In this document: positions 1-54,276 of the stretch, piece by piece
Layout of the letters: each line of letters opens with the position of its first letter
How positions within the stretch are numbered: the first letter of the stretch is position 1
The notes under the pieces: generated by a model
What the model was told of the DNA's origin: nothing
What the model saw: the letters and a program-made list of their open reading frames with translations, nothing else
The model's database searches: none
Origin: a virus
Lineage: Duplodnaviria > Caudoviricetes
Direction: 5' to 3' (one strand)
IMG/VR virus record: IMGVR_UViG_3300044627_001883
Span: 1-54,276 of that record
Length of the DNA: 54,276 bases
Program-made: the position numbers and the translations under genes

Positions 1-177
1 CAGCGTCAACCGGCTGGATCTCCAGGTTGCGCACCAGGATGGCATTGGCAGCGCCAGTGGGCGTCGGATCCGTGGCGTAGGTGGTCTCGGTCTTAGCGAG
101 CAGGACTCGCTTGTTATAGAGCAGGGGCATGGCCGGTTACCTCAAGGCTTGGAGGTGGGTTCAGGGGCAGGCTCGGG
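1..177. repeat. Terminal direct repeat, left copy (circular assembly overlap)
   Basis: 1-177 equals 54100-54276 except A50 versus G54149. Confidence 0.95.
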
Positions 178-330
178 AGCCTTGGGGGGTGCGGCTGCGG
201 GCGCAGTCTCCGCCTCCAGCTCCGCTTGCGTCGGTTGAGGCTCCGTGCGGGAGCCGTCTACCAGCGTGCGCTTGCCGGACTTGGGATTGACCTCGTAGGT
301 GCCGCCCTTGCCGTGGTGTTCGTCTACCAT
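142..330 (-). CDS. Small hypothetical protein upstream of the tail tube gene
   Basis: ATG at 330 (MVDEHHGKGG...); lies between the tail terminator and tail tube genes across the circular junction. Confidence 0.6.
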   Translation of the reverse strand: MVDEHHGKGGTYEVNPKSGKRTLVDGSRTEPQPTQAELEAETAPAAAPPKAPEPAPEPTSKP

Positions 331-338
331 GCTACGCC

Positions 339-764
339 TCAAGTTAGAGAGAGGTCAGCAGCCTGGGTTCGGTAACGGATGGAATAATCCATCATCACCA
401 CGCCGGCAGGCTGGTCTGCGTCCATGTTATCGAAGGTCACGCGCACCGGGACGAGATCAATGACCATGCCGGTCAAGGTGGCGTTATTTAGCAGCTTCTT
501 GTGAACGTCTTCCACAATCGGATCCGCTACCTGATCCGGGACGTTGCCACGCACGATGATGGCGATGCGGACAATGAGCCGCCAATCCAGCTTGGGCACC
601 ACGCTGTTGTCAGCGTCATCCGTGAGCGGCTCCACCACGATGGCGGGGGACTCCTGACGGGCCAGCGGCTCCACCCGGCTGCGGTAGATGCGGGTGCCTA
701 CACCGGCCGTATTGATCAGTGCCGTGCGCACAGCCGCCAGGATCGTTTCGCGTCGGGTTGCCAT
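339..764 (-). CDS. Tail terminator / tail completion protein (lambda gpU-like)
   Basis: 141 aa, typical size and position before the tail tube; N-terminal RETILAAV...RIYRSR pattern. Confidence 0.7.
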   Translation of the reverse strand: MATRRETILAAVRTALINTAGVGTRIYRSRVEPLARQESPAIVVEPLTDDADNSVVPKLDWRLIVRIAIIVRGNVPDQVADPIVEDVHKKLLNNATLTGMVIDLVPVRVTFDNMDADQPAGVVMMDYSIRYRTQAADLSLT

Positions 765-815
765 GGCAGCAGATTAGCGGTGGGGGACGTACTGGCGCTC
801 GGGCAAAGCCGTGAG

Positions 816-1091
816 TTAGCTGGCCTGCAGCAACAGCTCCGAGAAGGCGCCGTCATCCAGCTTCCGGGCCTCCCGGACGGTGTAGTTGATGCCGTTCACG
901 GTGATGGCGTCGCCGTACAGCAAGCCGCCGAAATCAGCGGTGCGCACCAGCAGGCTGTAGTCAGTGGTGATGACCATGCCGTCCGCAATCACCTGCCCGG
1001 GCATATCAAGGATGCCCTTGGCGGTGATGGCTCCAGCGGTGCAGGTGACGCCGAAGTCCTCCAGGAACAGGTTGTAGTCTTCCGTGATCAC
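816..1091 (-). CDS. Head-tail joining / head closure protein (gpFII-like)
   Basis: 91 aa beta-rich protein (GDAITVNGINYTVRE...DDG) downstream of the capsid gene. Confidence 0.65.
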   Translation of the reverse strand: MITEDYNLFLEDFGVTCTAGAITAKGILDMPGQVIADGMVITTDYSLLVRTADFGGLLYGDAITVNGINYTVREARKLDDGAFSELLLQAS

Positions 1092-2098
1092 AGCGCCACC
1101 GCCTTGCCTCGGGCAATCAGGTCAGCGGCATCTGAGCGCAGCAGAGCCACCTCAGTCCCAGCATAGGCCGGCTGTCCTTTGACCAGGATGTTGCCGGTCA
1201 ACCGGACCAGCAGTTCGTTGCGGTGCGTCGGACGGGGGCGGGTCGGGACGAGATCCTCGATGGCGAACTCCGCCACGGCCACACTGGCGTCATTGCGGCC
1301 GTAGGACAGGAGCGCACGGTCATCTTGAACCTCTAAGCCACCGGGGAAGACGCACAGCGGCGCCCACTTCTCGCCAGTCGGGCGGCCCCAGTCTTCCTGT
1401 GCGGTCAGGACGGGTCCGCTGGAAATCAGGCGGGGGGCGTGGGGGGCCGCAGCGTCAAACGCCACAAAGCCCATGTGGTAGATGCGGTTGCGCCCGGGGT
1501 GTTTCTCCCAGGAGTGGAACGCGGTGAGCAGCTGATCCCGCCACGGCACCGCGGGGGAACCACCGGACATGCGGCCATGACCCCAGGCCACCGCATGATG
1601 CCGCCACTCATTCACCACCTGTGCGCCGTTCAGCTCCAGGACGCGCCAGCCGGCGGTGCCCATGTCGTAGATGCAGCGCAGGGCGCCCTCAGCCTCAAAA
1701 AACGTCCAGTTTTTCTCCTTGGAGCTCCAATCATTGGAGCCGTAGGCGGGGATGTGAACCTTGGGTAGGGTCCAGTTCTTGCGCTTGCTGAGCCGGCCGT
1801 AAGCCTGCACGCAGCGCCATCCTTGCTTGGTGTTGTAGTTGGCGATGCTGAAGGCGATGTGGAGCTGATCCCGGTGCCAGAACAGCCGAGGATCCTCCAG
1901 GGAGTGATGCGCCTCAGTTCCGGGAACCTTGAGCCGCTGATTGCTCAGCACGTTCATGTCCCGGTCCAGCTCCGCCAGCACGATCTCACTGACGGTGAAG
2001 TCCTTGGGCTCAGAGCGGTACGCCAACAGAAAGCCCTCCCCGGCCGAAACCAGGGAGGGGTTGTAGTTCCGCTTGGCCTTGATCAGCCCAGCGATCAT
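1088..2098 (-). CDS. Predicted beta-propeller glycosidase/phosphorylase-like protein (GH130/GH43 type) with a short C-terminal module
   Basis: NYNPS, LEDPRLF, KEKNWTFF, CVFPGG and LSYGRND motifs; start taken at ATG 2098, just after the capsid stop. Confidence 0.6.
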   Translation of the reverse strand: MIAGLIKAKRNYNPSLVSAGEGFLLAYRSEPKDFTVSEIVLAELDRDMNVLSNQRLKVPGTEAHHSLEDPRLFWHRDQLHIAFSIANYNTKQGWRCVQAYGRLSKRKNWTLPKVHIPAYGSNDWSSKEKNWTFFEAEGALRCIYDMGTAGWRVLELNGAQVVNEWRHHAVAWGHGRMSGGSPAVPWRDQLLTAFHSWEKHPGRNRIYHMGFVAFDAAAPHAPRLISSGPVLTAQEDWGRPTGEKWAPLCVFPGGLEVQDDRALLSYGRNDASVAVAEFAIEDLVPTRPRPTHRNELLVRLTGNILVKGQPAYAGTEVALLRSDAADLIARGKAVAL

Positions 2099-2100
2099 GC

Positions 2101-4395
2101 TCAGCTCAGGGCACCGGTGCCGTAGCAGAAGGCGCCAGCCTGCTTGATGGCGAAGTCCACATCCTGGAGAGCCACGATGCGCACGGTGCCGCTGGTAGCA
2201 CCGGCGTAGGGGTCCAGGGTGAGGTCCAGGCCGCTCCACATGCCCATGATCATCTGATCAAAAGCACCGAAGATGATGTCATCCAGGGTGAGCTGGTTGG
2301 ACACCACCACGGGGTAGCCGTTCACCTCGTCATCCTCGTACACGAAGCCAGCGGCAACGGCGGAGGCGGACTTAGGAGTGGCCTTCAGAGCGCCGCGGGC
2401 AGCAGCGTTCATCAGGTAGAACAGCGAACCGGCGTCGGCGTTGTCCTTAGCCACCTCGGTCTCCATGCTGATCAGCTCAGCAAAGGTGCCGTAGTTGGTG
2501 AGGTTGACGGTGTTGATGCCGGTCTGGTTCACCAGGCCCTTGGGCTGGTTGGAGGTGCCGGAGCCGTAGAGGCCAGCGCGGTCGATCTCGAGCGCGATCA
2601 CGCGAGCCAGGTCGTTGCGCACCATCTGCTCCACGTCGATGGAGCTCTGGAGCAGCAGGCGGCGGGAGTAGTCCACGTAGGCGCCCACGGTCTTGGGCGA
2701 CATGGTGACCTGCTCCAGGGTCTGCTGGCTCTCGGTGGGAGCGTTGCCCTCACCCACCCAGTAAGCGGTGGAGGCCGCCGACTGCTTGGGAATAGCAATG
2801 TTGCCCTGGAGGCCGGACAGGATGGTGGCGCCCACCTGAGCCAGGGCCAGCTTGTTGCGCAGCAGCTCAATGAAGCTGCCGGCCAGCAGGTCGGTGGCGA
2901 CGGTGAAACCACCAGCGGAGTTGGTGCCGGCGGTGAGGTCACGCTTGAGGACCTCGTTGGGCACCATCAGGCCGTTGGCGGGCTTGCCGTAAGCCTTGGC
3001 AGCAGCCTCAGAAACCTCACGCTCATAGGCGGCGGCTTCAGCGGCCTGCTTGTCGCCGGGGTTGGCGAGGTAGTTCAGGGCACGCAGGAAGGAGTAGCTG
3101 CGGGCCTCCTTGTCGCTCAGGCCCACTTCAGCCTTGGGCTCAGCGATGCGGTGGGGGGCGGACTTGGCCGAACGGGCTTCCATTTTCTCCAGGATCGCAG
3201 TGCGGGCTTCAGAAAGGTCTTTGCCGCCGTCGATCAGTTCACGGGCCAGGTCGGCCATACCGAACTTCTCGCCAAGGGCGGAAATCTGGGCGATACGGGT
3301 GCGCTCGGCCTCAGCGGCCTTGGACCGGATCACCTCCACGTCAGGGGTGTTCTCCATGGGAACCTCAGTGTCAGGTTGAGGGGTGGGTGATGCGGCGGTG
3401 GCCGCTGGTTCTTCCGCCACGCCCTCAACGGGAGCGTCGGAATCGGTGGTGATCTCTGCTGAAACAGCAGGGACCTCTTCGCTCATGCTATCGCCTTCCT
3501 GGAGAGCGCGACCCAAGCCAACAGAGTTGTCGGCTGGGATTGAGACCAGGCTGACTTCCAGCGGAGTCCATTTGGTGACGACGATGTTTTCGCCACGCTC
3601 CTCAACTTCGTCGATGGAGTAGGCGAACGAGACGTTGCGCAGGATGCCGTCTTCAACGTCTTGGCGCTTCTCTTGCGCCATGGCGTTGCGGGACCACTTC
3701 ACTTTGGAGTAGCCGCGGCGGTCATCACCCATGCGTGCGCTCTGGACCACGCCCAGCACCGCATCACGGTCGTGATTCCACAGGAAGGGAGCGCCGTTGT
3801 TGAGCCGCTCCAGGTTGGCGGACCCAGCTTCGTGGGAGAGGATCTCGGTGCCGAAGTACCGCTCAACGGGTTGCTCTGAGCTGAAGCTGAACTCCATCTC
3901 ATCGCCTTCACCGGCACGGACCTGAACACTGGCCTCGCGGCGTTGGATCAGGGTGCCGCCTTTGCCGCGTGACTGAAGGTCCTTCAGCTCCAGGGAGCGG
4001 GCGGACGGCAGGATCACCTCTACCTCAATCTCCTCTTCGTCATCCTCCTCCTCGCCCGGCTCCTCCGGCTCCTCCGGCTCCTCAGCGGCACGCAGGGGCT
4101 CAATCTTGGTGAGGGTGGACAGCTTGTGACCCACCAGGCGGTCGCTCGGCTCCCAGCCATCAGCGCCTTCTTGGAAGACACGGATCAGCGCAGCGGGGTC
4201 ATCCTCGCTGGCCTCAATCACAAAGCTGGAGTCAGGAACATCCAGGCTGCCTTCGCGCACGATCTTCTCAATGCGGCCACGAGCGGTGCCGCCGGAGCTA
4301 CCCCAGCTCACGTAGTCGCCAGTCTTTAGATCCTGGCCCGGGGCCTTTTCGTTCTCCACGGTCGGCGTATCGGACGTTGTCAACAGTCTATTCAT
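2101..4395 (-). CDS. Prohead protease-major capsid fusion (HK97 fold) with an extra N-terminal domain
   Basis: Protease motifs FLWNHD, NVSFAY and EVSLVSIPAD followed by an HK97-type capsid region (AYWVGEG, PKTVGAY, ID...LYGSG...PKG). Confidence 0.9.
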   Translation of the reverse strand: MNRLLTTSDTPTVENEKAPGQDLKTGDYVSWGSSGGTARGRIEKIVREGSLDVPDSSFVIEASEDDPAALIRVFQEGADGWEPSDRLVGHKLSTLTKIEPLRAAEEPEEPEEPGEEEDDEEEIEVEVILPSARSLELKDLQSRGKGGTLIQRREASVQVRAGEGDEMEFSFSSEQPVERYFGTEILSHEAGSANLERLNNGAPFLWNHDRDAVLGVVQSARMGDDRRGYSKVKWSRNAMAQEKRQDVEDGILRNVSFAYSIDEVEERGENIVVTKWTPLEVSLVSIPADNSVGLGRALQEGDSMSEEVPAVSAEITTDSDAPVEGVAEEPAATAASPTPQPDTEVPMENTPDVEVIRSKAAEAERTRIAQISALGEKFGMADLARELIDGGKDLSEARTAILEKMEARSAKSAPHRIAEPKAEVGLSDKEARSYSFLRALNYLANPGDKQAAEAAAYEREVSEAAAKAYGKPANGLMVPNEVLKRDLTAGTNSAGGFTVATDLLAGSFIELLRNKLALAQVGATILSGLQGNIAIPKQSAASTAYWVGEGNAPTESQQTLEQVTMSPKTVGAYVDYSRRLLLQSSIDVEQMVRNDLARVIALEIDRAGLYGSGTSNQPKGLVNQTGINTVNLTNYGTFAELISMETEVAKDNADAGSLFYLMNAAARGALKATPKSASAVAAGFVYEDDEVNGYPVVVSNQLTLDDIIFGAFDQMIMGMWSGLDLTLDPYAGATSGTVRIVALQDVDFAIKQAGAFCYGTGALS

Positions 4396-5888
4396 TACGC
4401 CTCCGCAGGATTAGCTGGCGGCGGAGCGGCTCCGCCTTTCTTGTCCGCATCCAGCGTGAGGCCGAGATCCAGGGCGAGCTGCTGCTCTTGGGCTATCTGC
4501 TGGAGGTTGTCGTCCAGGTCTGCGCCGAGCTGCGCGACGATCTGACTCTTGGTGAGGTAGCCGGCTGCTTCTGCCTCGCGGAATGCCTGCACCTCCTTAA
4601 GCGGATCCACCCAAGACCACCCACGGGCCTGCCAGCGGGGGCGGTCGTATCGCTCGGGACGGAGCTCAAAGTCAGGCAGCTCCAGGACGCCTGACAGCAC
4701 CGCAGCATTCAGCCACTCTTCGTAGATGCGCTGGTGGAAGTTCTCGATCAGGTACGCCTGGATGACGCGCCAGTGGTCACGGTCCTCCAGCAGGCTGAGG
4801 CGGGAGCTGGAGTAGTTGGTTTCGCTGAAGTCCCGGGACAGGGTTTCGTAGGAGCACCCGAAGCCAGCCGCAAAGCGGCGGGCCTTGGCGCGAATGAACA
4901 TCTCGTACTGGCTGTCCGGAGCCGAGAGGTTGGGAATGGTGATGCTCTGGCCCGGATCCAGGTAGCGGAACACGCCAGGCTCAAACTCCTGGATGCGCTC
5001 ACCTTGCTCAACGTCATCCGCCTGAAGCTCACCTTCAGGGGACGTGATGAAGCCCATGAGGGAGCTGGCGGCCCGGGCACGGACCACGGCAGCCTGCTCG
5101 TAGCCCTGGAGCTGGTGCGCGTCATCCATGACGGAGGCGAACCAGGGCACACCGCGGTTCTGACCGGGACGCTCACGCAGGAACAGGTGGATCACATCCG
5201 CGGCAGGGAGGAACTCATGCCGGACGTTCTCCTGATCAGCGCCTTGGAACCAGTAGTCACCGGGGTGACGGGTGCGGAATGCGTAGCGGAGCGGGCGGCC
5301 CCATTCGTCAATCTCCACGCCCATGCGCCACTCACGGCCGCGGCCAGAGGTTGGGCCGGCGTACTCCTCATCCAGCAGGTCGCTCTCAATCACCTCCAGG
5401 GCGATGGGCACCTTGCTGCGGCCGAACTTGCGCCGGACGATCCTGAAGATGATCTCGCCGGACTCCGGCAGGGCGCCGGCAATCAGGTTCTCAAAGGAGT
5501 AGAAGCTGTTGAGGCCAGCCACGTCGCAGCTGTCAGAGCGACACCACCGCTCCCAGGCGCCTTCAATGACGCCATTGAGCTTCTGGTCCAGCTTCTTGCC
5601 GCGCACCATCGGCACCTGGGCCTGCATCTTGATGCCGTGGCCGATGACGTTGATCTGGGTGGTGCGCTTGGCCTGGCGTGCGTAGGGGTTATCCCGGACC
5701 AGCTGCCGGGACCGGTCACGCAGCAGACGGATGCTGGTGCGGATTTCGGCGTCGGCGGATGTTTGGGCCGTGAACCAATCACTGGTCAGCCTGGTGATCC
5801 GGGCGCCTTGGTACATGCGCCGGCGACGCTTGGGCGGCTCCTTGGCACCAAAGCCGAAGGCTTGCATCAACCGTGTGCGGAGGCCCAT
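4395..5888 (-). CDS. Portal protein, lambda family
   Basis: RSRQLVRDNPYA, RPGQNRGVPW, NYSSSR and WVDPLKE motifs. Confidence 0.93.
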   Translation of the reverse strand: MGLRTRLMQAFGFGAKEPPKRRRRMYQGARITRLTSDWFTAQTSADAEIRTSIRLLRDRSRQLVRDNPYARQAKRTTQINVIGHGIKMQAQVPMVRGKKLDQKLNGVIEGAWERWCRSDSCDVAGLNSFYSFENLIAGALPESGEIIFRIVRRKFGRSKVPIALEVIESDLLDEEYAGPTSGRGREWRMGVEIDEWGRPLRYAFRTRHPGDYWFQGADQENVRHEFLPAADVIHLFLRERPGQNRGVPWFASVMDDAHQLQGYEQAAVVRARAASSLMGFITSPEGELQADDVEQGERIQEFEPGVFRYLDPGQSITIPNLSAPDSQYEMFIRAKARRFAAGFGCSYETLSRDFSETNYSSSRLSLLEDRDHWRVIQAYLIENFHQRIYEEWLNAAVLSGVLELPDFELRPERYDRPRWQARGWSWVDPLKEVQAFREAEAAGYLTKSQIVAQLGADLDDNLQQIAQEQQLALDLGLTLDADKKGGAAPPPANPAEA

Positions 5889-6472
5889 CAGCGGTTACCA
5901 AAGCGAATGAAGACGGAGTGGGGGTTGCCCAGGCCGTTGGCGATCATGTTCGCCTTCTGCTCACGGACCACCTGCGCCTTCAGTCTGTCGCGGAGCACGA
6001 GCAGTTCACCCAGCTCGTACCGCTTCAGTGACCGGGTGCCGATGCGGTACTCCTGGACTCCACCACCGGAGCTGAGGGAACGGATAGCGGCCTCAACGGT
6101 CTCCAGGTCCTTCTGCGCCTGAGTGCGGCCGTCAAATGCTGCGGGGCTGCCGGCGTAGGACAGGCTCGGCAGGACCGTGAGCTGGCCGGAGCCGAGCGTG
6201 ATCTTGTCACCGCCAACCAGTGCGGTGGCCTGCGCTTGGAAGTACCAGGTGCCGGCATTCATTCCGGCGGAGGTGCCGGAGGGGATGGTGGACAGCCAAT
6301 CACTGCCGCTGTCAGTGGCGACCACCGTCACGCCTTCGTGGTTGGCGTTGAAGCGGAGGTAGTAGATCAGGCTGTGGGTGTCATTGCTGACCGGGGTGCC
6401 CAGCGAATCCTGCATGGGCGGGTCAAGCCACTTGATGGTGTCGCCGGCCCGGAGTTGAGATGGGATCTTCAC
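5888..6472 (-). CDS. Head-tail joining protein (gpW-like C-terminus)
   Basis: Between terL and portal; VQEYRIGTRSLKRY motif; GTG start at 6472. Confidence 0.65.
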   Translation of the reverse strand: MKIPSQLRAGDTIKWLDPPMQDSLGTPVSNDTHSLIYYLRFNANHEGVTVVATDSGSDWLSTIPSGTSAGMNAGTWYFQAQATALVGGDKITLGSGQLTVLPSLSYAGSPAAFDGRTQAQKDLETVEAAIRSLSSGGGVQEYRIGTRSLKRYELGELLVLRDRLKAQVVREQKANMIANGLGNPHSVFIRFGNR

Positions 6473-6476
6473 GGCT

Positions 6477-8348
6477 TCACCAGTTGCGGACGAAGCTACG
6501 CTGAGCTCCACCTGATCTTAGCGATGGTGAGCGCCGCTTCTCTACTGGAGCTTTGAGCCGCTTTTCCAGCTGATCCCAGATGGTTCTCCGGTCTCGCAGC
6601 TGATACATGCGATTCAATCCGGCGTAGGCGTAGACCAGGGTGTCCAACGCCTCATTCCGCTCACTGGGCTTCTTGACGAACTCCCGGATGGCGAAGCCCC
6701 GCACAAAGCGGATCTGCTGTTTCTCGGAGGTGAGCTGAGCGAAATACTCCTCGTTGCAGCCGGTGTGGAAGTGGAGGTAGCCGGGGCCAGGTTCGTTGTG
6801 CTTCAGCCGCCCAAACAGCGTCACCTTCACCGTGTCAGTGCCGACGAGGAACAGCTCCACCCCATCCTTCAGCACCCGTCCACGGGCATTCACGTCCACC
6901 TTGCTGGGCTTGCCGATGACGGGCTTGTTGCGGGTGGCGGCACCTTTGATGGGGATGACGCCTTTGCTGCGCCGCTCCCGGGCGTACTGGTAGACCTCGG
7001 CGGTGAAGTGACCACCGGAGTCAATGCAGACCACATCCGCAGGCAGGGTCCCTCCACTGGCGTGCGGGAACGGCTCCAGGATGATCTCGTCAAGCTGCCG
7101 CCACAGCTCCGGACGGGACGGGTCGCCGTAGATCTCTTGGTGATCAACCAGCCAGCCCTCCTCTTCACGGCCCCAGGCCCACACGCTCACCGCCAGGCGG
7201 TTGTCCTGAACGTCCACGCCGACCGTGACAGCCAGGCCGCCATCCGGCACCACCCGCGGTTCGTAGAGCTCCACCCGCTCCATCAGCGCCGATGCGCCGA
7301 CCTTGTTGGCGTAGTTGTCCTCAAAGGTCTCACCCAGGACGGTGTTGACCCAGGTTTTGAGCATCGGGGCGTCAGCCTTGGCCTTCAGGAACTCACCCAC
7401 AATGTCCGCCCATGACTTCCAGCCCAGGGGGGAGTAGAGGGAGCTGAGGTGGAAGCCGGCAGTAAGCCCATCAGACGGAGCGGTAGCCCGCCACTCACCA
7501 GCCGCCAGCATGTCCGTCTTGTGGCGCTCGGGGATGAGCACGCCGCAGCTCTCGCAGCAGTAGGCCGCAGTCTTGGGGTCGTCGTCTTGCCAGCGGATGT
7601 TGCCGAACTGGAGCCACTGCATGTGGCCGCAGTCCGGGCAGGGGACGAAGTAGCGGCGCTGATCACTCGCCAGGTACTCCGCCTCAATCCGGCTGAAGTC
7701 CTTGATGGTTGGGGTGGAGCACAGGAACACCTTGCGCCGGCTGAAGGTGGTGGTGCGGCGTTCCGCCAGGCTCACCGGGTCACCTTCACCGTCCAGGTCC
7801 ACGGGGTAGGCGTCCACCTCATCACAGAACAGGTTCTTGATGGGCATGGAGCGGAGGCCCGCGCCAGAGTTGGCCCCGCCGATCATCAGGATTCCGCCAG
7901 GGAACTCCTTGCTGAAGAGGCTGTTGCCGCTGTCCCGCTCCCGGGGCGGCCGCACCCGTTGGCGGAGCCGGGGGCACTCCTCAATCAGCGGGTTGAGGCG
8001 CTGCTTAGAGAACCGCTTGGCAATGTCCACCGTGGGCATCACGCACAGTGACGGTCCCGGGGTGGCGTCAATGATGTAGCCCAACCAGTTGTTGCCGCAC
8101 TCCGTCTTGCCCACCTGAGCGCCGGCCATGAACACCACCCGCTGGATGGGGGAGGTGGTGCTGAGGCAATCCATGATCTCGCGCAGGAAGGGCGTGCGCT
8201 CCGTGCGCCACTTGCCTGGTTCTGCGGAGGCCCGCTGGGAGAGCATCCGATGCTCATCCGCCCATTCGCTCACGGTCAAGATGGGGTCAGGGCGTAGCCC
8301 AGCACGGAAGCTGGGGACCAGATCCCGCTCAGCGTTCGCTAGCACCAT
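6477..8348 (-). CDS. terL: Terminase large subunit, lambda GpA family
   Basis: AQVGKTE Walker A, LFCDEVD Walker B, STPT, GVDVQ nuclease motif and NEALD. Confidence 0.96.
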   Translation of the reverse strand: MVLANAERDLVPSFRAGLRPDPILTVSEWADEHRMLSQRASAEPGKWRTERTPFLREIMDCLSTTSPIQRVVFMAGAQVGKTECGNNWLGYIIDATPGPSLCVMPTVDIAKRFSKQRLNPLIEECPRLRQRVRPPRERDSGNSLFSKEFPGGILMIGGANSGAGLRSMPIKNLFCDEVDAYPVDLDGEGDPVSLAERRTTTFSRRKVFLCSTPTIKDFSRIEAEYLASDQRRYFVPCPDCGHMQWLQFGNIRWQDDDPKTAAYCCESCGVLIPERHKTDMLAAGEWRATAPSDGLTAGFHLSSLYSPLGWKSWADIVGEFLKAKADAPMLKTWVNTVLGETFEDNYANKVGASALMERVELYEPRVVPDGGLAVTVGVDVQDNRLAVSVWAWGREEEGWLVDHQEIYGDPSRPELWRQLDEIILEPFPHASGGTLPADVVCIDSGGHFTAEVYQYARERRSKGVIPIKGAATRNKPVIGKPSKVDVNARGRVLKDGVELFLVGTDTVKVTLFGRLKHNEPGPGYLHFHTGCNEEYFAQLTSEKQQIRFVRGFAIREFVKKPSERNEALDTLVYAYAGLNRMYQLRDRRTIWDQLEKRLKAPVEKRRSPSLRSGGAQRSFVRNW

Positions 8349-9006
8349 CGCTCAACTCATCCAGGACAACGGTGATCTCTTGTTGCAGCAGCAGCAGGAT
8401 GGCGTGCCGCTTCTCGGGTGAGACTTCGCCCACCAAGCCTGCCAACTGATCGGTGATGCGTGCAGGGACGTTCAGCAGGGCATCGCGGATCCGGCGGGCT
8501 TCATTGAACCACTGGACCTTCACTTCATTGGCTGAGACCAGTTCGCCGGCCCTCTCGGCGTACTCCAGCTTGGCCATCTGCGCCGCAAACGCTTCCCGAA
8601 TGGCCCGAGAGCGGGCGTAGGGCGGCACGTTGTCGGACGTGGTGGGGACGCTGGCGGCAGCCCGGCGTTCCACCGCCTCGGGCTCCTCGGGTGGCGCTTC
8701 GCGTTCTTCCGCCAGGAGCTCCCGGCTGATGGCCCGCTCCTCAGCGGAATCAAACCGCTCGGGTGGCTGCGCTTCATCTGGCTTGGGTCCCAGCTTCTTG
8801 CCGCGGCCACGGTCGTAGGGCAGCACACTTTTCTTCCACGTCCTGGCGGCCAGTTCCGGGTCCGCAATCTTGGGGTGGCCCTTGTGGTCGTAGGTGATGG
8901 CCTCCGGAGGGATGTGACCGGCCTCAATCGCCTTGCGCACCGCGGTGTGTGACACGGGCGGGTCCAGGGACTCGGCAAAGCCGCGCAGGCTGACAGGTTC
9001 ACTCAT
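8329..9006 (-). CDS. terS: Terminase small subunit
   Basis: N-terminal HTH-like SHTAVRKAI, Nu1-like C-terminus (GELVS...RDALLNVPAR), overlaps terL. Confidence 0.8.
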   Translation of the reverse strand: MSEPVSLRGFAESLDPPVSHTAVRKAIEAGHIPPEAITYDHKGHPKIADPELAARTWKKSVLPYDRGRGKKLGPKPDEAQPPERFDSAEERAISRELLAEEREAPPEEPEAVERRAAASVPTTSDNVPPYARSRAIREAFAAQMAKLEYAERAGELVSANEVKVQWFNEARRIRDALLNVPARITDQLAGLVGEVSPEKRHAILLLLQQEITVVLDELSDGASER

Positions 9007-9536
9007 GTCCGCAGCGCCGGTACGGCGTCCAGCAGTTCACGGGTCATGGCCTCGGGGGACTGGTCGGCGCGGATCATCACCGCACCCCACTCCTGCGCAA
9101 TGCGCTGCGCCTTGGTCAGGCGGCCCTTCACCCACTGTGGATTCTGAAGGCTGGTGCCGTGTTGCTGCGCCCGTGCGGCCCGGCGGTCAGCAGCCATGCG
9201 CGACGGCAAGCCCAGGTAGATCAGCCGGAGCTGGTAGCCGGCCTCTGCTGCAGCGGTGAAAAATGCGGGGTAGGACAGGCGGTCGCCCTCACCAATCACC
9301 AACGGGAATGGGCGGGAGCGGATCCAGTTCTCTGCCGTCCGGGCCACGTTCATGGGGAGCGTGTCGGTTCCGCCGAATGGCGGCCGGCGGCGGCCAAGGA
9401 TCGCGGCCTGGAGCTCCGGGAGCTCCTCGTGCGCCAGCGGCTGCTCCCGTTCAATCCGCTCACGACCCGCCAATGCGTTCTCCAACAGCGTGGTCTTGCC
9501 CGCACCCGGCGGGCCAATCAGGTACAGCAGCTCCAT
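9003..9536 (-). CDS. P-loop kinase, candidate 5-hydroxymethyl-pyrimidine DNA kinase
   Basis: GPPGAGKTT Walker A, VIGEGDRL, RRAAR lid; context beside base-modification genes. Confidence 0.7.
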   Translation of the reverse strand: MELLYLIGPPGAGKTTLLENALAGRERIEREQPLAHEELPELQAAILGRRRPPFGGTDTLPMNVARTAENWIRSRPFPLVIGEGDRLSYPAFFTAAAEAGYQLRLIYLGLPSRMAADRRAARAQQHGTSLQNPQWVKGRLTKAQRIAQEWGAVMIRADQSPEAMTRELLDAVPALRT

Positions 9537-9537
9537 C

Positions 9538-10584
9538 TCACTGAAGGTGGCGGGTCATGGCGCCGGCAGTGGGCTTGGAGCCGACGATCCAGAACAGCGT
9601 TTTGCCGTCGCCCTCCCACCACTCCGAGAACGTGTCCCGGTGCTCCGCCATGTAGGTCAGGCACTTGCCTTCGTAGGTCGGGTGGAAGTCGATCCCGTCC
9701 AAGCTGAAGGGCTTGCGGTCGGCGTACTTGACGTAGCCGGTGGAGTGGAGGTCGTAGTGCTCCAGCTCGTAGGGCGCATCCCGGCGGTGCGCCGGCTCCA
9801 GATCCGGGTGCTGGTGGTAGCGGGGGCGGAATAGCCCCATCACATCCACCCCGGTGGCCTGGTGGATGCTTTCCATGCGGTCTTCAATCCACCGGAGCCG
9901 GGTGGGACCGATGCCGAGCAGCGTCACCTTGCGGAGCGCCTTGGGCCGGTGCTGCGCGATGCCGAAGAGGACGGACGTGCAGGAGTTGCACGAGCCGGCC
10001 GGCATGATCAGGTGCTCAATGTCATCCGGGATGTTGGCGGCCTGGGGGGCGCCGACCGCATGGAAGCCCGCCACGTCACGGGCGGTGGCCGCCTCCGGCG
10101 TGGTGATGCCGTAGTGGAGGCGGAAATAGTCCTTGAGCTGGGGCTCCTGCGCCAGCTTGCCCACGGACCGCTGGAGGGTGGGGTTGAAGCCCACCGGCAC
10201 GTAGCTGAAGGTGGCCCCAGCGCGGGCGGCGATGGCGACGTTCTCGTGCTTGATGGACGTTTCGGGCTTGCTGCCGCCCAGCACCATCAGCGCCGGAAGC
10301 TCATAGTGCGCCGCCACCAACGCAGCCATGCTGATCTGTGGGCTGAGCACGGATGCGCCAGTGATCAAGCCGGCCCGGCCACCGGATTGGCGGTAGTTCT
10401 GGACCAGGTAGATGAGCTGGCGGAGCTTAGAGCCGTTGATGCCGCCATAGCCCAGCGGGGCAAAGAAGTCCTCACGCTTGTATGCCCGGCCGTTCACGCG
10501 GGTGATGGGCGTGAGCGTGCCCAGGTACTGCTCCCATTGGACCTGAGAGCGGGAGAGGGACTGAACGGGGAAGACGGTACGCAT
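9538..10584 (-). CDS. PLP-dependent enzyme (ACC deaminase/D-Cys desulfhydrase-like fold), candidate decarboxylase of amino-acylated DNA bases
   Basis: KREDF...INGSKLRQ (Schiff-base Lys), PAGSCNS and HPTYEGK motifs. Confidence 0.75.
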   Translation of the reverse strand: MRTVFPVQSLSRSQVQWEQYLGTLTPITRVNGRAYKREDFFAPLGYGGINGSKLRQLIYLVQNYRQSGGRAGLITGASVLSPQISMAALVAAHYELPALMVLGGSKPETSIKHENVAIAARAGATFSYVPVGFNPTLQRSVGKLAQEPQLKDYFRLHYGITTPEAATARDVAGFHAVGAPQAANIPDDIEHLIMPAGSCNSCTSVLFGIAQHRPKALRKVTLLGIGPTRLRWIEDRMESIHQATGVDVMGLFRPRYHQHPDLEPAHRRDAPYELEHYDLHSTGYVKYADRKPFSLDGIDFHPTYEGKCLTYMAEHRDTFSEWWEGDGKTLFWIVGSKPTAGAMTRHLQ

Positions 10585-10586
10585 GA

Positions 10587-11669
10587 CTACCTCCAGCGGG
10601 GGAACAGCTGGTCACGCACCGCATCGTTGAAGTCGTTGCGGAACTCGGGGTAGTCGCGGTCCATCATGATGACTTGGCCGGTCAGCCGGTAGTGGTTTTG
10701 CTTGATTGGGACGCAGCCCGGGTCGTGCGGGTTGTCCTCCAGCCGCAGGTAGTCCGGGAGGTAGCGGCGCCGCGCCTCCCAGAACACGCTCAGATCCTCA
10801 CCAGGCCAGCGGGCCTGCGTGGCACGGATCCGGTCATGGAACATGTCGTTGTAGACGTTGGGGTAGCGCCGGTTCACGCGGTGCCAGGACTTGTAGGTGC
10901 AGAGCGCCGACTCCATCGTGAAGTAGCTCACGTCATGGGCGTAGTCGGTGCCGGCGGCCAGCTCTCGCGCCTCCGCCAGGATCGCGGCACCCTCCTCCTC
11001 CAGCCAGTTCAACGTCTGCTTGGGGTAGGTCCCGTCAAAGTCTGGGTTGCTGGAGTGCCAATCCAGGTCATCTCGACCCAGCACCTTGCACAGCCCGTTG
11101 CGGTGTGACTTGGAGCCGGAGCGGTCATCCAGGAACAGCGTGTCGCAATCGAACGGGGCGCCGGTAATGCGCAGGTACTCGCTGAAGCTGAACGCTGACA
11201 GCCGGCCAAAAGACGGGATGGCGGTCGCCACCGCCCAGATGCCCCCGAAGCCGCGTTGCGCAGCCTCGCCCCACAGCTCCAGCTGAGTGCGGCCGCGCAG
11301 CAGCTTGCGGTAGCCCTCCACTGCCTGCGGCAGCATCTTCTTGTGATGCCGGCGGTCCGTATCAAACGCCAGCTGTGCGTAGTTGGCCCGATACCACTCC
11401 AGCATCGGTTCCGCCGCATCCACTGACGGGAACCTCCGGTGAAGGATCCAGCTGGTTAGCGGGTGCTGGGTATTGCCGTTGAGGAAGGCAAACCACAGGG
11501 CCTCTTCGGCGGTCCAACCCTGCTGCTCTGCCAGGAAGGGGAGCACGTAGTAGACGGCACCAGGATGCGCCCGGTACTTCAGGTGGAACTGGTAGAAGCG
11601 ATGGAACACCGTCCGGCGGAGCTCCGGCACCCGGAAATCCATCCCAGGCCGCAGGTCCGTCAATCCCAT
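10587..11669 (-). CDS. Amino acid:DNA transferase (aGPT-Pplase2 family, glycosylase-like helical fold)
   Basis: FDTDRR, FGRLSAFSFSEYL and MESALCTYKSWH...RYPNVY motifs; ATG at 11669. Confidence 0.75.
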   Translation of the reverse strand: MGLTDLRPGMDFRVPELRRTVFHRFYQFHLKYRAHPGAVYYVLPFLAEQQGWTAEEALWFAFLNGNTQHPLTSWILHRRFPSVDAAEPMLEWYRANYAQLAFDTDRRHHKKMLPQAVEGYRKLLRGRTQLELWGEAAQRGFGGIWAVATAIPSFGRLSAFSFSEYLRITGAPFDCDTLFLDDRSGSKSHRNGLCKVLGRDDLDWHSSNPDFDGTYPKQTLNWLEEEGAAILAEARELAAGTDYAHDVSYFTMESALCTYKSWHRVNRRYPNVYNDMFHDRIRATQARWPGEDLSVFWEARRRYLPDYLRLEDNPHDPGCVPIKQNHYRLTGQVIMMDRDYPEFRNDFNDAVRDQLFPRWR

Positions 11670-12565
11670 AGAGGATCGCCAGGCTTGCGGTTCTTGGCGC
11701 GGTCCAGCTCCTGCTGCGCGGTGCCGCAATGGATCATCTTCTCGCGGTAGTAGAAGACCTGCGTGAGCCGGCGGAACCGCTTGGGGTTGCCCACCATGGC
11801 GGTGTTGCCGTGCCACTGGTGCACGTCAAACAGCAGCACGTCACAGGACGTGGGCGCCACGCCTACCCGGTACTTCGGCATGACCAGGTGGCCACCTTGG
11901 AACGTGCCGGAGGTGAGGCAGGCCATCACGCCAAAGCCATCGCGGAAGTCACCCGCATCCTTGTGCGTCGCGGTCCGCCAGGACTCATTCACCGTGATGG
12001 TGGTGAAGGCGGTGTCTTTGATCACGAAGTCCTGGCTGGTGCGGTCCGCAATGTCCCGCTGCCTGGCGTACTGCTCCGGCAGATGCTCAGCGAACACCCG
12101 GTCCACGTGCCGGATGTAGGGCTGAAGGTTGTGCCACTGCTCCGGGTTGTCCCGGGTGTAGTTGCACAGCCGGCAGAACGGCATCCGGGTGTACCGGTCG
12201 AAGTAGCCGATGATGGCGCTGCGCACCGGATTGGCCGACACGCGGGTGTTGCTCCGGGTGCCCTTCTGCGTGGGGCGGTAGACCGCCAGGTTGCCCTGCT
12301 CGTCATAGCCACCGGCAATGCCGCGGTTGCGGCTGCCTTGGTCGCCGTAGTCGATGGTCTCCGTCAGGATCTGATACGCCGCAGCACCCAGCTCTGCCGG
12401 GATGGCGTTGCGGACGTAGACCAGCAGCGGGGAGCCGTCAGGCTTGTTCACCCGGGTGGTCTCACCCTCCACCAGCAGGTCGTAGTGCTCTGGGGTGAGG
12501 AAGTGACCAGCCAGGTGGTCCACCTCCTCGTCAGGGAGCTCAACAGGAGCGGTCAGGATCCTCAC
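11660..12565 (-). CDS. TET/JBP-family 2OG-Fe(II) dioxygenase
   Basis: FTTITVN...TATHKDAGD (HxD), LLFDVHQWHGN (distal His), RLTQVFYYREKM (2OG-binding Arg). Confidence 0.85.
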   Translation of the reverse strand: MRILTAPVELPDEEVDHLAGHFLTPEHYDLLVEGETTRVNKPDGSPLLVYVRNAIPAELGAAAYQILTETIDYGDQGSRNRGIAGGYDEQGNLAVYRPTQKGTRSNTRVSANPVRSAIIGYFDRYTRMPFCRLCNYTRDNPEQWHNLQPYIRHVDRVFAEHLPEQYARQRDIADRTSQDFVIKDTAFTTITVNESWRTATHKDAGDFRDGFGVMACLTSGTFQGGHLVMPKYRVGVAPTSCDVLLFDVHQWHGNTAMVGNPKRFRRLTQVFYYREKMIHCGTAQQELDRAKNRKPGDPLWD

Positions 12566-13317
12566 AGGCCCTCCAGCACATCCTTCAGCGCCGCAAACAC
12601 GCAGTCAGTCTGGTTGCTGGTGCCGTAGTGCTTGTTGAGCCGGTCAATCATGCGGCCCCATTCCGTGTGCTGGTCCAGGCTCATGAACAGCTGCACCACG
12701 CGGGTCGCGGCTGGCGGGAGGCTGAATGCCTCCTCATCCTCATCCTCATCCCCTTCATCCACCACTCCAGCAGGGAAGGAACTGGGTGCGGGACTGTCAG
12801 GGAGGGGCGAGGCGCCAGCCGCGGCCAGCGGGGTGCCCGGGGTGCCCGGGGTAGGGGCGTTGAAGGTGGGCGTCGGGACGTTGGTGGCTACGTCATCCAG
12901 CAGGCCGCCCAGCTCAGCGTCCGAGAAGCCGGTCAGCTCCAGGTCAAAGTCAAAGTCGCGCAGGTCCGCCAACTCACCGGACAGCAAGCTCATGTCCCAG
13001 CCGGCCAGCTCCGCCAGCTTGTTGTCCGCAATGACGTAGGCACGCTTCTGCGCTGCGGAGAGGTGGTCAAGAACCACCACCGGCACCTCCGTCAGGCCCA
13101 GCTCCTTGGCCGCGGCCAAACGGCCATGCCCGGCAATCACCCCAGCGTCACCGTCCACCAAGACGGGGTTGACGAAGCCGAACTCCACGATGGAAGCCGC
13201 CAGCTGCGACACCTGCGCCCGGCTGTGGGTGCGGGGGTTCTTGTCGTAGGCAACGAGCTTGCTCACCGGCCACAGCTCAATGCGCTTTGCCATGGCGGGA
13301 GTGAGGGTGGATCTCAT
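12562..13317 (-). CDS. ParB/Srx N-terminal domain protein, with no fused methyltransferase
   Basis: NPRTHS, FGFVNPVLVD, IAGHGRLAAA and ADNKLAE motifs; start at 13317 or 13293. Confidence 0.85.
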   Translation of the reverse strand: MRSTLTPAMAKRIELWPVSKLVAYDKNPRTHSRAQVSQLAASIVEFGFVNPVLVDGDAGVIAGHGRLAAAKELGLTEVPVVVLDHLSAAQKRAYVIADNKLAELAGWDMSLLSGELADLRDFDFDLELTGFSDAELGGLLDDVATNVPTPTFNAPTPGTPGTPLAAAGASPLPDSPAPSSFPAGVVDEGDEDEDEEAFSLPPAATRVVQLFMSLDQHTEWGRMIDRLNKHYGTSNQTDCVFAALKDVLEGL

Positions 13318-13429
13318 CCGGAATAGTCCAGTGGAAACCGTGTGTTGGAAACTATAGGGGCGCCTTTGTGCCGGTTTCCATCTGATAGGCGGGGAATAGC
13401 GGGAACCTACCTGAAGGCCGAGACGCTGG

Positions 13430-13610
13430 CTGAAGCGGGGGCCTGCGAAACACCCACGGCCTCTAGGCCCCACAGGGACCCGCAGGCGGCCCTAGGGGGA
13501 CTAGGGGGGGGGAGGGGGAGCCCCTAGAGGCTCTAGGGCTACCCCTGGGGCGCCAGGGCGGCGCAGCGCAGGGCCTGGGGGCAGCGGTCCAGGGGTTGAC
13601 CTAGCGGCCG
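13430..13610 (-). other. Putative cos/packaging region
   Basis: Non-coding and upstream of the packaging operon; minus-strand GGGTCCC (13475-13481) resembles lambda cosQ GGGTCCT; CTAG cluster and a palindrome. Confidence 0.4.
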
Positions 13611-13644
13611 GGCTCCAGGGGGCGTCCTGGGGCTGGGAGCGGCC

Positions 13645-14355
13645 TCAGCGGAAGCCTGCGCGTTGGAGCTCAGCGGTGAAGGCGGAGCGGAGTGCGCCTG
13701 GCCAGGCGGTGCTGAAGGCACGGTCCAGCAGCTGCTCTAGGGGCAGGCGGCGCTGGCGGGTGACGGGTGTGGGGTCGATGGTGAAGACACGCCTGGTGTT
13801 GGACTCCAGGGTGGAGGTGCGGCCGATGAAGCCGGTGGTGCGCTGGAAGACGGCCATGGTGGTGGAGCCACGCTTCACAGGGGCGACGAAGTAGCCGGCC
13901 TGCTTGGTGCGGGCACCGCCAATGATCTTGGCGTAGTTGGACAGGGTGACGTTGCCGTACTGGTTGATGGGCGCGACGCCCTTGGTCGGGACCAGGACAG
14001 CGGAGGAGGGGACGCCAGCCAGTGCCGCAGCGGAGCGGTCCACGGGCTTCACGACGGGCCTGGTGCCTTGGATGAGCGGCTGGAGGTAGCGACCAGCAGC
14101 GTTGCTGGCATCAGAGCGCAGGCCCACCTCAGCGGTGAGGTCACCAGCCCGAGCGAACTTGGCGTAGGCGGAGTTGATGGTCCAGCGGGTTGGGCGGTCG
14201 ATGTAGCTGGGCAGGTCCTGCTTGAGCTGCTCCCGGCTGGCGATGACGGCTTGGGTCATGGCCTTGGCGACGGCGTAGCGCAGCTGGGTGTCCGTGAGCA
14301 GGCGGAGGCTGTCGCCCAGCTTGTCGATGTCGGAGGTGACGGAGCGGCTGGCCAT
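13645..14355 (-). CDS. Neck / minor tail protein (lambda gpZ-like)
   Basis: YAVAKAMTQ...IDRPTRWT motif; ATG at 14355. Confidence 0.55.
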   Translation of the reverse strand: MASRSVTSDIDKLGDSLRLLTDTQLRYAVAKAMTQAVIASREQLKQDLPSYIDRPTRWTINSAYAKFARAGDLTAEVGLRSDASNAAGRYLQPLIQGTRPVVKPVDRSAAALAGVPSSAVLVPTKGVAPINQYGNVTLSNYAKIIGGARTKQAGYFVAPVKRGSTTMAVFQRTTGFIGRTSTLESNTRRVFTIDPTPVTRQRRLPLEQLLDRAFSTAWPGALRSAFTAELQRAGFR

Positions 14356-14438
14356 GTGTGGACTCTGCGCCAGCAGGGGGGAAGAGTGAAGCCCCACCGT
14401 GTGCTGCGGCGGGGGGGACCCAAAAGACCACGCCAAGC

Positions 14439-14591
14439 CTACCGGATGTTGCGGGGGTCGTAGACGGCGATGGTGCCGCGGTTGGGGAGCTCCACGAGGA
14501 AGGCAGTGGGTGTGCGGCGGATGAAGGTGCCGCTGGCCCAGCCAGCTCCCATGAAGACCTTGACGGCTTGACCGCGCCTGAAGTCCTGCAT
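14439..14591 (-). CDS. Small hypothetical protein
   Basis: 50 aa ORF MQDFRRGQAVKV..., co-oriented with its neighbours. Confidence 0.55.
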   Translation of the reverse strand: MQDFRRGQAVKVFMGAGWASGTFIRRTPTAFLVELPNRGTIAVYDPRNIR

Positions 14592-14604
14592 GGGGTGATC
14601 CTGG

Positions 14605-14992
14605 CACGTCCTATCACGTCCCAAGGCTTGGGACGCCCCACACCCCAGGCCAGCACTGGCTTCCCTCTATCCGTCCTATCGTCCTATCTCTTCTGAAGAA
14701 TCTATTGATAAATAGGGAAGGGGGTCAGGGGTAAGAAATCCCCCCTATTAGCGGGGCACCTCAGGGAGGACGAGGTTAGGACGGATCCTCCAAACCCTTT
14801 CCAGCGCAATGGATTCCGCCGTCCTGACCCTTGGGACGGACAGAGCGCGAAATTCGGGGGCGATCTGCGAAATAGATAGGACGTTGGGACGTTGGGACGG
14901 GGAAGGGGCCAAAAACGACCAGCCCTGGGACGGACCGGAGCACTACGGCCTGATCTCCAAAACAGATAGGACGTTGGGACGTTGGGACGGCA
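14605..14992. repeat. Iteron-like repeats, putative replication origin
   Basis: AGATAGGACGTTGGGACGTTGGGACGG at 14874-14900 and 14964-14990; inverted copies including the palindrome CGTCCCAA-GGC-TTGGGACG at 14617-14635; AT-rich patch around 14690-14740. Confidence 0.7.
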
Positions 14993-15039
14993 CAGGGCAC
15001 AAAAGAGCCCCGGTGGTGTGCCGGGGCCGAGGAGCTGGA

Positions 15040-17157
15040 TCAGTCCAGACGTGGGGCGTAGATCCATCGCCTTCGGCCGGTGGTCTCCCGGCGGCGTTCA
15101 AAGCCCAGGTCCTTGAGCAGCTGACCCACGGCGATCTGGTCCGCACGGGTCTGCCGCTCCACCGGCTTCATGATGGCGTTGGTGAGCAGCTCCTCGATGG
15201 TGAGCGGCTCAATGGATGCCCGCTTCTCCAGGTAGGTCTGAACGACGGTCTGCCAGGGGTTGTTGACCATGTAGTTGGCGTTCTCCCGCTCCACTTGAAC
15301 CTGCTGCTTGGCGGTGAGGTGGTTGCGTTCACCGGAACGGTAAGCATGGACGGCGGCAGACCAGATCGCGTCGCGCTCCAGCAGCAGGCCCTCCACGTCA
15401 ATCATGTCCAGCTGGGTGGCGGTGACGGGGATCACCCAGAAGCGGCGGTTGCCGGTGTCATCCACCAGGAAGCCGGTGTCACGGTTGGTGGAGCCAACAA
15501 TGATGGTGCGGCGGGGGAATGAATCAGTGGAGCGTGCGTAGGGCATCCGGAACGTGTCCACGGCCTGGGACAGGAATGCCTTGACCTGCCCGGCGTGCTT
15601 GCGGGAGGTCACGTAGTCCAGCTCCGCCCATTCCATGATCCAGGAGCGGTGAAGGATGAGCAGGTCATCCTTGGAGCTGATGTCCCGGAGCGCATCACTG
15701 AAATAGGGTCCGCCCAGGTTGCGCCAGAACGTGGACTTGCCGCAGCCCTGATCACCCAGCAGCACGCAGGCGGAGTCGTGCTTGGCACCGGGGTCGTAGA
15801 TGCGGCGCACCGCTGCGATCAGCGTGCGCTTGATCATCTCGTCGTAGATGGTGCCGGGGGTGTCCTCACGACGGAGGTAGGCAGTGGCCAGGTGATCAAT
15901 GGAGGTGGGTGGGACGGTCTCTGCGACGCCATCCAGGTAGACGCGCACCGGGTCGTAGATGTTCTCCCGGGCCACGGCAATGAGCGCATCAACGGCCAGG
16001 TCCTTGGAGACCTTGAAGCCCATCTGCGCGAACTTCAGGTAGTAGAGCTCAATCTGCTGGATGGGCTTCTGGTCCAGCTCAATCTCCTGGGTGAAGACAT
16101 TCCACCGGAGCCGGCCGGCCATGTGAGTGCGGAGCACTCGCAGCAGGTCGTCAGCCTCCAGGCGTGAGAGGCGACCGGGCGTGGCGCCGGCCGGTGCTGC
16201 GGCGGGGTCCGGCTGATCTCCCTGCCGTGGGGCAGGTGGGATGAGCTGCCGGCGGGTGTGGAAGCGGAGCCGGTCCAGCAGCTTGGCTTCTGGCGTGGAG
16301 GGGGAAGGGCTGTGCTCCGGGGCGCCTTCAAAGCGGTGCCATGCTTTGCGTTCGCTGAAGTCAGGCGCCAGGCGGCGTGCGGCAGCGATGTGCTGGGCGA
16401 AGGCATCCTTGGCGGTGAGGTCTGGGGTGGCGCCATTGGAGCGGAGCCATTCCTCAGTGCCGATCAGATCCAGGGCCAGCTTCAGCTGGTCGTCATTCCA
16501 AAAGCCTGGTGTGCCACCGGATTCAATCAGCTTGCGGCTTTCGCGGCTGATGAACTCCAGGAGGGGGACCGGGCCACCACTGGCCACCACGATGGATGGC
16601 GTGAGGAGGGGTGGTTGCTCCGGAGCACGGAGCATCTGCTGAAGCAAGACGGATGGCGCCTCAGCCAGCGGCAGATCAGCGGGTGAGCGGCTGCCAACCC
16701 AGCGGTATGAGTTGCCGGAAGGGTGAGCGCCGATGACGACGGACTGACAGCCAACCCACCGGAGCTCCAGCTGCTCACCATCGACGGGGGACTTGATGCG
16801 CTTGGTTTTGATCTGTGACCAGAACGCCTCCGGCACGCGGTAGATGATCTGGAGCCGGGCATCACGACCGGAGGTGACAGCCCAGGACTTGGGGAGATCA
16901 CGGAGCGGTGCGCCGATCTGCTCCAGGACGGTGGAAGCACCCAGGCCGTCATGGTCAACGAACAGCAGGCCACCGGACGCTGGACCAGCGATGACGCCCA
17001 CGGCCTTGGCACGTCCGGCGGTGATCTCCTCCTCTACCTGTGCCTTGGTGAGGGGATGCTTCTGCCATTCCGGCTGGTAGGGGCGCTTGTCACTACCGAC
17101 AGCAACGAGCCCCCAGGAATCAGGGAGTGCAGCAAGCTGCTCCAGGAGGTCAGCCAC
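15040..17157 (-). CDS. Primase-helicase (Prim-Pol N-terminus plus VapE-type P-loop)
   Basis: N-terminal KRP...W and FVDHDG; C-terminal GDQGCGKST, WIMEWAEL and DDTGNRRFW. Confidence 0.88.
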   Translation of the reverse strand: MADLLEQLAALPDSWGLVAVGSDKRPYQPEWQKHPLTKAQVEEEITAGRAKAVGVIAGPASGGLLFVDHDGLGASTVLEQIGAPLRDLPKSWAVTSGRDARLQIIYRVPEAFWSQIKTKRIKSPVDGEQLELRWVGCQSVVIGAHPSGNSYRWVGSRSPADLPLAEAPSVLLQQMLRAPEQPPLLTPSIVVASGGPVPLLEFISRESRKLIESGGTPGFWNDDQLKLALDLIGTEEWLRSNGATPDLTAKDAFAQHIAAARRLAPDFSERKAWHRFEGAPEHSPSPSTPEAKLLDRLRFHTRRQLIPPAPRQGDQPDPAAAPAGATPGRLSRLEADDLLRVLRTHMAGRLRWNVFTQEIELDQKPIQQIELYYLKFAQMGFKVSKDLAVDALIAVARENIYDPVRVYLDGVAETVPPTSIDHLATAYLRREDTPGTIYDEMIKRTLIAAVRRIYDPGAKHDSACVLLGDQGCGKSTFWRNLGGPYFSDALRDISSKDDLLILHRSWIMEWAELDYVTSRKHAGQVKAFLSQAVDTFRMPYARSTDSFPRRTIIVGSTNRDTGFLVDDTGNRRFWVIPVTATQLDMIDVEGLLLERDAIWSAAVHAYRSGERNHLTAKQQVQVERENANYMVNNPWQTVVQTYLEKRASIEPLTIEELLTNAIMKPVERQTRADQIAVGQLLKDLGFERRRETTGRRRWIYAPRLD

Positions 17158-17190
17158 AGGCTGCCTCCACGGTGAATTGGGTCACTTGGG

Positions 17191-17580
17191 TCATTGGGGT
17201 CCGGCGAGATTCTGGCTGACGGAGGCAAAATCGGAAACCAGTGCGGCGGCATCCGCCTCAGATCGGACCACGCCGGCAATGCCTCCATCTGCCCGGACTG
17301 CTTGGAGCCAATGGCGTTGCGGTGCGGAGAGGCGACCGGTGGATGTTTTGATTTCCATGGAGACAAACAGCGCGACGCGCTGGCCAACCATGTCCGGGGT
17401 GACGACAACAGTGCGCCAACCCACCAGGTCAGCGGAGCCCTTGGCCAGGCCGAACGTGACCAGCCGTCCAGTGCGGGGATCAGGGAGGGAGCCGGTGTTG
17501 TTGCGGAACAGGCGCAGCCCCGGCACCTGACCCAAGGCCAGGCGGATCCGCTGCTGGATGACGGTCTCTTGGTTGCTCAT
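17191..17580 (-). CDS. VRR-NUC domain nuclease
   Basis: GSADLVG, MEIK, GRLSAPQRHW. Confidence 0.85.
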   Translation of the reverse strand: MSNQETVIQQRIRLALGQVPGLRLFRNNTGSLPDPRTGRLVTFGLAKGSADLVGWRTVVVTPDMVGQRVALFVSMEIKTSTGRLSAPQRHWLQAVRADGGIAGVVRSEADAAALVSDFASVSQNLAGPQ

Positions 17581-18956
17581 GCGCGGTGACGTGCGGCGTA
17601 GAGCCGGCGTGCCCAGTTGGGGTGGTAGCCACGTTGACGGGCCACGGCGAGCAGCTCATCCAGCGTGCGTGCGGAGCCTACTTGGCGCCGCTGCTCACGG
17701 CGGAGTTGCTCGCGCTGGAGCTCCTGGAGCTCACCTTCACGCTGCTGGATCTCACGCACTGAGAGCTGGGATGGTGTGCCGCACACCGGGCAGACGGGTT
17801 GCGGCGGGAAGGCAGCAAAGCACACGCCACATTGCCGGACGATGGGCGCCTTCTCAGTGTCCAGGCGGCCGGTGCCTTCATCCCGTCCATCCAGGCTCCA
17901 GTCACGGTCATCATCCGGGAAGCCGTGAGTGATGACGTTGCCGACGTGATCCAGGATCAGCGCCTCGGCCTTGCCGGGTGCTGGGCGGAGGCAGCGGCCC
18001 ACCTGCTGGAGGTAGAGGCCCTCGGACATGGTGGGGCGGAGGAGGATGGCGGCGGTGACGGATGGAACGTCGGTGCCTTCCGAGACCACATCCACAGACA
18101 CCAGGACCCGAAGGGCGCCGGTGCCCAGGTCCCGGATCATCGCCTCACGCTCCTCCACCGGGGTGGTGCCCAGGATCACGGCGGAGCGGATACCAGAGGA
18201 GCGGAATTGTTCGGAAACGTGCTGAGCGTGTTGCGCAGTGCAGCAGAAGGCGATGGCTGGTGCGCCGCGGCATAGACGTTGGTAATGGCTAATCGCATCA
18301 CCGGTCACTGTTGGCCGGTCCATGCGACGACTTGCCTCAGCGGCTTGATAATCCCCTGCTTGTTTCTGTAGCTTCGTCAAATCGGCTTTAACCGGTGGTG
18401 CATAAACTCGTGCCGGTGAGAGAAACCCCTGAGCAGTGAGGTCGCGGACGGTCGGCCCTTGAACCAGCCGATCAAACATGGCGCTCAAGCCGCGGCCGTC
18501 TTGACGGACGGGTGTGGCGGTGACGCCCAAGCGAAGAGCTGCAGGCCAATGCTCCAGCACCTTTGACCAGGTGCTGCCAGCAACAGCGTGATGAGCTTCA
18601 TCGATAACGATGAGATCGGGCGCCCATTCCATGCGTCCGAGGCGGCGGGCCAGTGTTTGGACCGACGCGACTTGAACAGATTGCGGGGTGCCCGGGAAAC
18701 CGGCGGCAATCACCCCATGCGGTACCCCGAGCTGGCCCAGCTTGCTGCTGGCCTGCCGGATCAATTCACGACGATGGACCAGGACCAGGACGTGGTGGCC
18801 GCGGGCTGATGCCCCGTGCGCCACGTGGCTGAACACGACTGTCTTGCCGCCTCCGGTCGGCAGGACCAGGAGGGGTGCGCGTGAGCCTTGGCGGTACGCA
18901 TCACGCAGATCCCCGACTGCGCGGGCCTGGTACGGACGGAGCGTGGGAATCGACAA
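17577..18956 (-). CDS. Superfamily 2 helicase
   Basis: LRPYQ, PTGGGKT, DEAHH, TATP, QQVGRCLR and a C-terminal CxxC...CxxC. Confidence 0.92.
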   Translation of the reverse strand: MSIPTLRPYQARAVGDLRDAYRQGSRAPLLVLPTGGGKTVVFSHVAHGASARGHHVLVLVHRRELIRQASSKLGQLGVPHGVIAAGFPGTPQSVQVASVQTLARRLGRMEWAPDLIVIDEAHHAVAGSTWSKVLEHWPAALRLGVTATPVRQDGRGLSAMFDRLVQGPTVRDLTAQGFLSPARVYAPPVKADLTKLQKQAGDYQAAEASRRMDRPTVTGDAISHYQRLCRGAPAIAFCCTAQHAQHVSEQFRSSGIRSAVILGTTPVEEREAMIRDLGTGALRVLVSVDVVSEGTDVPSVTAAILLRPTMSEGLYLQQVGRCLRPAPGKAEALILDHVGNVITHGFPDDDRDWSLDGRDEGTGRLDTEKAPIVRQCGVCFAAFPPQPVCPVCGTPSQLSVREIQQREGELQELQREQLRREQRRQVGSARTLDELLAVARQRGYHPNWARRLYAARHRA

Positions 18957-19144
18957 ACCAGTTGCCTCCGGGCGGCGGAAGTATTAGCAGGGACTGGACA
19001 GCAAGCGTGAAGGTCAAACCCGGTAAAAACCGGGAACTTCAGCGAAGAGATGGGGGAGACGGTGAAACGGCGTGACGAGGGGTTAAAGTTCCGGAGCCCA
19101 AAGACTACGGCGCCTCTATGCTACTTGCTACGGGTGCAGGTCCC

Positions 19145-20020
19145 ATGCTGAGGGATGCTGCGCTCACCAACGAGGAGTACCACGGCCTGACCACCGTGAT
19201 CTCCAAGTCACACCTGGATGAGATCAACCGGAGCCCGGCCCACTACTGGGCACGGTACGTGGATCCAGGCCGGGAGCCGGAACCACCCACGGACGCCATG
19301 CTGCTTGGCACGGCGCTTCATACGGCGGTGCTGGAACCGGAGCTGTGGGACGCGCAGATCATCCTGCCGCCCACGGACGCACCCAAGCGACCCAGCATCA
19401 CCCAGCGCAACGCTGCCAAGCCGTCAGCCGCCACATTGGAGGCCATCGAGTTCTGGGATGCGTTTGACGCCGCAGCAGCCGGCAAGATCCTCCTGACCAG
19501 GGAGGATGCGGAGCGGGTCCAGGCCATGGCCACCGCAGTGCGGCAGCACCCTGCTGCGTCAATCCTGCTGGGCCAAGGCGGAGTGCGTGAGCAGTCATAC
19601 CTGTGGACGGACTCCGCCACTGGGTTGGACTGCAAGATCAGGCCGGACTGGCACAGCGCCGACCGGCGGATCATTGCGGACGTGAAGACCACCGAGGACG
19701 CATCACCAGCGGGGTTTGCCCGCTCGGTGGCCAAGTTCCGGTATCACGTCCAGGCAGCGTTTTACGGCGATGCGCTGGGGGCTGAGCAGTTCCTGTTCAT
19801 TGCTGTTGAGAAGCGCAAGCCGTTCCTGGTGGCGGTCTACGCCGCATCCTCCGCAATGGTGGAACAGGGACGCGCTGAAGCCGCGGCCAACATGCGGCTG
19901 ATTGCTGATTGCCGCGCCGCTGATCAGTGGCCTGGCTACAGCGACACCATTGAGCTGATCGACCTCCCGCGATGGGCTCAACAACACACCGATTCACACG
20001 TTCTGGAGATTGATTTCTGA
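19145..20020 (+). CDS. RecE / exonuclease VIII-like PD-(D/E)xK nuclease
   Basis: NEEYH, ISKS, GTALH, CKIRPD, DVKTT and YHVQAAFY. Confidence 0.85.
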   Translation: MLRDAALTNEEYHGLTTVISKSHLDEINRSPAHYWARYVDPGREPEPPTDAMLLGTALHTAVLEPELWDAQIILPPTDAPKRPSITQRNAAKPSAATLEAIEFWDAFDAAAAGKILLTREDAERVQAMATAVRQHPAASILLGQGGVREQSYLWTDSATGLDCKIRPDWHSADRRIIADVKTTEDASPAGFARSVAKFRYHVQAAFYGDALGAEQFLFIAVEKRKPFLVAVYAASSAMVEQGRAEAAANMRLIADCRAADQWPGYSDTIELIDLPRWAQQHTDSHVLEIDF

Positions 20021-20973
20021 TGGGAGCATTCAAGAAGGCCACCAAGAGCCAGGCCAAGCTCCGTGCGGCCATTTTCGGCCCGTCTGGTGCGGGGAAGACG
20101 TACACCAGCCTGCGCATAGCAACGGGCATGGGTGGGTCCATCGCTGTCATTGACAGTGAGAGGGGCAGCGCCAGCAAGTACGCCGACCGGTTCAGCTTTG
20201 ATGTTGCGGAGCTGCACGACAAAAGCATCAGCAGCTACGTCAACACGCTCAAGGAGGCCGCTGGTCACTATGACGTGGTGATCATTGACAGCCTCAGCCA
20301 TGCGTGGAGTGAGCTGCTGACGGAGATCGACCGGCTGGCCAATGCCAAGTACCGGGGCAACACCTGGTCAGCGTGGAGTGAGGGGACGCCCAAGCAGCGG
20401 CTGCTGGTGGACGCCATCTTGGACTTCCCGGGCCACGTCATTGCCACCATGCGTGCCAAGACGGAGTGGCAGACCGAAACCGGCAACGGCGGCAAGAGTC
20501 GCCCGGTGCGGGTGGGGATGAGCCCGGAGCAAGGCAAGGGCATTGAGTACGAGTTCGACGTGCTGTTTGAGCTGAGCACTGATCACATCGTCAACGTGAT
20601 CAAGGACCGCTCCGGCAAGTTCCAAGATCGGCTGATCCAGTTCCCGGGTGAGGAGTTCGGCAAGGAGCTGGCCACCTGGCTCAGCGACGGCGACCAACCC
20701 AAGCCTGAGAGCGAACTGGTCAAGAAGGCACGCCAAGCCATCACCGGAGCCACCAAGCCTGAGCAGCTTGAAAAGGTGAAGGGGCTGCTGGCGGAGCGGC
20801 TGAAGACCAAACACATCACCCCTGACGACCACGGTGTGCTGTCGGGGATGATCCAGGCCCGCCTGGATGGAATGACCGCAGCTCAGCCGGCTGCGGTGGC
20901 AGAGCTCAATGCGCAGATAAAGGAGGGGGCTAATGAGCAGCCCGCAGCAGTCGCCGCTGAAGCCATGTTCTAA
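20020..20973 (+). CDS. AAA ATPase, Sak4-like recombinase
   Basis: GPSGAGKT, IDSERGS, IIDSLSHAW and EYEFD; sits between RecE and SSB. Confidence 0.8.
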   Translation: MGAFKKATKSQAKLRAAIFGPSGAGKTYTSLRIATGMGGSIAVIDSERGSASKYADRFSFDVAELHDKSISSYVNTLKEAAGHYDVVIIDSLSHAWSELLTEIDRLANAKYRGNTWSAWSEGTPKQRLLVDAILDFPGHVIATMRAKTEWQTETGNGGKSRPVRVGMSPEQGKGIEYEFDVLFELSTDHIVNVIKDRSGKFQDRLIQFPGEEFGKELATWLSDGDQPKPESELVKKARQAITGATKPEQLEKVKGLLAERLKTKHITPDDHGVLSGMIQARLDGMTAAQPAAVAELNAQIKEGANEQPAAVAAEAMF

Positions 20974-21172
20974 CTACCTCACCGCCAAGGAGTTGGCGGA
21001 GCGGTGGCGGCATATCGTCAGCCTCAGCACGCTTGACAACTGGCGCTCCCAAGGGCGTGGCCCTCGCTACTTCAAGGCCGGCGGCCGGGTGCTCTACCCA
21101 TTGGCCGAGGTCATCAACTACGAGCAGCGCAACATGCGCGGCTTCCCAAACACACCTACCTCACGAAACTGA
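20933..21172 (+). CDS. HTH DNA-binding protein (excisionase/AlpA-like)
   Basis: YLTAKELAERW...TLDNWRSQGRGPRYFK...VLY. Confidence 0.8.
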   Translation: MSSPQQSPLKPCSNYLTAKELAERWRHIVSLSTLDNWRSQGRGPRYFKAGGRVLYPLAEVINYEQRNMRGFPNTPTSRN

Positions 21173-21591
21173 TGTTCAACGCAACCCTGACCGGCAACCT
21201 TGGCCGTGACCCTGAGCTCCGCTCGTTTGAGAGCGGGCAGATGACTTGCTCACTGAGCGTGGCGGTACGCCAGCCCAAGCGCAAGGCACAGGACGGCTCC
21301 TACACCGACGCACCGGCCTTCTGGGTGAAGGTGGAGGTATGGGGCAAGCAGGCGGAGTATTGCGCCGACTTTCTCAAGAAGGGTGCGCCCGTGTGCTGCA
21401 CGGGTGTCATCGCTCAAGAGGAGTGGACCGACAAGAACACTGGCGAACAACGCCGGGGAGTGGTGATGAAGAATGCCTCGGTGGAGGGATGGTCCAGCAA
21501 GGGTGATCAGCCTGCGCAGGCCGCCCAAACCGTCCAGCGTGGCGCTCAATCACTGGCGGATGCGTTCGGCGGGGAGGACATCCCGTTCTGA
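21172..21591 (+). CDS. ssb: Single-stranded DNA-binding protein
   Basis: GNLGRDPELR, VWGKQAE and acidic tip EDIPF. Confidence 0.93.
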   Translation: MFNATLTGNLGRDPELRSFESGQMTCSLSVAVRQPKRKAQDGSYTDAPAFWVKVEVWGKQAEYCADFLKKGAPVCCTGVIAQEEWTDKNTGEQRRGVVMKNASVEGWSSKGDQPAQAAQTVQRGAQSLADAFGGEDIPF

Positions 21592-21785
21592 GCATCCATC
21601 AGCAGGAGCTCCAGGCGCATGATCTCGTTCGTGGCCCGCTGAAGAGCATCCTGCTGTGAGTAGCAGAGCCTGAGGAGAGCAGCCAACCTTGGACCACCAT
21701 CGGCGGCTGCCTCCCGGCATTCCTTTTCGATCCGCAGTTCTTCCTCGAGGGGAATGCTGGGGATCAACCACTGCCCGAAATCCAT
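21546..21785 (-). CDS. Hypothetical helical protein
   Basis: 79 aa with protein-like composition (MDFGQWL...EEELRIEK); overlaps the ssb 3' end. Confidence 0.45.
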   Translation of the reverse strand: MDFGQWLIPSIPLEEELRIEKECREAAADGGPRLAALLRLCYSQQDALQRATNEIMRLELLLMDAQNGMSSPPNASASD

Positions 21786-22122
21786 GAATTGCCCCCACTG
21801 CCAATCAAAGGAACTTGCTCAAGTTTGGACCCGACAGACTGACGCGACCACTACACGCAGGCGCCGCGTGTGCCTGACGTGCGGGGGGAAGTTCTACACG
21901 GTGGAACAGGTGGAGGGTGCGGCGGCCGCACCGGAGCCGTCAGCACCGCGTGGACCGGCTGGGAGCCGCAACGTAGCGGCCCGGCTGACAGAGGCGCAGG
22001 TGCGGGAGCTGCGTGAGCAGGCCGGACGGGGGACAGGACGCGAGGAGCTGGCCCAGCGGTACGGGATCAGCAAGGACACGGTGAGCCGGATTGTCCGGCG
22101 GAAACTATGGGCGCACGTATGA
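21784..22122 (+). CDS. Zn-ribbon (NrdR-N-like) plus HTH protein
   Basis: MNCPHC...RRRRVCLTCG, then LAQRYGISKDTVSRI. Confidence 0.75.
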   Translation: MNCPHCQSKELAQVWTRQTDATTTRRRRVCLTCGGKFYTVEQVEGAAAAPEPSAPRGPAGSRNVAARLTEAQVRELREQAGRGTGREELAQRYGISKDTVSRIVRRKLWAHV

Positions 22123-22198
22123 CCTGGTGGCTGGTGACTTGGGGTATGGGGTCGGTGGGATTCCTGCTGGGGTGCTGGTGGGCGAGAGTGCCACGGGA

Positions 22199-22257
22199 GG
22201 ACGATCCGCAAACCGGACCCTGAGAGAGGCGCCGGACCGGGGCGCCGGGGTTAAAGT
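22199..22257 (+). promoter_or_regulatory. Repeated promoter-like module, copy 1
   Basis: AACCGG 22211, GGCGCC 22228, 18 nt, TAAAGT 22252. Confidence 0.7.
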
Positions 22258-22278
22258 CTGGGGGTCAGCAACGGACCC

Positions 22279-22500
22279 ATGACCACCACCCGCCACGCCA
22301 TGACGACCAGTGAGCTCACCCTCTGGGATCAGGCCACGGACTTCATCTGGGACGCCATCACCCAACTGGATGCCGCCGGCTGGACCCGTGAAGCCGCAGA
22401 CCTGGAGCGCGACACCATGCAGATCGTCACCCTGGCGGACGCAATCATGACCCGCGAAGACGCCCGCTATCAGCTTGAGTGCCTCGCTGCCAACTCCTGA
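22279..22500 (+). CDS. Hypothetical protein
   Basis: First ORF after promoter copy 1. Confidence 0.65.
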   Translation: MTTTRHAMTTSELTLWDQATDFIWDAITQLDAAGWTREAADLERDTMQIVTLADAIMTREDARYQLECLAANS

Positions 22501-22503
22501 CCC

Positions 22504-22695
22504 ATGACCGCCACCATCCTCTTCATCATCTGGAAGCTGCTGCTGCCGCTCCTGTTCGTCATCGCTGTTGTGGACGTGCTCACGCAGTCCCCACAGCAAC
22601 GCATCCGCCGGCTGCGCTCCGCTGGCCACTCCTACCGCGCCATCTCCGCCCGCCTGGGCATCTCCGTCTACCAAGTACGCAAGGCCATCGCATGA
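22504..22695 (+). CDS. Small membrane-anchored HTH protein
   Basis: Hydrophobic N-terminus, then SYRAISARLGISVYQVRK. Confidence 0.65.
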   Translation: MTATILFIIWKLLLPLLFVIAVVDVLTQSPQQRIRRLRSAGHSYRAISARLGISVYQVRKAIA

Positions 22696-22970
22696 ATCTC
22701 GTCATCCTCACCAACGACCGTGTGGCACCTGTGGTGCCCACCTCCGAGCACAAGTCCACCTACGCCCCACGCGGTGTCCGGACGCCCATGTGGCAGTTCC
22801 AGCCTGGTGATCGCGTCTACGTCCGGGACTGGATTGGCTCCGGCCTGATCATGGAGCGGGTGTCAGGCTTGGCCTGGCCCCACTACCTGATCATGAACGG
22901 CGAGGGGCACCTCTACCGTGTCTCGCAGATCATGCTGGCCTCCCGTCCGCTGTGGGATGGCCCCGCATGA
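22692..22970 (+). CDS. Hypothetical protein (SH3-like FQPGDRVYV)
   Basis: ATGA-coupled to both neighbours. Confidence 0.6.
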   Translation: MNLVILTNDRVAPVVPTSEHKSTYAPRGVRTPMWQFQPGDRVYVRDWIGSGLIMERVSGLAWPHYLIMNGEGHLYRVSQIMLASRPLWDGPA

Positions 22971-23650
22971 GCACGCTCCTCGTCAACCTCCCGCCCATCA
23001 AAGTCTGGGTGCGCAAGGAGTACCTCTACGACCTCCGCCGCGGCCACGGGGAATACACCCCTGGCTACTGGGTGGCGGCCAAGTCCCTCCCAGGCCGTGC
23101 GCTCTACTTTGAGACCTACCTCACCCAGTACGGGGCGCTCTACGACAAGCTGCCCATCAGTGCCTTCCTGGCCTGGGACAGTGACCACCCGGACGGCCCG
23201 GTGCCACCCAGTCCGGACCTGCCGCTGTCTGACCTCCAGTTCTGGAACAGCTTCGACACCGGCATCACCGCCATCCACAAATCACTCATCGCCAACATGG
23301 CGTTTGAGGTCCGGACCCGCTCCCATGGCGTGATGCCTGGCAGCTACCTGTTCACGCTCGACAACTACCACCCCCACGTCAACGAGATCGACGTGGAGTT
23401 CGCTGAGGTCCCGGATGAGCACAAGTCCCACAACGTGGTGGTGCTGGCCAACGGGCAGATCGGTGCCTACCCCAACAACCGCTGCCGGATGGTGGATAGC
23501 TCACTCACGCCTGAGGAGCTCCTGACGCCTGACTTCAAGGTCAGCACCCGCTACTTCAACGTGGAGCACGCTCCCAAGTGGGGACGGCTGGGGGGTGAGG
23601 ACGAATACTTCTGGACCACGCCGACGGAGCGGCAGGAGGTGGCGCAATGA
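22967..23650 (+). CDS. Conserved cyanophage-type hypothetical protein
   Basis: NLP..VWVRKEYL.D...GHGE, YDKLPISAF and PNNR motifs recalled from T4-like cyanophage proteins. Confidence 0.7.
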   Translation: MSTLLVNLPPIKVWVRKEYLYDLRRGHGEYTPGYWVAAKSLPGRALYFETYLTQYGALYDKLPISAFLAWDSDHPDGPVPPSPDLPLSDLQFWNSFDTGITAIHKSLIANMAFEVRTRSHGVMPGSYLFTLDNYHPHVNEIDVEFAEVPDEHKSHNVVVLANGQIGAYPNNRCRMVDSSLTPEELLTPDFKVSTRYFNVEHAPKWGRLGGEDEYFWTTPTERQEVAQ

Positions 23651-23832
23651 AGCCGCAACAGTTCCTCCGCTGGTATGAGGTGCTGCTGGTCCAGCTGTTG
23701 GTGCGCTCACCACGCGTGGAAGGCATCTTGGTGCGCTCTGCTGAGATGCCGGTGGCGTGGGTGCTGCGCAAGACCGTCAGCCAGGAATGCCGGGAGTCCT
23801 TAGAACGGTCCTACCGCGCCTCAAGCCCATGA
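23647..23832 (+). CDS. Hypothetical protein
   Basis: ATGA-coupled ORF. Confidence 0.5.
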   Translation: MKPQQFLRWYEVLLVQLLVRSPRVEGILVRSAEMPVAWVLRKTVSQECRESLERSYRASSP

Positions 23833-23938
23833 CGCTGACGGATGACCAGCTCTTTGAGCTGTGGGATGTCGCCATGTTCCGCGCCACCACCAAAGGCACG
23901 GACCCAGTGCTGGAGTACGCCCGTCTGATCCTTGAACA

Positions 23939-24175
23939 ATGTCCGAACGCAAGACCGACTTCGCCGTCGTCCTGAGCTGGTTCAACGTTGAACAGCCCAA
24001 CTTGGGAGATGGCATCAGCAGGCCCAGACCTGATCAACGCACCAAGCCATTTCGGCTGAAGGTGCGCCGTCCGCACGAACAGCCGATGACCGTCACGTTG
24101 CAGGCACCCAACAAGAAGGAGGCGCTGCGCTACGCACAGAACCGCTGGCCATCCGCAACGGTGGAGGCGGTATGA
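23939..24175 (+). CDS. Hypothetical protein
   Basis: Coupled ORF (GDGISRPR...YAQNRWP). Confidence 0.6.
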   Translation: MSERKTDFAVVLSWFNVEQPNLGDGISRPRPDQRTKPFRLKVRRPHEQPMTVTLQAPNKKEALRYAQNRWPSATVEAV

Positions 24176-24495
24176 CCTTGGGACCGCTGTTCGACCACGG
24201 CGAGAGGCTCAAGGATGACGCCATCGCCACCGTCTTGGAGAATGCTGGCCAGCAGTGGCAGGCCGCCGCTACGCAGCTGATCCAGGACTGCCTCGCGGGG
24301 CAAGAGGTGCTGGCGGAGGAGTGGCGACTGCTGTGCGCTGAGCACGGGCTCACGCCGCATCACCCCAACGCATGGGGCGGACTGACCAACAGCCTGATCC
24401 GCTCCGGAGTGATCATTGACACCGGCCGGCTGGCCAAGTCCCGGGATCCCCGGAGTCATGCCCGCCGACAACCGGTGTGGAGGGTGAGGGGATGA
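24172..24495 (+). CDS. Hypothetical protein
   Basis: Coupled ORF with PHHPNAWG...SHARRQPVW. Confidence 0.65.
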   Translation: MTLGPLFDHGERLKDDAIATVLENAGQQWQAAATQLIQDCLAGQEVLAEEWRLLCAEHGLTPHHPNAWGGLTNSLIRSGVIIDTGRLAKSRDPRSHARRQPVWRVRG

Positions 24496-24577
24496 GCCTT
24501 GCCGCTGCTGTCTACCTGTCAATCACCGCCTGGATCACCGTGACCCTGCTGGTGCTGATCTACCGCAAGCTCAACAC

Positions 24578-25006
24578 ATGAAGACTGAACCCTGGAGTGA
24601 CCTAGAGGCCCTGGCCTTCAAGTCCGGCCGCATGACCGTGCCCACGCATAACGACTACACCAAGTGCATCCTGGAGCTGCGCGCCAGGGTCGAGACACTG
24701 GAAGCTGCGGCTCACGAGCACATCGTCGAAACCAGCGCCAACATCTTGGCTTTGGCGAGCCGGGTCGAGGCGCTGGAGGCCAACTCCAAGCCAACTCCAA
24801 ATCCACGCCAAATCAGGAGTTCGCTGGTGGAGCGGGTGGCCCTTGCCATCAGCGGAATCGAAGACAGTTCCTGCTGGGATGAGGAGGCTGTCAACTGGGC
24901 ACCTGAAGCCCGCGCCGCGATCCGCGAGGTGGCGGCGTGGTTGCGGGAGCAACATGACGGCGACCTGGTCGCAGCGACCGTGCTTGATCGGGAGGCCGGG
25001 CTATGA
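24578..25006 (+). CDS. Hypothetical coiled-coil protein
   Basis: Repeated RVE(T/A)LEA and ARAAIREVAAWL. Confidence 0.6.
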   Translation: MKTEPWSDLEALAFKSGRMTVPTHNDYTKCILELRARVETLEAAAHEHIVETSANILALASRVEALEANSKPTPNPRQIRSSLVERVALAISGIEDSSCWDEEAVNWAPEARAAIREVAAWLREQHDGDLVAATVLDREAGL

Positions 25007-25185
25007 CTGGCTTCCACCCCGCACCATTCCATGACTTCTCCACCGAGCTGCGCGACCCGTGGCCGGTAGTTGAACGCCTACGCATGGCACTGCGCGAAGC
25101 CGAGCGCTATTGCCTCGGCGCTGAGAACACCACCGGCCACTGCATCGCATCCCTTCTTGAAATCCTGCCTGACGAAGATGACTGA
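25003..25185 (+). CDS. Hypothetical protein
   Basis: Coupled ORF. Confidence 0.5.
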   Translation: MTGFHPAPFHDFSTELRDPWPVVERLRMALREAERYCLGAENTTGHCIASLLEILPDEDD

Positions 25186-25402
25186 CTACAAGTTCGTACC
25201 CGATTCCAGGCTTCAAGAATTTCACGCAACCTCTGCTCAACTCATTCGCGCTGTTATCTACAACGCCATCAAAGACACCGCCGATTGTCATTGGCGTGTT
25301 GCTGAAGGACCAGAAGAAGGCAGTCAAATGGTGCGTGTTGGCGATCTACTGGCATGGGCTGAACAAACCGCGTCTAACCTAGAGAAAACTGATGACAACT
25401 GA
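25178..25402 (+). CDS. Hypothetical protein (lower GC)
   Basis: ATG 25178; overlaps both neighbours. Confidence 0.5.
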   Translation: MTDYKFVPDSRLQEFHATSAQLIRAVIYNAIKDTADCHWRVAEGPEEGSQMVRVGDLLAWAEQTASNLEKTDDN

Positions 25403-25748
25403 ACTTGTGTTCACCCCACCAAAAAGTGATCTTATTCGACAATGGATGGAAAAAGCAGGTGTGTACCAACAGGAGGAATGGTATTACGAAGCAAATCTTG
25501 CCATTCAAGCCGCTGAATGGGGCTACCAGCAAGGAGCTGATGCCGAGCTAAACGAGTGCTGTAAGTGGTTGCCTAACCTGCCGCCATGGAGCGCAGATGA
25601 TCTGCGTAAACATCGCCGCCCAAAACCGCCGAGCTTGAAGGAGCAAGCGCTAACTGCGCTGACGCGGTACACGACTGGTGAAACAATCCTCACCAACGAA
25701 TCTGTTGACACCATCCGCCGCGCACTGGAGGCCCTGCCCGATGACTGA
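25392..25748 (+). CDS. Hypothetical protein (lower GC)
   Basis: GADAELNECCKWL...RPKPPSLKEQAL motif, recalled from cyanophage accessory genes. Confidence 0.6.
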   Translation: MTTELVFTPPKSDLIRQWMEKAGVYQQEEWYYEANLAIQAAEWGYQQGADAELNECCKWLPNLPPWSADDLRKHRRPKPPSLKEQALTALTRYTTGETILTNESVDTIRRALEALPDD

Positions 25749-25941
25749 CGCCGAACGCCAGGTGGCCTTTGCCACCATGACCGCCATTGACCGGATCTCA
25801 GGGAGCCGGGCACGCAAGGGCGCTGCGGCCGCCATCATGTCTGCCCTGGCACAGGTGCCCCACTACCGCAATGCGTCGGGGGACTTCGTAGCCGTGGCTG
25901 ACCTGGAGACCATCGCCCGCACCCTGAATGAGCTGCCCTGA
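25741..25941 (+). CDS. Hypothetical protein
   Basis: Coupled ORF. Confidence 0.5.
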   Translation: MTDAERQVAFATMTAIDRISGSRARKGAAAAIMSALAQVPHYRNASGDFVAVADLETIARTLNELP

Positions 25942-26263
25942 ATGCCGCTACCCCAGGTACAAAGCCACCGAGAGTCATTACGTCATGCGGGGCGAAGCCC
26001 GGCGGGTTCGCCGTCGCTGCGCCAGCTGCGGACACACCGGCACCATCTATGAAGTCAGCAAGGCGCTGCTGGATGAGCTGACGGAGCTCCGCACGCTCCG
26101 CTCCAAGGTCCAGGAGTTGCTCGGCGGTGGCGGTGAACCCGCTGGCGGTGGCCCGTATTGCGTGGAATGCAAGCACTGGGGTCCGGACGGCTGCGGCCTG
26201 GACCTACCTGAAGCCGGTGGCGGCTTTGCTGCTGAATGTTCAACCTTCAACCCAGGACCATGA
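25928..26263 (+). CDS. Zn-ribbon protein
   Basis: CPEC...RRRCASCG and C-terminal CVECKHW...C...C. Confidence 0.65.
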   Translation: MSCPECRYPRYKATESHYVMRGEARRVRRRCASCGHTGTIYEVSKALLDELTELRTLRSKVQELLGGGGEPAGGGPYCVECKHWGPDGCGLDLPEAGGGFAAECSTFNPGP

Positions 26264-26410
26264 CCGAACACGAGAGGGATCTCCAGACCTGGGCCAACCA
26301 GGTGACGCAGGCGATCAAGGATCTTCACCACCGGCTGGCGGAGGCGGAGTGGGAAATTGAGAACATGAAGGCGCGGCTGTCGGAGTGGGAGGCCGGACCC
26401 CACTGACCAG

Positions 26411-26469
26411 GGGCCGATCCGCAAACCGGTCCCGGTTCCGGCGCCGCTCCGTTCCGCGGGGGTTAAAGT
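26411..26469 (+). promoter_or_regulatory. Repeated promoter-like module, copy 2
   Basis: AACCGG 26424, GGCGCC 26440, 18 nt, TAAAGT 26464. Confidence 0.7.
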
Positions 26470-26490
26470 AGGTTCATCCGCAACGGACCA

Positions 26491-26682
26491 ATGAACGACT
26501 TCACCATCACCGCTCCCAACAACACCGAGTACCGCTACACCGTGTCCGGTGACGACACCTACGACTTCGTGCAGCTCCGCAACGGCAAGATCCTGGTGTG
26601 CACCGAGGTGCCCGCATCCTCCGCTGCCGGGATGCGCCGCCTGGCTGCCTCCAAGCACTGGCCCATCATCAACGCCCGCTGA
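26491..26682 (+). CDS. Hypothetical protein
   Basis: First ORF after promoter copy 2. Confidence 0.65.
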   Translation: MNDFTITAPNNTEYRYTVSGDDTYDFVQLRNGKILVCTEVPASSAAGMRRLAASKHWPIINAR

Positions 26683-26717
26683 TCAGCTCCGCTCCGCCTG
26701 CCCCCACTCCAAGACCC

Positions 26718-26978
26718 ATGACCACCCTTCCCACCATCCACCTCAACGGCACCGGAGCCGACAGCCTGCTGGAGGAATACGCCGCTGCCGCCGACGCCGC
26801 CAACCTCGCCATCGGGACCTTGGCCCAGGCTACCTGCAATGCCCGCGACTTCTACCCGCAAGGCGATGCCGCCTGGAGCGCCGCACGGGCTGAGCGAGAG
26901 GCTGCGCTCACCAAGCTGCGCGAGGTCCACTCCTACCTGATGGACTGGGCTGTCCACGCTGCGGATCACGCTTTATGA
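26718..26978 (+). CDS. Hypothetical protein
   Basis: PTIHLNGT...NARDFYPQ motif. Confidence 0.65.
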   Translation: MTTLPTIHLNGTGADSLLEEYAAAADAANLAIGTLAQATCNARDFYPQGDAAWSAARAEREAALTKLREVHSYLMDWAVHAADHAL

Positions 26979-27349
26979 ATCCACCCATGACCGACTTCTC
27001 TGACGCCCACGCCTGCCTCCACACCCTGGTCCAGGCTCACCGGGATGCCGTGCTGGGTTGTGACTGGGACGAGCAGCGCGATGACGTGGAGGAGGCGAGC
27101 CGTACCCTCTGTTACTCCGTCGCCGTCCGCTCTGGCTGGACCTGCCCCGGGGGCACCATGCTGCCTGATGAGTTTCGGCTGCTGCTGGCCGGTGGCGGAC
27201 CCACCGTGGAGGTGGCTGGGGAGCTGGACGGGATGTTCCAGCCAGGAGAGGTGGAGCTGCTGCTCAATGACCAGCGGGTGCCGGACCTGACGGATGAACA
27301 GCGTGCTGCGCTGGAGTGGTTCGCCGGCCTGTTCAGCTACCACGCCTGA
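26975..27349 (+). CDS. Hypothetical protein
   Basis: Coupled ORF with LLLAGGGP. Confidence 0.6.
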   Translation: MNPPMTDFSDAHACLHTLVQAHRDAVLGCDWDEQRDDVEEASRTLCYSVAVRSGWTCPGGTMLPDEFRLLLAGGGPTVEVAGELDGMFQPGEVELLLNDQRVPDLTDEQRAALEWFAGLFSYHA

Positions 27350-27639
27350 TGAAACTCACCGTCACCACGCAATCCCGCCTCGAGGGGATCTTGCGCCGGA
27401 TGCGCAACCACTGCCGGAGCCGCTCTGATGGACTGTGGCGGCTGGGAATGCCGGCCAGCACGCAGCTGACCTGGGAGCTGAACGGACGGCAGGTGTGCGC
27501 CAGGTTCGTCCGGGGGCAAGTCAGGTTCTGGGTGGACGAGGAGCGGACGCCAGTGAGCAAGATCGGGACAGCACTGGGAGTGGGGGCCGATTCCCAAACC
27601 GGACCCCAGAGAGGCGCCGCTCAGTTCCCGGGAGGTTAA
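27349..27639 (+). CDS. Hypothetical protein
   Basis: TGATG coupling; its stop lies inside promoter copy 3. Confidence 0.5.
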   Translation: MKLTVTTQSRLEGILRRMRNHCRSRSDGLWRLGMPASTQLTWELNGRQVCARFVRGQVRFWVDEERTPVSKIGTALGVGADSQTGPQRGAAQFPGG

Positions 27640-27642
27640 AGT
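27584..27642 (+). promoter_or_regulatory. Repeated promoter-like module, copy 3
   Basis: AACCGG 27597, GGCGCC 27613, 18 nt, TAAAGT 27637. Confidence 0.7.
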
Positions 27643-27694
27643 AGGTTCACCGGGGGCAAGACCTCCACACGGCAGCCCGGGGGCTGCACCTTCG

Positions 27695-27958
27695 ATGTTC
27701 CTGCTGAGCTGCTCCGGCACTGGCGCACTGACTGTCCTGGACACCGCCACTGGCGAGTCCCAATCCTTCAGCACGCTGGAGGCCGCAGTGGTGGCTCACG
27801 CCGATCACGTCCAGGAGTGCGCCTGGGCTGACCGCGGCTCGGCCCGTGACTACTACTTCTACGACTTCGCCTGGGGGCAGGCGGTGGAGTCGGTCACGGT
27901 GCCCGTGGGTGAGGCCAAGGAGCTGCTCACCATCCGCAAGCCGGCCCACGCCGGGTGA
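27695..27958 (+). CDS. Hypothetical protein
   Basis: Follows promoter copy 3 and the two-hairpin leader. Confidence 0.6.
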   Translation: MFLLSCSGTGALTVLDTATGESQSFSTLEAAVVAHADHVQECAWADRGSARDYYFYDFAWGQAVESVTVPVGEAKELLTIRKPAHAG

Positions 27959-27961
27959 GCC

Positions 27962-28018
27962 GGCCGGTTCACGAACCGGACCCCGGGAGGCGCCGCCGTT
28001 CTCTCCGGGGGTTAAACT
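27962..28018 (+). promoter_or_regulatory. Repeated promoter-like module, copy 4
   Basis: CCGGTT-CACG-AACCGG, GGCGCC 27989, 18 nt, TAAACT 28013. Confidence 0.7.
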
Positions 28019-28042
28019 TATGGGGTCAACCGCACCGGACCC

Positions 28043-28186
28043 ATGACCGAACGGCAGGCCCTCGCCGTCATCAAGCGGTACTACCGCGACGATCCCGAGG
28101 GAATGGAGAGTGACCGCGAGATCACTCTCCAGCGAGGCGAAACGGTTCAGCAGTGGGCTGAGTCTCTGCTCGATCCACTCTCGTAA
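28043..28186 (+). CDS. Small hypothetical protein (47 aa)
   Basis: ATG after GGACCC, first ORF after copy 4. Confidence 0.55.
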   Translation: MTERQALAVIKRYYRDDPEGMESDREITLQRGETVQQWAESLLDPLS

Positions 28187-28237
28187 CGCCAGGCCAGCCG
28201 GGAGCCCATCCCGGCACCTCCTCACCACCCAAGACCC

Positions 28238-28651
28238 ATGACCGCCACCTTCATCCCGGTCTCCACCGCACTCCGGACCCTTACCGCCAAGGGCCACACC
28301 GTCCAGAAGCTCACCCGCAAGCAGGCCATGACCATGGGTCGCTGGGATGCGCTCTACGTGGTGGACGGCACCCGCTACGACCTCGCCGGCATCCGGCTCC
28401 TGGCCCAGCAAGAGGCTGACCGCAGCCTGGAGCGCGAGACCACTCCCACTGGCCCCAAGGCTGAGCGCGAGATCGACCGCCTGGCTGCCGTGTTCCACGC
28501 CAAGACCACTGCGGTGATCGCCACCGGGCTTGGTGGCCGCGGCCTCAACGGATTGGTGACCTACCCAGTGATCAAGAAGCCCGGTGCCCGTCCTGTCTAC
28601 ATGACCGTCCAGCAAATCCGCCGCGACGCCAAGCGGCTGGGGCTCATCTGA
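28238..28651 (+). CDS. Hypothetical protein
   Basis: 137 aa ORF preceded by CAAGACCCATG. Confidence 0.65.
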   Translation: MTATFIPVSTALRTLTAKGHTVQKLTRKQAMTMGRWDALYVVDGTRYDLAGIRLLAQQEADRSLERETTPTGPKAEREIDRLAAVFHAKTTAVIATGLGGRGLNGLVTYPVIKKPGARPVYMTVQQIRRDAKRLGLI

Positions 28652-28660
28652 ACCCGGCTG

Positions 28661-28720
28661 GGGACCGGTCAGCGAACCGGCCCCCAATCCGGCGCCGGTT
28701 CTCTCTCCCGGGGTTAAGAC
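28661..28720 (+). promoter_or_regulatory. Repeated promoter-like module, copy 5
   Basis: AACCGG 28675, GGCGCC 28691, 18 nt, TAAGAC 28715. Confidence 0.65.
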
Positions 28721-28741
28721 AGTTTCATCCGCAAGAGACCC

Positions 28742-28924
28742 ATGACCACCGCTCAAGCCAATCAGTTCCTCGCCAAGTACGGCGTGACCCTGACCCAGCG
28801 CCAGCTGCCCGGCGGCTTCATTCAGTGCACCACCGCCGACCGCTTCGGCAACCTCACCGACTGGTACGCCGGCCAAACCGCTGAGTGCGTGGTCGCCGCC
28901 TGCCGGGCCACCCACGGCTTCTGA
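28742..28924 (+). CDS. Hypothetical protein
   Basis: First ORF after copy 5. Confidence 0.6.
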   Translation: MTTAQANQFLAKYGVTLTQRQLPGGFIQCTTADRFGNLTDWYAGQTAECVVAACRATHGF

Positions 28925-28988
28925 TCTCCATTCCCGGCGGCAGCGGATCCAGCTATGGTCCGCCGCCTCGGCATAGGAATGAATCCCC

Positions 28989-29231
28989 ATGAACCTGATC
29001 CAATACACGCTGCCGGCGCACTGGGCCAGCGCCCTGATCAACGGCGACTTCACCGGCCTCGAGGACGACGACGAACGCCAGCTGATGGCGGTCATGACCG
29101 GGGAGGACCTCCCAGGCCCGGTCAGCTGCTCCGGTGACCCGGAGTTCATGACCTACCACGACGCCAGGCCCTACGGAGTCCTCGCCTGCGACTGCCTCAC
29201 CTACGACTTCCTGATCCCGGATCCCCAATGA
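28989..29231 (+). CDS. Small acidic hypothetical protein
   Basis: LPAHWASALINGDFTGL motif. Confidence 0.65.
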   Translation: MNLIQYTLPAHWASALINGDFTGLEDDDERQLMAVMTGEDLPGPVSCSGDPEFMTYHDARPYGVLACDCLTYDFLIPDPQ

Positions 29232-29464
29232 CCACCACCGCCACCAAACTCCTGCCCGGCACCCGCTGCCGCTTCAACAAGGCATTCCTCCAGTCCACCT
29301 GCCAGTACACCGGCCCGGTGGCGCCCACCTCCACTGGACCGTTCGCCCGGGGGACCGTCGTTGGCCAAGAGCCGCTTGGCGGCTGGCTGCTGATCCGGGT
29401 GGCCTGGGATGACGGCACCACCACCAACGTCAACGCCAACAACTTGGAGCCGTCCGCCCGATGA
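29228..29464 (+). CDS. Hypothetical protein
   Basis: Coupled ORF. Confidence 0.6.
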   Translation: MTTTATKLLPGTRCRFNKAFLQSTCQYTGPVAPTSTGPFARGTVVGQEPLGGWLLIRVAWDDGTTTNVNANNLEPSAR

Positions 29465-29631
29465 CCAAGCGCCAAGCCCTCAGCCTGTTCCTTGAAGCCT
29501 GGGCTGCCACCGGCATCCGCAACGATCCCATCGCCAAGCGCACTGCGTGGAATGACTTCGTGGATCAGCTGAACAAGGACCGCCAGATCACCGACCGCCA
29601 AGCCTTCACCTGGAGCAACCCTTTCCCATGA
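29461..29631 (+). CDS. Small hypothetical protein
   Basis: ATGA-coupled on both sides. Confidence 0.55.
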   Translation: MTKRQALSLFLEAWAATGIRNDPIAKRTAWNDFVDQLNKDRQITDRQAFTWSNPFP

Positions 29632-29930
29632 AGCTGATCACCAAGGCCATCGCCGCCAAGCTGCCTCCGCTCTACGCCCAAGACGGCAAGGGCATGGAGG
29701 CCACCGCCTACCTCAAGCTGTTCACGCCCTGGAGCAACTGGACCTGGTACGTCACGGAGATGGACCCTGCGACGGGGGAGTGCTTCGGGCTGGTCCAGGG
29801 CTTTGAGACGGAGCTGGGCTACTTCAGCCTCCCGGAGCTGGAGAGCATCACTGGACCCTTCGGGCTGAAGGTGGAGAGGGACCTGAGCTTTGATCCCACT
29901 CCGCTCAGCCGGTTGACGAACCGGCCCTGA
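29628..29930 (+). CDS. DUF2958-like protein
   Basis: KLFTPWSNWTWYVTE...FGLV.G.E.ELGYFSL.EL...VERDL.F. Confidence 0.8.
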   Translation: MKLITKAIAAKLPPLYAQDGKGMEATAYLKLFTPWSNWTWYVTEMDPATGECFGLVQGFETELGYFSLPELESITGPFGLKVERDLSFDPTPLSRLTNRP

Positions 29931-29964
29931 TTCCGGCGCCGGTTCTCTCTGCGGGGGTTAAAGT
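29907..29964 (+). promoter_or_regulatory. Repeated promoter-like module, copy 6
   Basis: CCGGTT-GACG-AACCGG, GGCGCC 29935, 18 nt, TAAAGT 29959. Confidence 0.7.
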
Positions 29965-30016
29965 AGGTTCACCGGGGCGGAGAGCTCCACTCGGCGGGCC
30001 AGAGCCCGCAACTCAA

Positions 30017-30334
30017 ATGCAAACCGCCACCGCGGTCCTGAGCACCCTCTCCACCCTGGAGCGGTTGCCCCGCAAGCAGGCCGAGCTGGCCAACTCCCAG
30101 CTCGTCATCCTGGGTGACTTCAGCAGCGACTTCACCGTCAAGCTGCTGGCCCAGGGTGTGCGCTACGCCGACAGCACCGGCCGCATCGGCGGGACCCTCT
30201 CCATGGCCCTCCGCCGCGCCACTCCCTGGCAGGCTGCCCAGCTCGTCGCCGCCATGCTGCGCGATGGCCTCAGCCTCCAGTCGGAAGTGCCGGCCTGGCT
30301 CAACGCCAACGGCCTGGCCCTCCTGGCGGCCTGA
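30017..30334 (+). CDS. Hypothetical protein
   Basis: Follows copy 6 and the two-hairpin leader. Confidence 0.6.
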   Translation: MQTATAVLSTLSTLERLPRKQAELANSQLVILGDFSSDFTVKLLAQGVRYADSTGRIGGTLSMALRRATPWQAAQLVAAMLRDGLSLQSEVPAWLNANGLALLAA

Positions 30335-30392
30335 GCTGCCGCGGCCCACCGGGAGCCGCACCCAATCCCGGCCCACTCCACTCACCACCCAA

Positions 30393-30665
30393 ATGACCAG
30401 ATTCATCGCCGCCGCAGCACTGCTGCTGGCTGCCTCCATCCCAGCCCAAGCCGGCACCATCCTTCCCTACACCTACGCCAAGACGTTCTGCGAACTGCGC
30501 ATCGCTGGTGCTTCAAAAGATGACGCAGTGAAGGCTGCCGTCAAAGCCGCCTTCATTTCTGGCGATGATTGGACTCAAGTCACCATCGACGGCAAGCAAT
30601 ACCAATCCGACACCATCCTCGCCGTCCGCACTGCCTTTGACCTCTGCCCGGAGCTGTTCAAGTGA
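30393..30665 (+). CDS. Hypothetical secreted protein
   Basis: Signal-peptide-like MTRFIAAAALLLAASIPAQA. Confidence 0.6.
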   Translation: MTRFIAAAALLLAASIPAQAGTILPYTYAKTFCELRIAGASKDDAVKAAVKAAFISGDDWTQVTIDGKQYQSDTILAVRTAFDLCPELFK

Positions 30666-30947
30666 TTGACCGCATCAACAACGCCATCTGCCTACTGATT
30701 GCCGCCTCCGTCTTCGCCATGATCGGCGTTGAAGGTGGCGCCCACCACAGCCCCACACACTCCGGCACGCAGCAGGTGGTGCGCAAATGACCTCACGCCG
30801 CTTCTACTTCACCATCAAAGAAGCCAACGTGTTTGAGTGCGTCTGGGCCAGGACCTTGGCCGAGGCACGGCTGGAAATCTTCCATGACTGGCTTCCCTTC
30901 TGGGACCAGATTGAATGGCTCAACCCTGAGGACACCGCCCGCCAATC

Positions 30948-31145
30948 ATGACTGAATCCACCCGCCAGCGGCTTGAAGCGTTGATCTCTGATTCCGGTCA
31001 GTTCTCGGCCGGAGCGCAGCATGAGCGGGAGCGCATCCGCGCCATCATCAAGCTGCGCCAGCAGGACCTTGACGTGCGCTCAGCGGAACACCGCGAGTGC
31101 GTCGCCATCCTTCACGCCATCGCCCGCCTCAGTGATCCGCGCTGA
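30948..31145 (+). CDS. Hypothetical protein
   Basis: ORF in a coupled series. Confidence 0.5.
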   Translation: MTESTRQRLEALISDSGQFSAGAQHERERIRAIIKLRQQDLDVRSAEHRECVAILHAIARLSDPR

Positions 31146-31312
31146 AGCCGGCATCTACGCCGGTCAACGCCATCCCTGCTACGGCGCCCACCAGATGGTC
31201 TGGGGTATCCACACCTGGCATCGCCCCTGGGTGTTTGACGGCTCTACCGTCTGGTGGGGTCCAGCCCTGGGCACCCGTTCTGATGCTCTTGAGTTCGCTC
31301 GTATTCACGCCA

Positions 31313-31600
31313 ATGAAGTCATTCCAACTGGATCAGCAACGCGCTGACATGCTGGAGTCCCTCTACCAACACTCCGGCAGGGACCAGCTGCCCGAGGGCC
31401 ACCCACTCCGCTGCACCTATACCGGGTTGTGGGAGGAGTTCTGCCGCGACATGGCGGCCAACTTCCGCGACACCGACTACGCCGAGCTGCTGGCGGATGT
31501 GATGAGCGGAATGGATGAGACGCAATCAGTCATGAGCGAGCCCCAGGCCAAAGCCGCCATCGCCGTCTGCCGCAAGCACCTGCTGGGACGCTGGGCATGA
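31313..31600 (+). CDS. Hypothetical protein
   Basis: LY..SGR...TYTGLW motif; coupled to thyX. Confidence 0.6.
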   Translation: MKSFQLDQQRADMLESLYQHSGRDQLPEGHPLRCTYTGLWEEFCRDMAANFRDTDYAELLADVMSGMDETQSVMSEPQAKAAIAVCRKHLLGRWA

Positions 31601-32223
31601 GCGTCACGCTGATCCACGCCACACCGGACGCCGAGCGGTTGATCGTCAAGATGGCCCGGGTGTCCAACCCAGCCAACCAGGACAACCAGGAGACTGCTCC
31701 CAGGCTGCTCCGCTACCTCATCCGCCACCAACACTGGTCGCCGTTTGAGATGGCGTCCATGTGCGTGGAAATCTCCACCGAGCGCGACATTACCGCTCAG
31801 ATCCTCCGCCACCGTAGCTTCAGCTTCCAGGAGTTCAGCACCCGCTATGCCCGGAGCTCCCGGGCACAGGTGCCTTCATTCCGCCGTCAGGACGAGGCCA
31901 ACCGCCAGGCCAGTCACGATGACCTGCCGCTGGAGGTTCAGTCCATGGCGCGTGACGCTGCGGACCGGGTGATTGGCTCTGCCTATGAGCTGTACTACGA
32001 CCTGCTCCAGCAAGGCGTTGCCCGGGAGACTGCCCGCCGCATCCTGCCGCTCTGCACGCCCACCACCATCTACATGCACGGCACCCTGCGCTCCTGGATT
32101 CACTACATCAATGTGCGGACGGACCCGGGCACCCAACTGGAGCACCGGCAGGTGGCTCAAGCGTGCCGTGAAATCTTCACCGAGCAGTTCCCCTTCATCG
32201 CTGAAGCCGCCTTCAATGACTGA
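31597..32223 (+). CDS. thyX: Flavin-dependent thymidylate synthase
   Basis: HWSPFE and the ThyX signature RHRSFSFQEFSTRY. Confidence 0.95.
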   Translation: MSVTLIHATPDAERLIVKMARVSNPANQDNQETAPRLLRYLIRHQHWSPFEMASMCVEISTERDITAQILRHRSFSFQEFSTRYARSSRAQVPSFRRQDEANRQASHDDLPLEVQSMARDAADRVIGSAYELYYDLLQQGVARETARRILPLCTPTTIYMHGTLRSWIHYINVRTDPGTQLEHRQVAQACREIFTEQFPFIAEAAFND

Positions 32224-32494
32224 CTCCATCACCTCCACCCTCCAGGAGCGGGGGAGTCGCTACGGCAGCTTCACCGGTCACGCCCAGATCACCATGACCC
32301 TCAAGCGGTTCCTCCACGAGGCCATCGCGGAGCGGGGCAAGGTGCTGGCGGATGACCAGCTGGAAGCCCTCCACATGATCTGCCACAAGCTCGGCCGAAT
32401 CGTAAATGGGGACCCGGACTACGCCGACTCCTGGCATGACATTGCGGGCTACGCCCAGCTGGTAGCGGATCGCCTCAACGGCACCTCCCGCTAA
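32216..32494 (+). CDS. DUF6378-like protein
   Basis: ERGSRYG...KLGRI..GD...DSWHDIAGYA. Confidence 0.75.
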   Translation: MTDSITSTLQERGSRYGSFTGHAQITMTLKRFLHEAIAERGKVLADDQLEALHMICHKLGRIVNGDPDYADSWHDIAGYAQLVADRLNGTSR

Positions 32495-32649
32495 CCTGCG
32501 GGCATGAGCATGTTTGACCTGCCCTTCCATCGGCGGATCCGCCTGGCGCCTGCCCACTTCCGGGGGCTGCTGGACATTGGCCGCGGCCAGTTGTCGTTCA
32601 CCACTCGGCTCCGGGTGGCGCTCAAGCTCACCTGGATCCTGCTGACGCC

Positions 32650-32823
32650 ATGACGGAGCCGGTGGTCATCTCCCGCACCGACCGCGATGGCGGCTTCATT
32701 GAGACGCTGGAACCAGCTGCCGGTGGGGAGCTCTACTACCGCTCCTGCGCTCACGGCATCTGCCGCTACTCCAGTGACCTGTGGCAAGCGGAGCTCTACC
32801 TGGACCACCTGCTGGCGCAATGA
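32650..32823 (+). CDS. Small hypothetical protein
   Basis: YYRSC..GICRYSSDLWQA. Confidence 0.55.
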   Translation: MTEPVVISRTDRDGGFIETLEPAAGGELYYRSCAHGICRYSSDLWQAELYLDHLLAQ

Positions 32824-32949
32824 CCCGGCGCGAGCGGTGGTTGCTTGAGGTGGCGTACCTGGTGACCAATGCCTTCATCGTTGCTGGCGTGATCCGCCAC
32901 TGGAGTGACGTAGGCTGACCCAGTTCCCGCTCTGCTCCGGCATCGGGCA

Positions 32950-33020
32950 GGAAGCGTAGCCCAAGCAGAGGCAGCCAGGACAACTGGAGCTCAGTGCTGG
33001 TTCAAGTCCAGCCGCTTCCC
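32950..33020 (+). ncRNA. tRNA-like element with an aberrant anticodon arm
   Basis: Perfect 7-bp acceptor stem GGAAGCG/CGCTTCC; T-arm GCTGG-TTCAAGT-CCAGC; D-arm GCC/GGC; anticodon arm CCAG-GACAA-CTGG; no CCA. Confidence 0.6.
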
Positions 33021-33156
33021 TTCAAACCACAAAGCCCCGGCGTGAACCGGGGCCATGCTGGGCTTCATACCGGCCGACGCCGGCAGATGCGGTAGCCGGT
33101 GGTGGGTCCTCGCGCGGTGTCCACCTTTTTGCCCGCAGCCGGCTGCTACTGGACCG

Positions 33157-33182
33157 CCTAGATCCCTCAAAAAAGGTCTAGG
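33157..33182. terminator. Hairpin between convergent transcription units
   Basis: CCTAGATC/GGTCTAGG stem; no clear U-tract. Confidence 0.35.
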
Positions 33183-33198
33183 GCGACAGATTAGCCCA

Positions 33199-33513
33199 TC
33201 AGGACTGCTTGCCGTCCTTCAGCAGCCAGTTGATCAGCCGCTGCTGCTGCATCGGGTCCCAGTGCCCGGAGTTACGCCACCAGCCGAACACCTCCTGCGC
33301 ACCCTTGGCCCGGTTACACGGCGCACATGCCGGCACCAGGTTCTGCCGTACCGTCAGCCCACCCTTCAACTTTGGGTGGACGTGATCCAACGTGTCAGCC
33401 ACCTCTCCGCAGTAGCAGCATTGACCTCCCCAAGCCTCAAAGATGCCTTTGCGGAATCTGGTCTTGGTCGCCCGCTTGGTGACCAGCTCGGAGCCGTCAA
33501 TCTGATGATCCAC
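33199..33513 (-). CDS. HNH endonuclease
   Basis: CCYCG...TLDHVHP...GG...NLVPACAPCNRAK; GTG start at 33513. Confidence 0.88.
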   Translation of the reverse strand: MDHQIDGSELVTKRATKTRFRKGIFEAWGGQCCYCGEVADTLDHVHPKLKGGLTVRQNLVPACAPCNRAKGAQEVFGWWRNSGHWDPMQQQRLINWLLKDGKQS

Positions 33514-33715
33514 TGGATTCGTCAGGCAAGGTGAACGCTTCCACGCCCAGGTCCAGGATGTCCTCATCCCGGCGGACGTGTTCACTGATGCGCGAATAAA
33601 TGTCCGCGCAAAGCTGCTCTGGGTCCCGGCTGCTCCGCACCAGCACCTTTGCCTCAATCTCAATGAGGTAGTGGTGCCGCCGCAAATCCAAGGGGGGTTG
33701 GGCTGGTTGGTCCAT
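33497..33715 (-). CDS. Hypothetical protein
   Basis: 72 aa ORF overlapping the HNH start. Confidence 0.55.
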   Translation of the reverse strand: MDQPAQPPLDLRRHHYLIEIEAKVLVRSSRDPEQLCADIYSRISEHVRRDEDILDLGVEAFTLPDESSGSSD

Positions 33716-33779
33716 GCCTTCCCCGGCCTGGTGGTGTCATCGTAGCCACCGCCACCATGTTCACGTTTCCTTCCACTCC

Positions 33780-33983
33780 ATGACCTACTACCTCACCATC
33801 CACCGCCCAGCTGACCGGAACGGCTCCTGGTTTGTCGGTCCATTCCCCACGCACATCGCCGCGCAGCATTGGGCAGAGTCCCATGCGCTGGATGAATGGG
33901 ACATGGAGCGGCTGTGGGATCCGGCAGAGGCCGGTGGCCGTGCAGCGGGAATACAGCGGGAACGTGCTGGAGCGGGGGAATAG
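33780..33983 (+). CDS. Hypothetical protein
   Basis: VGPFPTHIAAQHWAE motif. Confidence 0.5.
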   Translation: MTYYLTIHRPADRNGSWFVGPFPTHIAAQHWAESHALDEWDMERLWDPAEAGGRAAGIQRERAGAGE

Positions 33984-34204
33984 CGGCTCAGCTAAGTCCT
34001 TGAAACTTCAGAGAGAACTTCCTCGGCGTGACCGCCCACCTTCACCTTTGGCCCCGGCATTCGCCAGTATCACGGTGGCTCCCGGATGTTCACTCTGGTT
34101 CCCGCAATCGTTGATTCTCCACGGGTTCGGCTGGTTTCCTTTTCACGCGACTTCAGCGATAGTCCCGGCGGTTTCGGGAAATCAGCGGGAATGCAGCGGG
34201 AACG
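33943..34204 (+). other. Putative attP with integrase arm-type direct repeats
   Basis: CAGCGGGAAT(A/G)CAGCGGGAACG at 33943-33964 and 34183-34204, immediately upstream of the integrase. Confidence 0.6.
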
Positions 34205-34213
34205 GAGAGCACC

Positions 34214-35920
34214 ATGCAGAACACCTCCCCACTCACCAAATCAACCATCGCCAATGCCAGGCCCAGCTCCAAGAAATACTGGATGCGGGACGGCAAGGTG
34301 CCGGGCCTCGGCGTGCTGGTCCTGCCCTCCGGAGTGAAGACCTGGTATCTGCGCTACGACACCGCTGCTGGCCGGGAGCGGCAGCACAAGATCGGCCGCG
34401 CTGACACCCTCTCGCCGGAGGTGGCCCGGGAACAGGCGCACAAGCTGCTGGGTGCCGCGGCCAAGGGGGAGGACCCCACCACCGCACGGCAGCAGCTGCG
34501 GGCCAGCCCCACCCTTCGTGAGTTCCAGGCGCTTCTGGAGCGCCGGCACTACTACACGATGGCCAAGGGCACCCAAGCCAACTACGAGGTCATCTGGCGC
34601 CTGCATGTGCTGCCCTTCATGGGCGGGATGCGGGTGGCGGAGGTGACGCCCGCGCACATTGCCGACCTGCTGGCCCACAAGCGGCAGACCGGTGGGACGG
34701 AGTTCAACGTCACCAAAATCCGCATGATGCTCAGCGCCGCCTTCAACCTGGCGGAGACATGGGGGCTGCGGCCGCAACACGCCAATCCATGCCGGCTGGT
34801 GAAGGTCCGCCAGGACAAGGCACGCCGCAGGTACTTAAAGCCCGCTGAAACCGTCCGCCTAGGCCAAGCCCTAGACCAGTGGGCGAACACGCCTCAGCGG
34901 TGGCTTTTCGCGTGCCTCGTGCGCCTTCTGCTTTTCACTGGCGCCCGGCTGCGCGAGATCATGGAGTGCCGCTGGGAATGGGTGGACCTGGATGCTGGGC
35001 TCATCTCCATCCCCCCAGAGCACCACAAGACCGGTGGCCGCACGGGTGACGACCGGCTGATCCACCTGCCGCCTGAGGCCGTGGACATACTGGGCCAGCT
35101 CCGCCGCTTCTCTGACAGCGCCTGGATCATCCCGGGGCAGGATCCGTCCAAGCCGTTCAATGGCTACCGCCGACTCTGGCTTCAGGTGCTGGAGGTCGCG
35201 CAGATCAAGAACCTGCGCGTCCATGACCTGCGCCACAGCTTCGCCTCCTACGCCATCAGCTACGGCGGACTCAACCTGCCGGCCGTGGGGCAGCTGCTGG
35301 GGCACACCAGCGCCGCCACCACCAACCGCTACGCACACCTGATCACGGAGGCCGCAGCAGCTCACGCCGCCAAGACCACCAAGCTGATCACCTCAGCCCT
35401 TGCTGGCGGTGACAGCCTGATCCCCGTTGTACCGGCCCGTGACCGCATAGCTCCGCTCCACCACGCCGGAGATCAGGTGGAAGACCATCTGGCCAATCTT
35501 CATCCCCGGCCACAGGCGGACGGGGTGGAAGCGCCTGGCATTCTGGAGCTCCAGGGTGAGCCGGCTGCCGTTCCACCCTGGGTCGCAGTACCCGGCCAAG
35601 AGGTGCTCCAACCCCTCCCGCGCACGGGAGCTCTTGAGGACGAACTGCCCCGCGACGTGCGGCGGCAGGCTGAAGGTCTCCAAGGTCTCAGCCAGGACGA
35701 ACTGCCCGGGCATCAGCAGGAACGGATCCTCAGCCGTGCGGTCGGCAATGGAGTGGATCTGGAGACACTCGTGCTCCTCTTGCTCCACCAGCAGACGCTC
35801 CCCCAAGGTCAGGTCCAGGGAGGCGGGGTTCAGGAGCTCCTCGCGGAACGGCTTCACCAGGCCGTGCTGAAGGCACAGGCGGCGGATCTCGTGGTCAGGA
35901 AGGATCATGCCTTGAGTTGA
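34214..35920 (+). CDS. int: Tyrosine integrase (core about 393 aa plus a C-terminal read-through extension)
   Basis: N-terminal arm-binding domain; TGARLRE, HKTG, HDLRH, LGH and TNRYAH. Confidence 0.92.
   Translation: MQNTSPLTKSTIANARPSSKKYWMRDGKVPGLGVLVLPSGVKTWYLRYDTAAGRERQHKIGRADTLSPEVAREQAHKLLGAAAKGEDPTTARQQLRASPTLREFQALLERRHYYTMAKGTQANYEVIWRLHVLPFMGGMRVAEVTPAHIADLLAHKRQTGGTEFNVTKIRMMLSAAFNLAETWGLRPQHANPCRLVKVRQDKARRRYLKPAETVRLGQALDQWANTPQRWLFACLVRLLLFTGARLREIMECRWEWVDLDAGLISIPPEHHKTGGRTGDDRLIHLPPEAVDILGQLRRFSDSAWIIPGQDPSKPFNGYRRLWLQVLEVAQIKNLRVHDLRHSFASYAISYGGLNLPAVGQLLGHTSAATTNRYAHLITEAAAAHAAKTTKLITSALAGGDSLIPVVPARDRIAPLHHAGDQVEDHLANLHPRPQADGVEAPGILELQGEPAAVPPWVAVPGQEVLQPLPRTGALEDELPRDVRRQAEGLQGLSQDELPGHQQERILSRAVGNGVDLETLVLLLLHQQTLPQGQVQGGGVQELLAERLHQAVLKAQAADLVVRKDHALS
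35393..35908 (-). CDS. dcd: dCTP deaminase
   Basis: LNPASLDL, KSSRAREG, AGYCDPGW.G.LTLE and IGQMVF. Confidence 0.92.
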   Translation of the reverse strand: MILPDHEIRRLCLQHGLVKPFREELLNPASLDLTLGERLLVEQEEHECLQIHSIADRTAEDPFLLMPGQFVLAETLETFSLPPHVAGQFVLKSSRAREGLEHLLAGYCDPGWNGSRLTLELQNARRFHPVRLWPGMKIGQMVFHLISGVVERSYAVTGRYNGDQAVTASKG

Positions 35921-36069
35921 GAGGCGAGCCAGCGCCTGGCGTGCTCTTCGGAATAGGTGAAGAGTACCTCGGGGTTGCGCGTGGCCATCCACACCGTCAC
36001 CCCGGTGTCCAGCCTGGTCAGTTGCATCAGGCCCGGTTCAACCTCCCGGGCCACGGCTCGCATATTCAT
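35905..36069 (-). CDS. Small hypothetical protein
   Basis: 54 aa, overlap-coupled to the endolysin and dcd. Confidence 0.5.
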   Translation of the reverse strand: MNMRAVAREVEPGLMQLTRLDTGVTVWMATRNPEVLFTYSEEHARRWLASQLKA

Positions 36070-37157
36070 CAGTAGTCCCAGCGGACGCGGGGGCGACCTT
36101 TGCGAATGCCCAGGTGGACGAAGCCCTTGGGAGCTCCGTAGCCCAAGCTGTACGGCCAGAACTTATCGCACCACGCCTGAAGCGTGTAGATGTCCACTCC
36201 GTCAATCAGGAAGTCCACCGCTCCCACTCCGGGAGCGTCGTAGAGGTGCTCTGATCCGCTGGCCCCACCCACTGAGCGGTTGATGGCGGCCGGACGGTAG
36301 CCGGAGGTGATCTGGACAGCCTTGCCGCCAAACTCACGCCGCGCACGCTCCATGAATGCGGCCAGCTCCGCTGCGGTGTCCACCTGATGCTGATGCCGGA
36401 AGCGCCGCGCCTCCTGATCCAGCGCGAACTCGCCCAGGCGGATGTGCGGGGTGATCCTTGCGGTGAACGGAGATGACGGGGACAGCTTGGAGGGGACGGG
36501 TTCCGCCTTGGGCAGGCCCTGCCCCCACAGGTTGCCCTCCGCCTCCCTGCGTCGGCGCAATCCAGCCTCCACGGACGTGCCGGGGTTGCGGTACAGCAGC
36601 ATGGCCTCCGGCACCCGTGCCCACTCCTTGTCGCGGAGCCGTGCGGTGATGGTCTCAAAGCCTGCTGCGCCGTAGAAGCCGGCGCCCAGGTTGTAAGCAA
36701 AGCTCACCAGTGCGCACCGCTGCGGGGTGCTCATCTCCCGCCAGTGCGGGACCGTGGCGGCCAGCTTGGTGGCAATCTGCTCCGCTTCACGCCGCAGCAG
36801 GCTCTCAGCGTCCACCGCGGTCAGCTTGTCGCCCCGCTCTACCTTGCGCCCGTCTGGGTAGCGCGTGGTGCCGTAGCCGATGGTGGCCACTGACCAGCCG
36901 TGAAGCGGGTCCGGATAAGCCTCCAGGTGGCAGCCCTCAAAGGACTTGATCAACTGGACGGCTGGCCCCAGGTCCACCTGCTTGCCGCCTTGCGACCAGA
37001 TGCCGAACCATGCCCGGTCACGCCGCATAGCGGTGTCGTACCCATTGGCCTTCAGGTCTGCTTCCAGCTCCGGAATCGCGGCAAGCTGATGAGGCAGCGC
37101 ACGCCAGAACCTGAACAGCTGGTCCAGGGTTACGGGAGCTTCGTTGCTCATGCTCAA
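36069..37157 (-). CDS. Endolysin: phage lysozyme (GH24) plus peptidase M15 domain
   Basis: FEGC.LEAYPD...TIGYG and GLRRRREAE; then SGYR...N..VGG...SEH...AVD...FVH. Confidence 0.9.
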   Translation of the reverse strand: MSMSNEAPVTLDQLFRFWRALPHQLAAIPELEADLKANGYDTAMRRDRAWFGIWSQGGKQVDLGPAVQLIKSFEGCHLEAYPDPLHGWSVATIGYGTTRYPDGRKVERGDKLTAVDAESLLRREAEQIATKLAATVPHWREMSTPQRCALVSFAYNLGAGFYGAAGFETITARLRDKEWARVPEAMLLYRNPGTSVEAGLRRRREAEGNLWGQGLPKAEPVPSKLSPSSPFTARITPHIRLGEFALDQEARRFRHQHQVDTAAELAAFMERARREFGGKAVQITSGYRPAAINRSVGGASGSEHLYDAPGVGAVDFLIDGVDIYTLQAWCDKFWPYSLGYGAPKGFVHLGIRKGRPRVRWDY

Positions 37158-37339
37158 CGCTTAGCGAGCGGGGTGATGATGCCGGCCAGGATCTCCAGCG
37201 CCCGGTATGAGCGGACGCCCAGCTTGCGTGCCGTGCTCAGCGCCTCGTTGTCCTTGGGCGTTGGGGTGAGATTGACGATCACCACAGCAATGCCGTGGAT
37301 GGCAACGATCAGCGCAACGTAGTCAGCAAAGCGGTCCAT
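37154..37339 (-). CDS. Holin-like membrane protein
   Basis: Hydrophobic 61 aa with NLTPTPKD, next to the endolysin. Confidence 0.55.
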   Translation of the reverse strand: MDRFADYVALIVAIHGIAVVIVNLTPTPKDNEALSTARKLGVRSYRALEILAGIITPLAKR

Positions 37340-37362
37340 GGTGGAGCCCTGTCTGCCCCAGG

Positions 37363-37650
37363 CTACCGAGTTGGCGTCAAGACGGGTGCGGTGGGCTGAG
37401 TGAGCTGCAACCGGGTCCGCTCCGCCAGGAAGGAAATGATGGATGGAAGGATCAAGCTGGCCAGCACCGCAATCAGCACCACCTGCGCCATGCGGTTCTC
37501 CAGCAGGCCCAGCCTTCGGAACATATCTGCCTTGTCCTGGTCGTCCTTAGTGCGATGGAGGATCAGGCTGTCCATCTTGCCCTGGAGTACGCCGAGCTCC
37601 CGGTAGATCTCAGCGTGGGATACCTCGCGCTCCATGGGGTCCCTGCTCAA
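37363..37650 (-). CDS. Single-TM coiled-coil protein of the lysis cassette
   Basis: LG.L.GKMD coiled coil followed by a hydrophobic segment. Confidence 0.55.
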   Translation of the reverse strand: MSRDPMEREVSHAEIYRELGVLQGKMDSLILHRTKDDQDKADMFRRLGLLENRMAQVVLIAVLASLILPSIISFLAERTRLQLTQPTAPVLTPTR

Positions 37651-37799
37651 CCCTCAGATCCTATCGACGGATGGGGGAGAGGATCAGGCAGGCCGCGCAT
37701 GATGGCAACGGCCCGCCTGTAGTACCAGTTGTCGGTCTTGCCTGCCCGCTCCAGCGCATCCTTGATCTTGCGCCAGTTCTCGCGGGTTTCGGCGTCCAT
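37647..37799 (-). CDS. Small hypothetical protein
   Basis: MDAETRENWRKIKDALERAGKTD..YRRA, recalled from cyanophages. Confidence 0.6.
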   Translation of the reverse strand: MDAETRENWRKIKDALERAGKTDNWYYRRAVAIMRGLPDPLPHPSIGSEG

Positions 37800-37951
37800 T
37801 ACCGGCCCTGCCCGCGGTATCGCTTCCGGCGACCGTTTCGGGATGTTGCGCTCAGCAGGCTCCGGACGGAGCTGCCTTGCCGTGTCTTCTTGGGAGCACC
37901 GGGAACATGCCCGGTGCGTCCCAGGGAGCCGGTTTTAGCCTTCGTCGCCAT
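37799..37951 (-). CDS. Small basic protein
   Basis: PKKTRQG...KRYRGQGR, recalled from cyanophages. Confidence 0.6.
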   Translation of the reverse strand: MATKAKTGSLGRTGHVPGAPKKTRQGSSVRSLLSATSRNGRRKRYRGQGR

Positions 37952-38171
37952 CGCCCTCTGCGGCAGGCTCAACCACCACGTCAGTGCTGACGGTGCAGTT
38001 CTCCAAGAAGCCGATCAAGCCGGAGCCGGCGGACTGGACCAGCAGGTTGTTGCCGGTGGCGCGGGCGACGGCGTAAGCCTCGATCAGTTCAGTCAGCTGC
38101 TGCTTGGGGTCAGGCATTGGTGTCCTCATTGGCGGTTGGAGTATAGGTCCAGCCGATTGCAGTGGCGTCAT
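37935..38171 (-). CDS. Hypothetical protein
   Basis: LIEAYAVARATGN; true start probably internal. Confidence 0.5.
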   Translation of the reverse strand: MTPLQSAGPILQPPMRTPMPDPKQQLTELIEAYAVARATGNNLLVQSAGSGLIGFLENCTVSTDVVVEPAAEGDGDEG

Positions 38172-38310
38172 CCGGACGCCCGGTGAGTTCCACGTACAGC
38201 TCGGCGTCGGCTTCGGTGAAGGTATCTGTGGTGTCGTCGTCGTAAGTGAGGACGATCTCCTTGGGTTCGGTGATGTAGGTGTAGCTGATGATCTGCTTGG
38301 TCATGATCAA
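38110..38310 (-). CDS. Hypothetical protein
   Basis: Coupled to the tail fibre stop. Confidence 0.5.
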   Translation of the reverse strand: MIMTKQIISYTYITEPKEIVLTYDDDTTDTFTEADAELYVELTGRPDDATAIGWTYTPTANEDTNA

Positions 38311-41300
38311 ATCCGGTACGAGAAGGACAGGCCGCAGGAGCGGCTGGTGCCGGTGGTCGTGGAGCGACCGATGAAGGCCACGACCGTCGTACTGCCAACC
38401 GAAACAACCCTGCCGTTAATGGTATTGCCGTCGTCCCCGGCAACACCGTGAGCCTGCGTTGTATTGGCGAAAGTAGCCGGAGCAATCGGCAAGGTGATAC
38501 GCAGTTCAAAGTTTGCGGTGCTGCTGCTTGGCGTGAGCGAAACCGTGCCACAGATGGACACGATGTTGCCGACCCTTTGGTATTGGAAATTGCCACTTCC
38601 AACGTTGCTGGCGGAGATGTTGGCGGTGTTGGTGAGTGTCGGCGTGTAAGTGCCGCTTGTTACGTTAGTGAGAGTGCTGGTGTCGTGGTTGTGGCTGTTA
38701 TCGCTTACTTGAGCACTTATCGTGAATCCGGTTGAAAGGTCAGCGTTGACGCTTCCCGACAAGTCTCCAGTCAGTTGGAATGTGCGGGAGCTGGAGAGTT
38801 TGGTTGCTGTGGCCGAGTTGCCAATGCAACTTCCTGAGTCACCGGAAATGTTGCCCAGGATGGTTGACGTGGCCGCGTTGAAAGCCAGCGTCCCGAAGCC
38901 GGCAGTGTTGATCCGCAGCTGACGGTTGCCCGCTGCGTTTGAGTTGACCATCGGGATGTAGAACGTGCCCGTGCCGGTGGCGTCCTGGATGGTCGAGACC
39001 AGCGTGGCGGAGGCTGCGTTGCCGGAGCAGGCGGATGCAGTTGTCGCGGTTGCCGCGTTGCCTGAGCAGCTGGAGGAAGTTGCTGCGTTGCCGCTGATGC
39101 TGGTCGCCAGGACGTTTGTGCTGGCGTTGTAGACCAGTCCGGCGTCGGTCTTTGCCGCCTGGTTGCCGGTCGCCGCCTCCGCAAACAGGACGTAGTTAGT
39201 GGCCGCTGTACCGGCCGTGAGCGCCACGTTGCTGGCGTTGGTCGCGGAGCCTGCGCTGCCTGTGACCGAGATGCCCCAGGTGCCGGAGGCGTTGGCGCCC
39301 GTCGTGCTGGGCGCACCGATGGTGTTGTAGCTGACGGTGAGCGCCGTGCCGCCGTTGTATGTGCTGCCGGAGGCTCCGCCGGCTCCACCGTTATTGAAGG
39401 TGATTGAGCTGGCAGAGGCGGTTGCAATGGTGATGTTTGCGGTGCCGTCGAACGCCACGCCGTTGATCGTGCGGGCGGTCGCCAGTGCCGTTGCGGTTCC
39501 AGCATTGCCGGTGACACTGATGCCCCAGGTGCCGGTGGCGCCAGTGCCGGTTGTCGGCACCATCGTGCCGCTCACCAGCGTGACGCTGGCATCCGGAAGA
39601 GTGATAGTCCGGTTGGCGGTCGGTTGCCCCGAGAAGTCGTGATAGAACGTGCCGGCGGAGTTGTAGAGCCGGAGGTTGCCGTTGGTGTCGAACGCACCGG
39701 CCAGGGCTCCTCCGGTGACGATTCCCAACAGGTCTGCATCGGCGGAATACAAGCCCGTGTTGGTGTCGCTGTTGAACGCCAGGGATGGCGTGCCAACTGA
39801 GCCCGCACCGAGCTGGACCTGCCCGTTGAAGAAGTTGGGCGCAGTTCCGCCCATGTAGCAGTTCCAGTTGCCGGTGCCGGAGGCAATGTTGCCGAAGAAC
39901 CCGTAGTCGTTGGTGGCGCCGTCAATGGAGGAGCTGGCGACGAAGCCGTACTGGTTCGTGATGGCCGTGCTGGCGCCCAGAGTGCCGGTGCCGGCTTGGA
40001 AGTGGATCAGGCTGGCCAGCGTGACGCTCGCCGCTGTGCCGATGCCGCTCTGATACCCAACCGCCGAAGTTGTGACATCGGCCTGCACCGCACCATCGGT
40101 CAGGTTCCCCCAGGCTGTTGTGCCTCCGGTGATGCTCTTGGCGTGGCGGAACCCGACGTTGGCGTTGGTGCCGGTGGAGCCCAGCGCGAGACCATCAGCG
40201 GCAGTGATCCGCAGCGCCTCCCCGCCAGCACTGGCGAACGCCAGCACGCCCGTCGCCGGACGGAACAGGCCGGTGCCGGCCTCTCCCACCGCAATACCCG
40301 GAGCCGAGACGGTGCCCGCTGCGCCAATCAGCGCACCGCTCAGCGTGCCGCCGGTCAGGGCCAGGTTGCCGGAGGCGGTGCCGGTGAGGCTGGCTGTGAT
40401 GGTGCCTGCGCTGAAGTTGCCGGAGCCGTCACGCGCCACCACCTTGCTGACCGTGTTGGCGCTGGTGGCGTCCACCGCAAAGGTCCGGGCTACGGAGCCG
40501 TCGTAGGTGCCCGTGGACGTGAGGTAGGTGCCTGCCGTGAGCGGGTTGGTCAGCGCACCAGATGTGATCGTGATGTCGGCGGAGCCGTCAAACGGCACGC
40601 CATTGATGGTCCGGGCAGTGGCCAGCTTGGTGGCGGTAGCGGCGTTGCCGCTGATGGAAATACTCCAGGTGCCCGTGGCTCCGGTGCCGTTCTTCAGCGG
40701 TGCGTCATTGCTGATCTGCGCCAGCACAAATGCCGTGGTGGCCAGCTGCGTCGTATTGGTGCTGACTGCCGCCGTGGGCGCCGCTGGAGTACCCGTGAAC
40801 GTGGGGCTGGCCAGCGGAGCCCGGCTGGTGTCCGTTGGGTGAACGTGATCACCGCGTGCAAACTCCAGCGATGTGCCCACCTCCGCCGTTCCAGCCATCA
40901 GTGGCGTGCTGTCGGCGCCCTGGCTGATGACGAACGCCGTGGTGGCGATCTGCGTGGTGTTGGTGTTCAGCGCCGCTGTGGGAGCCGTAGGAGTGCCGGT
41001 GAAGGCAGGTGACGCCAGCCCGGCATACGCCTGTGCCCGGACGTAGGCGGTGGTGGCTACCGCTGTGCTGTTGTCGTTGGTGGCCGGAGTGGTAGCCGTG
41101 GCCGCCGCCAGCGCAGTGGTGCCCGTGACCGCCAGCGTGCCGCCGATGCTGGCGTTGCCGGTGGTGCTCAGGCCCGTCAAGGCGTAGGTGGTGGTCAGCT
41201 CCGCCCAGGCTGACCCGCTCCACTTCTGCCAGCGGTTCGCGCTGCTGCTCCACCGGATGGCGCCCGTAATCAGGTTGCTGACCGTCTGGCCGTCAAACTG

Positions 41301-41387
41301 CTTGGCCAGGTCCTCATCCCGCGCCTTCAGCTCCGCCAGGAAGTCGGTGTAGAGCGACGTGAGGGTAGGGTTGCTCCAGTTGGCCAT
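38307..41387 (-). CDS. Tail fibre protein
   Basis: Thr/Gly/Ala-rich; repeats LASP.FTGTP.APTA..TNTTQ.ATTAFV and GNA.TAT.LATARTINGV.FDG.A.ITI. Confidence 0.85.
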   Translation of the reverse strand: MANWSNPTLTSLYTDFLAELKARDEDLAKQFDGQTVSNLITGAIRWSSSANRWQKWSGSAWAELTTTYALTGLSTTGNASIGGTLAVTGTTALAAATATTPATNDNSTAVATTAYVRAQAYAGLASPAFTGTPTAPTAALNTNTTQIATTAFVISQGADSTPLMAGTAEVGTSLEFARGDHVHPTDTSRAPLASPTFTGTPAAPTAAVSTNTTQLATTAFVLAQISNDAPLKNGTGATGTWSISISGNAATATKLATARTINGVPFDGSADITITSGALTNPLTAGTYLTSTGTYDGSVARTFAVDATSANTVSKVVARDGSGNFSAGTITASLTGTASGNLALTGGTLSGALIGAAGTVSAPGIAVGEAGTGLFRPATGVLAFASAGGEALRITAADGLALGSTGTNANVGFRHAKSITGGTTAWGNLTDGAVQADVTTSAVGYQSGIGTAASVTLASLIHFQAGTGTLGASTAITNQYGFVASSSIDGATNDYGFFGNIASGTGNWNCYMGGTAPNFFNGQVQLGAGSVGTPSLAFNSDTNTGLYSADADLLGIVTGGALAGAFDTNGNLRLYNSAGTFYHDFSGQPTANRTITLPDASVTLVSGTMVPTTGTGATGTWGISVTGNAGTATALATARTINGVAFDGTANITIATASASSITFNNGGAGGASGSTYNGGTALTVSYNTIGAPSTTGANASGTWGISVTGSAGSATNASNVALTAGTAATNYVLFAEAATGNQAAKTDAGLVYNASTNVLATSISGNAATSSSCSGNAATATTASACSGNAASATLVSTIQDATGTGTFYIPMVNSNAAGNRQLRINTAGFGTLAFNAATSTILGNISGDSGSCIGNSATATKLSSSRTFQLTGDLSGSVNADLSTGFTISAQVSDNSHNHDTSTLTNVTSGTYTPTLTNTANISASNVGSGNFQYQRVGNIVSICGTVSLTPSSSTANFELRITLPIAPATFANTTQAHGVAGDDGNTINGRVVSVGSTTVVAFIGRSTTTGTSRSCGLSFSYRI

Positions 41388-42424
41388 CAGACTCCTCGGG
41401 CGCTCCAGCTGAACGGTCCGCTCACCCGGTTGCCGCTGGTGTCAAAGAGAAGCACCTTGAAGCTCGTCGGGAAGGGGGCGTCCAGGAAATCATAGATGGC
41501 AATTCTGGGCGTAGTCCCGGAAGGTGTCACGCTGATTGCCTCCACGTCAACGAAGTCAACGCCGAAGTTCACGGTGGTTCCTCCCGTATCTCCCGCGTTC
41601 GCTGTGCCTGTTCCAAAGTCATTCCGCAGCTTGGAGTCCAACCGATAGTTGAGGTTGGCCAGCAGCATCAGGTCATCACCGCCGGCACTGTTGAAGTCGT
41701 ACCGGAACTTGATGTAGCGGAAGTCAGTGGCGTAGACCTGATCCACGCCGTCGTAGTCGGTCCAGGGGTCCGTGTTGAGCTTGCGGACGCTGAGCTTGGG
41801 CACGACGCTGAATGATCCAGCTACCACGGTGCTGGTGAGTGTTTGAGTCACCTTGCTGGAGCCGATCACAGCTCCGTAGTCCACAACCTCCTCGTAAGAG
41901 GCGGTGGTGGTAGACGGCATGATCCAGCGGGAGTAGCCGGCATCAATCTGGTCTTGCGGGCTGTCCCAGCTGCGGGTGGTGAAGTGGTCCTCGTATGTCT
42001 CGGTCAGGTTCACGCCCAGCAGCACGAAGCCGGCTTCATTGAAGGTGGCGTTGACTCGCGTGCCTGACCATGTGGTGTTCTGGTCCAGCCTCAAGAAGTA
42101 GTCAGGAGGCTGGCTGACCACCGCCGAAACGCTGCCCGGAGTGCCGTAGTTACCTGCGCTGTCGATCCCCGCCAGCCAGTAGGTGTAGGTCCCTCCGGTG
42201 GTCTCAAAGACGGACGTGAACCGGCCGGACTTGGTGCCAATCAGCGCAGCACCTTCCCACGTCACTCCCCGCCGCAGTTCGTAGGTGTCGATGGGGAGCG
42301 TGGTAGTGCAGTCGTTCCACCGCAGCAACACGCTGTTGTCCACCACCTGCTGCGTGATGAGCGGTTGCGACGGTGCCAGCACCGTTACGTCAACTGATAC
42401 CTCTTCGCCCAGTCCGTCGCTCAT
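41387..42424 (-). CDS. Tail tip-associated protein (FN3-like continuation of the J-like gene)
   Basis: Begins with the same FN3-like repeat found in the upstream J-like protein. Confidence 0.65.
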   Translation of the reverse strand: MSDGLGEEVSVDVTVLAPSQPLITQQVVDNSVLLRWNDCTTTLPIDTYELRRGVTWEGAALIGTKSGRFTSVFETTGGTYTYWLAGIDSAGNYGTPGSVSAVVSQPPDYFLRLDQNTTWSGTRVNATFNEAGFVLLGVNLTETYEDHFTTRSWDSPQDQIDAGYSRWIMPSTTTASYEEVVDYGAVIGSSKVTQTLTSTVVAGSFSVVPKLSVRKLNTDPWTDYDGVDQVYATDFRYIKFRYDFNSAGGDDLMLLANLNYRLDSKLRNDFGTGTANAGDTGGTTVNFGVDFVDVEAISVTPSGTTPRIAIYDFLDAPFPTSFKVLLFDTSGNRVSGPFSWSARGV

Positions 42425-45400
42425 GATCCCGCCGCCCCGTAGAGGCCGTTCACGTCAACTGCCACCACCCAGAACTTCTGGGTGCCAACCCAGTTTGCCC
42501 TGGCAGTGAAGTAGGTGGCATTCACCCGGCCCAACACCGTGGCGGTAGCGAAGGTCGTGCCCCGGCGTACCTCGTAGTAGGCGGTCTCCAGCGTGCCCTT
42601 CACCGGCTCCCAGCTGATCTGCATTTGACCGCCATTGAAGGTCACGCCCAGGGATGGAGCAGGAGCCCGGGCAATGTTGGTGACCACGCTGCCGGGGGTG
42701 CCGTAGTTGCCGTTGGCATCCACCGCAGCCACCCAGAACGTGCGGAGGCCGGACCACTTGGCGTCCAGGGAGTAGCCGGTGCCGTCTGCGCTGATCTTGG
42801 CCAGGGTTGTCGCCGTGGCCCATGTCGCGCCTTGGCGGATCTCGTAGAACACTGACCGGAGCGTGCCGTTAACGGCATTCCACGTGAGTGCGCAGCTGCG
42901 GCCGTAGAAGGCGGCAGAGATGCTTGGTGCGGCCGCAGGCGTGATGGTGACGTTGCGGGACCCAGCGGCGCCCGTATTGCCCGCTGGATCCACGCCAGCC
43001 ACCCAGAAGCTGCGCGTGCCGCTCCAGGTTACGGGGACGTTGTAGCTGTTGCCGTAGACACGGGCGACGCTGACACCCGACCCGAAGCTGGCCCCGTAGC
43101 GGAGTTCGTAGTAGTCGGGGGTATAGGTGCCACGCGGTGTGCTCCAGGTGATGGCCGCAACCGGATCCTCAATGCTGTGTGTGACATTGGGCTCACCGGG
43201 CGGAGTCACGGTGACGGCTGCGCTGGCAGCACTGCTGCTCAACACGTTGCTGGTGTCCCGCGCTTTCACCCGGTAGACGGTGGTGCTGGGATCCAGCAGG
43301 CCCAGCACGTAGCGGGTGGTCTTCGCGTAGGCCACGAATGTCGCGCTGTCCCATCCAGTGCCGCCGGTCCTGATCTCGTAGTCCCTCAGGTCCAGGTCCG
43401 TCACGGGATCCCAGCTGAGTGTCACGCCCAGGTCTTTGTCGATCACCGCCGTTAGGCCAGTGACGTTACTGGGGGGAGCCGTCTTGCCCAGTGCGTTGAT
43501 GGTCCCGGTGAGCGCATTGGCTGATGCTTTGCCCGTCGCGCTGAGGCTGTAGACCTCAATGTCAAAGGAGCCGGGACTGATGTTCAAGATCTCGTAGTCG
43601 GGACCCTGAACCCTGATGGTGTTCCAGTTGCCATTTTCCTTCCGCCACCGCACGCGGTAGTAGTTGACGCCGGCCACCGGACGCCAGTTGGCGATCACCT
43701 TGGCCCGCACCTCGGATTGATAGGTGTAGAGCGCCTCTGAGAGCACTAGCGCGGTGGGCGGTGACGGCACCTCATCCAGCACGGTGACATCCCGGAACTT
43801 CAGTGGACGGTCCCGCTCGATGTAGTTGTACTTGCTGGCGTTGTAGCTCAGCGCCGTGATGGCGTAGCGGGAGCCGTCCTGCTCCTCAACGGCCAGCACC
43901 CGCCACTTGGAGGTCTGCACTACCGCGCCGCCGCTGTAGATCCAGACGGAGTTGGCGCCCGGGGCCTCCGCCAGGGCAGGGCTGATTGTGAGCACCGTGC
44001 CGCTCCGGCTGGCGAGCGAACGCGACTGAACGGTGCCATCCTTCATCACCACCGAGACGGAGCCGCCGCTGCTGGGCAGGTCCTGCGCGGAATCCACCGT
44101 GACTGACGTTGCGGTTGCCGCCACAATCCGGCCGCCGCGACGGACTCCCGCACGCACCGGGTCCGCAATGTCAATGATCTGCCCCGGACGGACGATGATG
44201 CCGGCGTCAATGGAGGCGGTGAACTTGACCACCTCGGTTTCGTACTGCGCGGAGTAGAGCAGCCACTCACCAATACGGTTTGCTTGGCCTCGGCTGGTGC
44301 AGGCAAAGGCTGACACCTGCGTGGTCTGGATGCCGTACTTGGCGATGGCAGCGCGGTCCTCCACCTGCTCGTAGGACATTTCACGGGTGTCCAGGTCCAG
44401 GTAGGACACCAGTGCCACGGTGGGGCGCACCCTGGTGTCGCTGCCGCTGTAGACGAAACCCGGCTCCTCCACGTTCGCCAGCGTGAACAGGTAGGACGGA
44501 TCCGCTGGCCTGTCCTGGCTGAGCGTGAGCGTGCCCTGTGCCCAATACGGCATGGCCCGGAACACCGAGCACAGGTCATTGATCAGCTTGTATGCCTCCT
44601 CCTGCGTCTGGATGTTGACGTTGCAGGTGAAGCGGGGTTCATTGCCGCCAAAGCCAGTCGGGACCAGCTCATTGCAGTATTGGCTGGCTGAGTAGAACGT
44701 CCACTTGTCCAGGCTGGCGGACGTGATCTGATCACCAAAGCCGAACCGCTTGCTGGTGAGCAGGTCCCACAGGATCCAGGCCGGGTCAGCGCACCATTCA
44801 TTGGTCGCTTTGAAGGTCCCGTTCCACACGCCTGCGTAAGTCACCCGGCCGTTGGAGATGTTCACTGTGGCGTTGGACGGCAGCGCGATCTTGCGGCCCC
44901 GGATCAGGTACGCCCGGCTGGGGATGGAGTTGAACTGCTCCGCATCAATCCGCATTCCCACCAGTGCGCTGTGGGGGTAGCGGAGCCGCCGGGATGTGAT
45001 CTCGGTGTAGGAGGTCCAGCTGAAGGCGTTGACCAGCTTGGAGTTGGTGGAGTCGTCCGTCAGACGGCGGACCCTGATGCTGACGGGGTAGTTGGCGTTC
45101 TCATCCAGCGGGACCATGTAGTCACGCTGGTAAAGGTCGCCAGTACGGCCCTTGATCTCACCACCGGACACCGCTTGCCAGCCGCCGCCGTCGTACTGAA
45201 CATCAATGGACAGCTTGAAGCTGGCTCCTTTGATGTCACCGTTGCCCTCAAACTCCTGGAGCTGCGGCACTGAGATGGTGACCCGCACCGTGTCCACGCT
45301 CTCGTCAGTGATGGTGCGGATGATGGGGTAGTCCTTCTCCACCACCTCACCCACGGGGACCTCATTGCTGACGAAGCCGGAGCTGGTCGGCAGGATGATC

Positions 45401-45876
45401 ACTGGCTGCGTGCGAGTGCCGTAGCGGGTGCGGACGCTGGCCCCTACAAAGTTGAGCGCCGACGCCCGGATGTACGCGATCTCACCGGAGCGGGTGCTGT
45501 CATCACCCGTCGGGCAGGTGAAGGTGTTGGTGGTGACGCTGGAGATGGTGCGGACACCTCCAGATCCACCCGCTCCGCCGGTATTGACCCACAGGCAGAC
45601 CTTGCCGTTGGCTGACAGTCCGTGACCGGCGTAGGTGACGGTGATGTTGCCGCCGGCCTGGGAGTAGGTGGCAACGCGCACCGGCTCCGCCTGCGTCAGG
45701 ATCTGGCTGTTGTTGAGGTAAATGTCCTTCAGCAGGGCCAGGTTGTAGGCCGCGCTGTCACGGGTGAGGCCGGCTGCTGATGGCGTGGCGAAGCCCTCAA
45801 TCTCGCCCTCTGAGATCAGGTCAATGATCTCCGCGTAGGACGTGTTGTTGAGGCTGTCTTTGGCGGTGTTAGGCAT
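42421..45876 (-). CDS. Central tail tip / host specificity protein (lambda gpJ-like)
   Basis: DLISEGEIEG, YPHSALVG, DPAWILWDLL, EPRFTCN and C-terminal FN3-like repeats. Confidence 0.9.
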   Translation of the reverse strand: MPNTAKDSLNNTSYAEIIDLISEGEIEGFATPSAAGLTRDSAAYNLALLKDIYLNNSQILTQAEPVRVATYSQAGGNITVTYAGHGLSANGKVCLWVNTGGAGGSGGVRTISSVTTNTFTCPTGDDSTRSGEIAYIRASALNFVGASVRTRYGTRTQPVIILPTSSGFVSNEVPVGEVVEKDYPIIRTITDESVDTVRVTISVPQLQEFEGNGDIKGASFKLSIDVQYDGGGWQAVSGGEIKGRTGDLYQRDYMVPLDENANYPVSIRVRRLTDDSTNSKLVNAFSWTSYTEITSRRLRYPHSALVGMRIDAEQFNSIPSRAYLIRGRKIALPSNATVNISNGRVTYAGVWNGTFKATNEWCADPAWILWDLLTSKRFGFGDQITSASLDKWTFYSASQYCNELVPTGFGGNEPRFTCNVNIQTQEEAYKLINDLCSVFRAMPYWAQGTLTLSQDRPADPSYLFTLANVEEPGFVYSGSDTRVRPTVALVSYLDLDTREMSYEQVEDRAAIAKYGIQTTQVSAFACTSRGQANRIGEWLLYSAQYETEVVKFTASIDAGIIVRPGQIIDIADPVRAGVRRGGRIVAATATSVTVDSAQDLPSSGGSVSVVMKDGTVQSRSLASRSGTVLTISPALAEAPGANSVWIYSGGAVVQTSKWRVLAVEEQDGSRYAITALSYNASKYNYIERDRPLKFRDVTVLDEVPSPPTALVLSEALYTYQSEVRAKVIANWRPVAGVNYYRVRWRKENGNWNTIRVQGPDYEILNISPGSFDIEVYSLSATGKASANALTGTINALGKTAPPSNVTGLTAVIDKDLGVTLSWDPVTDLDLRDYEIRTGGTGWDSATFVAYAKTTRYVLGLLDPSTTVYRVKARDTSNVLSSSAASAAVTVTPPGEPNVTHSIEDPVAAITWSTPRGTYTPDYYELRYGASFGSGVSVARVYGNSYNVPVTWSGTRSFWVAGVDPAGNTGAAGSRNVTITPAAAPSISAAFYGRSCALTWNAVNGTLRSVFYEIRQGATWATATTLAKISADGTGYSLDAKWSGLRTFWVAAVDANGNYGTPGSVVTNIARAPAPSLGVTFNGGQMQISWEPVKGTLETAYYEVRRGTTFATATVLGRVNATYFTARANWVGTQKFWVVAVDVNGLYGAAGS

Positions 45877-46496
45877 CAGAGATCTGCCACGTCAACGGCC
45901 TGGCTGATGGTGACGGATCCCACCAGGGTCTGCCCGTAGACCACCGGAACCGGCACGCCATTGCGGGCGGTGTTTTGGATCCCGCTGAAGCTGTAGGACT
46001 TGCGGGGATCGTCCTCGCTGTCGGTGCCCAGGCTTTGAGGCTTGGGGACGGGGGTGAGCATCTGCGCTACGCCGCCCAGGATCAGGCTTGCGCCGATGCC
46101 GACCGCCAGGCTGGCGACGCTGATGGTGCCTGCGCCGAACAGGCCGATGGCGGCCGGGGCGCCAGCAAGGGCGAAGCCGCCAGTGGCAATGGTGAGCGCA
46201 ATCAACGCCACGCCGGCCAGGATCCGGCCCACGGCACCAGCACCAGCAGTGACGGGAATGATGCGAATCTCACTGGCGCCGGCCGGAGTGTGGAGCTGCT
46301 CGGGGTGGTCGCCTATCTCCAGCTCATCCTTGCCCAGGGCGACCTTGTAGTGCTGGTCGGCCATGTGCCTCTCCAGCTCTGGCCAGTTGGCCAGCAGGAA
46401 GCGGACTGCCTCAGCGGGAGTCGCCACATCGGCTTGGAGCACACGCTTGCCGATGAACTTCGCCAGTGCGCCGTAGAGCTTAATCCTGCGAAGCAT
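45876..46496 (-). CDS. Tail assembly protein I
   Basis: IKLYGAL, SYSFSG and PVPVVYG. Confidence 0.88.
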
Positions 46497-47196
46497 GACG
46501 AAGCCTCCTCCCGACCGATTGTAGGAGCCATCCACCCAGCTGATCGCGGCTGCTGAGGCGGCCTTCTACGTGGTGGAGAATGTCTTGCCCGCCCAGATAC
46601 ACCGCGCAGTGGTTCAGGCCCGGCGAGGCCAGGGAGAGCAGCAGGAAGTCACCGTGCTGGAGCTCCTCGTCCTCCCGGAGCTCACGAAAGCCTGCCTCAG
46701 GCCAGCAGCGGTCAAAGATGGGGTCCGCCAGGAAATCAGCAGCCCGCGCCGGTCGCTCAAAGTCCGGCAGCAGCAGGTCCAGCTCCCGTGCGTACCAGTC
46801 CCGCGCCAAGGTCCAGCAGTCCGTCACGTTCCACACCCAGCACCGGCCGATCAGTGGGGCCTGGTAGCCATCCGGCTGGCAGCAGCCCCACTGCTCCGTG
46901 CGTGGGTTGACGATCCACCACGGCAGCCTTGAAGCCTCACATGCCACGCGGTCTGCGGTGCTGGGCTCCGGTGGCGTGTGCGGGTGGCTGTGAACCACCG
47001 CCAGGATCTCACCCTGGTCCTCACACCTGGCCCAATCCTCCGGATCCAGCACGAAGAACTCGTTGCCCTCCGCCAGGTTGGTACAGGGGACGTATCGCTC
47101 GCGGCCTTTGATGACCACCACCAGGCCGCACGCTTCACGCGGGTCCTCAGCCTTGGCGTGTTCCAGCACAGCCGCCTGTGACGCTGCGCTGATCAC
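46480..47196 (-). CDS. Tail assembly protein K (JAB plus NlpC/P60)
   Basis: PREACG, VHSHP...PS..D, DCW and NHCAVYLG. Confidence 0.92.
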
Positions 47197-48740
47197 ACAT
47201 ACCCTCCAACGCCAGGGAATGAGCCAAAGGGCAGGGAGGCCAGGTCACGGGGGCGCACGGTGTACGCCGAGGACATAGTGAAGGTATAGGTGCTGGATGA
47301 CACCGTGGCCCGGACATAGAACGTGGCTGACAGGGACGTGCCGCTGGCGAGCGGAGCCTCCTTGGTGATGCGGGCTCCCAGGAAGCCAAAGAACGTGGTC
47401 AGCTGCTCAACCTTGGTGCCCTTCAAGATCCCGGTGCCCACCACGCGGTCATTGACGGTGATCCCGGTGTTGTTGTTGGTTTGAAGGAACGGGAAGAGGA
47501 ACCCAGTGATGCCAAGCATCCGGTAGGTGCAGGTGCGCGTCACGGCGGACGTGTACAACGCAGGGTTTTCAGAGATGCTGAGCGTGATGATGGTGCCGCT
47601 GATGGATGTGATCGTGGTTCCAGCGGGGATGTAGGGACCAGTCACTGTCATCCCGGGGACCAGTCCAGATGCGCTGGTCACTGACAGCGTGGTGCCATCC
47701 TCCACGCCGCTCACGTCCACCCTGAGCGTGCCCGTTTTCGTTGTGGTGGTGCTGGAGGTGGCCGCCACCGACAGCGTGAGCGATGACGCACTCTTGGCCG
47801 CCACCGTCGCGTTGGAGGGGAGTCCAGGGCCACGGATGGGATCACCCACGCTGATGCGGTTCAGCTCCGTGGTGCTCAGGCTGCCCATCGTGGTGCTGCC
47901 TTGCGTCACGGAACCCGTTACCCGCGCCGGCCCATAGCGCAGGTCACAGCTGTCCAGCGTCTTGCCGCACACGTCCACGTCCAGCGGCGAACTCTTGGAC
48001 ACGCCAGTACCCCATGCTCCTGCCGCCTTGGGGCCGTAGTAGAGGTTGTTGGTGAGGTCGTAGTAGAACTCACCGTCCACGCCCAAGCCGGCGGACGGCA
48101 CACCGCTGCCGGTGTGGATCGTCTTGTCCTCCGCCGTGAAGTAGGAGGCGCGGTTGTAGCCGCAGGTGTTGGCGTCGCGGTAGTTCCACTGGCAGACGTT
48201 GCTGATGCACCGCCGCTTGGGTGCCCGCACGCCCTGAAGGTCAAATGCGGCCGCCAGCTCAAACTCCACCCCCTCGCGGCTCTCAGTGACCTTGCGGCTG
48301 ATGTAGTAAACCTCCTCCGGGAACTCTGCGGTGGGGTCCGCCGAGGCGTTGCCGCCAGGGAAGTTGGTGGCATCCAGGAACTTGGCCAGCGTGCGGCGGC
48401 GGATCAGCTTGGCGCCCAGCAGGTCATTGCCTGGGGTGATGGCGTTGACGGACAGCAGGATGGCGGTGAGCGTGCCCATCACGTTGGCGGCCACCAGCTT
48501 GGGCTTGGGGAGCTGACCCGTGCCGGACCATTCAAAGCCGGCCGCCTCCACAGGGAAGGCGGTGTAGGTCTGCCCAGCCCAAACAATGTCACCAGCTGCG
48601 GGCTTGCTGTTCACTCCCGCATGGAAGCGGTAGACATCATTGGAGCCGTGAAGTGCCGCTACCAGTCGCAGCTCAAACAGCTCGATGATGGCGCTTGGCG
48701 CTACGTCTTGCAGCTCCCGGACAATCTTCTGATCAGCCAT
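47193..48740 (-). CDS. Minor tail protein L with large insertions
   Basis: IIELFEL, C...CQW.YR...CGY, DVCGK.L.SC and C-terminal LPFGSFPG. Confidence 0.88.
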
Positions 48741-49084
48741 CAGCCAGCCTCCGCAACCTGGCGGAACGTAGCCGTGACCGTGTTCAGGTTGTAGGCGTCA
48801 GCCGTGATCTGCCATTCCTCGCAGACGTACTGGCCGCTGGTTGCGGACCAGAGCGGAGGGGTCCAGGTGAAGGACTCGTAGCCGCCACGGGCCTGGAGGA
48901 AGTTGCGGATAGCGGTGGTCTCCGCATCACTCCGGGCCTTGAAGGTCAGCTGCCAGGTTTTGAGGTCCGTGTTGAGGCCAAAGCGAATCCGCTGCTCGTA
49001 GCCATCACCGAACTGCGCCTTGCGGATCCGGGGCTTACTGGCCTCGGATGGAGGGTATTCGGGGACCCAGGTGAAGGTGGCCAT
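48740..49084 (-). CDS. Minor tail protein M
   Basis: FGDGYEQR...GLN and SF.WTPP. Confidence 0.92.
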   Translation of the reverse strand: MATFTWVPEYPPSEASKPRIRKAQFGDGYEQRIRFGLNTDLKTWQLTFKARSDAETTAIRNFLQARGGYESFTWTPPLWSATSGQYVCEEWQITADAYNLNTVTATFRQVAEAG

Positions 49085-49086
49085 GA

Positions 49087-52000
49087 TCAGGCTGCCAGCA
49101 AACCGCCAGGACGTTTCTGGCGCAGGAGTTCATTCTGCACCGCCTGGGAGACGGCACGGCCCAGTGCGGCAGCCTGACCCGCATCTCCAGCCACTTGGCT
49201 GTTGCCGGAGGCATCCACGTTCACGGTGACGCTGGTGGAGCCGCCACCGTCCGCCTGCACACCCAGCTTGCCGTTGCGGCCCCGGCGCAGCGGGAGGATG
49301 GCCTCGGGGCCAGCCTCGCCCATGACGCCCATGCTGAAGCCGCCGCCGTTGGCGAAGGGGAAGATGGTGGGACGGTTGACGACGCCACCCGTGGCAAAGG
49401 GCACCAGGCCGCTCTGGTCAAAGGCGTTGCCGTTGGCGTTGAACAGGCTGTTGAGCCCGGAAGAGAGGCCCTTCACGATGGGCTGGATCACCATGATCTG
49501 CATGATCTGGCGGGCAATGTCCTTCAGGACGGTGGCGCCGATCTGCCGGAGGCTGTTGCCCCAGTTCTCGGTGCCATTGATGAGCACGTCCATGGCGGAG
49601 CCGAGGCCCTGGCCAATGGCGCCAGCGATGCCGGCCGCCAGCTGCTTGTTGCGCTCAATGGTTTCGTTGAGCTGCTTGAGCTTCTCGTTTTCAGCAACGA
49701 TCCCATCCACGATGCCCTTCTGCGCCTGCTGGCGGAGGATCGTGTTGGCCAGGATTTTCTCCAGCTTGATCCGGTTCTCTTCAGTGAAGGTGTTGCCTTG
49801 AAGGTCCAGCGTGAGTTGGTCGCGCAGTGCGCTGAGCCTCTCGTATCCAGCCCGGGCGGTGTTCTCGGCGTCCACCCGTACTTTGGCGGTCTCGGGGCTG
49901 ATCCCGGAGCGGATGAGGTCGTTAATGCGCTGCTGGTCGCGGAGCTGATCGGCTACGGACTTGGCTTGAGCGTCAAGGTCAGCGGTGAACTGACCAAATG
50001 CTGCGGTGCGGTCACTGATCAGTTTTTCAGCATTGGCCTGCTGCTGCTCCCGCGCATCTTTGCCGCTCAGCTCTCTGGTCTTGTCCACGGAGCCGGTGAG
50101 GCCTGCCATCAGCCCGGCCGCCTCTCCCGCGAAGCTGCCGGGAGCCGTGGCGGCTGCGCCGCTGCCGCCGATCAGTTGGCGGGCGCTGCCGACCGGGCGT
50201 GGGGCTCCCCCTTCCCAAATCCTGGTGATGGCGTCCAGAGCGTTCCAGGCGTCGCCCACTGACGCCCCATCGCGTGGGTTGACGTGAGTTGTGACGTGGG
50301 TGCCAAAGGTGCGCCCGGTGATCCCCTGCGTGCCCAGGGTTCCGCCTGCCGGCACCTTCATGCCAGGAGCAACGTCCACCCGGTCAAAGTGACCCAGCAG
50401 TAGCTCGTACTTCTTGCCGCCCAGCGTGAACTCGCCGGTGACCCAGTTGCCGTAGCCCCGTCCTGATGCGCCCGCTCCGCTGCCTTGGAAGCCTGTGCCG
50501 GTGATAGTCAGGTCCAGGGGGGCGTTGACGGCTGCGCCACGTCCGCCGGGCATCACAATGTCCCAGCCGGTTGCCTCACCGTCTGGATCGCGGGTGCGAT
50601 TCGTTCTGGCGCCGCCTGGGATGGCCCCGCCTGGAGGATTCTTGCCCAGGAACTTGCCGTCGCTGCGGCTGAAGTAGCCAACGCCAGGCTGGTGATAGGT
50701 GTCGTCTGACTTGCCCTTGGACCCGGGATTGCTCAGGGTGGCCGCAGCATTTGCTGCACCCTTTTCCATCTTCTCGGCCAGCTTGCGGCCTGCGTCTTGC
50801 AGGATCTCCGAGACCTTGCGTGCATAGCCCTCTTGGATCTTGCCGATCCCATCGGCTACCTGGACCTTAAACTCCTCCAGCTTGCGGGCCAGGTCGCGGT
50901 TGCGGTCGGTGGCCTGCTGCTCAATCTTGATGTTCTCCTCGGTGAAGCGGCGGGTTTGCTCGTTCAACAGCTTCTGAGCGTCAATGGCCTCGGTGCTCAG
51001 TCCCATGGCTGCGCGGCGCTGCCTTTCAGCCTCCAGCGCCCTGTCTTGGTCTGATGCGGCGATGCGCCTACGAGCCTCCCCAATGCTGCGCTCCAGCGCC
51101 AGCCGCTGGTCCGCCAGGTCCCGCTCATAGTCGGCTACCTGCTTTGCGGTCTGCTTGCGGAACTCCGCCAGCTCCCGGGCATGGTCCTCTGCCGCATCCG
51201 CCAGCTTGTCTTCAGCGTTCTGACGGATCTTGACCTCATCCTCCATGGCGGCCTTGGCTGCTGCTGCGCGAGCGGCCTCGCGCTCACGGTCTGCGTCTTT
51301 CTGAGCTTGGAGCTGCGCGGCTGTTGGGCCAGCTTGCTGCTTTGCCTTCGCCTTCTCAGCCTCAGCCGCCAGCCGGTTGCGCTCTTCCTCGAAGTTCTTG
51401 CGGAAGTCCGGGTTCAAGAAGCTGGCCAGCCCTCCAATGTTCTCGTTGCCATAGGTGCGCTTCATGGCGTTGCGCATCGCCTGTTCGTTGATGGCAATGT
51501 TTTCGCCGCGCTCATTGCGGTTCTTGTTGAACCGCTCCATGGCATCAGCGGCGGCATTGACCATGGCTGTGAAGCCCTTGATCAGGCCAACCGCAATCGG
51601 ACCGAACGCATCCCCCAATGCGACCTGCAGTTTGTTCGTGGCGGTGCCCAGGTCGGTGACCGCTTGCTTGCCGGTATCGAACTGCTCCTTGAGCTTGGGC
51701 AGCTCCGTCTCACCCAGCTGCTTCAGCGCCTCAATCAGAACGTCAGTGCTGATCTTGCCTTCAGCGCCGAGGTCCTTGAGTTGAGAGCGGGTGACCTTGC
51801 CGAAGGTGCCGAGCTTAGTCATCTGCTCCGCAACGGCCTGACCAAGCGCCGGAGCATTCTCCAGGATGGAGCGCAGTTCATCGCCTTGCGCCCTGCCTGA
51901 CACCAGCGCCTGCTTCAGCTGGGTCATGGCCGAAGAGGCTTCCTGCGCTGTGGCACCGCTCGTGCGGGCTGCCGCGCCGAAGCCGATCATGACGGTCTCA

Positions 52001-52617
52001 ATCTCCTTCAACCCAACACCAGTTGGGCGCAGACCGGCGTAGAGCTTGGCGAAGCTGTCTGTGGCCTCAGTGGTTGAGAGCCTCAGCGTGCTGGCGACAC
52101 GTGCGGCAATCTGCTGCGCCTGGTTGTACTCCCCGTAAACATCAGTGAGCGCCTTCAGTCGCACCCTGGCTGTTTCGGCTTCCATGCTGGCGTCACCGAT
52201 GGCGCGAACCACCTGCGTGACTCCACCGGCCACCGCCAAGCCGGCCAGCCCTTTCAGGCCACCTGCCAGGGCCATGAAGCCACCACCGCCACCGCCACCG
52301 GCTCCAGCTCCGCCGGCCTTGTCCAGCTGCGCCTGTAGGCCCTTCAGCTGCTGGGTGTAGAAGTTGAACTGCCGGCCGCCGATGACGGCTTCATTCCGCA
52401 GCGCCTGTAGCGCCTTGATCTGATTGTTGATGCTGGAGATGGAGTTGCCGGCCGCCTGGCTCAGCTTCCGGGTTTCGTTGTAGATCTTGTCCAGGTCCCG
52501 GCCAGCGACCTTGGACGTGGCCGACAGGCTCTGAAGCTGCCGCGCCAGGTTGCTCAGGTTCTGGGAGCCCTGAACGTCGGCGGTGATCCTGAGAGCGGCG
52601 GGGAAGTTCAGTGCCAT
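49087..52617 (-). CDS. Tape measure protein with an embedded M23-like domain
   Basis: QL.QAL.SG..QGDELRSI.EN; C-terminal FATGGVV...GEAGPEAILPL. Confidence 0.9.
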   Translation of the reverse strand: MALNFPAALRITADVQGSQNLSNLARQLQSLSATSKVAGRDLDKIYNETRKLSQAAGNSISSINNQIKALQALRNEAVIGGRQFNFYTQQLKGLQAQLDKAGGAGAGGGGGGGFMALAGGLKGLAGLAVAGGVTQVVRAIGDASMEAETARVRLKALTDVYGEYNQAQQIAARVASTLRLSTTEATDSFAKLYAGLRPTGVGLKEIETVMIGFGAAARTSGATAQEASSAMTQLKQALVSGRAQGDELRSILENAPALGQAVAEQMTKLGTFGKVTRSQLKDLGAEGKISTDVLIEALKQLGETELPKLKEQFDTGKQAVTDLGTATNKLQVALGDAFGPIAVGLIKGFTAMVNAAADAMERFNKNRNERGENIAINEQAMRNAMKRTYGNENIGGLASFLNPDFRKNFEEERNRLAAEAEKAKAKQQAGPTAAQLQAQKDADREREAARAAAAKAAMEDEVKIRQNAEDKLADAAEDHARELAEFRKQTAKQVADYERDLADQRLALERSIGEARRRIAASDQDRALEAERQRRAAMGLSTEAIDAQKLLNEQTRRFTEENIKIEQQATDRNRDLARKLEEFKVQVADGIGKIQEGYARKVSEILQDAGRKLAEKMEKGAANAAATLSNPGSKGKSDDTYHQPGVGYFSRSDGKFLGKNPPGGAIPGGARTNRTRDPDGEATGWDIVMPGGRGAAVNAPLDLTITGTGFQGSGAGASGRGYGNWVTGEFTLGGKKYELLLGHFDRVDVAPGMKVPAGGTLGTQGITGRTFGTHVTTHVNPRDGASVGDAWNALDAITRIWEGGAPRPVGSARQLIGGSGAAATAPGSFAGEAAGLMAGLTGSVDKTRELSGKDAREQQQANAEKLISDRTAAFGQFTADLDAQAKSVADQLRDQQRINDLIRSGISPETAKVRVDAENTARAGYERLSALRDQLTLDLQGNTFTEENRIKLEKILANTILRQQAQKGIVDGIVAENEKLKQLNETIERNKQLAAGIAGAIGQGLGSAMDVLINGTENWGNSLRQIGATVLKDIARQIMQIMVIQPIVKGLSSGLNSLFNANGNAFDQSGLVPFATGGVVNRPTIFPFANGGGFSMGVMGEAGPEAILPLRRGRNGKLGVQADGGGSTSVTVNVDASGNSQVAGDAGQAAALGRAVSQAVQNELLRQKRPGGLLAA

Positions 52618-52623
52618 GGGGTC

Positions 52624-52947
52624 TCAGTCGTCCTTGTTCATGGCCACCAGCGCCGCGCCTTCCATGACCTGAAGGTCCTCCAGCAGTGAACGCGGGTCCT
52701 CTACTTCGTACATCCTAAAGAGCCACGCCAACACCGAGTAATCCAGGCCACAGGCACCGCTGGCTCCGATTCTCCACTGGGTTTGGACGCGGCTCCACAT
52801 GACCACCGCATCCCAATTCTCCGGCCACACCTCAAAGTCATCTGAGGTTGGGGCGTCCACCTGAATGCCAAAAACGGCGAAATCCTCCGCCGTCTGGTCT
52901 TTGACTCCGCCGCTGACCCAGTATTCAGCGGCGGCGGTCAGTTTTTT
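52624..52947 (-). CDS. Tail assembly chaperone gpT-like frame (expressed as a G-T frameshift fusion)
   Basis: EVWPENW...TQWR...GLDY; the frame is open from the slippery site. Confidence 0.8.
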   Translation of the reverse strand, partial: KKLTAAAEYWVSGGVKDQTAEDFAVFGIQVDAPTSDDFEVWPENWDAVVMWSRVQTQWRIGASGACGLDYSVLAWLFRMYEVEDPRSLLEDLQVMEGAALVAMNKDD

Positions 52948-53282
52948 CGCTTGCCCTTGTTGAGGCTGTCGAGCCAGGCCGTGACCAGTGCGCTGGCGAC
53001 CAAGGGGACGCCGAGCAGATCGGTCTTAGCTTTCTCGGAGTAGGGTACTTCCCCACCCTTGCCGTCCTGGATGCCGGCCCAGCCGACCAGCACCTCGTGG
53101 CACAGGTCGTCATCGCCCAGCTCCCCGGACTGGATGAGGTCCCAGATCTCGCGGATGCGGGGCTGGGAGATGCGCTTGAACTGCGCATCAAAGGTCTGCT
53201 TCTCAAACCGGCCACCGTCGATGGGAAACTCAACGGCGACCGGCCAGGTGTAGGAGTCGCTCTGAGACAGAACGAAGGGCAT
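52938..53282 (-). CDS. Tail assembly chaperone (gpG-like)
   Basis: Lies after the tail tube gene; VLVGW.GI.D..G.EVP. Confidence 0.85.
   Translation of the reverse strand: MPFVLSQSDSYTWPVAVEFPIDGGRFEKQTFDAQFKRISQPRIREIWDLIQSGELGDDDLCHEVLVGWAGIQDGKGGEVPYSEKAKTDLLGVPLVASALVTAWLDSLNKGKRKN
52941..52947 (-). promoter_or_regulatory. Programmed -1 frameshift site A-AAA-AAC
   Basis: CGA AAA AAC TGA ends the gpG-like gene; the -1 frame reads ...KLTAAAEYWVSGG... into the downstream ORF. Confidence 0.8.
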
Positions 53283-54229
53283 CAGAAGACCTCGATGGAG
53301 AACTCATCATCACCCACACCGTTGTTGGACGGCAGGGCAGTGAAGGGGATCGCGTACTGGGTGACGCGATCCTGCTCGGTGTAGTTGATGGTGGAGATGT
53401 TAGCCCTGGGCACGGTGACCTTCACCTTGTTCCCGGCGGTCGTGCCGTGGGTCACGGTGCAATTGCCGCTGACGCTGGTGATGGCGGAGGTGAAGTAGTC
53501 CTTGGTGGCCATCGTGACCGCGTCAAACTGGACGGTGCCAGCGGTGTTGCGGTCAGTGAGGAGCACCTCTCTGACGCTGCCGACCAGCTCCCGGTAAACC
53601 ATCTCCATGCCGATCTGCAGCTCCAGGCTGGACAGCTCAGGGGAGTAGCTGTGGAACGAGAAGCCAGTGCTGTTGGTGTTGTTGAACAGCTGTGGGGTCT
53701 GGAAGCCGTTGAAGTTGGTGGTGACGCTGGAGAAAGCTACGTCAGTGGGGCCGTTGTAGATCCCCATCAAATCAAACTGGTAGACCGGGATCTGGCTCAC
53801 GGTCATGTTCAAGGTCACGGTTCCACGGCAGCCCGTGACCGTGTGGTTCACGCCGTCAATGTTGACGTAGATGGTGCAGGAGCTGAACGACTCCGACACC
53901 GGGGCGTAGGTGACCTTGGTGCCTGCCGCGACGGTCTCGGACATGCCGCAAGCCTTGAGGAGCGGACCGTACTTGGGCACAGCTCCAGCGGACCCAGCGC
54001 CGGCCATTTCCACTTCAAACGTGACCCGGGAGCGCACGTTGGCGATCAAAATGTCGCTGGCACCCAGGTAAGGCCGGATCAGCTCCCGGCTGACCTGCTC
54101 AGCGTCAACCGGCTGGATCTCCAGGTTGCGCACCAGGATGGCATTGGCGGCGCCAGTGGGCGTCGGATCCGTGGCGTAGGTGGTCTCGGTCTTAGCGAGC
54201 AGGACTCGCTTGTTATAGAGCAGGGGCAT
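53282..54229 (-). CDS. Major tail tube protein
   Basis: 315 aa beta-rich protein (K.ETTY.TDPTP, LLKACG, GCRGT) preceding the chaperone and tape measure genes. Confidence 0.85.
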   Translation of the reverse strand: MPLLYNKRVLLAKTETTYATDPTPTGAANAILVRNLEIQPVDAEQVSRELIRPYLGASDILIANVRSRVTFEVEMAGAGSAGAVPKYGPLLKACGMSETVAAGTKVTYAPVSESFSSCTIYVNIDGVNHTVTGCRGTVTLNMTVSQIPVYQFDLMGIYNGPTDVAFSSVTTNFNGFQTPQLFNNTNSTGFSFHSYSPELSSLELQIGMEMVYRELVGSVREVLLTDRNTAGTVQFDAVTMATKDYFTSAITSVSGNCTVTHGTTAGNKVKVTVPRANISTINYTEQDRVTQYAIPFTALPSNNGVGDDEFSIEVF

Positions 54230-54276
54230 GGCCGGTTACCTCAAGGCTTGGAGGTGGGTTCAGGGGCAGGCTCGGG
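54100..54276. repeat. Terminal direct repeat, right copy
   Basis: Same as 1-177 apart from one synonymous base in the tail tube gene. Confidence 0.95.

What the first reader, a model, noticed from the sequence alone, without database searches (positions are those of the whole stretch)
9003..12565. Thymidine hypermodification pathway apparently started by a TET/JBP oxygenase on DNA
Seen: four tightly coupled genes encoding a TET/JBP dioxygenase (HKD...H...R), an aGPT-Pplase2-type amino acid:DNA transferase, a PLP enzyme and a P-loop kinase. Established: in phages ViI and M6, 5hmdU is made before replication by a dUMP hydroxymethylase, then phosphorylated, amino-acylated and decarboxylated. Characterised phage TET homologues act on 5mC alongside a methyltransferase and glycosyltransferases. 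Here I recognise no ThyA-like hydroxymethylase, DNA polymerase, C5 methyltransferase, glycosyltransferase or radical SAM gene. Inference: T in finished DNA goes to 5hmU (oxygenase), phospho-hmU (kinase), an amino acid adduct (transferase) and a decarboxylated amine base (PLP enzyme), possibly ViI-like 5-(2-aminoethoxy)methyl-U. This would let a temperate phage that uses host polymerase hypermodify only its lytic DNA. Similar gene links have been predicted computationally, but I know of no biochemical demonstration of this combination.
Basis: partly seen in the sequence, partly recalled or inferred. Interest (0 to 1): 0.92.

Follow-up and report, generated by a model that had tools for sequence, protein, structure and literature searches.

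The report
Phage thymine hypermodification operon, oxygenase-started
A probably temperate phage carries a five-gene operon that most likely turns ordinary thymine in finished DNA into a bulky amine-bearing base just before packaging, a kind of pathway that has already been described in print.

Summary
On the minus strand, 9003-12565 encodes a TET/JBP dioxygenase, an amino acid:DNA transferase (AADT), a PLP enzyme and a P-loop kinase, tightly coupled. The operon also runs straight into the terminase genes. The window is a whole 54-kb virus record with an integrase. Six-frame scans found no ThyA, C5-methylase, PolA/PolB, radical SAM or GT2.

Lee et al. (NAR 2021) described contigs where TET_JBP replaces the dUMP hydroxymethylase. 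O'Toole et al. (PNAS 2026) showed ParB-dependent phage thymine dioxygenases linked to kinases and AADTs.

Added here:
- The PLP enzyme is 39% identical over its full length to ViI gp226, the O-serinyl-T decarboxylase.
- The AADT lies apart from the glycine and putrescine transferases.
- Among 79 loci with this PLP enzyme, TET (10) and ThyA-like (42) never co-occur.
- The kinase is Ploopntkinase3, not a characterised 5-hmdU kinase family.

The end product is unproven; ViI-like 5-(2-aminoethoxy)methyl-dU is a guess. Verdict: a new member of a known kind, of moderate interest.

The parts
12562..13317 (-). ParB-like protein, 251 aa, the likely activator of the dioxygenase. It has an N-terminal ParB/CTPase-type domain (NPR, GHGR), an acidic proline-rich linker and a conserved C-terminal domain. 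No HTH was recognised.
   Evidence: PF02195 at E 5.7e-7 and phrog_620 at 2e-54. Noc/ParB chains match in PDB sequences. In the 37-sequence alignment, G63 and D238 are invariant and N27, R29 and R66 nearly so, and the window shares the C-terminal VRMVQLF..TDNLTD block. The start at 13317 matches L107. It overlaps the next gene by 4 nt.
11660..12565 (-). TET/JBP-family (5mYOX) Fe(II)/2OG dioxygenase, 301 aa. Predicted to convert thymine in DNA to 5-hydroxymethyluracil.
   Evidence: PF12851 at 1.1e-22. H201, D203, H252, R266 and C280 are invariant. The profile aligns HxD/H/R with hTET2. AF2 pLDDT 94.1; Foldseek top hits are NgTET1 and TET2 at E about 1e-13.
10587..11669 (-). Amino acid:DNA transferase (AADT, formerly aGPT-Pplase2), 360 aa.
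   Evidence: PF18724 at 2.9e-17. 28% identity to ViI gp247 at E 4e-28; no significant match to M6 gp51. Tree.
9538..10584 (-). PLP-dependent enzyme of the ViI gp226 type, predicted to decarboxylate the DNA-bound amino acid, 348 aa.
   Evidence: 39% identity over 98% of its length to ViI gp226, E 8e-83. K53 lies in GINGSKLRQ, which is the same in gp226. phrog_3650 at 2e-97.
9003..9536 (-). P-loop kinase, 177 aa, Ploopntkinase3 family. Predicted 5hmU-DNA kinase.
   Evidence: PF18751 at 2.1e-30. It is not in PF18748 or PF18747, the families of M6 gp54 and ViI gp243.
8329..9006 (-). Terminase small subunit. It overlaps the kinase gene by 4 nt.
   Evidence: phrog_57 at 1.2e-17; junction.
6477..8348 (-). 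Terminase large subunit (gpA type), last gene of the tightly coupled run.
   Evidence: PF05876 at 3e-98 and PF20454 at 2e-96; 20-nt overlap with TerS.
13318..13644 (-). 327-nt gap upstream of the ParB gene, with one sigma-70-like site at 13380-13351. Possible operon start.
   Evidence: The single site is no more than shuffles give (1 found, 1.4 expected).
31597..32223 (+). ThyX flavin-dependent thymidylate synthase. It would supply dTMP, the substrate base of the pathway.
   Evidence: PF02511 at 1.4e-48; phrog_85 at 2.7e-72.
34214..35920 (+). Tyrosine integrase with an arm-binding domain. This is the basis for calling the phage temperate.
   Evidence: PF00589 at 7.6e-18 and PF13356 at 1.8e-17.

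Best explanation
This is a post-replicative thymidine hypermodification operon of a probably temperate, lambda-like siphovirus. It is transcribed together with the terminase genes.

Inferred steps:
1. The TET/JBP-family dioxygenase, helped by the ParB-like protein encoded just upstream, oxidises thymine in duplex phage DNA to 5-hydroxymethyluracil.
2. The Ploopntkinase3 kinase phosphorylates the hydroxymethyl group.
3. The AADT displaces the phosphate with a free amino acid. The link must leave the alpha-amine free; serine through its oxygen is the best guess.
4. The ViI gp226-type PLP enzyme removes the carboxylate and leaves a primary amine on the base. The most likely product is 5-(2-aminoethoxy)methyl-dU or a close analogue.

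The phage has no DNA polymerase and no dUMP hydroxymethylase, so DNA is made with plain T (ThyX may boost dTTP). It is modified only when the late operon is on. A prophage copy would therefore stay unmodified.

Shown here: gene identities, order, coupling, conservation and the listed absences. Shown elsewhere, for homologues only: T oxidation and ParB dependence; the decarboxylase activity of gp226; the serine transferase activity of gp247. Inferred: every activity of these particular proteins, the amino acid used, the kinase's substrate and the timing.
For: Gene identities and catalytic residues.

Coupling: the junctions from ParB through TerL are -4, -10, +2, +1, -4 and -20 nt.

Source of 5hmU: the complete record (CheckV 100%) has no ThyA, C5-MTase, PolA, PolB, radical SAM or GT2 in six-frame scans. 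The AADT control scan rings once.

ParB link:
- A ParB-like ORF lies just upstream of the oxygenase in 74 of 80 viral loci that hold relatives of it.
- The oxygenase has 21 residues beyond the invariant C280. The PNAS 2026 paper reports such a C-terminal extension only in ParB-dependent enzymes.
- Complex prediction on oxygenase plus ParB gave weak support: score 0.52, best of 3 controls 0.00. That mark was reached by 58 of 80 solved complexes and 2 of 110 mismatched pairs, but at 0.60 or under by only 7 of those 80 and by both mismatches that passed. The runs agree in at least 43% of contacts and the partner's pLDDT is at least 70.

Oxygenase in place of hydroxymethylase: among 79 viral loci with a gp226-type PLP gene, 10 have TET and no ThyA-like gene, 42 have a ThyA-like gene and no TET, 27 have neither, and none has both. 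None of the 79 has a radical SAM isomerase match.

Same cassette elsewhere: L033 and L107 carry ParB-TET-AADT-PLP-kinase, with terminase genes following (TerS-TerL in L033; a TerL match in L107). Between the window and L107, dN/dS of the five genes is 0.13-0.21, against 0.09-0.12 for the terminase genes.

AADT: it lies outside the glycine/putrescine clade (SH-aLRT 99). It sits in a 66-row clade (97) in which 63 rows have the PLP gene in the same locus.

Literature:
- PMC13229309 (sections 3, 5, 6, 11, 12, 13 read).
- PMC8989533 (passages only).
Against: - No activity was measured for any of these five proteins.
- The kinase is not in the Pfam families that hold the characterised 5-hmdU DNA kinases. 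The helical partner family PF18723 is absent. The phosphorylation step therefore rests on gene context.
- ViI gp247 (serine) is not the nearest AADT branch. It sits on a long branch (1.88) in the sister group, and identity is only 28%. Serine is a guess.
- The PLP Pfam score (25 bits) is under the curated cut-off of 35.
- The tblastn tallies used few queries, many loci are short contigs cut at their ends, and near-duplicate loci were not removed.
- 'Temperate' rests on the integrase alone.
- The complex prediction is only a weak pass, and O'Toole et al. could not trap a ParB:oxygenase complex.
Confidence: 0.75

Rival explanations
1. The pathway is as described, but the amino acid is not serine. 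The final base would then be a different decarboxylated amine, for example from threonine, homoserine, cysteine or a side-chain-linked diamino acid.
For: The window's AADT is only 28% identical to ViI gp247. It falls in a separate, well-supported 66-row clade, while gp247 sits on a long branch elsewhere. No member of the window's clade has been characterised in the papers I read.
Against: The partner PLP enzyme is a full-length, 39%-identical homologue of the O-serinyl-T decarboxylase. No radical SAM isomerase is present, so an O-linked, free-amine substrate as in ViI is the simplest fit.
Confidence: 0.3
2. The oxygenase acts on 5-methylcytosine made by a host methylase, and the downstream enzymes decorate 5hmC rather than 5hmU.
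For: The characterised ParB-dependent enzyme 5mYOX176 also oxidises 5mC iteratively in vitro (abstract of PMC13229309). The nearest solved structures are 5mC dioxygenases.
Against: No C5-methyltransferase is found in the complete record. Kinase, AADT and PLP partners are known only from hmU pathways. O'Toole et al. assign the ParB-associated clade to thymine oxidation and show 5hmU formation in vivo. Melnitz-type phage TETs that sit next to a C5-methylase are only 27.7% identical.
Confidence: 0.04
3. 5hmU is supplied before replication by the ThyX homologue acting as a dUMP hydroxymethylase, and the oxygenase has another role.
For: A ThyX gene is present. A ThyX match also lies about 5 kb from the oxygenase in one related locus, L087.
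Against: From my own knowledge, all known dUMP and dCMP hydroxymethylases are ThyA homologues, and none is known in the ThyX family. The phage has no polymerase of its own. No dNTP-pool enzymes of the kind annotated beside the M6 and PaMx11 clusters turned up among the window proteins I scanned with Pfam. TET and ThyA-like genes are mutually exclusive next to this PLP gene, which fits TET as the hmU source.
Confidence: 0.03
4. The modification is sparse and sequence-specific, and serves as a mark for packaging, transcription or self-recognition. It would not be a bulk shield against restriction.
For: O'Toole et al. report sequence preferences (NTR for 5mYOX176 with ParB) and partial modification, and they raise an epigenetic-like role. 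The operon is fused to the terminase genes here, in L033 and L107, and in cluster B3 mycobacteriophages.
Against: Nothing here measures the extent of modification. In ViI and M6, related modifications replace up to half of T and block restriction (and the abstract listing of PMC6449724). This rival differs from the best explanation in purpose, not in chemistry.
Confidence: 0.2

Closest known systems
ParB-dependent phage T-dioxygenase pathways (5mYOX Clade C1; O'Toole et al., PNAS 2026, PMC13229309; preprint 10.1101/2025.08.14.668559)
   Same: A ParB-like gene sits directly upstream of a TET/JBP oxygenase that has a C-terminal extension. There is no C5-methylase. The pair is linked to a P-loop kinase and an AADT, with terminase nearby. 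The AF2 confidence of the oxygenase (94.1, pTM 0.91) is like that reported for 5mYOX176.
   Different: The main text of that paper never mentions a PLP enzyme or decarboxylase (0 occurrences), and it demonstrates only the oxidation step. In my tallies the gp226-type PLP gene accompanies the oxygenase in 1 of 80 oxygenase-centred loci and in 10 of 79 PLP-centred loci. I could not compare sequences with the enzymes they tested.
Salmonella phage ViI 5-NeOmdU pathway (Lee et al. 2018; NAR 2021, PMC8989533)
   Same: An AADT of the same Pfam family (28% identity to gp247). A PLP enzyme 39% identical to the decarboxylase gp226, with the stretch holding its proposed PLP lysine the same in both. No radical SAM isomerase.
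   Different: According to Lee et al., the dUMP hydroxymethylase that makes 5hmdU in the ThyA-type pathways works before replication, and ViI encodes its own DNA polymerase. ViI uses kinases of other families (PF18747 for gp243), and its genes are scattered over a 157-kb lytic myovirus genome. Here the hmU source is an oxygenase acting on finished DNA, the kinase is Ploopntkinase3, and all genes sit in one late operon of a 54-kb integrase-bearing siphovirus.
Pseudomonas phages M6 and PaMx11 (glycine route)
   Same: The same logic of kinase, then AADT, then tailoring enzyme acting on DNA-borne hmU.
   Different: Their AADTs (glycine) form a separate clade and show no significant BLAST match. 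The M6 PLP enzyme does not match. They need a radical SAM isomerase or an FAD lyase, a ThyA-like gene (annotated thymidylate synthase in both records) and a phage polymerase.
Cluster B3 mycobacteriophages (BobbyK, Bane2, Heath and others) and Rhodococcus phage Tonitrus
   Same: The cassette sits at the packaging end of the genome. BobbyK has ParB-like gp1, a weak Tet_JBP gp2, AADT gp3 (48% identical to the window's), Ploopntkinase3 gp4 and then TerL. Tonitrus is described with the same first genes (passages).
   Different: No PLP gene is annotated or detected in the stretch of BobbyK I examined, so the end product would keep its carboxylate or differ otherwise. These are cultured phages and could be tested directly.
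Trypanosome JBP1/2 and base J
   Same: Thymine in DNA is oxidised to hmU by a TET/JBP enzyme, and the hydroxyl group is then decorated.
   Different: In base J, hmU is glucosylated. There is no kinase, AADT or PLP step and no ParB partner. The sequence relation is distant (the SSN description).

Membership tests
TET/JBP (5mYOX) DNA base dioxygenases | Double-stranded beta-helix fold with an HxD...H iron triad and a 2-oxoglutarate-binding Arg | tested here: met
   PF12851 at 80 bits against a cut-off of 34.9. H201, D203, H252 and R266 are invariant in 36 sequences and align to the hTET2 motifs. The best structural matches of the AF2 model are NgTET1, TET2, CcTet and CMD1.
ParB-dependent T-dioxygenase subclass (Clade C1, PMC13229309) | A cognate ParB-like gene in the same neighbourhood | tested here: met
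   The ParB_N protein gene ends 4 nt inside the oxygenase gene. The same arrangement is seen in 74 of 80 related viral loci.
ParB-dependent T-dioxygenase subclass (Clade C1, PMC13229309) | A C-terminal extension after the last Cys conserved across subclasses | tested here: met
   C280 is invariant and is followed by 21 residues, with a helix at 283-292. The feature is as described.
ParB-dependent T-dioxygenase subclass (Clade C1, PMC13229309) | No neighbouring C5-cytosine methyltransferase | tested here: met
   PF00145 gave 0 matches at E<=1 in the whole record.
ParB-dependent T-dioxygenase subclass (Clade C1, PMC13229309) | Groups with the tested enzymes (5mYOX176, 177, 185) in a tree or similarity network | not testable with these tools
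   Their sequences are given only in supplementary datasets, which are closed. The main text holds no accession numbers.
ParB-dependent T-dioxygenase subclass (Clade C1, PMC13229309) | Oxidises T to 5hmU in duplex DNA only when ParB is present | not testable with these tools
   This needs expression and nucleoside analysis. The only computational hint is a weak pass of the complex prediction.
5mYOX-associated ParB | An N-terminal ParB nucleotide-binding domain and a C-terminal domain, with no recognisable DNA-binding HTH between them | tested here: met
   Only ParB_N is found by Pfam. The PDB sequence matches are confined to the N-terminal domain of Noc/ParB. The C-terminal block is conserved and the linker is acidic. 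The absence of an HTH is judged from profile searches only, not from a fold.
Amino acid:DNA transferase (AADT, aGPT-Pplase2) | A match to PF18724, the family of M6 gp51, ViI gp247, PaMx11 gp46 and phiW-14 gp109 | tested here: met
   63.6 bits against a cut-off of 26.2. All four characterised enzymes hit the same model.
Amino acid:DNA transferase (AADT, aGPT-Pplase2) | Serine specificity, as in ViI gp247 | tested here: inconclusive
   It lies in the same major clade as gp247 and outside the glycine/putrescine clade. However, gp247 is on a long branch in the sister group.
ViI gp226-type PLP decarboxylase | Full-length homology, with the lysine proposed to carry PLP conserved | tested here: met
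   39% identity over residues 2-343, E 8e-83. K53 lies in GINGSKLRQ, which is the same in gp226. K92 is named as the proposed lysine.
Characterised 5-hmdU DNA kinases (M6 gp54, ViI gp243) | Membership of PF18748 (HMUDK_HMUD1) or PF18747 (HMUD2) | tested here: not met
   The characterised kinases hit these models. The window has no match to either at E<=1. Its kinase is in PF18751 instead, and BLAST to M6 gp54 matches only the P-loop.
Pre-replicative hmU pathways (ViI, M6, SP10 type) | A ThyA-like dUMP hydroxymethylase and a phage DNA polymerase | tested here: not met
   PF00303, PF00476 and PF00136 each gave 0 matches.

The most novel reading that the evidence does not exclude
The five genes form a self-contained route that needs no phage polymerase. 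It would convert ordinary thymine in any finished duplex DNA into a ViI-like aminoethoxymethyl-uracil. It runs from the packaging operon of a temperate phage, so only DNA about to enter capsids is modified and the prophage stays plain. It would use a kinase family (Ploopntkinase3) distinct from every characterised 5-hmdU DNA kinase, and it does without the helical partner protein that accompanies the ThyA-type pathways. No paper my searches found reports this complete route as reconstituted.
Probability: 0.45. Interest if true: 0.55.

Novelty: new member of a known kind. Interest (0 to 1): 0.35.

Why it matters
If the cassette works as read, five small genes would be enough to install a positively charged hypermodified base on any T-containing DNA after synthesis. 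That would be useful for enzymatic DNA modification and for studying how phages evade restriction and CRISPR. It would also show how a temperate phage that depends on the host replisome can still protect its virion DNA. The concept is already in print, so the value here is a complete, compact and well-annotated example. It also yields three testable details: the ViI-type decarboxylase, the different kinase family, and the fusion to the terminase operon.

Tried and rejected
- **Near-identical phage DNA.** A megablast of window 1-25000 against 50,697 phage records gave no match. A blastn of the operon gave only short matches of 7-11% coverage, mostly to mycobacteriophages.
- **Host.** There are no tRNAs. 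Of the 120 TerL relatives listed, only one carries an organism name, a Cyanobium MAG at 67% identity. That is too thin to name a host. The 20 bacterial MAG loci with oxygenase relatives span many phyla, and none has the PLP gene.
- **Repressor.** Pfam scans of 20 small or unassigned proteins gave no CI-like repressor.
- **Promoter.** One sigma-70-like site lies upstream of the ParB gene, which is no more than chance gives.
- **NCBIfam.** It gave nothing useful for the oxygenase or the AADT.
- **Iyer et al. 2013.** I recall this as the original computational prediction but could not find or open it. I cite it from memory only.
- **PMC9599517 (pelagiphages).** It deals with the ThyA-type route and does not bear on this finding.
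- **Other uses of the ParB gene.** I considered a partition or nuclease role. I rejected it because of the 4-nt coupling to the oxygenase, the 74 of 80 conserved adjacency and the published activator role.
- **A decayed cluster.** Rejected: all frames are open and dN/dS against L107 is 0.13-0.21.
- **Supplements.** They were closed and I did not request them. Dataset S10 and SI Figs S3 and S14 of PMC13229309, and Figure 2 of PMC8989533, may already show this very contig or this exact gene combination.

Full report
**The thing itself.** The window is a whole IMG/VR virus record of 54,276 bases, rated 100% complete. The contig break lies inside the tail module, so the gene set is probably complete. 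It has a lambda-like structural and packaging module, a Prim-Pol/VapE primase, a RecE-like nuclease, an AAA_24 ATPase, an SSB, a ThyX, a tyrosine integrase and a lysozyme/M15 endolysin.

On the minus strand, seven genes run without a real gap:
- ParB-like, 12562-13317
- TET/JBP oxygenase, 11660-12565
- AADT, 10587-11669
- PLP enzyme, 9538-10584
- P-loop kinase, 9003-9536
- TerS, 8329-9006
- TerL, 6477-8348

The junctions between them are -4, -10, +2, +1, -4 and -20 nt. A 327-nt gap precedes the ParB gene.

**Check of the observation.**
- The oxygenase hits Tet_JBP at E 1.1e-22.
  - Among 36 homologues, H201, D203, H252, R266 and C280 are invariant.
  - The profile aligns these residues to the iron and 2OG motifs of human TET2.
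  - An AF2 model (pLDDT 94.1, pTM 0.91) finds NgTET1, TET2, CcTet and CMD1 first in the PDB, at E about 1e-13.
- The AADT hits PF18724. This is the same model hit by all four characterised transferases.
- The PLP protein scores below Pfam's cut-off for PALP (25 bits against 35). It is nevertheless 39% identical over its full length to ViI gp226 (E 8e-83), and the lysine-bearing stretch GINGSKLRQ is the same in both.
- The kinase hits Ploopntkinase3 at 2.1e-30.

ThyA, C5-methylase, PolA, PolB, radical SAM and GT2 all gave nothing, while the AADT model rang once as a positive control. N6/N4 methylases are also absent.

- The gene just upstream is ParB-like (PF02195 at 5.7e-7; phrog_620 at 2e-54). 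It has an N-terminal ParB nucleotide-binding-type domain (NPR, GHGR), an acidic proline-rich linker and a conserved C-terminal block, and no recognisable HTH.
- The operon continues into the terminase genes.
- A ThyX gene (PF02511 at 1.4e-48) lies at 31597-32223.

**What is known.** Lee et al. (NAR 2021, PMC8989533; passages read) established the following steps on DNA-borne 5hmU:
- a kinase, then an AADT;
- serine for ViI gp247, glycine for M6 gp51 and PaMx11 gp46, putrescine for phiW-14 gp109;
- a PLP decarboxylase (ViI gp226, M6 gp52), which needs a free alpha-amine.

M6 therefore needs a radical SAM isomerase first, and ViI does not. [quoted passage not shown] It infers that thymine is converted to hmU in DNA.

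O'Toole et al. (PNAS 2026, PMC13229309; sections 3, 5, 6, 11, 12 and 13 read) then showed that phage T-dioxygenases exist. They found that one subclass needs a neighbouring ParB-like protein for activity on duplex DNA. [quoted passage not shown] Their main text does not mention a PLP enzyme and demonstrates only the oxidation step.

In my literature searches I found no report of a full reconstitution from oxygenase to final base. Supplements were closed and may hold more.

**Fit to that framework.**
- The window's oxygenase has an invariant C280 followed by 21 residues.
- A ParB-like ORF sits directly upstream in 74 of 80 viral loci that hold its relatives at 37-44% identity. Several of the six exceptions are cut by contig ends.
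- In the same 80 loci, tblastn with a handful of queries found an AADT in 43, a kinase in 13, an FkbM-type methyltransferase in 12, a radical SAM in 1, the PLP gene in 1 and a ThyA-like gene in none.
- A complex prediction for oxygenase plus ParB gave weak support: score 0.52, best of 3 controls 0.00. That mark was reached by 58 of 80 solved complexes and 2 of 110 mismatched pairs, but at 0.60 or under by only 7 of those 80 and by both mismatches that passed. The runs agree in at least 43% of contacts and the partner's pLDDT is at least 70. I treat this as a small nudge only. O'Toole et al. could not trap a complex.

**The downstream half.**
- The PLP enzyme and the AADT resemble those of ViI, not those of M6.
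- Scanning viral contigs for the PLP gene gave 79 loci. Of these, 42 carry a ThyA-like gene and no oxygenase, 10 carry the oxygenase and no ThyA-like gene, 27 show neither within the fetched flank (among them the ViI-like genomes, where the genes are dispersed), and none has both. None of the 79 has a match to the M6 radical SAM isomerase. This is the clearest quantitative support that the oxygenase stands in for the hydroxymethylase.
- Two loci repeat the window's cassette.
  - L033 has ParB, oxygenase, AADT, PLP, kinase, TerS and TerL in that order.
  - L107 comes from a 52,994-base contig. Its products are 83-95% identical by tblastn, and a TerL match follows its cassette.
- Between the window and L107, dN/dS is 0.19, 0.13, 0.16, 0.13 and 0.21 for the five genes, against 0.12 and 0.09 for TerS and TerL. 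All five genes are under purifying selection.

**Which amino acid?** I built a quick maximum-likelihood tree of 96 AADT rows (LG+G4, SH-aLRT only).
- The rows were 89 from loci that passed my length filters, the window, and six references including M6 gp55 as outgroup.
- I left out hits under 220 aligned residues, and ORFs under 250 aa, over 480 aa, or with stops.
- The glycine and putrescine enzymes fall in a separate clade (support 99).
- The window sits in a 66-row clade (support 97). In that clade 63 rows have the PLP gene in the same locus.
- ViI gp247 sits on a long branch (1.88) in the sister group.

So the enzyme is not of the glycine type, and its clade travels with the decarboxylase. 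Serine is inferred from the partner enzyme and from the lack of an isomerase, not from the AADT itself.

**A difference from the characterised systems.** The kinase is not in the families of the tested 5-hmdU DNA kinases.
- M6 gp54 is in PF18748, ViI gp243 is in PF18747, and M6 gp55 is in PF18723, the 'helical domain' family.
- The window has no match to any of the three at E<=1.
- Across 178 loci:
  - 109 have the oxygenase: 19 show a window/BobbyK-type kinase, none shows an M6- or ViI-type kinase, none shows the helical protein, and 90 show no kinase match at my sensitivity.
  - 42 are ThyA-type loci: 39 show the M6-type kinase and 40 show the helical protein.

Relatedness among the loci inflates these counts, but the split is clean. 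The phosphorylation step here therefore rests on gene context and on the published pathway logic.

**Mechanism proposed and confidence.**
- Late in infection, the operon is transcribed with the terminase genes.
- ParB and the oxygenase convert T in replicated duplex DNA to 5hmU.
- The kinase phosphorylates it.
- The AADT installs an amino acid, probably O-linked serine.
- The PLP enzyme decarboxylates it to an amine-bearing base, probably 5-(2-aminoethoxy)methyl-dU.
- The phage has no polymerase and no hydroxymethylase, so it must replicate with plain T, and ThyX may raise the dTTP supply.

I put about 0.75 on the pathway as a whole and about 0.4 on the exact product.

If the enzyme shared the NTR preference of 5mYOX176, about half of the 19,464 T residues on both strands (TG 41.6%, TA 8.0%) would be candidates. 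That is arithmetic, not evidence.

**Verdict.** The reading was good but is already in the literature, as a prediction in 2021 and with its first step demonstrated in 2025-2026. This is a new member of a known kind. It has three details worth a bench test:
- a ViI-type decarboxylase joined to an oxygenase start;
- a different kinase family;
- fusion to the packaging operon in an integrase-bearing phage.

Noticed in passing
window 14607-14989: There is a dense cluster of short repeats between the end of the primase gene and the genes upstream of the ParB operon. All 5 of the window's GATAGGACG sites lie here (0.15 expected by chance), as do 7 of its 8 TWGGGACG sites. They occur in both orientations, include two 53-nt copies 90 nt apart, and include palindromes. 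The cluster looks like iterons of a replication origin, or regulator or terminase binding sites. Two terminator-like hairpins follow the primase gene at 15028-15006 and 14938-14919.
   Followed up: partly
window 31597-32223 (+): A ThyX flavin-dependent thymidylate synthase in a phage that appears to modify thymine after replication. A ThyX match also lies near the oxygenase in one related MAG locus (L087).
   Followed up: partly
loci L007-L184: The kinase family tracks the source of hmU. Oxygenase loci have only the Ploopntkinase3-type kinase (19 of 109; 0 of M6 or ViI type; 0 with the PF18723 helical protein). ThyA-type loci have the M6 gp54-type kinase (39 of 42) and the helical protein (40 of 42).
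   Followed up: partly
L002 (Mycobacterium phage BobbyK 1-5203) and 26 other mycobacteriophage records: These mycobacteriophages (cluster B3, as I recall the classification) start their genomes with a ParB-like gp1, a gp2 with a weak Tet_JBP match (E 5.5e-6, below cut-off), AADT gp3 (48% identical to the window's), Ploopntkinase3 gp4 (annotated adenylate kinase) and then TerL. In BobbyK, gp2 and gp3 are annotated as hypothetical. These are cultured phages in which oxygenase-started thymine modification could be measured.
   Followed up: partly
L003 (Pelagibacter phage HTVC112P gp17-gp19) and 12 of 80 viral loci: A different three-gene set: ParB-like, oxygenase (42.5% identical to the window's) and an FkbM-family methyltransferase. 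This suggests methylation of the hmU hydroxyl rather than an amino acid adduct. In GenBank the oxygenase is annotated 'DnaJ chaperone / SNF2 DNA repair protein'.
   Followed up: no
public annotations: There are systematic misnaming problems. PHROG 800, M6 gp54 and PaMx11 gp49 label 5hmU-DNA kinases as 'terminase small subunit'. PHROG 6059 labels a TET-like family as 'queuine tRNA-ribosyltransferase'. Several phage TET homologues are called 'SNF2 DNA repair protein'.
   Followed up: no
window 22952-23650 (+): A 232-aa protein with no Pfam match but a strong match to phrog_3704 (E 8.6e-95), which is annotated 'ferredoxin' and classed as an auxiliary metabolic gene. Its function is unclear. O'Toole et al. 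mention an iron-sulfur maturation protein in 7% of oxygenase contigs.
   Followed up: no
window 13645-14355 (-): A gene matching phrog_1924 'minor tail protein' (E 1e-27) sits alone between the primase and the modification operon, far from the tail module.
   Followed up: no
window 6477-8348 (TerL): Among the 120 listed TerL relatives (64-100% identity), the only one with an organism name is from a Cyanobium MAG (67%). With the window's 64% G+C, this is a faint hint of a picocyanobacterial host.
   Followed up: no
L110, L112, L114, L117, L118, L131: Low-G+C viral loci (30-41%) carry oxygenase, PLP and AADT in a different order, and 2 of the 6 also have a kinase match. My tblastn queries detected no ParB-like gene in any of them. 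They are possibly ParB-independent versions of the same pathway.
   Followed up: no
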